From positions 1-24,205 of the IMG/VR virus record IMGVR_UViG_3300045580_000107: a DNA stretch of 24,205 bases; one strand, 5' to 3'. Shown here in pieces: positions 1 to 24,205 of this stretch. The notes under the pieces were generated by a model, which was not told where the DNA came from, did no database searches, and saw only the letters and a program-made list of their open reading frames with translations. How positions within the stretch are numbered: position 1 is the first letter of the stretch; each line of letters starts with the position of its first letter. The position numbers and the translations under genes are program-made. This DNA is from a virus (lineage: Duplodnaviria > Caudoviricetes).

Positions 1-1
1 C

Positions 2-460
2 CTCAATCATCAGCACGCCTCCTTGGTTCATCAAGGGAGCGTACAACTTAACGCAGTCAATCATAGAATCAAGCGTGTGAGGACCATCGTCCAAGAGGAA
101 GTCAATGCCGTTTTTGAAATAGTCCTTGGCGTATTGCACCGCTTCGGGGGTGTAGGCCGATGCGATGTGAAGATGGGAGCGATTCCAATCAATGTGCTGG
201 TCGGCTTTTGGCTTGACTTGGTTGGCAATGTCAAAGAACAGGAACTTAGCCTTGGGTAGATACTTGCACCACATGGCCATCGACCCGCCGTGCCAAACAC
301 CTATCTCCACGAAGTTGATGGGGTCCACCCGCATCTCTTGGAGGAACCGAGCATAGGTGCTGGTGTAGTTGTGGCCGTTGGCTTTGTCCGTGCCTCCAGC
401 GTAGTCAGCACCGTTGAGGTCTAACTCGTTGAGGATGTCAATCAGTTCTTTGTCTTGCAT
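2..460 (-). CDS. Class I SAM-dependent (O-)methyltransferase, 3' partial (runs off window)
   Basis: Not in the ORF track; translated by hand from ATG 460: MQDKELIDILNELDLNGADYAGGTDKANGHNYTSTY...FVEIGVWHGGSMAMW...FLLDDGPHT...GGVLMIE. The TDK..H.Y, EIGV..GGS (motif I), DDGxH and GGxxxIE motifs fit the MycE/Methyltransf_24-like sugar O-methyltransferases. Confidence 0.85.
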   Translation of the reverse strand, partial: MQDKELIDILNELDLNGADYAGGTDKANGHNYTSTYARFLQEMRVDPINFVEIGVWHGGSMAMWCKYLPKAKFLFFDIANQVKPKADQHIDWNRSHLHIASAYTPEAVQYAKDYFKNGIDFLLDDGPHTLDSMIDCVKLYAPLMNQGGVLMIE

Positions 461-462
461 GG

Positions 463-1122
463 CTAAAAGGTGATTACGAACTTATCGGGTGCAGGCCATC
501 CCTTGCAGGAGTTGTACACGGTAATGCCTTCCCGCTTCCCAATCCAATGCTCCGCTTGCCAGCGGTGTTCCCTTACGGGTTCTCCGAGTTCCTGGATGTG
601 GGACGACTTGGCCCACCAAAAAGTCCCCGCAAAGTAGGGGTAGCCTTCGGGGTTGTTGTGGTCAGCGATTTGAGGGAACTCTTCCTTGGTCAGCCAGTAG
701 GCACCCACGCAGTCCACTTTCTCAAGTTCTGCAAGGCAGCGTTCCCATGCGACGATGTTAAAGAATATCATAGACCTGCACCAAAGTTGGTTGATGAGGG
801 ATGGGTCGGAACTGCCCTTGGTGTGAGCGTACAGGTAGGCTGCATCCTCGGTTTGCGATGCCTTGTACATCTCGGTGAGGGTCGCTTGTTCCCATGCGTT
901 TGTCCGAGTGACAACCACCTTGACCTTTGCCGCCACAAGCGAGTTGTCGAGGATTTCCTTCACCGCCTTTCGCTGCTCTGGTGGACCAACGATGCCAACC
1001 CGAATCTCGTCCAACCGTTCTATCAAGCCATAGTTGCACAGGGCCATCATGTGCTGGTGCATGATGAGTTGCCATTGGCCGCCGCCTCCGCAGTAGATGT
1101 GGTAGTAGTGGATGAGTTTCAT
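463..1122 (-). CDS. Hypothetical protein with YxHxKG and GxFWW motifs (glycosyltransferase-associated family)
   Basis: 219-aa ORF with YLYAHTKG and YFAGTFWWAKSSHI..L...R..AEHWIG, a motif set I recognise from viral glycan-modification clusters. Ends 2 nt before the methyltransferase start. Confidence 0.6.
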   Translation of the reverse strand: MKLIHYYHIYCGGGGQWQLIMHQHMMALCNYGLIERLDEIRVGIVGPPEQRKAVKEILDNSLVAAKVKVVVTRTNAWEQATLTEMYKASQTEDAAYLYAHTKGSSDPSLINQLWCRSMIFFNIVAWERCLAELEKVDCVGAYWLTKEEFPQIADHNNPEGYPYFAGTFWWAKSSHIQELGEPVREHRWQAEHWIGKREGITVYNSCKGWPAPDKFVITF

Positions 1123-1220
1123 TGGGTCAGTAGGAGGGTTAAGATGCAGCCGATAAAGACCAAGGCCAGCACGACCCGACCGATGGCGAGGGCGAGGTCA
1201 AGGATAGATTCAAGGTTCAT
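1119..1220 (-). CDS. Small membrane peptide (33 aa)
   Basis: Hand translation MNLESILDLALAIGRVVLALVFIGCILTLLLTQ*. One hydrophobic helix; ATGA overlap with the next gene; promoter-like TAACTTTA 4 nt upstream. Confidence 0.6.
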   Translation of the reverse strand: MNLESILDLALAIGRVVLALVFIGCILTLLLTQ

Positions 1221-1224
1221 GGGG

Positions 1225-1232
1225 TAAAGTTA
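1225..1232 (-). promoter_or_regulatory. Near-consensus Bacteroidota -7 box (TAACTTTA)
   Basis: One mismatch to TAnnTTTG; overlaps the terL stop codon; 4 nt before ATG 1220. Confidence 0.45.
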
Positions 1233-2408
1233 CACCACCAAGTACTTCCCCGAATTGCTCACGGCCAATTTGTTGAGGGCAACATAGCGCAAGGCATCGC
1301 AGGCGTGGTTGTACGAATCTATCGGCACTCCCGTGTCCTTCCCGTCTTTGTCGGTCGCCCAAGTGTACGAGCGGAGTTCTTTGATTAGGTTGGTGCTATC
1401 CTTGGTCACATGAAGGTTGAACCGCTTCACTATGTCAATGCCCTGCCTGACCGAATCAGGGCCTTTGGATGCGGGTTTGATGTTGAAGCCCAAGCGGTAG
1501 ATTTCCTCAATGCTCTTGGGTTCTGCTGAATCGGCGACAATCTCCCAAGCCCTTGTAATGCCGAACTCCTTCAAGCGGGTGGCGATATCGCTATTGGTCA
1601 GCCCCCGATGGTAGAGCAGTTCGTGGATGAATAGGTCGTCACCCCTGCGATAAACTGCGACCAATGCCGTAGGGTCGTTGCTGAACCCCCAGTCGAGGCC
1701 GTAGGCGACGAATTTCATCGTGGATGGGTCAATACCCTCGACAACCGTGTAATCGCCGTATATCGCACCCTGTAGCGTTCCAACCTGACCCAATCCGTAC
1801 ACCTTCCACCAGTTAGCCCAGTATGCGGATGTTTCGGCTTTGGTGCGGTTCAGTTCGATGTCATTCCGGATAGTATCGGGAAGGGCCTCGTTGTCTTGGT
1901 AGGTCAGGATGAGGAACTCTGCATCCGTTTCGGGTAGGACTTCCGTGTGCGCCCAGAACTCATGCGTGGGGTTGAAGTCGATGTATATCTCCTGCGAGGT
2001 ACGGATGGCCAACTGGTAGTACGAATCGAAGTCGATGTTGTTCGCTTCGTTGATGTAGAGGATTTGCCTCCTTGCCCCTCGGAGCCTTGCCTCCGAATCA
2101 GCCGAAAAGAACTCAATCGTTGAACCGTTGGCGAAGTTGTATTGCAGCAGGGTCTTGTTCCAGCGGTCGGGAACCCAACGATGGGTCCATTGCATAATCT
2201 TGGCGAAGTCCTTAATCGCTCCCCGCCGTAGGTGAGGGACGGATTCGGACACGACCGATATTTCCGACTTAGGAAACCGAGCGGCGTGGTCTATCAGCAC
2301 CGCAAGGATGCCGAAGGTTTTGCTCGCACTTGTCCCGCCTTGGATGACTTTCTTCCGAGCGGTCATCGCCCGAATCTTCTTGATTGCGGTGGTGTACTGG
2401 AACATCAT
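1230..2408 (-). CDS. terL: Terminase large subunit (PBSX/terminase_3 type)
   Basis: Walker A-like QGGTSASKT, Walker B LYINEA, RLRGARR, DFNP, nuclease motifs YGLDWGFSNDP, ADSAEPKSI and NHACDALRY. Start trimmed to ATG 2408/2405 because the longer ORF overlaps a tRNA-like RNA. Confidence 0.95.
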   Translation of the reverse strand: MMFQYTTAIKKIRAMTARKKVIQGGTSASKTFGILAVLIDHAARFPKSEISVVSESVPHLRRGAIKDFAKIMQWTHRWVPDRWNKTLLQYNFANGSTIEFFSADSEARLRGARRQILYINEANNIDFDSYYQLAIRTSQEIYIDFNPTHEFWAHTEVLPETDAEFLILTYQDNEALPDTIRNDIELNRTKAETSAYWANWWKVYGLGQVGTLQGAIYGDYTVVEGIDPSTMKFVAYGLDWGFSNDPTALVAVYRRGDDLFIHELLYHRGLTNSDIATRLKEFGITRAWEIVADSAEPKSIEEIYRLGFNIKPASKGPDSVRQGIDIVKRFNLHVTKDSTNLIKELRSYTWATDKDGKDTGVPIDSYNHACDALRYVALNKLAVSNSGKYLVV

Positions 2409-2429
2409 TTTGTTGGCGTCAACGAAATG
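2406..2429. repeat. 24-bp imperfect palindrome covering the terL start codon
   Basis: CATTTTGTTG-GCGT-CAACGAAATG; arms match 9/10. Confidence 0.7.
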
Positions 2430-2435
2430 GTTTTG

Positions 2436-2503
2436 CGGCCATGGCAGGATTTGAACCTGCAATCATACAAGGTGTTGTATGGGTGGCCTCCCACCACATA
2501 GCC
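2436..2503 (-). ncRNA. Minimal tRNA-like RNA (non-canonical; no standard anticodon loop)
   Basis: Acceptor GGCTATG/CATGGCC; D-like arm GTGG-GAGG-CCAC; arm CATACAA-CACC-TTGTATG (4-nt loop); canonical T arm GCAGG-TTCAAAT-CCTGC; no encoded CCA. Confidence 0.65.
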
Positions 2504-2506
2504 GTG

Positions 2507-2616
2507 TAGTCAGGACAGGAATCGAACCTGTATGTTTACTCGTTTAGGCAATCAGACGAACAACTCTGGACCACTTAACTTTCAACGGTCTGCGTCTACC
2601 ATTCCGCCACCTGACT
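2507..2616 (-). ncRNA. Expanded tRNA-like RNA (Leu-type D arm, aberrant anticodon and variable region)
   Basis: Acceptor AGTCAGG/CCTGACT; D arm TGGCGGAATGGTAGACGC; T arm ACAGG-TTCGATT-CCTGT. The middle holds an elongated GACCG...TGGTC hairpin and a second long hairpin instead of a 5-bp stem/7-nt loop anticodon arm. 110 nt. Confidence 0.75.
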
Positions 2617-2620
2617 GATG

Positions 2621-2628
2621 CAAAGGTA
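2621..2628 (-). promoter_or_regulatory. Bacteroidota -7 promoter box TACCTTTG driving the tRNA-like RNAs
   Basis: Exact TAnnTTTG 4 nt upstream of the RNA 5' end; overlaps a GC-rich hairpin (2626-2650) after the terS stop. Confidence 0.7.
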
Positions 2629-2652
2629 CGGGCCTTTCGTAAACCCGCACCA

Positions 2653-3057
2653 CTACTCCCCAAAAAGCGGCTGCTCGATGGTGATACTCGTTTCCTGCTT
2701 TTCCACCAAGCCGTTCAACCGCTGGGTGATGGAGGGGTTGTAGAACGAGAGCAGGCCCCCGATGATTTGGTCTTCTCGGATTTCTTCCCGAATCGCACGG
2801 CAGATAACCACGAAGTCCTCGTAGTAACCGTCCTTGTTGTCAAAGTACTGCTGAGCATCCCCGTAATTATTGCGACAAAACCGCTTGAACCCTTCCAAGG
2901 TTAGCGGCACTTTTGCGGGGTCTTCCTTCTTTAACCCATCCTTCCCGACATACTGCACCCGCTTCCATTGTTCGCCTTGGACCTTCACATCCTCCTTGAA
3001 GGCGGCCCATGCTTTTTCAAGGTCTTCGGGGGTCTTGAATATCCTCGTTGGGTGCAT
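2653..3057 (-). CDS. terS: Terminase small subunit (DNA-packaging gp3-like)
   Basis: 134 aa with F.TPE.L, PLTLEGF..F, I.EEIREDQIIGG...YN.SITQRLNGLVEK; directly upstream of terL. Confidence 0.85.
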   Translation of the reverse strand: MHPTRIFKTPEDLEKAWAAFKEDVKVQGEQWKRVQYVGKDGLKKEDPAKVPLTLEGFKRFCRNNYGDAQQYFDNKDGYYEDFVVICRAIREEIREDQIIGGLLSFYNPSITQRLNGLVEKQETSITIEQPLFGE

Positions 3058-3263
3058 CAGTATTCTATTTTGTCTATGAGCGAATCAATCTTGTCCACGA
3101 TTTTCATCTTCACCGCAAAGGCGTTCGGGGAGTTGGATTCCTCCACCGCCCCAATGCAGTCGCAGAGGGTCGTGATGACCATCATCAGCGAATCCATGCG
3201 GGCTTGGACTTGTTCCTCCTCGTTAGGCGCTTTAGGTAGTGAAGGCATGGGTATGGTTGGCAT
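3057..3263 (-). CDS. Hypothetical protein
   Basis: 68-aa ORF with TGATG coupling to terS. Confidence 0.65.
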   Translation of the reverse strand: MPTIPMPSLPKAPNEEEQVQARMDSLMMVITTLCDCIGAVEESNSPNAFAVKMKIVDKIDSLIDKIEY

Positions 3264-3274
3264 TGCTCTAAGGT

Positions 3275-3616
3275 TTAGTCGAGTTCGCCAAGTTCCCGTA
3301 GTTTATTCCTGCTCCACCCAAGTGCCGCTTTGCCACCCCATAGGAGATAGGAGATGTAGCCGCAGTCGCTGGAACTGTCAGCGTTGTCGTAGTAGGTTTC
3401 CGCCCGATTAAGGTAGGAGTGCATCCGTTTAACCGTTTCAAGGGAAATCCCCTCACCGCTTGCGAGTTGCTGCGCCCTGACCTTGCCCGTCTGCGTGGCG
3501 CACTTGTTCCCGTTCCTCTCGTTAAGTTCAATCCCCCGCTTGGCGTTGTTGCGTACACCTTCGCCATAGTCGGCGTAAGATTCAAACTGGTCACGGGTTG
3601 GGGTTGTTGAGGGCAT
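3275..3616 (-). CDS. Conserved phage head-associated domain, stand-alone
   Basis: Y...VRNNAKRG...CAT..GK.RAQQLA....S.ET.KRM.SYL.RA...G.ISYLLWGG...WS pattern, recalled as a domain of phage head-morphogenesis proteins; function unknown. Confidence 0.7.
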   Translation of the reverse strand: MPSTTPTRDQFESYADYGEGVRNNAKRGIELNERNGNKCATQTGKVRAQQLASGEGISLETVKRMHSYLNRAETYYDNADSSSDCGYISYLLWGGKAALGWSRNKLRELGELD

Positions 3617-3851
3617 GGCTGACTTGGTGCTGGTTGGTTTCGGCGAACTGGTCCGCCTCTTGGTAAATGTAGGATAGGGCCGATTTTACGCAGTCAGCGC
3701 ACCACCAATTCGTGTTGGGCCGTTCGTGGGCGACGAGGATGGTCTGCAAGTCATGGACCGCTTCGGGGGTCAGCCGCATGAACAGGGCGGCCTGATACTG
3801 GTCCCAATAATGGCGGTGTTTTTCGGCAAGGAGGTATTCCGCTTGTGTCAT
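3591..3851 (-). CDS. Hypothetical protein (CxxC)
   Basis: 86 aa with WWCADCV; ATGA-coupled to the methyltransferase stop. Confidence 0.7.
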   Translation of the reverse strand: MTQAEYLLAEKHRHYWDQYQAALFMRLTPEAVHDLQTILVAHERPNTNWWCADCVKSALSYIYQEADQFAETNQHQVSHALNNPNP

Positions 3852-5141
3852 AGGAGGGTCAGTTGCTTGGGTTGCTTCTGCACTTGTTTAGAGCGTTCCT
3901 GAATGCGTTTCTCGGATATAGCGATGTACTCCGCCTCCCGTTCAATCCCGATGTATTGGAATCCCTCCAAGACCGCAGCGCATCCCGTGGACCCTGACCC
4001 GTTGAATGGGTCAAGGACGATTCCGTTGGGCGGGGTTACAAGGCGGCACAGGTAGCGCATGAGGTCGGTAGGCTTGACGGTGGGGTGGAAATTAGTTCTT
4101 TCTTGAACGCCTCGGTTCCTTGGGTTATCCCCACCAGGGTTGCCCTGTTTGCGGCTTTCATCCATTTGCTTGGAATGCGATCCGTCAAGCCCCGCATCCC
4201 TATCCGCTTTGCTCGCCTTGGCGCAGTAGAAGAAGCGGGCCGAATCTTTGAGCAGGTCGGTGGCTTCCTCGCTTCCATCGTGGATGAAGTTGGCGGGCCA
4301 GCGGCCACCTTCCACCCTTCCCCCATCCACATTAATCGCCCCCGTCCCGTAATGCAGGACATTCTCGGCAACCGTTCCGACCAGCGGCTTTCGGGCCACG
4401 GTTATCGGCTCCAAGGCAGGCTTGAGAGCAGTCCCCCAGCCTTCCCATTGCTTTGCGGCATCGGTGGCGGGGGCGGTGATGTTTCCACCAGCCTGACCGA
4501 GACGCTCTCCACCAAGCCCTCCCATGTCCGTTTTGTGCTTCCCCACCACCTCCCGCTCGGCAAAATTCTTACTTTCAACGCTGCGAATGTCTGCCTCTTG
4601 CTCAACCCATGCAGGAACTTCGCCAAGCAAATGGCGACACGCCTCCAAGTGTTCACGGGTCATAATAGCGGGCTGACTTGCTGCGGTCGTATAGTGTCCA
4701 CGCATATTTGGTTGCAGTCGCTTCATCAATCTGCTTGGAAGTTACCCTCGTAGAACGAACCCACTCCGTGAACCTATATCGCCTCGCTTGTTGTTCTTCT
4801 GCTGCGTCCATCTTATCAATCGCCTTGCTCACATCCAACGACTTCGGAAACCCCGACCCGTACACCCACGCAATCATATCCCGAATCTCAAAGCCTGCAT
4901 CCTCAATCCTTATAGCCATGCGGTGCTGCGTCCTCGTCCCCGCAAAGGCCAGCAGATGACCCCCAGGCTTCAAGACCCGAAGGCACTCCACCCATACATC
5001 AACGCTTGGCACATCGTAGTCCCACTTCTTGCCCATGAAGGACAACCCATAGGGCGGGTCGGTAACGATTGAATCCACGCTGCAATCGGGCATGGACCGC
5101 AACACTTCAAGGCAATCGCCGTGGTGCAGTTGGTAGGTCAT
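3848..5141 (-). pseudogene. Beta-class N6/N4 DNA methyltransferase split by a 1-nt frameshift near 4707-4709
   Basis: N-terminal frame from ATG 5141: GDCLEVL...VTDPPYG...GFPKS. C-terminal frame: WGTALKPA.EPI..ARKP, RFFYCAKAS, HPTVKP..LMRYL, LDPFNGSGSTG. Removing one A from ACC-AAA-TAT joins them. Could be an assembly error. Confidence 0.8.
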
Positions 5142-5389
5142 CGGTTGGTGAGTTGCAGGATGACAACCGTAAGCCCCGCCGAGGCGAGGCCGTACACGGG
5201 AGCGAGAACCCATCCGCAAGTGGGCAAGGTCAGGGCCACCGCCACCCAAAAGGTGAGGCAGGTGACGCAACTGAACGGCTTGTGCCTTCCCAGCCAAGTC
5301 GTGTACCACCATTGGGGGAGGACATGGTACTCGGCAATGGCGAGGGCGGTCAGCGAACTAATCAGCAGGGGAAATATCAGCGTGTCCAT
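5138..5389 (-). CDS. Membrane protein with KPFSCxxC..FW motif (DUF1360-like)
   Basis: 83 aa, 2-3 hydrophobic segments, KPFSCVTCLTFW. Confidence 0.7.
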   Translation of the reverse strand: MDTLIFPLLISSLTALAIAEYHVLPQWWYTTWLGRHKPFSCVTCLTFWVAVALTLPTCGWVLAPVYGLASAGLTVVILQLTNR

Positions 5390-5909
5390 GGGCTTGAATG
5401 GCGGCCTTGATTTTGGCCTTGGCTTGGTCTATTGAGTAAATGATGGAGCGGTACGGTATGCCCGTGTCCCTTGAGAGTTTCTTCATGTTCCCCGTCCGAA
5501 GGTGCAGTTTCAGCAGTTCCTTGTCGTAAGGGAACGCCCCGTCCTTGGCCCAAGTGTCCATCTCTGCCTCGGCGATGGCCCAAAGGTCGTCCATCAAGGA
5601 ATCGTACTCGGCCTGCGATATGGGGGCATCGGGGTTCAGTTCTTCCAGCAAGTCGTGGTGACGGTACTTTTGGGCGAACTGGTTGTTTTTTCCTCGGTAG
5701 AGGTTCAGCAGGAGGCGGACCACATAGAACTTGAAATACCCCTGCGACTGAATTTGCAGGATTTTGGCGGGGTCTTTCTCCAGCAGGATGAGGACGCATT
5801 CCTGTTCCAAGTCCCTCCAAAGCGGGTCGCCCCCTGTGATGGTCAGGCACGCTTTTCGGATTTCGCCCGTGCGGTAGAGGTCGAGGATTACGGTTTCTGC
5901 GGATGCCAT
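5358..5909 (-). CDS. Phage sigma-70/ECF-like RNA polymerase sigma factor
   Basis: Region-2-like DLEQECVLILL...YFKFYVVRLLLN and C-terminal region-4 HTH MKKLSRDTGIPYRSIIYSIDQAKAKIK. Start set at ATG 5909, after the terminator. Confidence 0.7.
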   Translation of the reverse strand: MASAETVILDLYRTGEIRKACLTITGGDPLWRDLEQECVLILLEKDPAKILQIQSQGYFKFYVVRLLLNLYRGKNNQFAQKYRHHDLLEELNPDAPISQAEYDSLMDDLWAIAEAEMDTWAKDGAFPYDKELLKLHLRTGNMKKLSRDTGIPYRSIIYSIDQAKAKIKAAIQAHGHADISPAD

Positions 5910-5922
5910 GCACAAAGATTGC

Positions 5923-5953
5923 AAAAAAAAAGGGTCAGCGGTTAGGCCGACCC
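5923..5953 (-). terminator. Intrinsic terminator ending the replication operon
   Basis: GGGTCGGC-CTAACC-GCTGACCC followed by T9; immediately followed by promoter-like AATCTTTG (5913-5920). Confidence 0.9.
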
Positions 5954-5977
5954 CTTGGGCGTGATAGCGGTTTCGGG

Positions 5978-6328
5978 CTATTCTTGCTTCGGAAGTTGCA
6001 GAGTGTCAGTGATATAAGCCCCTTCTGCCGTCTGCAAATACTCTTGGGCGTTGTTGAAAACTTGCCTCCGTAGGTATCGCAGTTGAGGCTTCGCTTTGCA
6101 ATCGTTGTGGAAGGATTCCAAGTTGATGATAATCGTGGAGTAGTGGCGGTTCAACTCCTTGCCGATAGCCATGAAGGTGAATAGGTATTCGTTGTAGGCG
6201 ATGTCGGCCACGATGTTCCGAGCGATTACGCATGGGCGTTCCCGTGACGGAGACCGCACCTGGTCGGGGGTTATGCCGAATATGGCGGCGGTGGTGTCAA
6301 CGAGGTGGTGGATGAGGGCTGGGGTCAT
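5978..6328 (-). CDS. DnaA C-terminal-like HTH protein
   Basis: FGITPDQVRSPSRERPCVIARNI...IGKELNRHYSTII matches the Bac_DnaA_C pattern; start ATG 6328 follows a C/A-rich leader. Confidence 0.75.
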   Translation of the reverse strand: MTPALIHHLVDTTAAIFGITPDQVRSPSRERPCVIARNIVADIAYNEYLFTFMAIGKELNRHYSTIIINLESFHNDCKAKPQLRYLRRQVFNNAQEYLQTAEGAYITDTLQLPKQE

Positions 6329-6341
6329 GGGTTGGGGGGTT

Positions 6342-6584
6342 TTACAAAGACTGCAATTCGGATTTGACCTCACTCCAAAAAAGTTTTTCATTAAAACTAT
6401 ATGCACGACTTCCAATCATTCGTGTTAAAATTTCTTCAACTGCAATCAAAGAATATTTCTTTGCAACAGCGACCATATTGCCACACCTATCAACACATTG
6501 CATGCACCCTTCACAATCTGACGGAAATCGTAGTTCAGAAAAGTATTTATTAAATAAATCGTTTGCTTTTTCTTTTGGTGTCAT
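6342..6584 (-). CDS. Hypothetical protein (AT-rich; MTPKEKA... type)
   Basis: 80 aa with MTPKEKA.DL..KY...AK..LIAVEEI...FW.EVK.EL and a Cys-rich insert. Confidence 0.75.
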   Translation of the reverse strand: MTPKEKANDLFNKYFSELRFPSDCEGCMQCVDRCGNMVAVAKKYSLIAVEEILTRMIGSRAYSFNEKLFWSEVKSELQSL

Positions 6585-6587
6585 GGC

Positions 6588-6782
6588 TTAAACAATTTCG
6601 GGAATGGGCATCCAGTAGGCGACTTCACGGGTGAACCAAGAATAATTCTCGGAGTGCCATTTATCGTCATGCCACTTATTGCCGCCATGAAACCAAGCAA
6701 CGACTTGCAGTCCTTCGTTGTCAGTAATCAGCACGGGTTTGCCATCTTCGGGCATTTGGTCTTGGGGTCTTATCCAGGGCAT
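6588..6782 (-). CDS. DUF551-like protein
   Basis: MPWI...DQMPEDGKPVL...V.YWMPIPE; start trimmed to ATG 6782. Confidence 0.75.
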   Translation of the reverse strand: MPWIRPQDQMPEDGKPVLITDNEGLQVVAWFHGGNKWHDDKWHSENYSWFTREVAYWMPIPEIV

Positions 6783-6784
6783 GG

Positions 6785-6937
6785 TCAGGCGTTTTTGGCT
6801 TGGAGGATGCGACCGAGCAGGGTCCAGTTGACGGACCAAGCCTTGATGGTTTCGGAGCGGTCGGGGCGGGAGCAGTTCACGCACTCCTTGCGGATGTGGA
6901 TTTGCCAGCGGCGGAAATCGGTGGGGGTTGGTTTCAT
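6785..6937 (-). CDS. Hypothetical protein (50 aa)
   Basis: Hand translation MKPTPTDFRRWQIHIRKECVNCSRPDRSETIKAWSVNWTLLGRILQAKNA*; fills the gap exactly and has an ACCACTAACC-ATG start context. Confidence 0.65.
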   Translation of the reverse strand: MKPTPTDFRRWQIHIRKECVNCSRPDRSETIKAWSVNWTLLGRILQAKNA

Positions 6938-6939
6938 GG

Positions 6940-7131
6940 TTAGTGGTTTATGGTTTGGAAAAGTTGGTATTTATCGCAAGAATCGGTCTTGATTTTTATC
7001 TGCGGCCCGAATCCGTTGGACCTGCTCAACACATACTCGCAGGCATCCCCCTTGGGCCTCACCTCGATAACCGTCCACGGGCGGTCGTTGGTGCAGGAGG
7101 TCAAGAGGAACAGGAGCAGTATGCGGCGCAT
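6940..7131 (-). CDS. Small putative lipoprotein
   Basis: MRRILLLFLLTSC: basic N-terminus, hydrophobic core and lipobox Cys; own -7 box 4 nt upstream. Confidence 0.7.
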   Translation of the reverse strand: MRRILLLFLLTSCTNDRPWTVIEVRPKGDACEYVLSRSNGFGPQIKIKTDSCDKYQLFQTINH

Positions 7132-7135
7132 GGTC

Positions 7136-7143
7136 CAAAGATA
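7136..7143 (-). promoter_or_regulatory. Bacteroidota -7 box TATCTTTG
   Basis: Exact TAnnTTTG, 4 nt before ATG 7131. Confidence 0.65.
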
Positions 7144-7151
7144 TACACAAC

Positions 7152-7481
7152 CTACCCACATTCAGCCAACACCCTTTGGAAATCTTCCAAAGAGCGGATG
7201 ACCTCGTACCTGTACCCCGCCTCTTGAACGACCTCCTGCCACCATTTCTGCGATAGGGACTGCTTGCCCTTGGGGGTTTTAAATTCAAGGAACACCGCAC
7301 CCTTTGGGGATAGGTAGGTCATGTCAGCCACCCCAGCGGTCAGCCCGATTCCCTTTAGGAAAAAACCGTTGGAACGGGAGCGGGGGTTGTTGAGGTTCAA
7401 GAATAGCAAGCCCTGCTCGTTGGGTCGCATAAGGGCAAACAACTTGACGCAGGCGGCTTGAAGGTTGTATTCTTCCATCAT
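7152..7481 (-). CDS. VRR-NUC domain nuclease (putative Holliday junction resolvase)
   Basis: E..LQ...V, G..AGVADM, FLEFKTPKGKQSLSQK.W....G..YEVIRS; ATGA-coupled to dnaB. Confidence 0.85.
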   Translation of the reverse strand: MMEEYNLQAACVKLFALMRPNEQGLLFLNLNNPRSRSNGFFLKGIGLTAGVADMTYLSPKGAVFLEFKTPKGKQSLSQKWWQEVVQEAGYRYEVIRSLEDFQRVLAECG

Positions 7482-8761
7482 AGGGAATGGGGTGGGTATT
7501 CGTTGGCTTTGGTGTAGGGAAGGTGGCATTGGACCTCGGCAATTCCAAGGGACCCGTTGCGGTTCTTTCGGACGATGACCTCCATAAGGTCGGACGGCTG
7601 GCTTTTGTCGTGTTCGTAGGGTCGGTAAACAAAGCCAATTTTGTCAGCATCAAACTCCAACTGCCCCGTTTCCCGAAGGTCGGACATTATCGGCCGATGG
7701 TCGCTGCGTCCTTCCGTCGCACGGGATAGGGATGACACCACGACCCCGAACACCTTCTGCCTCTTGCAGATGGCTTTGAGGGTCTTGCTGATGTTTGTCA
7801 TCTGCTCAATTTTGGGCTTGGCCTTATCTATTTTGGTCGGTTCTACAAGTTGGAGGTAGTCAAGGTAGAATCCACAAATCCCGTACTTGGTCTTGAGTTT
7901 GGCGATTTCGCCTTCAATGCGGTCCAAGTTGGCTTGGTGCAGGTCCACGATATACAACGGCTTGGACTTTAGAAGGTCCGCTTTTTGGCCGAGGTCCATG
8001 AAATCTTTTGTGCTGATTCGCTCGGTCGGATTGAGGAACGCCGCCCCGTCCATAGTGGCGAGGTTGGAAAGCATCCGCTGGGTCAGTTGCTCCGCTGACA
8101 TTTCCAGCGTGAAGAATACTACGGGGATATCGGCCATGGCTTGGTTCATGGCTATCTGCAAAGCCAAGAGGGTCTTGCCCATTGCAGGCCTGCCGCCCAA
8201 GAGGATGAACTCGGTAAGCTTGAACCCCGTGAGCATTCGGTCCATTGGGCTGATGTAAGTCGGGAAGATGGAATCCTTGCGCCTGCCTTCCCTTACCTCA
8301 TTCATGTTTAGGAGAAACGCCTTGGCGAGTTCGTGGGCGGTGGTTTCCGAGGCGTTGGTTTCAATCGCTTGCATGGACTGGTACCTGGCAAAGGCTTTGG
8401 GTATGTCACGGTCATGGGCGAGTTCATCCATGATGCGTTGTTCTTCCCGCTGCTTCCAAGCCTCGTTGAGGTCGGAGGCGTACACCTTCCAATCGGAGGT
8501 CAGGGTGTTCCCGTCCAGTATGTCCACAAAGTCGGCTATCACATGGGCTTGACCGTTGTCGATGAGGTATTTGTGAACGGCTACCAGGTCAACGGGTCGC
8601 TCCGCTCGATGCAGGGCTTCAATGGCCCTGTAAACAAGGACATGGTTTCCTGTAAACAATCGCTCTGGAATTTGCAGAAGGAGGACCGCTCGGTTGATAA
8701 ACTGGTCCATGAGGCAGGACAGGAGCCTGCGTTCAGCGGTAAGATGGTAGGGGTTCGTCAT
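7478..8761 (-). CDS. dnaB: Replicative DNA helicase, DnaB family
   Basis: GGRPAMGKT (Walker A), FFTLEMS, DYLQL, SSLSR, SDLRETGQLEFDAD, KNRNG. Confidence 0.95.
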   Translation of the reverse strand: MTNPYHLTAERRLLSCLMDQFINRAVLLLQIPERLFTGNHVLVYRAIEALHRAERPVDLVAVHKYLIDNGQAHVIADFVDILDGNTLTSDWKVYASDLNEAWKQREEQRIMDELAHDRDIPKAFARYQSMQAIETNASETTAHELAKAFLLNMNEVREGRRKDSIFPTYISPMDRMLTGFKLTEFILLGGRPAMGKTLLALQIAMNQAMADIPVVFFTLEMSAEQLTQRMLSNLATMDGAAFLNPTERISTKDFMDLGQKADLLKSKPLYIVDLHQANLDRIEGEIAKLKTKYGICGFYLDYLQLVEPTKIDKAKPKIEQMTNISKTLKAICKRQKVFGVVVSSLSRATEGRSDHRPIMSDLRETGQLEFDADKIGFVYRPYEHDKSQPSDLMEVIVRKNRNGSLGIAEVQCHLPYTKANEYPPHSL

Positions 8762-9437
8762 CGGTTTGGTTTAGTGGGTTGAAGGTAGCGGTTCGGGGGA
8801 TTACTTGGTCCTCCCATCGGGCTTGGTTGATGTAGGTCGCTGCGTGGGGTACGAACTGGATGGGAGTTTCGGAGTAGAGCCGTCCGATGTTTGCGATGGC
8901 CTTCTGCTGGTCCTCGTCCTTGAGTTTGGCAAAGGCTTTGGATGCGGCCTGCTTGGATGTCTTCCTTGGGTACAAGGCCCAAAATTGGTCAAAAAGGACA
9001 CAACCACTTTCTCCTCTCTTCTTCTCTTCTCTTCTCTTCTCTTCTCTATTGAACATAGGTTCAACCTTAGTTGAAGGTAGGTTCAACATAGGTTCAACCT
9101 TGGTTGAATTTTCTTCAACCTTTGCTGACCTCCTTTCGGCACTCCGCTTGCCCGCTTGGGACATCTTGGTCCGATGCAGGTTGGCTTCCTCCCATTGGAT
9201 GTCAAGGAACTTGATGAACACCGACGGCCCGTTGGATTCTACCAGTCGGGTTTGGAGTAACCGTTCAAGATGCCCATCGGCTTCCAGTTCGGCGTGGTCG
9301 GTTGACATCTCGCATTCTGCGTTCCAATAGACGCAGCAGAGTCGGATGAAGGCCACCTGCACTTCGGCGGGTTGGCGGGATATTCGGCCCATCATCCAAT
9401 CGGCTGGGCAGAACTTAAACCATGATATTTGCTTCAT
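8733..9437 (-). CDS. Phage replication initiator (YdaU/DUF1376-like N-terminus)
   Basis: WFKF.P.DW..G...LCC.YW; central low-complexity linker with iterons and REEKRREEK; C-terminal FDQFW.LYPRK.SK..A.KAF.KL...PH.ATY.NQ.RWED; directly upstream of dnaB. Confidence 0.85.
   Translation of the reverse strand: MKQISWFKFCPADWMMGRISRQPAEVQVAFIRLCCVYWNAECEMSTDHAELEADGHLERLLQTRLVESNGPSVFIKFLDIQWEEANLHRTKMSQAGKRSAERRSAKVEENSTKVEPMLNLPSTKVEPMFNREEKRREEKKRGESGCVLFDQFWALYPRKTSKQAASKAFAKLKDEDQQKAIANIGRLYSETPIQFVPHAATYINQARWEDQVIPRTATFNPLNQTDDEPLPSYR
9014..9121. repeat. Putative replication origin: iterons plus pyrimidine tract inside the initiator gene
   Basis: AACATAGGTTCAACCTT(A/G)GTTGAA at 9052-9075 and 9085-9108 (33-bp period), each with a TTCAAC..GTTGAA inverted repeat; extra TTCAACCTT near 9114; (CTTCT)n run at 9014-9046. 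Confidence 0.7.
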
Positions 9438-9441
9438 GAGT

Positions 9442-9476
9442 AAAAAAAAGCCCCAACTGGTAGAGGCAGTCGGGGC
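9442..9476 (-). terminator. Intrinsic terminator (attenuator) 4 nt upstream of the initiator ATG
   Basis: GCCCCGACTG-CCTCTAC-CAGTTGGGGC followed by T8. Confidence 0.9.
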
Positions 9477-9545
9477 AGGGTTAGTTGAGGAACCCTTTTA
9501 TCTAAACGACTTGCTGACCTCTACTTCAGCAAACCGCCTTTATTG
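9442..9545 (-). ncRNA. Structured three-hairpin leader with loop-loop complementarity
   Basis: Hairpin 1 TTGCTGA-AGTAGAGG-TCAGCAA; hairpin 2 AGGGTT-CCTCAACT-AACCCT; terminator loop CCTCTAC is the exact complement of GTAGAGG in loop 1. Confidence 0.75.
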
Positions 9546-9570
9546 CAAATGTAATCTTTGGGCAAAGTTA
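9546..9570 (-). promoter_or_regulatory. Two tandem -7 boxes (TAACTTTG 9563-9570, TACATTTG 9546-9553)
   Basis: Both exact TAnnTTTG, upstream of the structured leader; overlapped by the inverted repeat GTAATCTTTG-GG-CAAAGTTAC. Confidence 0.65.
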
Positions 9571-9572
9571 CA

Positions 9573-9815
9573 CTAAAACGGCATGTCTCCAGCCTGTGGC
9601 TCAAAAGCATTGGCGGGACGGGATTCGTTCATCGGCTCAACTTTGCCTGACAGGAACTTCTTGCCTGACTGCCCTTCCTTGACCCATGCGGATAGCCGCA
9701 TCTTGGTACCGTCTGGAAGGATAATGTCCCCACGGTAATCGGGGCGTTTCGGATTGTCGCCCTTATCGTTGGCGAAAAGAGAGAAGGTGTTTGGTTGGGG
9801 TTGATAGTTGCTCAT
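9573..9815 (-). CDS. Putative ssDNA-binding protein (DUF736-like)
   Basis: LF.NDK....RPDYRG...LSAW.K...GKKFLS with acidic-aromatic tail GDMPF. Confidence 0.7.
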   Translation of the reverse strand: MSNYQPQPNTFSLFANDKGDNPKRPDYRGDIILPDGTKMRLSAWVKEGQSGKKFLSGKVEPMNESRPANAFEPQAGDMPF

Positions 9816-10237
9816 GGGTTTTTGGTTGGGGTTTGGTTTACTAATTTATTCATGATTTCGGTAAGTTTGAATACCTGCTGGGCAAGAGATTCAACGGTCA
9901 ACTCTTGGACACTTGCAGGCTCTTCGGTAAATAGTTCAGGGCTTGATTTGGATTTTACCTTTGATTGGTTTGCTCTTTTTGTTTGGGCATCGTAGCAGTT
10001 TACGCAAATTTCAAGCGATGGGCCAACTTGACTGACTGCTTTGTATTTGCCGTAAGCCACTTTCTCAATAACTCCAGCAGCAACAAAATAGTCGTGAAGG
10101 TTATTCCCAGCGTTCATTGAATACGCTAATGCTTTAATTCTTTTTGTTGGTGTAGGGTCTTTGCAAATGAACCAAAGAACGGTTCCGTACAAATAGGCTT
10201 TTTGATTCCTTCGGTTTTCATTTAGAGATGTTTTCAT
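9812..10237 (-). CDS. Hypothetical protein (AT-rich)
   Basis: 141 aa, ATGA-coupled, CTAAACC-ATG start context. Confidence 0.7.
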   Translation of the reverse strand: MKTSLNENRRNQKAYLYGTVLWFICKDPTPTKRIKALAYSMNAGNNLHDYFVAAGVIEKVAYGKYKAVSQVGPSLEICVNCYDAQTKRANQSKVKSKSSPELFTEEPASVQELTVESLAQQVFKLTEIMNKLVNQTPTKNP

Positions 10238-10460
10238 GGTTTAGGGTTTTGATTTGGTTGGGTTGAATTGAGTATTTGCAGTTTTCTTGCACGAGCCAAT
10301 TTGAGGCCCGTAAATCGCTTAGAATGCGGTAGGTGGTACGCATATTAAGGCCAAGCACTTCGGCGAGTTCTACGGCCCTGTATGGGCGTTGTGCGAGGTA
10401 CGACACGGCGTAGATGGTGGCGACCCTTCGTTGGATTTCTTTTCCTTTAGGTTTGGGCAT
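10218..10460 (-). CDS. Winged HTH DNA-binding protein
   Basis: ELAEVLGLNMRTTYRILSDL...W; start trimmed to ATG 10460. Confidence 0.75.
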   Translation of the reverse strand: MPKPKGKEIQRRVATIYAVSYLAQRPYRAVELAEVLGLNMRTTYRILSDLRASNWLVQENCKYSIQPNQIKTLNHENISK

Positions 10461-10462
10461 GG

Positions 10463-10684
10463 TTAGGGGTTTATAGTTAGCCAGTAGTAAGTCCTGTCGC
10501 ATTGCAGCCACCCCGTTGCTTTGAGGTGCGTGATGATTCGGTAGGTTTGGCGGAGGGGCAAATCTACGGCCTCGGCCAATCGTTCAACACGCATCGGCTT
10601 GTTGAGCAGAAGGTACACGGCCTTGACCGTTGCGTTGCGGTTTCGGCGTTGGGAGCCTTTCTTTTGGATGGGTTGCTCGGGCAT
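10463..10684 (-). CDS. Winged HTH DNA-binding protein (paralog of neighbour)
   Basis: RLAEAVDLPLRQTYRIITHL...GW. Confidence 0.75.
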   Translation of the reverse strand: MPEQPIQKKGSQRRNRNATVKAVYLLLNKPMRVERLAEAVDLPLRQTYRIITHLKATGWLQCDRTYYWLTINP

Positions 10685-10687
10685 GGG

Positions 10688-10996
10688 TTAGGGGATTAGT
10701 TGGTATTTGCGTCCGTTGTGTTCAATGATTTCGGGGATGCGGTTGTCTATGATTGTACCATACGAATTTTCATAGTAGATTTGATTACCTTGAGAATCGA
10801 ATTCCCGCTTTACCCAAAATCCAGTTGAGTCGTCATGGTAGATTTCATTACCCTTCAAATCGTATTGAGTCTTTGCCCACCATCCATCTGAAAGTTCTCG
10901 GTAGATAAATCTACAATTCTTGTCCTTGATTGCTAAAGGACCATTCTTCTCAAAATCCCACTTTAGCCATTGGCCGATTGTTTGTCCGTCTTTCAT
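10688..10996 (-). CDS. Hypothetical repeat protein (W.K..YD..GN.IY.E.S.G units)
   Basis: 102 aa, AT-rich, about three ~22-aa repeats. Confidence 0.75.
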   Translation of the reverse strand: MKDGQTIGQWLKWDFEKNGPLAIKDKNCRFIYRELSDGWWAKTQYDLKGNEIYHDDSTGFWVKREFDSQGNQIYYENSYGTIIDNRIPEIIEHNGRKYQLIP

Positions 10997-10998
10997 GG

Positions 10999-11448
10999 TT
11001 AAGTGGTCTTAAAAGTTACTGCGATGGATGGTTTTGTCCCTTTGGCGGGACATACGGGAACCGCTTCGCCCGTCGCTTCGTCGTACATCGTAGCCTTGCC
11101 AGCGTTGCGGAAGGCCATCTTGAGCAGTTCTTCCCTTGCCTTTATGGATGCCTGCAAGTCGCTCCATTGCTGGTCGTGCGTGTAGTCGGGAGTCAGCGCC
11201 CCCTCCTTGATTTGGATTTCTGCACCGAAGGCAGAGAATGTCTTGCCGTGCTTTTCAGCCTCGTCCCGAACGATGTCCTCGGTGGATTTGAGGACTTGCT
11301 CCAGGGCTTTGACGACTGCTTTGAGGCGCACATGGGCGGCGATGGGGTTTACCTCGCCTTCCTCGATGCGGTGGATGAGGTTGGCGGCGATGTCGGCGAT
11401 GTCAGCCTTGCTGATGTCGCTCTTGGGGATGGTGACTAAGTGGTTCAT
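10999..11448 (-). CDS. Hypothetical phage protein (recombination module)
   Basis: Helical protein; start trimmed to ATG 11448 (ATGA overlap with the upstream stop at 11445). Confidence 0.75.
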   Translation of the reverse strand: MNHLVTIPKSDISKADIADIAANLIHRIEEGEVNPIAAHVRLKAVVKALEQVLKSTEDIVRDEAEKHGKTFSAFGAEIQIKEGALTPDYTHDQQWSDLQASIKAREELLKMAFRNAGKATMYDEATGEAVPVCPAKGTKPSIAVTFKTT

Positions 11449-11684
11449 GGCATTACGGTTGTTTGTTGAGATTGGAAGAGGAGGTGGAAATAATGGATTT
11501 TGCCGTTCCAAATTTTGTTGGGAAGATTGGCTGAAAATTGTAGTATTTCAAGTCCATTCATATCAATCCAGTGTTGACGCTTTTGTAAGACGGCGATAAG
11601 TTGTTCGCCAATAGCGGGGTACTCAGATTTGATTTCAAGGATGGCTTTGAATACATCGGCGTTGCATTGTTCAAGTAAGGTCAT
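11445..11684 (-). CDS. Hypothetical protein
   Basis: 79 aa, tightly packed between neighbours. Confidence 0.65.
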   Translation of the reverse strand: MTLLEQCNADVFKAILEIKSEYPAIGEQLIAVLQKRQHWIDMNGLEILQFSANLPNKIWNGKIHYFHLLFQSQQTTVMP

Positions 11685-11687
11685 AGT

Positions 11688-12326
11688 CTATTTTTTAGAG
11701 AGTTGGTTTTGGATGAATGCGATGCCTTTCTCAAAACGGGCGGGGGTCATTTGGTCAATGTCCTTGATGAACCGCTCCTGCTGGTCGGCGGGCAACTTCT
11801 GCACCAGTTTGAGGAAGTCGCTTTTGAGGGTCGCAACGGTTAGGTCGTCGTAGGATGGAACGAGGCCGAGGCGGTCGTTGAGGTCCAGCAGGTTAGCGTT
11901 GGCGGGCTTGGGGGCCGCTCCGTGCTTGCCTTTGTACACATCAATCCCAATCCCAATCCAAGACGCAATCTTGGTAATGGCATCCGTTGTCGCACCCTTG
12001 GCGGCATCCCCTGGGTCGGAGTTGGTGCTGGATGCAATGCACTCGTAGTAGATGTCGTGGGCGGGAACGGTGAAGATGGTCTTGACGACCGCCGTGTACT
12101 CAATGCGCTCACGGCCTGCATTGGTCGTGGTGTGGACGGTTGTAATGGGGCTGGATAGGTCGGTCTTGACGACCCACGCACCGACACCAAAAACTTGGTT
12201 GAGGCGTTCGGTCACGAAGATGCCCTTGATAGTGGACAGGCCCGCCATTCGGGGATGAGCGGCAATGGCTTCGGGTGGAAGTGGCTCGGCAATCCTGGCG
12301 AGTTGTTCGGGGGATAGTGGCTTCAT
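11688..12326 (-). CDS. Rad52/Sak-like single-strand annealing protein
   Basis: L..PLP...I.....LSTIK..FVTERLN.VFG.GAW and DAAKGATTDAITK.AS..GIG.DVY are Rad52/22-family signatures. Confidence 0.8.
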   Translation of the reverse strand: MKPLSPEQLARIAEPLPPEAIAAHPRMAGLSTIKGIFVTERLNQVFGVGAWVVKTDLSSPITTVHTTTNAGRERIEYTAVVKTIFTVPAHDIYYECIASSTNSDPGDAAKGATTDAITKIASWIGIGIDVYKGKHGAAPKPANANLLDLNDRLGLVPSYDDLTVATLKSDFLKLVQKLPADQQERFIKDIDQMTPARFEKGIAFIQNQLSKK

Positions 12327-12329
12327 AAT

Positions 12330-12470
12330 TTAGGATGGATTTTGGATTAATGTAATTTTAACGGATTGATGGTCTGCGAGTAATTCAAATATGATGCGGG
12401 CCGCCTCTAACTTGTTTGCACAAATTTGAGTGTAACCTTCGCCCCAACTAATTTTGTAAACCTTTTTCAT
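12330..12470 (-). CDS. Hypothetical protein (46 aa)
   Basis: Hand translation MKKVYKISWGEGYTQICANKLEAARIIFELLADHQSVKITLIQNPS*; fills the gap. Confidence 0.55.
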   Translation of the reverse strand: MKKVYKISWGEGYTQICANKLEAARIIFELLADHQSVKITLIQNPS

Positions 12471-12482
12471 TGCTTATTGGGT

Positions 12483-12602
12483 TTAGTGGGTGATAATTGC
12501 AAGGATGAATCTGCCGAAGAATGCGATGCCGAGCATGGTTGCCAGCAGGATGTAGCCCGTAATGAGGGCTGCTTTGAGTTTGGCTTGGGTTTCGTGGTTC
12601 AT
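12483..12602 (-). CDS. Small membrane protein (39 aa)
   Basis: Hand translation MNHETQAKLKAALITGYILLATMLGIAFFGRFILAIITH*; AAACCC-ATG context. Confidence 0.65.
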   Translation of the reverse strand: MNHETQAKLKAALITGYILLATMLGIAFFGRFILAIITH

Positions 12603-12628
12603 GGGTTTGAGGTTTGAGGTTAAAGAAT

Positions 12629-12653
12629 GTGCGTTGGCGAGTCGCACCCCTCG
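12629..12653 (-). other. Compact intergenic RNA structure (possible H-type pseudoknot)
   Basis: CGAG-GG-GTGCG-A-CTCG-CCAA-CGCAC: crossing stems CGAG/CTCG and GTGCG/CGCAC. Confidence 0.5.
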
Positions 12654-12658
12654 GTTGG

Positions 12659-12862
12659 TTAAAGTTTAAAATCCTGAATTTTTATGCCGTTTGAAGTTGG
12701 GTAATTCCCACATCCATCCTGCCATACTTCCCAAACTACACCGTTTACGTTGTAGTAGGTGTCGTTCCCTTTCATCCCAATATAGGATGAGGTTCTATTA
12801 TTATTAATAAATTCGGCAGCTGCGATTGTTACTTCTGGGTTTGTGTAAATTGATGTTCTCAT
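12659..12862 (-). CDS. Hypothetical protein, first gene of the early operon
   Basis: 67 aa, AT-rich, directly downstream of the promoter at 12894-12901. Confidence 0.7.
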   Translation of the reverse strand: MRTSIYTNPEVTIAAAEFINNNRTSSYIGMKGNDTYYNVNGVVWEVWQDGCGNYPTSNGIKIQDFKL

Positions 12863-12889
12863 GGTTTTTTGGTTTAGTGGTTGGTTTGT

Positions 12890-12902
12890 AGGTCAAAGAT
12901 AC
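12890..12902 (-). promoter_or_regulatory. Early leftward promoter core GTATCTTTGACCT
   Basis: Exact TAnnTTTG (12894-12901) at the divergence point; all 13 nt are identical to 22508-22520. Confidence 0.75.
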
Positions 12903-13006
12903 GGCGGTTTTCCTATTTGCGACCTCTCGTGTCATTTTTTTTTAAGTATTTGCACCCGATGCGGTATAAATTCCCATTTTTCGCCATATTTTGACGCTAT
13001 CGGGTA

Positions 13007-13014
13007 TAAATTTG
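13007..13014 (+). promoter_or_regulatory. Rightward -7 box TAAATTTG
   Basis: Exact TAnnTTTG 4 nt before ATG 13019; overlaps the second copy of direct repeat GGTATAAATT (12963-12972, 13003-13012). Confidence 0.65.
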
Positions 13015-13018
13015 CAGT

Positions 13019-13270
13019 ATGACCTACCACTCTACCCGACCCGCCAAAGCCCTCACGAATGCGTTGGAGCGGCTTATGATTGCGATATCCCCCCAAGACC
13101 TGGAGCAGAACCACGCCCTCCTGTGCGAGTATCGCAGGGCTTGCGAACTGCTGGGCTACGATCCAGCCAAAGCCCAATGGTCAGGGATCCACGAAGTGTC
13201 TGCATCCCAGTTACCCAAGGACGAAGACCACACCGTCTGCTATTACCCACTACTTAACCCCGAAGAATAA
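13019..13270 (+). CDS. Hypothetical protein
   Basis: 83 aa, 2 nt upstream of the amidase. Confidence 0.65.
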   Translation: MTYHSTRPAKALTNALERLMIAISPQDLEQNHALLCEYRRACELLGYDPAKAQWSGIHEVSASQLPKDEDHTVCYYPLLNPEE

Positions 13271-13272
13271 CC

Positions 13273-13698
13273 ATGCGAAACATCACCCACCTCGTCGTCC
13301 ATTGCACGGCCACACCGAAGAACACCACCATCGCATCCATCCGCCGCCATTGGAAGGAGGGGTTAGGTTGGAAGTCGGTGGGCTACCACAAAATCATTGA
13401 GGCCAACGGGAACATCCTCACCCTTGCGACCGATGACAAAGTGACCAACGGGGTTGCAGGACACAATGCTACATCCCTCCATGTGTCCTATATCGGCGGT
13501 AAGGATAGCGACGACCGCACCATTCAGCAACGCCAAGCCATCGCAGGAGTCCTACTCTCTTGGTTGCAGAAATATCCGAAGGCCCGCATTTGCGGACACA
13601 GGGACTTCCCAGGTGTGACCAAAGCCTGCCCGCAGTTTAATGCGGAGAAGGAGTACGGGTACCTTTACTTAACCGCCAACGATACGCAAGAGGGATAA
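13273..13698 (+). CDS. N-acetylmuramoyl-L-alanine amidase endolysin (T7 lysozyme-like, Amidase_2)
   Basis: LVVHCTAT, GW..VGYH, GV.GHN..S..V.Y.GG, GHRDF...KACP.F: zinc ligands His/His/Cys and catalytic Tyr/Lys. Confidence 0.93.
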   Translation: MRNITHLVVHCTATPKNTTIASIRRHWKEGLGWKSVGYHKIIEANGNILTLATDDKVTNGVAGHNATSLHVSYIGGKDSDDRTIQQRQAIAGVLLSWLQKYPKARICGHRDFPGVTKACPQFNAEKEYGYLYLTANDTQEG

Positions 13699-13705
13699 TT
13701 TGCGC

Positions 13706-13728
13706 AAGGTAGCGGATTCCGCTACTTT
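13706..13728. terminator. Inverted repeat between convergent genes (possible bidirectional terminator)
   Basis: AAGGTAGCGG-ATT-CCGCTACTTT; U-tracts are short. Confidence 0.5.
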
Positions 13729-13752
13729 AGGCGTACTATTACTTCGTACAAC

Positions 13753-14637
13753 TTAGTACAACCTATCCGCAGGCGTGAAGGTGGCGTGGAGTTGCAGTTC
13801 CGTGCCTTTGTTGTCTTTGCTGGCATTGCGGCTCGTTTCCAACTTCATCCAATAGCCTCCCAAAGGCTTCGGGCCTCGTCCTCGCTCAGTATGAAAGCCC
13901 ATGTAACCGCCGTCCCATTCCTCCTTGTAAGTCGCAGTACGCAGTTGGTGAACAGGCTTTTGAACGAGGGTCTTCTTGGGACGGTCATATTTGTGGATGA
14001 TGTTTTGGTGGTAGTAAAGTTCATGCACATGGCCCATCCAGGTCAAGTCGTAGCCTTCGCTGGATGCGAGGAGGCGTTGGTCTTGGATGACCCCCTTGGT
14101 GACTGGGCCACCCCCGCCTGCACCGTGGTAATAGTGAACCACGAAGTTCATCCCCCGATTGGGGTCGTGCTGCACTCGGATGTCAATGGTTCCTCCGTAG
14201 CCGCCAACTTCAACTGCTGACCCTGTTGCGTAGTTCAGCGTGCTTGCAAAGCGTTGCAGGATGTCGGTTTCTTGGTGGTGTATTATACTGGTTTCGTGGT
14301 TGCCATATCCAACCAGCAGCAAGTTCTTGGCGTAGGGTGCAAACCATTCCACCGCCGTGTTCACGATACTATCCAAGTACCTGGCATTGTTGTGTTCTTC
14401 ACGGATGTCTTCCTTGCTCCTGCGTGGGTCGCCTTTGCCTTGCATTAAACAAAAAAAGTCACCGTTGACGATGACTCCTGCGTTCCTGCGTTGTGCCTCT
14501 TTGAGGTGGTTGGTCAGCAGCCCCCTGTCGCAATGCGGGTTATCCCAATGCAGGTCGGAAATAAGTAGAAACTCCTGCCCCGATTGGCAGGTGACTTCGT
14601 GGATGTTTCGGGTGTGCTTGGTAAGTGGTAGAATCAT
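13753..14637 (-). CDS. Calcineurin-like metallophosphoesterase
   Basis: SDLHWD, NGD, GNHE, HG and GHVH motifs. Confidence 0.88.
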   Translation of the reverse strand: MILPLTKHTRNIHEVTCQSGQEFLLISDLHWDNPHCDRGLLTNHLKEAQRRNAGVIVNGDFFCLMQGKGDPRRSKEDIREEHNNARYLDSIVNTAVEWFAPYAKNLLLVGYGNHETSIIHHQETDILQRFASTLNYATGSAVEVGGYGGTIDIRVQHDPNRGMNFVVHYYHGAGGGGPVTKGVIQDQRLLASSEGYDLTWMGHVHELYYHQNIIHKYDRPKKTLVQKPVHQLRTATYKEEWDGGYMGFHTERGRGPKPLGGYWMKLETSRNASKDNKGTELQLHATFTPADRLY

Positions 14638-14909
14638 TGCATGGCTTTTAGTGATGCGTTTTCGGATTCAAGGGCGTGGATGGTAGATTCCAAACTCTCA
14701 ATCCGTTGACGCAAAACTAACAACTCATTGCGTAATTCTATTAACTCTTTGTTTTGTGCTTCGGCCGTAGCCTGCCACATAGCCAGCACCGCTTGGGCTT
14801 GCTTTACCTGCAAACTATCTGCCGTGAACTTTCCCTTGGTCAGCCAAGCAACTGCACCGCCAACGATTGCGCTGACCGTTCCGATGATAGTGGTTTCGAT
14901 TAGGTTCAC
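14634..14909 (-). CDS. N-terminal TM plus coiled-coil protein (lysis accessory, holin- or spanin-like)
   Basis: GTG start, IIGTVSAIVGGAVAWL helix followed by heptads; adjacent to the holin. Confidence 0.6.
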   Translation of the reverse strand: MNLIETTIIGTVSAIVGGAVAWLTKGKFTADSLQVKQAQAVLAMWQATAEAQNKELIELRNELLVLRQRIESLESTIHALESENASLKAMQ

Positions 14910-14915
14910 CCGTGC

Positions 14916-15146
14916 TTACTTGTTGGGTTCGCCCTTTGATTTATCCAATGCCATCCAACCAACTGACAACAAGGTCAATACCGAGCCAATGATTTCGGTA
15001 AGTGTAGCGGTGTCAATGATACCTTTGGCGACGAGTGTACCGCCGATAAAGGTGAGCAAGTGACGGAGCAGAGCGATGACGGCTGATTTCATAAGTGGTA
15101 ATTTGGGTTGGTCGGGGTTGTCTTGGCGGCGACGAAATAGGCGCAT
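14916..15146 (-). CDS. Putative holin (two TM helices); alternative start at 15092
   Basis: LLRHLLTFIGGTLVAKG..D......IIGSVLTLLSVGW...DK resembles Pam3-gp28-type holins. Confidence 0.75.
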   Translation of the reverse strand: MRLFRRRQDNPDQPKLPLMKSAVIALLRHLLTFIGGTLVAKGIIDTATLTEIIGSVLTLLSVGWMALDKSKGEPNK

Positions 15147-15160
15147 ATAAGGAAATGTTT

Positions 15161-15421
15161 TTATTTGGAAGGTGTTGCAAATTCTTGATAATCCTTCGTG
15201 TATTGTTCTTCCCATCCGCTGAACGAGTGAACGCCACATGGTTCGGGCCATACCACAAATGCGGCGAGTTCTTCGGGGCAGGTGTCGTTGAACAGGATGT
15301 CCACGCAGAAGGCCTTGTCTATCTCCCCGACCTGCACGGCGAAGTCCAGCGGTTGCAGGTCTTTCAAAGCCTTGTCAGCGGTAGCCCCGTCGGGGAAGGC
15401 GAACTTGCGGAAGGTGGCCAT
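15161..15421 (-). CDS. Hypothetical protein downstream of the fibre-like gene
   Basis: 86 aa with VDIL...VWP.P.GVHSF.GW; starts 1 nt after the fibre-gene stop. Confidence 0.7.
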   Translation of the reverse strand: MATFRKFAFPDGATADKALKDLQPLDFAVQVGEIDKAFCVDILFNDTCPEELAAFVVWPEPCGVHSFSGWEEQYTKDYQEFATPSK

Positions 15422-15422
15422 C

Positions 15423-16658
15423 TTAGGGGGTTGTCAGCGTTGCGAGTTCTGCGTCGGTGAGGCGGGTGTTATACAAGGCCACGGCACGGATGCGATTTGG
15501 CTTGAATCCGCTGATGAATCCAGCAGTTTTCTCTATAACAAGAGAATTTAATGCCGCATTAAATGTAATTGCACCTGTGTTAAGCGTTCCAACCCGTGAG
15601 CCGTTGAGGTACATCGTTGAATCGCCACTTTTGTAAGCGATAGCGATTTTGACCATTCCCGTGATATTGCTGGCAGATGTAAATAGAATGCTTGCAGAAC
15701 TGTGAAAAATCCTTCCGATATAAGCGTTGCTTGCATTTTTGTAGAGCGCAATGCCATTGGCCACACTCCGATTGATAAAAAATACATCGTCCTCGATATT
15801 GTTGGCTTCGCACTCAATGTAAAGTACGCCCTCCGTCTGCCCGATGGACCCGCTGACCGCTCCGCTCACGGATACCACATCGGCTGAACGGCTACCCGTG
15901 CCTGCGGTGGTGGGGATGTAGGAGGTGGCAACGGAACCTGCTTCAACCTGTGCGCCATAGACAAAAAATCCATTTGTGCCGTTGCCCGTGTAAGAGGGAT
16001 TCCCCGAATCGTCAAGGAGGAATAAAATAAAATTATTGGACGGTTGATTAGCAGTAAATGTTGCGCCTATACGATACCATCCATTACCGTAATTTTGAAT
16101 GAAAGGATTAGTGCCTCCCGTAACTGTTCCAGATGTTAGGTTAAAGTCCAAGTCCCAATAAGCCCCTGAACCGCTCGTCCTTAAACGACCACGGGTTCTT
16201 TCGGATGCCTTTACAAAAAAACTTGCAGTATAGGTTGTTCCGCTTGTTAATGTCAAAGGTTGTAAACAAAAGTGACTTCCCGTAACTGCCGCCTCAATCA
16301 ATTTGTCGGCATTTGTTGTGCCGTCAGGGGATGCGGTCACATTGCCTGAAACGGTTGCTCCTTGCGAGCCACTTGTAGCCACCCAAGGAGAAACATTCCA
16401 AGCCTCACTTTGCAACAACAAGTTCGTCCCCGCAGGCTCCACAAGCAACGCAGGACACCCCGTAACGCCGCCGCTTGTGTAGTAGTCCAAGCGGGGGATT
16501 CCCGATGCTACGGATTCAATTGCTCCCGCATCGTTGAGCCTCGTCGCAGTCGTATTGCGGGTAACGGTGAAATCTCCCGCACCGCTTGTGGGGATTTGCG
16601 AATACAACTTGCCCGTCTTGAAACGAGCGGGAACGATTAATAGTGAAGGCGTGGGCAT
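15423..16658 (-). CDS. Virion fibre/spike-like protein with carbohydrate-binding and LamG-like domains
   Basis: GDFTVTR...ATR, PRLDY, LLVEP..TNLL..SE, NGWYRI, YGAQVEAG..ATSYIPT.....R.AD, C-terminal LYNTRLTDAELATLT; G/S/T-rich. Confidence 0.75.
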   Translation of the reverse strand: MPTPSLLIVPARFKTGKLYSQIPTSGAGDFTVTRNTTATRLNDAGAIESVASGIPRLDYYTSGGVTGCPALLVEPAGTNLLLQSEAWNVSPWVATSGSQGATVSGNVTASPDGTTNADKLIEAAVTGSHFCLQPLTLTSGTTYTASFFVKASERTRGRLRTSGSGAYWDLDFNLTSGTVTGGTNPFIQNYGNGWYRIGATFTANQPSNNFILFLLDDSGNPSYTGNGTNGFFVYGAQVEAGSVATSYIPTTAGTGSRSADVVSVSGAVSGSIGQTEGVLYIECEANNIEDDVFFINRSVANGIALYKNASNAYIGRIFHSSASILFTSASNITGMVKIAIAYKSGDSTMYLNGSRVGTLNTGAITFNAALNSLVIEKTAGFISGFKPNRIRAVALYNTRLTDAELATLTTP

Positions 16659-16659
16659 A

Positions 16660-16833
16660 TTAGAAGTTGAATATTACGGCGAATCGGGCTTGCAGGCAAC
16701 CGCTGACGGCGGCTTCTGCCGCTGCTGCCCCGTCGGTCGTAGCACGGGCGTTGAAGGCATCCCACGCAAGTTCTGCGGGGGTCTTGCCCATCACCATGGA
16801 GCGGGGGTAGCCGTAGCCGTAGCCGATGAGCAT
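16660..16833 (-). CDS. Small hypothetical virion-associated protein (57 aa)
   Basis: MLIGYGYGYP...F.ARA..DG...EA...CL; start at ATG 16833 with TAACC-ATG context. Confidence 0.65.
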   Translation of the reverse strand: MLIGYGYGYPRSMVMGKTPAELAWDAFNARATTDGAAAAEAAVSGCLQARFAVIFNF

Positions 16834-16835
16834 GG

Positions 16836-17117
16836 TTAGAGGAATGTATATCCGATGACCGAACCTGCCGAAACCGTTACCGCCGTAATCTTGCCGCCGT
16901 TCCTCCCGCAAATCACGATGCCTGCGGAGATGGATTTGGTGGAAAAGTTGTAAGCGGTCAGCAGGTTCTCGCTGCCTGTACCCGTGAGGGTGGTCATCGT
17001 TGCGGCTGAATTGACGACAAGAAAGTCGTAGTTCTTGCCCGTTGCGGCTGCACCTGAATCAATCAGTTCGCAAGTACCGCCCTGTCCGAGCATTTGTTGA
17101 AGAATTGGAGTTGGCAT
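16836..17117 (-). CDS. Small structural protein
   Basis: 93 aa, G/T/A-rich beta-type, ends ITAVTVSAGSVIGY. Confidence 0.7.
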   Translation of the reverse strand: MPTPILQQMLGQGGTCELIDSGAAATGKNYDFLVVNSAATMTTLTGTGSENLLTAYNFSTKSISAGIVICGRNGGKITAVTVSAGSVIGYTFL

Positions 17118-17132
17118 ATTTCTGCTTTAGGG

Positions 17133-17140
17133 TAAATGTA
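17133..17140 (-). promoter_or_regulatory. Putative late promoter TACATTTA
   Basis: Same TACATTT core as 21330-21337 and 9546-9553; intergenic. Confidence 0.4.
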
Positions 17141-17142
17141 TC

Positions 17143-17646
17143 TTAGGAAGGAATTTCACAAATGCTATGGCTGTACGGAAGTTGGAACGACAAGGTGGCC
17201 ACCCATCCCGCCGTGCGGTCGTCACGGCTCTCTACAAACCTCGTAAGGCTGACGCTGGTAGAAAGGGTCCACTCTTGCGTCGGGTCGTTTGTAAGGCTTG
17301 AAATGAAGTCCTGAGCGATTTGCAGTTGGTCGCTCAAAACTTCGTCCTCATTATCCTGCCAGCCAAGCGTTGCACTGCCCGAAACCACGCCTCCCATCGG
17401 GGAAATAGATTCCACTCGGTCAGAAAAATACACACCCACAGTAAGGTTGAGAGTACCCAAGTCAGTAGTCGCTGACTGCACATCCGCAAACACCAACGGA
17501 TAGACGATTCGCTCACGGCTTGGGGTTCGCAGGTTGATGGTGTTGTCCGTTCCGATGGCAAGCGGGTCGCCCGTCCCGAAGGAGTTTACCTGCGGGTGAG
17601 CATTTGCAAGCGCAAGGAGTGCTTGCTTGATTTTTATCCAAGACAT
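17143..17646 (-). CDS. Putative tail terminator/neck protein
   Basis: YPLVFAD, EVLSD.LQI.QD, F.E..DD..AGW pattern; follows the connector gene. Confidence 0.65.
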   Translation of the reverse strand: MSWIKIKQALLALANAHPQVNSFGTGDPLAIGTDNTINLRTPSRERIVYPLVFADVQSATTDLGTLNLTVGVYFSDRVESISPMGGVVSGSATLGWQDNEDEVLSDQLQIAQDFISSLTNDPTQEWTLSTSVSLTRFVESRDDRTAGWVATLSFQLPYSHSICEIPS

Positions 17647-17691
17647 AGGCTTGTAGTTTCAAAATGTTTTTTGCGTGTGCGCCCATAGGGT

Positions 17692-18273
17692 TCAACAGTT
17701 ATTGCAGTAGGGGTCGTAGCCGTAAGGCCAAGGGCGGTCCAGTCCAGCACCACGGCGCAGAGTCCGAGCATCCAACGCCATCCCCGTGTTGTAATTGGTC
17801 CCGTTGGGGTAGATGGTGTCAAGAGCCGATGGCGGGGAGTTGAACAGCGGGTAGTCGGTGCGGTTCTCCATCAGGTACCTGGTAATCCTTTCCGAATACC
17901 ACTCGGCATCGTTCTTCACTTTGTCCGTCAGCCTTGTGATTTCGTCCATGCTCATCTGCGAAGATTCCTCGCTGGTTCTGCGGACCATTCCCTTGTTCAT
18001 GTACTTGAAGGCAAGCACCATCGGAAGTTCGTAGTAGAGCCATTGCACCATGGCGGGTTGGATGTAGTCCTCCAAGAGGGTGGTGTTGAGTGCCGTGGTT
18101 GTGCCGCTGACCACCTGCGTCACCATTTCCGAGTACAGGGCCGATCCGACTATTGGTTGGATCCGCATCTCCTGCACCTTCACGATGGTGGGCCGAATTT
18201 GCGTAAACGATACATTCTCGTTGATTACGGAATTGTCCAGCAGGGTTTGTTCGGATATGAATAGTGCCTTCAT
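17692..18273 (-). CDS. Putative head-tail connector/adaptor
   Basis: ALFIS...L...I..NV....I...Q...IQP..G.ALY...LL..YI.P; ATGA-coupled to the portal. Confidence 0.7.
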   Translation of the reverse strand: MKALFISEQTLLDNSVINENVSFTQIRPTIVKVQEMRIQPIVGSALYSEMVTQVVSGTTTALNTTLLEDYIQPAMVQWLYYELPMVLAFKYMNKGMVRRTSEESSQMSMDEITRLTDKVKNDAEWYSERITRYLMENRTDYPLFNSPPSALDTIYPNGTNYNTGMALDARTLRRGAGLDRPWPYGYDPYCNNC

Positions 18274-20375
18274 GCTTTGCTGATTTTATTGCCCTTACGG
18301 ATTACCAACTGCTGCTCCCATACATGGCGGCATTGGGGGCGATTCACTCCGCTGGCGGTATGGTACCAACCACCACGGCGATTCCAAACGCTATATCCCA
18401 TGATATTGCTGATACCGTTGATGTCGTCTCGTGTATAGACCTTGCCTTGGTCAGCCAGGTCCAGCATCACCTTGCAGAACTCACGGCTCGTCCTCTTGTC
18501 CTTGTTGCTAAACCCTGCGGCCCATGCGTATTTGTAGCGGACTTCAAGCACGGGTTCATCCGTTGGCTTGGCTCCTTCCTTGGCGATTTGGTCCACGGCT
18601 CTTGCGATGGGGTAACGATCCTTCGTAATCAAGTAGGCGACCCGCTTGGCGACCTTGGCCTTGCTCACTCCGAACTCCTTGGCCATTTCTTCCACGGAGG
18701 CATCCCGATTCTTCTTGCGGTACCTTTCGATTTTCTCGTCCAGTTCCTTCTCCTCCTCCCCAAGTTCAGCGAAGGCTTGACGCACTTGGTCGTCTAAATC
18801 GGCATCAAACCGCATTGGTTTGGAATGCATGACAACATAGTCGTCTGCATTGCTTCCAAACTTACTTGCGACCACCTCCAAGACCTTGAATTCCTCGTCC
18901 CCCCATCCGTAGTCCTCGGTGTCTTCTTCGCCCCATGTAGGCTCGCTGAACGCCTGCTCTTGCACTCCGAGCAGGGTGTTCACTTCTTCGGGGGTCAAAC
19001 CGAATCCAGCGGATAGCATGGTGCGGGCCATCTCCAAGGTGATTTTTTCTTGGGCATAGTGTCGAACGATACGCATCAGGTTTTGGTACTCACGGCCCGA
19101 CAACTTTTTGATATTATCGTTGCTCAGTTGTGCAGGTGTTTGCGGTTGCTCGTCGGGTTGGGGATTGGGTCCGACCACATCGGCGGGTTGTTTTTCCAAT
19201 GCAGGCAGGCCCGCTTTCTCACGGAGTTCTTCGGGGGTCATTATTTGCAGCAGGGCGGCTTCGGATAGACGCTCCGTGATTGGTTCAACGGGGATAAGTT
19301 CCATGCCCTCCACGCCGTTGAACGACCCCAAATAGTTTATCATTCGCTCCACCTTGCGAACTCGGTCGTTCACATAGGTAGCCTTGAATAGTTCGTAAGC
19401 CTCAACCAGTTCCTGCCGTCCGCCCAGTTGCCCTTCGGTCTTAACGCCGAATAGCATCGGGTTCACGACACGATGCGAAATAAAGATTTCGGACTGGATT
19501 GCCTTGTTTAGAATCTCAAACTGCTTGTCCATATCGGACGGAGTGAGCGGTTCAAGGGTGGGAGCCTTGGACACATCGTCGTTGAAGGTCACCACAAAGC
19601 GGCCTGCATTGTCAGTCCCGCTGAACTTGCGCTTGATTTGACGCTCAATGTCGCCCTGTTCTTCGGGCGTTGGGATGCCGTTGTTGAAGTTGATTAAGTA
19701 CCCGCCCCAAAAGTTGTTGCGGAGGTTGTTGTTGTGAAAATTCGCCACCTGCACATCGGCTTCAATCCAAGCCAAGCCTCCCATGTATTCGGGCAGCGGA
19801 TAGGACTTCACGCCTGCTGCATAGACCCGATAGTAGAACAGTTGCTTGCCGATGCGGTTGTCTGCATCAAAGGCTGGGATTTTCTCTACATCGCCGATTT
19901 TTGGGTAGAGTTGCACCATGTCGTCGTTGTACCAATCGGCCACTTGGAACATCCGCTCGTCTTTGTCCACTCGGATTTTCTCAAAGGGGATGTGTTCCAT
20001 CTTGGCGATGGTTCCCATTTTATTCCAAGTGACTGCAACCGCAAAGCCGTTGAAGATTTCTAAGTCAAGGACCAGTTTCTCGGTGATGTCATTGAGGTCA
20101 TCATGCTCGCTCAACCCGTCAAAAAACTTGGCATAGCGGGCTTGCTGCTCAACGGTCATCTTTTCGCCTGGTTGCCATCCACCACCCACGATGTAGTTCA
20201 CTTTGCCGTTCACGATAGCGTTGTGCTTGCTGCTTCGGCGGTAGTTGTCCAGCAGGTAGTAGGGGTATTCGTTGAACGCTCCGTAGGTGATGTATTTGCC
20301 CGCTTTGTTTTCGAGCATCACGGGGACCTTGTGCTCAATCCCAAGCCATTGGGTGAATGATTGCTTTATACTCAT
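18270..20375 (-). CDS. Portal protein with long C-terminal extension
   Basis: YG..N.YP..L...Y..S..H.AI, YPLPEY.G, F.GT.NAG, I..SHRV..P.LFG...G.LG...EL portal motifs in the first ~400 aa, then acidic, HTH-like and SREFC...CRH segments. Confidence 0.88.
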   Translation of the reverse strand: MSIKQSFTQWLGIEHKVPVMLENKAGKYITYGAFNEYPYYLLDNYRRSSKHNAIVNGKVNYIVGGGWQPGEKMTVEQQARYAKFFDGLSEHDDLNDITEKLVLDLEIFNGFAVAVTWNKMGTIAKMEHIPFEKIRVDKDERMFQVADWYNDDMVQLYPKIGDVEKIPAFDADNRIGKQLFYYRVYAAGVKSYPLPEYMGGLAWIEADVQVANFHNNNLRNNFWGGYLINFNNGIPTPEEQGDIERQIKRKFSGTDNAGRFVVTFNDDVSKAPTLEPLTPSDMDKQFEILNKAIQSEIFISHRVVNPMLFGVKTEGQLGGRQELVEAYELFKATYVNDRVRKVERMINYLGSFNGVEGMELIPVEPITERLSEAALLQIMTPEELREKAGLPALEKQPADVVGPNPQPDEQPQTPAQLSNDNIKKLSGREYQNLMRIVRHYAQEKITLEMARTMLSAGFGLTPEEVNTLLGVQEQAFSEPTWGEEDTEDYGWGDEEFKVLEVVASKFGSNADDYVVMHSKPMRFDADLDDQVRQAFAELGEEEKELDEKIERYRKKNRDASVEEMAKEFGVSKAKVAKRVAYLITKDRYPIARAVDQIAKEGAKPTDEPVLEVRYKYAWAAGFSNKDKRTSREFCKVMLDLADQGKVYTRDDINGISNIMGYSVWNRRGGWYHTASGVNRPQCRHVWEQQLVIRKGNKISKA

Positions 20376-20926
20376 AGCGTGTGGACGGTAAATGAAAGGG
20401 CCGAAATTGCAATACTTGCAGCATCGTTGACGGCGTTGATGTAGATAGTGAATTCGTCATTGACTGCGCCTTGCAAAACGGTTTCGGTAAACACCGCATG
20501 GCCGTTGGTGTGGCCCGTGGTGATGTCGGTCATACTCTGCTCAATAGGTGTACCGTTCTTGGCGATATAGACCTTGATTTGGTTGCCGTTGCCTTGGGCC
20601 AAGACCATGCTGGCCGATATCCGCAAGGCCGCACTTGTGGTCCCCGTGTAGGTGATGGCGGTGGTTGTGCGGGTAAAGTTGTAGGTAGTCAGCAGTCCCG
20701 ATTTCAACGGGGTTGTCAACTTGACGGCACTCCCTTGGGTCGGGGCAAAGTTCTTCACCTCGTCAAGGTAAAGGTTCGCCACGCCCCGCTCTCGGTCAAG
20801 AGTGGCGGTATCGGCGAGGTCGTCAAACAAACCACCCACACGGGCGGCGGTGTTCGCTCCTGCGGCGGTTTCGTTGGTGATGGTTGCGGCACTCGTCTGC
20901 AACTGGGTTCTCGTTTGTACGCTCAT
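20372..20926 (-). CDS. Structural protein (T/A-rich beta domain)
   Basis: 184 aa, I.NET..GANTA.RVG N-terminal motif; coupled to neighbours. Confidence 0.7.
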   Translation of the reverse strand: MSVQTRTQLQTSAATITNETAAGANTAARVGGLFDDLADTATLDRERGVANLYLDEVKNFAPTQGSAVKLTTPLKSGLLTTYNFTRTTTAITYTGTTSAALRISASMVLAQGNGNQIKVYIAKNGTPIEQSMTDITTGHTNGHAVFTETVLQGAVNDEFTIYINAVNDAASIAISALSFTVHTL

Positions 20927-21321
20927 GCGAAGGATTGGTCAAAGGTTTGGTCAAAGACACCCTCGTCGGAAGACCCGAAGACGGTGTACTGGATGGAATT
21001 TGCGAAGGTGTTGAAGGTGAGGGAAACTACCTGTACATACGCCAAGCCCGTTTCAACCACCGCAGTCGCTGCGCTAACCGTGCTACTGGTATCGTAAACT
21101 TCATATTTATACGAGCCTGTTTCAAGCGACCCCACGGCAAGCGAAAATTTGTCATAGCGTTCGGTGTAGTTGGAAAGGTTGTCCGATTTCAGCAGGGTGA
21201 AGTCGGTCGTCAGGTTCTTGGCGATGTTGGTGAGCCGCAAGATGTAGCGGTCACCCGATGATGCCCGCTGCGTCCAAGTGACGACGATGGTGTTGGTGGT
21301 ATTGGGGGATAGGTATATCAT
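20923..21321 (-). CDS. Conserved structural protein upstream of the portal
   Basis: MIYL...RYDKF....G.Y.YEVY...VETG.A; C-terminal FDQTFDQSF; start trimmed to ATG 21321. Confidence 0.7.
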   Translation of the reverse strand: MIYLSPNTTNTIVVTWTQRASSGDRYILRLTNIAKNLTTDFTLLKSDNLSNYTERYDKFSLAVGSLETGSYKYEVYDTSSTVSAATAVVETGLAYVQVVSLTFNTFANSIQYTVFGSSDEGVFDQTFDQSFA

Positions 21322-21329
21322 CCTATTCC

Positions 21330-21337
21330 CAAATGTA
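21330..21337 (-). promoter_or_regulatory. -7 box TACATTTG
   Basis: Exact TAnnTTTG, 8 nt upstream of ATG 21321. Confidence 0.55.
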
Positions 21338-21352
21338 CTTTGCGCCCGAATT

Positions 21353-22429
21353 TCACAATTTGCGCCCAATACTTCGGTAGAGTTCGGCTCTGCGCTCGGC
21401 GGTCTTGGTAATGTCAAACCTTTCACGCACATCCTTGGACAACTGCACGGCCAAGGAGCGAGCGTAGTCGGGTTCGTTCACGAATTTCCTGACCGCCTTG
21501 TACCAAGCGTCCTTCTTGCCGTAAGGTATCACAAGCCCGTTGTGGCCGTGGACGAGAATGTCCGTATAGGGGATGGTTTCGGATGCGATGATAGCCTTGC
21601 CCATCCAGCCTGCCTCAACCACTTTCAGTTCGCTTTTGAGGCGGTTGAACTTGGTATCACGCAAGGGTGCGATGGTTGCGTTGATGAAGTTGTACCCGCC
21701 CACATAGGAATAGATGTCAGCGGCTTGGATGCGTCCGTAGTTCTTATTCACCCCCCTGCAGGAAAGCATCCGCTCGTAATCGTCGTAAACAGGGTTGTTG
21801 TCGTTCCACCCGCCAAGGTAGATTTTGTATCTCCCATCCAGCGACTTGTCGTGGGCAAGCAGGCCGAACGAATGCTCAACGAGTGCGATATCTTCCTGAT
21901 GCTGCGCCCCTCCAAACCATCCGATTTTAAACAGGTGCGGTTCGGGTTCAGCCGTCGTGTCGGGCAAGTACTGCTGATATGCTTCGTAGGGTTCGTTGGG
22001 AAGGATGGTCACGGCTTTGTTGAGCAGGCGAATCTTTTGGGCGAGGTGTTCGGTCGTGGTGGTCACATGGTCAGCCAAGCGGATATGCTCACGAATCTGC
22101 TCATCCAATTTCGTGGACAGGTAGTGCCGATACATGATGTGGCCGCTCTCCAGCACCCAATAATCGTCAAGGTCCAAGATTACCTTGGCGCCAAAGGCCG
22201 TCAAAGCCTTGTAAACATTGCGAATTTGTTCCAAGGTACCTTGACACCAAAGGCGATTGAAAAGCCATATATCAACGGTCTTTAGGTCTTCGTCCTTGAC
22301 ATTGGCGATATTGTCCACGCATACATAGTCAAACTCGGTGTAGTTGTCGCCGATGTAAGCGTTCGGCATTTCCAGCCGATAGAACGAGCAGCCCGTCGGG
22401 TGGGCGTTGTAAACGATGCAAATTCTCAT
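21353..22429 (-). CDS. GT-B fold glycosyltransferase (GT4-like)
   Basis: G..FYRL.MP, DLDDYW, AD.VTTTT..LA, IGW.GG..H..D, APL....FN.LKSELK.VEAG......IAS...PY; start trimmed to ATG 22429. Confidence 0.88.
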   Translation of the reverse strand: MRICIVYNAHPTGCSFYRLEMPNAYIGDNYTEFDYVCVDNIANVKDEDLKTVDIWLFNRLWCQGTLEQIRNVYKALTAFGAKVILDLDDYWVLESGHIMYRHYLSTKLDEQIREHIRLADHVTTTTEHLAQKIRLLNKAVTILPNEPYEAYQQYLPDTTAEPEPHLFKIGWFGGAQHQEDIALVEHSFGLLAHDKSLDGRYKIYLGGWNDNNPVYDDYERMLSCRGVNKNYGRIQAADIYSYVGGYNFINATIAPLRDTKFNRLKSELKVVEAGWMGKAIIASETIPYTDILVHGHNGLVIPYGKKDAWYKAVRKFVNEPDYARSLAVQLSKDVRERFDITKTAERRAELYRSIGRKL

Positions 22430-22432
22430 GCT

Positions 22433-22440
22433 CAAAGGTA
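22433..22440 (-). promoter_or_regulatory. -7 box TACCTTTG
   Basis: Exact consensus, 3 nt before ATG 22429, next to the terminator U-tract. Confidence 0.65.
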
Positions 22441-22441
22441 C

Positions 22442-22474
22442 AAAAAAAAGGGCCACCCCTTGCGAGATGGCCCC
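22442..22474 (-). terminator. Intrinsic terminator
   Basis: GGGCCATCTC-GCAA-GGGGTGGCCC followed by T8 (GNRA loop). Confidence 0.9.
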
Positions 22475-22508
22475 TGACCACTAAACCATGCGGCGTATGA
22501 GAACCGCA
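22442..22508 (-). ncRNA. Candidate trans-acting antisense sRNA (~66 nt)
   Basis: Bounded by TATCTTTG (22512-22519) and the terminator; 5' hairpin TGCGG-TTCTCATACG-CCGCA, then TGGTTTAGTGGT; complementary to the early-gene leader at 12855-12881. Confidence 0.7.
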
Positions 22509-22520
22509 GGTCAAAGATAC
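22508..22520 (-). promoter_or_regulatory. sRNA promoter core GTATCTTTGACCT
   Basis: Exact TAnnTTTG; 13-nt identity with the early promoter at 12890-12902. Confidence 0.7.
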
Positions 22521-22521
22521 T

Positions 22522-23049
22522 CTACGAACCGCTGATTTGTGCGGTCAGCGCAGAGAATGTTGCGGCGGCGATGTTCAGCATCGGGTCGGGTTCCATGCCC
22601 GTGAGCGTCATCTCGTAGCCTGAACGGTCGCCGAATGCAGTACCCGTTCCAGCAGTTCCTGCGGAGGCTTCCAAGCCATTCGCAGCACCCAACACCCAGT
22701 AGCGGTTGTTGTTGTCTTGGACGATGACCAGCAAGCGATTCCGAGCCAAGAGGCGTAGTTCGTTACGGACTGCAACCTGCAACTTGTTGATGGTGAAGGT
22801 TACTTCGGGAGTGTAGAACAAGGTGCCGTTCTCGGTGCTTGCGTTCAAGGTTTCCGTCATGGACGAAGTGGCCTTGGTCAAGTCGTACTCGTAGAATCCC
22901 GATGAGAAACCCGTGAAGCCTGTGACCGTTCCGCTTCCGTTGGTGTTCACGGAACCCGTTGGGTTGAAGGCTTGTACAAAGACAGTTTTGATGCCGCCGA
23001 CTGAATCACGGCATCCGAGGGCGTAGCCCGTAGTTAGGGAGCAGGACAT
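22522..23049 (-). CDS. Putative major tail (tube) protein
   Basis: MSC.LT.G..L.C.DSVGGIK, ENGT.FY, IVQDNN..YW..G, GT..GD.SGY..T.TG.E; follows the capsid gene. Confidence 0.7.
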   Translation of the reverse strand: MSCSLTTGYALGCRDSVGGIKTVFVQAFNPTGSVNTNGSGTVTGFTGFSSGFYEYDLTKATSSMTETLNASTENGTLFYTPEVTFTINKLQVAVRNELRLLARNRLLVIVQDNNNRYWVLGAANGLEASAGTAGTGTAFGDRSGYEMTLTGMEPDPMLNIAAATFSALTAQISGS

Positions 23050-23080
23050 AGTGTATTTTTATTTTAGGAGTTGCAAGAAT

Positions 23081-23109
23081 AAAAAGCGGGGGGAAGTTTC
23101 CCTCCCCCC
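23081..23109 (-). terminator. Intrinsic terminator after the capsid gene
   Basis: GGGGGGAG-GGAAAC-TTCCCCCC followed by GCTTTTT. Confidence 0.8.
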
Positions 23110-23115
23110 TTACAC

Positions 23116-24054
23116 TTAGGCCAAGCGGAAGTCAACCATCAAGTCGGGATAGGCGAACTGCACACCTGCTTTGAAGGCGGCTTGGAAGCGGACTTCATCG
23201 TTGTCCTTGGAGTACCACAATTCAAAGTTCTCCTCGTCGCTCAACAAGTCAGTTCCGTAGAACAGGTTGCCGAGGTAGGTTGCAACAATGCGGTTGGTAG
23301 AGGTCAAGCCTGGGACTGCAACGATGCGAACATTCGTGCCAGGGTAGATGATATCACCATCGGCCAAACCTTGCAAGTCAACTTGGTTGTACATGACACC
23401 CGTCTGCGACTTCATGGCTCCAATCAAGGTACGGAAGTTGTTCCATCCACAGAAGATGACAAGGTCATTGCGTGTCAAGATGGCCTGTGGGATGTCGTTG
23501 TAAACTTTGTCAAAGATGCTGATGACATTGGAAGTCGTGATACCAACGGAAGCCGATACTGGGTTCCAAGTGGTAGAGGAAGCGTTAGCGAGAACGGTTG
23601 AACCCGATGCAGCGTTCAGCAGTTGGTTGACACCGCTGAAATAGGAGTTACCCTGCCAGATGGCGGTTTCCAAAGCCTCGGCGATACGGAGAGCCTTCTG
23701 CTCGGCGAATGCCTGCTCGAAAGGTACGCCGTCGTATTGGCTACCAGCGGTCAACTGTGACTGCATCCAGTATTGCTCCAAGGAACGAGGGCAAAGAGCC
23801 TCTTGTATTTTCATGCGACCAACGGTGATATTCCGCTGGGTGAAGGAAGTGTTGCCTGTTGGAGTCCATCCGCACACATCGCCACCAGCGATATTTGCAT
23901 CGGTGTCCATTAGGTTCAACGCAGCGGCTGACTTGATGCCCACCTGCTTGGTGAACAAAGCAGCAGAACGAGCGGCGAATACCGCTTTGGTGATGAGGGG
24001 CAAACGCTGCTGCTCGGTATAGGTAGTCAGCGGTGCAACAAATGAATAACTCAT
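23116..24054 (-). CDS. Major capsid protein
   Basis: 312 aa with C.W...G...TQR.ITVG..K..E.LCP..LE, E..IWQG and NL.YGTDLLSD; preceded by a scaffold-like gene and followed by a terminator. Confidence 0.88.
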   Translation of the reverse strand: MSYSFVAPLTTYTEQQRLPLITKAVFAARSAALFTKQVGIKSAAALNLMDTDANIAGGDVCGWTPTGNTSFTQRNITVGRMKIQEALCPRSLEQYWMQSQLTAGSQYDGVPFEQAFAEQKALRIAEALETAIWQGNSYFSGVNQLLNAASGSTVLANASSTTWNPVSASVGITTSNVISIFDKVYNDIPQAILTRNDLVIFCGWNNFRTLIGAMKSQTGVMYNQVDLQGLADGDIIYPGTNVRIVAVPGLTSTNRIVATYLGNLFYGTDLLSDEENFELWYSKDNDEVRFQAAFKAGVQFAYPDLMVDFRLA

Positions 24055-24078
24055 GGCTTTGTTTTTGGGGGTTAAGGT

Positions 24079-24204
24079 TTATTTAGATTTTTTGAGGGAT
24101 TGGATTGATTGTGCGATGGCCGCAAAGTTTTGGGCGGCTGATGCCTTGCGCTGCTCCACAATAGCAGAGGCGGTTGGCTTGGGGGCTTCGGATGGTAGTT
24201 CGGC
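24079..24204 (-). CDS. Scaffold-like protein, 5' partial (C-terminal 41 aa)
   Basis: Hand translation ...AELPSEAPKPTASAIVEQRKASAAQNFAAIAQSIQSLKKSK*; directly upstream of the capsid gene. Confidence 0.6.
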   Translation of the reverse strand, partial: AELPSEAPKPTASAIVEQRKASAAQNFAAIAQSIQSLKKSK

Positions 24205-24205
24205 G

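Follow-up and report, generated by a model that had tools for sequence, protein, structure and literature searches.

The junction between the terminase genes of a freshwater Caudoviricetes phage (IMG/VR record IMGVR_UViG_3300045580_000107; the 24,205-nt stretch analysed, positions 1 to 24,205 of the record, is referred to below as the window) carries two tandem tRNA-like RNAs with a constant upper half (acceptor, T arm and D–T elbow) and a free lower half, and the cassette that they form is patchily present among related phages, which exchange its interior. We read these RNAs as accessory, horizontally shuffled phage tRNA mimics that would act as abundant non-decoding decoys for anti-phage effectors binding the tRNA upper half, a reading to which we assign a probability of roughly 40%.

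Layout of the cassette

The minus-strand order is terS (stop at 2653, the stop codon adjoining the cassette), TACCTTTG, four bases, RNA1, CAC, RNA2, a leader and terL, with the following features:

2653..3057 (minus strand): terS, terminase small subunit (phrog_606, E 8e-8; PF16677 below cut-off)
2626..2650 (minus strand): sequence-predicted hairpin separating the terS stop from the −7 box
2621..2628 (minus strand): Bacteroidota sigma-A −7 box TAnnTTTG, predicting +1 at 2616
2507..2616 (minus strand): RNA1, 110 nt, with A73 at 2507 (Rfam tRNA match, fold and family statistics)
2616–2610/2514–2508 (minus strand): RNA1 acceptor stem
2607–2592 (minus strand): RNA1 Leu-type D arm
2532..2591 (minus strand): RNA1 interior, 60 nt, exchangeable, with no canonical anticodon arm
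2531–2515 (minus strand): RNA1 T arm
2504..2506 (minus strand): spacer CAC, 3 nt (C74-A; CCA not encoded)
2436..2503 (minus strand): RNA2, compact tRNA-like RNA, 68 nt, with G73
2503–2497/2443–2437 (minus strand): RNA2 acceptor stem
remainder of RNA2: reduced D arm with GG, 7-bp stem with 4-nt loop, 3-nt variable loop, T arm
2409..2435 (minus strand): leader from RNA2 to the terL start codon, 27 nt
1230..2408 (minus strand): terL, terminase large subunit, ATG at 2408 (phrog_2, E 9e-34)

A 17-codon upstream extension of terL (TTG at 2462) and an antisense ORF (2232–2501) were both dropped, since TerL of relatives begins at the ATG. Among cultured phages, the TerL closest to that of the window belongs to Flavobacterium phage FpV (51% identity), and the phage therefore probably infects a Bacteroidota host. 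Variants of the 2626–2650 hairpin stem are found in cassette-bearing relatives (e.g. L002, L003, L006).

Elsewhere in the window, a phrog_67 DNA methyltransferase (3848–5312, minus strand) is split over two overlapping ORFs (profile positions 117–229 and 228–350), which may represent a frameshift or a two-gene form. An amidase/endolysin gene (13273–13698, plus strand) lies on the strand opposite to the other 37 scanned genes and adjoins a long AT-rich intergenic region (about 12330–13270).

Both RNAs keep the upper half of a tRNA and lack an anticodon arm

An earlier note on this DNA had described the two RNAs as a tandem pair, 3 nt apart, with intact acceptor stems, canonical T arms and no normal anticodon arm, and our analysis bears this out: on the minus strand, 3 nt separate two RNAs that each have a 7-bp acceptor stem and a T arm with a 5-bp stem and a TTCRA loop. 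A canonical anticodon arm (5-bp stem, 7-nt loop, U33, purine 37) is present in neither, the loop of RNA1 being 12 nt long and RNA2 having a 7-bp stem closed by a 4-nt loop. Two details needed revision. Of the ‘two long hairpins’ ascribed to RNA1, the first stands (5-bp stem, 12-nt loop, pair probabilities 0.72–0.85) but the second is weak and ambiguous, the interior after the first hairpin being a weakly folded 37-nt stretch; the 4-nt D loop described for RNA2 is found in the window allele, whereas homologous alleles have a 3-bp D stem and an AA-GG loop.

RNA2 folds as a cloverleaf (z −3.78, with 0 of 200 shuffles equally stable), and RNA1 alone is not unusually stable (z −0.75, 37 of 200 shuffles as stable). 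RNA1 scores 39.8 bits against the Rfam tRNA model (RF00005), with a long insert, and RNA2 goes unreported by Rfam; the sole ARAGORN call is RNA2 as tRNA-???, RNA1 remaining uncalled. Standard tRNA finders miss or mislabel RNAs of this type. A strict cloverleaf-frame test found two frames in the window versus none in 30 Markov simulations. RF00005 is the only Rfam 15 family to pass, none of the others (C4, Y RNA, tmRNA, GOLLD etc.) reaching gathering score, and ARAGORN found no tmRNA in the window. The acceptor/T branch of both RNAs is 7/5, and the tRNA-Sec model scores 17.5 bits against a cut-off of 47; an allo-tRNA- or tRNA-Sec-like identity (8/4, 9/3 or 8/5 branch with an anticodon) was rejected because the branch is 7/5. 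As judged by sequence, RNA1 shows A73, U8–A14, A15–U48, G18–U55, G19–C56 and A20a; RNA2 has G73 and G14.

A predicted promoter at the first nucleotide of RNA1

In Flavobacterium the TAnnTTTG box sits at −12 to −5, according to a published study (PMC9723704), and +1 is therefore predicted at A1 of RNA1. This agrees with the earlier proposal that transcription could begin at the mature 5′ end, made from the position of TACCTTTG (2628–2621, minus strand), 4 nt ahead of RNA1. The 4-nt spacing recurs in 14 of the 26 family members that have a box within 40 nt. A sigma-70 promoter scan returned 0 sites, its consensus not being relevant to Bacteroidota.

Among the 24 runs listed, 20 contained a small share of the sequence words (0.15 at most). 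Among four RNA libraries, contigs cover RNA1-type sequence; being assembled only, they cannot reveal transcription or RNA ends. Contigs of one library spanned RNA1 only, continuing into sequence of other phages; in another, the contig of a relative runs across RNA1–RNA2–terL, and of the differences it shows some preserve the pairing in RNA2 whereas others may disrupt it.

The cassette is optional and its parts are exchanged among near-identical phages

Our TerL search yielded 80 loci, of which 77 were analysed (three without the TerL N-terminus were dropped) and a further seven had 300 nt or less upstream. In the 1 kb preceding terL, RNA1 was present in 8 of the 26 loci at 94% TerL identity or above and in 4 of 44 below, the cassette thus being absent from 18 of 26 near-identical phages and from 40 of 44 at lower identity. 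In most cassette-less loci terS directly abuts terL, or a different gene lies between them. Five unrelated interiors stand between identical flanks in the 8 close loci, and eight in all 12. On a quick TerL tree the cassette is scattered (11 of 60 rows, 9 changes, with 66 of 500 shuffles as low).

A second optional slot lies ~3.9 kb downstream of the terL start, with 7 of 16 distinct junctions filled (two of these found via the scaffold itself) and 9 empty. The inserted unit consists of the −7 box, four bases and nucleotides 1–72 and is flanked by a stop codon and by an ACAC, the latter providing A73-C-A (examples, beyond the window’s end: L005:7985, L044:7839, L049:5633, L057:4248, L072:7958).

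RNA2 has three main alleles, with G or A as the discriminator, and its 5′ end directly follows the RNA1 3′ end in 45 of the 45 loci where it was found; a pattern for this 5′ end retrieved the same clade only, plus chance matches. Combinations of RNA1 and RNA2 number at least seven (loci not de-duplicated by contig), so that RNA2, a compact variant, is evidently re-assorted among RNA1 alleles.

Further variants were seen at this junction. A third tRNA-like RNA, with another acceptor stem and a long interior, directly precedes terL in L078 (3902–3996) and also in L067 and L081. An RNA1 allele in L002 (3817–3905) and L004 retains the acceptor stem, but its canonical T arm is gone and its D arm is incomplete. 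An HNH-like frame, recognised by eye, lies in or interrupts the terS–terL junction in L026, L027, L028 and L030, and in L028 it comes after the RNA cassette and the first terL codons. The window also encodes a Rad52-family single-strand annealing protein (PF04098; 11688–12326, minus strand), a plausible agent of short-homology cassette exchange.

These distributions bear on two alternatives. The first is a packaging RNA resembling the phi29 pRNA, as the location between the terminase genes might suggest; packaging-associated RNAs were among the options of the earlier note. Since 18 of the 26 phages at 94% TerL identity or above are without the cassette, it is not group-wide, family members also occupy tRNA arrays and other slots, and a packaging role is largely refuted. 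The second is a neutral or selfish module, namely a decayed tRNA-Leu whose constant ends serve as recombination hubs spreading a promoter-plus-RNA unit. The clean presence or absence at two slots, the T arm lost from RNA1 of L002 and L004 and the Rad52-family recombinase fit such a module, but tertiary-contact covariation and compensated stems (see below) indicate selection on RNA structure, and we regard it as very unlikely. With phages that are near-isogenic apart from the cassette, the question of function becomes one of simple swap and competition assays.

The scaffold recurs widely in phages with pairing conserved

Exact 16-mer and 20-mer scaffold patterns occur in an estimated ~1,700 and ~2,000 stored IMG/VR stretches, respectively (stretches, not genomes). 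Pooling the viral loci brought the large phage family to which RNA1 belongs to 190 distinct members, whose interiors measure 16–140 nt, and a T-arm-anchored scan gave 169 distinct sequences, 157 of them with a recognisable 5′ end. Conserved among the 157 are A14 (143), A15 (142), U48 (133), the D-loop GG (141), A73 (142), C74 (152) and U at −1 (130); C75 is present in only 7. Positions 15 and 48 covary, with A–U in 125 members and G–C in 6 of the 7 cases of G15, which points to an L-shaped core. The cloverleaf-frame test, the kept pairing and this covariation uphold the earlier view of the RNAs as non-decoding tRNA mimics and not products of random decay.

As the 3′ acceptor strand was fixed by the search pattern, we additionally scanned with the D arm alone. 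The 118 viral matches comprised 41 canonical tRNA-Leu, 34 non-canonical and 43 unparsed sequences; 13 of the 34 have the AGUCAGG acceptor and the remainder other paired acceptor stems. Because pairing is kept in other acceptor sequences, the class is wider than the AGUCAGG subfamily, and pairing outweighs sequence.

The family is essentially phage-bound. Among bacterial genomes, 9 of 121 pattern matches are scaffolds, all on MAG contigs of mixed taxonomy that probably represent phage contigs in bins; plasmids gave two 23-nt matches only, and blastn of the cassette against cultured phages returned only short D- or T-arm matches, none covering 80% of the query. Members also occur in tRNA arrays and other slots, many with no gene directly behind them, and one genome carries six copies with six different interiors within 2.8 kb.

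The leucine-like features of RNA1 raise the possibility of a leucyl-RNA working outside the ribosome, with RNA1, once charged by LeuRS, donating leucine or sequestering LeuRS or EF-Tu. RNA1 has the A73, U8–A14, A15–U48, G18G19 and A20a mentioned above and a D arm nearly identical to those of four Bacteroidota tRNA-Leu genes, and LeuRS, by E. coli and Aquifex rules (PMC9976931, PMC2377443), requires neither the anticodon arm nor the variable-arm sequence. All seven scored leucine features are present in only 74 of 157 members, however; some have type I D arms, RNA2 as it occurs here has G73 and G14, and the window shows no gene for a partner enzyme. Since RNA2 lacks the full set and so do many members, shape appears to outweigh leucine identity, and we consider a leucyl-RNA distinctly unlikely.

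An action in cis is also conceivable: an RNA at +1 would shield the 5′ end of the late mRNA as a cap, or an RNase Z cut would set the terL leader. It would account for the promoter directly at A1, the terL start 2–27 nt past the discriminator in cassette alleles, the repetition of the promoter–RNA–gene layout at the second slot and the U at −1 of 130 of 157 members. Yet terL is expressed without the cassette in most relatives (absent from 18 of 26, and from 40 of 44 at lower identity), many members belong to tRNA arrays and are not immediately followed by a gene, and a processing signal has no need of two tandem copies. The terL-specific signal suggested in the earlier note does not survive these observations, given the 18 of 26 near-identical phages without the cassette and the family’s presence in tRNA arrays and other slots, and we judge a cis element in general unlikely.

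The interiors are hypervariable and mostly lack shared structure

The 190 members fall into 153 interior clusters, 127 of them singletons. In folding stability the interiors slightly exceed the DNA that flanks them (140 vs 137 sequences; median z −0.52 vs −0.34, p 0.035). One family of six interior sequences (L101, L123, L128, L169, L199, L651) shows both-side changes at 3 of the 8 pairs of its main helix, with the caveat that related sequences can beat the shuffle control, and may form a CCA/UGG pseudoknot; some interiors thus appear to be under selection, with compensatory changes in at least one family. The interior of the window recurs with few changes in other contexts (L399, L402). An Rfam scan of 20 loci returned no family beyond tRNA at gathering score.

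Such interiors could be the working part of a natural tRNA-scaffold carrier, in which the tRNA body is a processing and stability handle and the interior, as a small RNA or an aptamer that binds a protein, does the work and differs from allele to allele. The unrelated interiors that near-identical phages carry within shared flanks, the helix of the six-sequence family, the recurrence of the window interior in L399 and L402 and the multiple copies in a genome, each with its own interior, all favour a carrier. Against it count the 127 singletons among 153 interior types with stability marginally above control DNA, the Rfam result (tRNA alone passing in the 20 loci), the RNA2 interior, which is a single 7-bp hairpin, and the lack of a significant antisense match for the window interiors; on balance we find the carrier doubtful. 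The scaffold for antisense loops proposed earlier found no footing: beyond the cassette itself there was no significant antisense or sense match in the window or the 77 TerL loci (best E 4.2).

A decoding tRNA that matures by intron removal has some resemblance in its favour. The 12-nt loop of RNA1 starts UUGAAAG, like a Phe anticodon loop plus 5 nt, and a few family members have normal-looking anticodon arms. A 37-nt variable region would nevertheless persist after removal of the five bases, and anticodon arms are at chance level family-wide (4 of 153 interior types vs a mean of 1.8, maximum 5, in 50 shuffles). Five bases are far too few for a group I intron. We rejected an intron-containing tRNA on the grounds of these mere five extra bases and of the Rfam scan, in which no intron family appeared. 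Like the packaging role, the decoding reading is largely refuted, and we give either next to no credence. The members with normal-looking anticodon arms (e.g. UUU, UAU), at L553:400–469, L597, L072:8104–8177 and L114:317–391, may be working tRNAs.

The RNAs as putative upper-half decoys

Under the decoy reading, host sigma-A would initiate at A1 of RNA1, RNase P plus RNase Z or exonucleases would liberate both RNAs, the host would add the CCA tail, and RNA1 might be leucylated. If unable to enter the ribosomal decoding site, the RNAs would remain free and could compete for tail-cutting or tail-modifying effectors of the Cas12a3, toxSAS/CapRel or MenT type, so that genuine tRNAs would be spared in late infection. 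In this view the interior is either filler that the RNA tolerates or a module of secondary importance, replaced when recombination takes place in the constant sequences on either side. The conserved portion is what tRNA-end effectors read, the optional, scattered occurrence of the cassette is common among counter-defence genes, and the interior is hypervariable, little structured and without an anticodon arm. Cas12a3, described from a Bacteroidetes bacterium, holds its substrate by the T arm, the acceptor stem and the CCA end, and tRNAs from which the other loops are missing are still cleaved; according to its authors, viral tRNAs do not readily escape it and the route to resistance is unknown (PMC12851939). 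ToxSAS/CapRel and MenT attack the acceptor end too (bioRxiv 10.64898/2026.07.10.737580).

The decoys of anticodon nucleases that had been proposed earlier are unsupported, because the anticodon region is the non-conserved part. Upper-half decoys face difficulties of their own: a cleavable substrate is a weak decoy versus a multiple-turnover nuclease; ordinary extra tRNAs would compete as well, so that a decoy has no need to lose the anticodon arm; compensatory changes occur in at least one interior family; and the presence in 2.8 kb of as many as six copies, no two alike in their interiors, fits cargo equally. No link from the window phage to a host or a defence system could be made. A broader version, in which these RNAs form a very large uncatalogued phage RNA counter-defence class of upper-half decoys, with an exchangeable interior that maybe carries allele-specific aptamers, is put forward tentatively, as a possibility; the class would titrate effectors directed at the tRNA 3′ end and would be the resistance route sought for Cas12a3. 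If the RNAs are decoys, they would give phages an RNA-level answer to defences from which modified phage tRNAs offer no escape.

Comparison with known systems

RNAs of this kind are already known from the annotation of phage T5, where they are unexplained. Within the literature covered, which left most subscription papers and the old T5 work outside its scope, we found no description of the family’s scale or cassette behaviour. The family may be among the 10,006 unnamed candidates of Fremin et al. 2023 (PMC10690425), and the scaffold string is missing from four supplementary files of that study. New here are the near-isogenic presence/absence and allele series, a promoter predicted exactly at +1 and the compact RNA2; hundreds of natural alleles reveal which half of the RNA is selected.

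Similarity to cellular tRNAs is closest for Bacteroidota class II tRNA-Leu, which shares the D arm, core contacts, A73 and CCA-less C74-A/U tail; D arm and CCA-less tail are common to four tRNA-Leu genes of Bacteroidota MAGs. Unlike these, the cassette RNAs have no 5-bp/7-nt anticodon arm, and the A1–U72 AGUCAGG acceptor occurs in 0 of 45 canonical Leu genes parsed. An engineered tRNA scaffold for recombinant RNA resembles RNA1 in that an insert takes the place of the anticodon arm in a tRNA body, and mascRNA resembles RNA2 as a compact cloverleaf processing signal; the former being artificial and the latter eukaryotic, the likeness is one of shape only. Allo-tRNAs (Mukai et al. 2017, reviewed in PMC7609411) likewise have non-canonical shapes, are in some cases translation-inactive and lie in polycistrons; they have 8/4 or 9/3 branches and anticodons, whereas the cassette RNAs are 7/5 and have none.

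Phage T4 rnaC and rnaD (species 1 and 2) are encoded in the tRNA region and form stable late RNAs to which no function has been assigned (PMC9697503, PMC3014915). A canonical T arm is shared by rnaC, but in neither is a Leu-type D arm visible within the annotated bounds, and rnaD shows no canonical T loop. A convergent rnaD change in a T4-like phage evolved on one host strain (PMC12685909) is a weak hint that such RNAs might have a host-dependent role.

The closest known RNAs, as judged by sequence comparison, appear to be T5 RNA1 and RNA2 (NC_005859 30501–30644 and 32959–33083), annotated as ‘tRNA-like stable RNA with unknown functions’. Like the cassette RNAs, both have an acceptor stem and a canonical T arm enclosing a long non-anticodon interior; T5 RNA1 has the same Leu-type D arm, and T5 RNA2 a near-identical T arm and a genomic A-C-A end. 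They differ in their irregular or 8-bp acceptor stems, their location in a tRNA array and their unrelated interiors, and neither a swappable allele series nor a dedicated +1 promoter is annotated for them. The tRNA-like stable RNAs of T4 and T5 have gone decades without a function; if the class of upper-half decoys is real, it would supply one for T5 RNA1 and RNA2 as well.

Follow-up and report, generated by a model that had tools for sequence, protein, structure and literature searches.

Directly behind a tail-tube-like phage gene, on the minus strand, lies a short unit ended by a terminator, which is a real, conserved element. We consider it fairly probable that the unit specifies a trans-acting RNA with several targets, which represses early translation in the manner of FopS and GibS and has a side-function in cis on the adjacent glycosyltransferase gene. 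The unit was analyzed in IMG/VR record IMGVR_UViG_3300045580_000107, a 78%-complete virus record of which the whole stretch of 24,205 nt is called the window here, and in relatives, the complete ones of which measure 31–35 kb. The early region of these lake phages holds a Rad52-like annealing protein, an SSB, a replication initiator and DnaB. The tail-tube label was taken over from an earlier, sequence-only reading of the window and rests on gene order behind a capsid-like gene; the protein belongs to phrog_19091 (unknown function), and the only phage records with a homolog were those of the Nonlabens phages P12024S and P12024L (31% identity). A further homolog was found in a Chitinophagaceae assembly (42% identical to the first sequence of the alignment). 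These homologs and the promoter type point to Bacteroidota hosts.

Reading along the minus strand from the tube stop (22522), one meets first the -7 box (22519-22512), then a 4-nt spacer, the 5' hairpin, a linker and the terminator (Table 1). The box agrees with TAnnTTTG, the Bacteroidota -7 element (available text of PMC6847099), and the canonical -33 TTTG was absent at both promoters, that of the unit and that of the first early gene. The start of the RNA was placed by analogy with a tRNA in the window, which starts 4 nt downstream of a like box at 2628. This tRNA-like gene (2507-2616, minus strand) carries a long insertion, and relative G007 has a different sequence behind the same tRNA promoter. 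The unit was predicted to fold as the 5' hairpin, a single-stranded linker and the terminator (-29.8 kcal/mol, z = -3.66, reached by 0/200 shuffles). The sequence-only reading had described a 66-nt unit without an ORF, bounded by a -7 box and a terminator, with two blocks complementary to the leader of the first early gene; its strings, coordinates and the 13-mer shared by the two loci were all reproduced. As it had proposed, the computed fold and accessibility place most of the 8-nt block within the loop of the 5' hairpin, and the linker between the hairpins contains the 12-nt block. The CUCAU loop may bear some likeness to an anticodon or U-turn loop, but it folds as 8 nt, not 7.

Table 1. 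Features of the unit, its predicted partners in the window and the seeds of the five lineages
Feature	Position	Strand	Sequence or remark
Tail-tube-like gene, 175 aa	22522..23049	-	last gene ahead of the unit; its own mRNA would end in the unit
Bacteroidota -7 box	22512..22519	-	TATCTTTG; predicted start 22507 +/- 1
Predicted 66-nt RNA	22442..22507	-	no ORF on the minus strand
5' hairpin, CUCAUAC loop, anti-AUG arm	22490..22507	-	complementary to the first early start in the window and, across the lineage, to the glycosyltransferase start
Single-stranded seed	22477..22488	-	UGGUUUAGUGGU; complement of the early leader tag; 12-nt block in the open linker
Intrinsic terminator	22442..22475	-	12-bp stem and U tract
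Second -7 box	22433..22440	-	TACCTTTG; 3 nt ahead of the glycosyltransferase ATG; predicted leaderless mRNA
Glycosyltransferase gene	21353..22429	-	phrog_7162, PF13692; start is the conserved partner of the 5' arm
First early promoter and leader	12855..12902	-	-7 box 12894-12901, 12-nt tag 12870-12881, ATG 12862; best predicted target
10-nt tag ahead of 46-aa early gene (12470)	12480..12489	-	
Near-match tag ahead of 102-aa gene (10996)	10996..11008	-	rank 3, -15.8 kcal/mol
10-nt tag taking in the ATG of 141-aa gene (10237)	10235..10244	-	
11-nt tag ahead of DnaB-like helicase start (8761)	8767..8777	-	
8-nt tag ahead of 50-aa gene (6937)	6940..6947	-	rank 2, -16.1 kcal/mol
C1 seed			GGTTTAGTGG; 48/48 contexts
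C2 seed			GAGGTTTG; 85/85 contexts
C3 seed			TTGGTTGGTT; 35/35 contexts
C4 seed			GTTTGGGnTGG; 29/29 contexts
C6 seed			TTCGTTGTCGTTAAT; 16/16 contexts

An Rfam scan of the window returned only a tRNA above the gathering score; an overlap with BjrC68 (E = 0.49, 19.8 of 39 bits) was taken as chance, and nothing informative came from L405, L410, L411, L121 and L122. For expression, 23 runs were listed, all as assembled contigs, and a common stop was not seen among these contigs, which carry neither ends nor strand. In two of them (X6 and X12), coverage is higher over the capsid-tube stretch than on the glycosyltransferase side; the runs had been retrieved with the capsid-tube stretch itself, and the difference was not counted as evidence.

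Tube proteins were used in six scans, which yielded 326 loci; apart from 10 that ended too soon, these collapsed to 219 distinct contexts. Sorted by terminator sequence alone, 213 of the 219 fell into five lineages (C1, C2, C3, C4 and C6), each with an invariant seed behind the tube gene. Five of the remaining six contexts had a U/G-rich tract and then a terminator, and the distant relative L364 had no U/G-rich tract. A -7-like box followed the tube stop in all 168 contexts of C1 to C3 (TATATTAG in most of C3) and in 0/45 contexts of C4 and C6. The C1 loop CTCATAC was kept in 54/55 contexts and in 119/119 pattern hits; at the start of the C1 glycosyltransferase gene only 2/25 third codon positions were invariant. 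Covariation within the structure was modest: across 17 related sequences 97% of cells were paired, with two compensated pairs, and 3/500 shuffles did as well. The terminator was paired in 100% of cells in these 17 sequences, and the 5' hairpin held one compensated pair. Among the terminators found, that of the unit had the most G/U-rich upstream tract in 5/6 records. The family is common in IMG/VR: 377 tube relatives were counted, and about 200 stored stretches hold the exact C1 unit. Two loci, L119 and L120, carry tandem tube paralogs, and L119 shows a further seed type that is contiguous with an anti-AUG sequence; in L362/L363 the seed matches the downstream leader over 10 nt.

Pairing between the predicted RNA and the first early leader was assessed by energy and by length. 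The two blocks lie at 22477-22504 (plus strand) and 12855-12881 (minus strand), and the identical 13-mers at 22508-22520 and 12890-12902. Predicted binding to the first leader was -20.2 kcal/mol (dinucleotide shuffles -5.7 +/- 2.1, 0/1000 reaching it), and that leader had the top rank (-20.1 kcal/mol) among the 44 start windows, whose median was -9.5. A perfect complement of 12 nt inside the 44 start windows was reached by 7/2000 shuffles, and one anywhere in the window by 59/1000. When self-structure was ignored, the best duplex among the 44 windows was not significant (159/1000 shuffles). The expectation of the earlier reading that pairing energy would exceed that of shuffles held for the first leader and was not borne out in the structure-free comparison of the best of 44. 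In a single genome the match is no more than moderately unusual, and the case rests on the relatives. The first early promoter was present in 15/17 C1 and 5/8 C2 records, and those were compared. A leader block of at least 8 nt complementary to the exposed linker was kept in 14/15 same-lineage (C1) records and was 8 nt long in all 6 C2 rows, and the first leader bound its own RNA better than all 40 shuffles in 17/19 records.

The first early gene as a single target, which had been supposed, is not supported, as the tag precedes many early genes. From 41 assembled long records, the 40 belonging to the five lineages were used together with the window, with starts and genes taken from our own simple gene caller. 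When leader k-mers were ranked blind to the seed, the complement of the lineage's own seed took first place in C1 and C2, ranked second to fourth in C3, shared the top place in C6 and stood lower in C4. The top k-mers of C1 leaders were CTAAACC (17 families) and ACTAAACC (10 families), which both complement the C1 seed, and that of C2 leaders was CCCAAACC (10 families). The tag AAACCTCA occurred in 15/255 C2 leaders (7 families) vs. 1/860 leaders of other lineages, and AACGAC in 4/116 C6 leaders vs. 1/999 others. Orthologs of the annealing-protein gene bear the tag that matches their own lineage. For each seed, the own-lineage match was better than that of composition-matched permutations (p = 0.0005-0.07), and the best-ranked predicted target was an early or replication gene in 19/20 records. 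Tags either reach into positions -13 to -3 or sit just upstream, and the 10-nt tag occurs inverted in one copy per C1 record examined. Adenines in the -13 to -3 region promote initiation in Flavobacterium (available text of PMC6847099).

Several other observations were made in the early region. The gene at 12602 (12602-12625, minus strand) bears a C2-type leader tag, identical to that of G015 and poorly matched by the RNA of the window, and the early region is mosaic in that this gene carries the tag of another lineage. Joints in the expression contigs also jump from early genes to the first leader, as if tags were exchange points. A hairpin-like motif of the type GAGGGG-GCG...CGCAC (12629-12652, minus strand) separates the first early gene from the tagged leader that comes next. 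It has 13 hits across all five lineages and is possibly a processing or antitermination site. Directly before the ATG of the replication initiator (9442-9570, minus strand) there are two -7-like boxes, two hairpins and a terminator, with weak Rfam hits only; similar units are present in C1, C2 and C6 records, and the arrangement is suggestive of an attenuator or of a second small RNA. At 7131-7143 (minus strand) a -7 box stands 4 nt ahead of an ATG, which suggests a second leaderless gene; some relatives put a tagged leader behind that promoter. The 183-aa protein at 5358-5909 (minus strand) is conserved in these phages and shows a weak likeness to sigma or HTH families. Leader motifs specific to a lineage (GTGGTATT in 18/141 C4 leaders, GATATTTA in 12/181 C3 leaders) may be late promoters of this protein. 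In G027, a record of 44 kb, the early region is present twice, probably because of an assembly overlap.

Covariation between seed and tag, which the earlier reading had looked to as support, is clear in three lineages and absent in two; genomes within a lineage are not independent, leaders and seeds are of low complexity, and the independent seed changes behind this comparison are a handful. Seeds were lineage-specific in C2, C3 and C6 and not in C1 and C4. The C1 seed matched 23/387 windows of its own lineage, 14/256 of C2 and 12/185 of C3. The seeds of C1 and C4 match foreign leaders as often as their own because CTAAACC is common to C1-C4. C1 leaders preferred their own RNA in 13/14 cases, and first leaders of C2 were bound better by the C1 RNA than by the C2 RNA in 4/5 records. 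The own-lineage energy test, in its ungapped-helix version with G-U pairs allowed, gave 0 of 300 shuffles for C3, 4 for C2b, 7 for C6, 25 for C4, 31 for C1 and 35 for C2a, so that 2% or better was reached by C2b and C3 alone. The C2 seed itself varies between A and G (61 and 32 of 93), a change that is tolerated because of G-U pairing.

The second block behaved differently from the first. According to the sequence-only reading, the RNA pairs with the first early gene in two parts, like the RNAs of P4 and P1. The block over the AUG measures 8 nt in the window alone and 3-5 nt in the other 14 of the 15 C1 records, where the first gene is usually a different one. The constant partner of the 5' arm is instead the glycosyltransferase start, about 70 nt downstream. 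This gene follows in all 114 pattern hits with enough flank. CTCAT is matched by ATGAG in 48/48 C1 contexts and TTCAT by ATGAA in 82/85 C2 contexts, the three exceptions having an ATGAG start and no TTCAT. In read-through RNA, the AUG was predicted to be paired with the arm in 37/41 C1, 39/42 C2 and 3/3 C6 sequences (mean pairing 0.82, 0.89 and 1.0 vs. 0.17, 0.41 and 0.18 for shuffled arms), and pairing in cis at this AUG was found in 0/28 C3 and 0/21 C4 sequences. As the glycosyltransferase gene has its own -7 box, 3-4 nt ahead of the ATG, it would not need read-through. As a target of the 5' arm in trans, the glycosyltransferase mRNA came 3rd in C6, whereas its places in C1-C4 were low, from 17th to 45th among 41-52, and one record gave no rank. 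A toehold switch, in which the early leader frees the glycosyltransferase AUG, was also considered. The leader opened the AUG in 14/19 records, and the switch was rejected as unspecific because 5-36 of 43-51 other start windows opened it as well.

The AUG-arm pairing in C1, C2 and C6 is what would be expected if the unit acted in cis only, as the 3' end of the structural operon, with the terminator stopping transcription, the arm hiding the glycosyltransferase start and the leader match arising from A/C-rich composition. The lack of a promoter in C4 and C6 and the seeds of C1 and C4 that are not lineage-specific also fit this explanation. However, nothing near the glycosyltransferase start pairs with the invariant linker seeds of C1-C4, and no cis pairing is seen in C3 or C4. 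Composition alone is also at odds with the lower scores of the permuted seeds, with the spread of the C2 tag in step with the C2 seed, and with an upstream tract that is the most G/U-rich in most records. We therefore regard a purely cis-acting unit as unlikely, though it is the strongest competitor to a trans-acting RNA.

Under the favored reading of a trans-acting repressor, the predicted RNA would pair with the tagged early mRNAs and thereby block ribosome loading. In C1-C3, the 66-nt RNA would be made from a host-type -7 promoter from the start of infection. In all lineages, the same sequence would also form the 3' tail of the late capsid-tube mRNA; for C4, C6 and P12024 no other source is evident. 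Early mRNAs would be lost through turnover as the RNA builds up, so that the early and replication genes would be braked with a delay, and a related co-infecting phage bearing the same tag could likewise be damped. In read-through transcripts, the 5' anti-AUG arm would fold onto the glycosyltransferase start, so that translation would come only from the leaderless mRNA of the gene's own promoter. Pairing in vivo, repression as its sign, and the timing are what we infer. A broader version is put forward tentatively, as a possibility that we would not bet on. Here the phages would use an RNA address code, in which a lineage-specific tag is copied ahead of early genes as cassettes swap, one complementary RNA, at the end of the capsid-tube message, silences the whole set, the tagged early genes of co-infecting kin included, and the 5' arm gates the glycosyltransferase; such a code would run the early-to-late switch in lytic Bacteroidota phages, the hosts of which do without Shine-Dalgarno pairing.

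The sequence-only reading had favored a different role for a trans-acting RNA, namely a CI- or C4-like bipartite silencer of the first early gene that controls immunity or a lysis-versus-carrier decision. In phage P4, CI RNA acts on phage mRNA through short exposed sequences. Such a role agrees with the pair of collinear blocks seen in the window, with the host-type promoter of C1-C3 and with the scan of proteins, which named no repressor. Nevertheless, it is improbable: the 8-nt AUG block occurs in 1/15 records and the first gene is variable, no C4 match was found in Rfam, two lineages are without the promoter, and 4 loci were found among the matches listed in GTDB. A PF00589 tyrosine integrase was found in 0/16 records (14 of them at least 90% complete), and neither a repressor nor an integrase was seen among 63 proteins picked from three relatives; the phage is probably lytic. 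The promoter core shared by the two loci, from which co-transcription had been suggested, is indeed identical in the window but gives no support for a special link, being identical in 5/15 C1 records and 0/6 C2 rows and an instance of the general Bacteroidota -7 box (available text of PMC6847099). The bipartite match, like the shared core, belongs to the window genome and not to the system.

In a Chitinophagaceae assembly, near-identical anti-start tracts with a terminator were found at L406:4800-4870, behind a tube-like gene, and at L411:1490-1560, behind another gene (one of two contigs each), with no Rfam hit; L406 is without most of the early region, and targets were not judged from it. 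These two contigs would suit an RNA that mainly hits host mRNAs or titrates a host RNA-binding protein, with phage leaders copying host initiation regions. The precedent is FopS, which binds RbpB and represses numerous host mRNAs at the start (available text of PMC11697453). On the other side, the seeds follow phage-lineage tags such as AAACCTCA, and the host determinants described in the available text of PMC6847099 are single adenines, not such tags; a mainly host-directed RNA seems, if anything, slightly more doubtful than a CI-like one. Least credible of all is that a phage protein uses the tag as its DNA site, or that the opposite strand is a 15-codon mini-gene with an ordinary leader, for although the plus strand shows the tag, an ATG and a short frame and small HTH proteins are present, the nearest plus-strand -7 box is at 16090, the ATG beside the tag is kept in 41/55 contexts with indels shifting the frame, and the tag is not palindromic and is inverted essentially once per genome, between the hairpin and the minus-strand terminator.

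A syntenic element occurs in cultured phages. In P12024S, a U-rich low-complexity tract and a terminator stand right behind the tube homolog, with no promoter ahead of the tract. Its longest complement in the genome (13 nt, 9/2000 shuffles) is the gp24 leader behind a -7 box; P12024L keeps the tract and an 11-nt match ahead of a different gene. As both phages are in culture with a named host strain, Nonlabens (Persicivirga) sp. IMCC12024, the proposed repression in trans by the RNA is testable.

Among known systems, the closest likeness is to FopS and GibS of Bacteroides thetaiotaomicron, which have a single-stranded seed and a terminator and repress by pairing at start codons (available text of PMC11697453 and PMC7366714). 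FopS-10 pairs next to the start codon and blocks initiation (PMC11697453, same text), and GibS takes the same route (PMC7366714, same text). Shared with this family (RF04319), as far as the available texts describe it, are the length of about 65-70 nt, a primary-sigma promoter, the seed, the terminator, several targets in start regions and one member derived from a 3' UTR. The FopS/GibS RNAs are host-encoded, multicopy and directed against host glycan-utilisation mRNAs in these texts, whereas the phage unit is single-copy and would act on the phage's own early leaders through a seed specific to the lineage; it also has an extra 5' hairpin and, in C4 and C6, no promoter. No match to RF04319 was found in the window (E <= 5) or in five relatives (0/5), with a positive B. 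thetaiotaomicron control. The C4 RNA of P1 and P7 likewise acts as a phage RNA on phage mRNA through short exposed sequences, and small changes in its target give phage-specific groups; its fold comprises three stem-loops, RNase P cleaves it, and two loops mediate its role in lysogeny and immunity (available text of PMC5320573), in contrast to the two hairpins and many targets here. P22 sar, lambda OOP and aQ, and 24B_1 also control phage genes post-transcriptionally by pairing, but they are antisense or single-target RNAs of temperate enterobacterial phages (available text of PMC12197685); in that text the terms 'Bacteroid' and 'early gene' are absent. Predicted targets of the present unit are distant and its complementary seed is short and conserved, as for trans-encoded base-pairing sRNAs in general. 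By analogy, the unit would work like FopS and GibS, and loosely like C4, and is a member of neither. In a literature search that left most subscription journals outside, no paper turned up that describes a phage-encoded RNA as a joint repressor of the phage's own early genes in Bacteroidota. IMG/VR was screened in PMC10690425, and, judging from its available text, the supplements, with 10,006 candidate RNAs, may list the unit without a function.

If the favored reading is true, small lytic phages would have a protein-free way to close their early programme. In the lytic phage T4, translation of a set of early mRNAs is repressed through their start regions by RegA, which is a protein, whereas the candidate here is an RNA. 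Such an RNA would also explain the repeated A/C-rich tags ahead of early genes, and it would predict lineage-specific interference among co-infecting phages.
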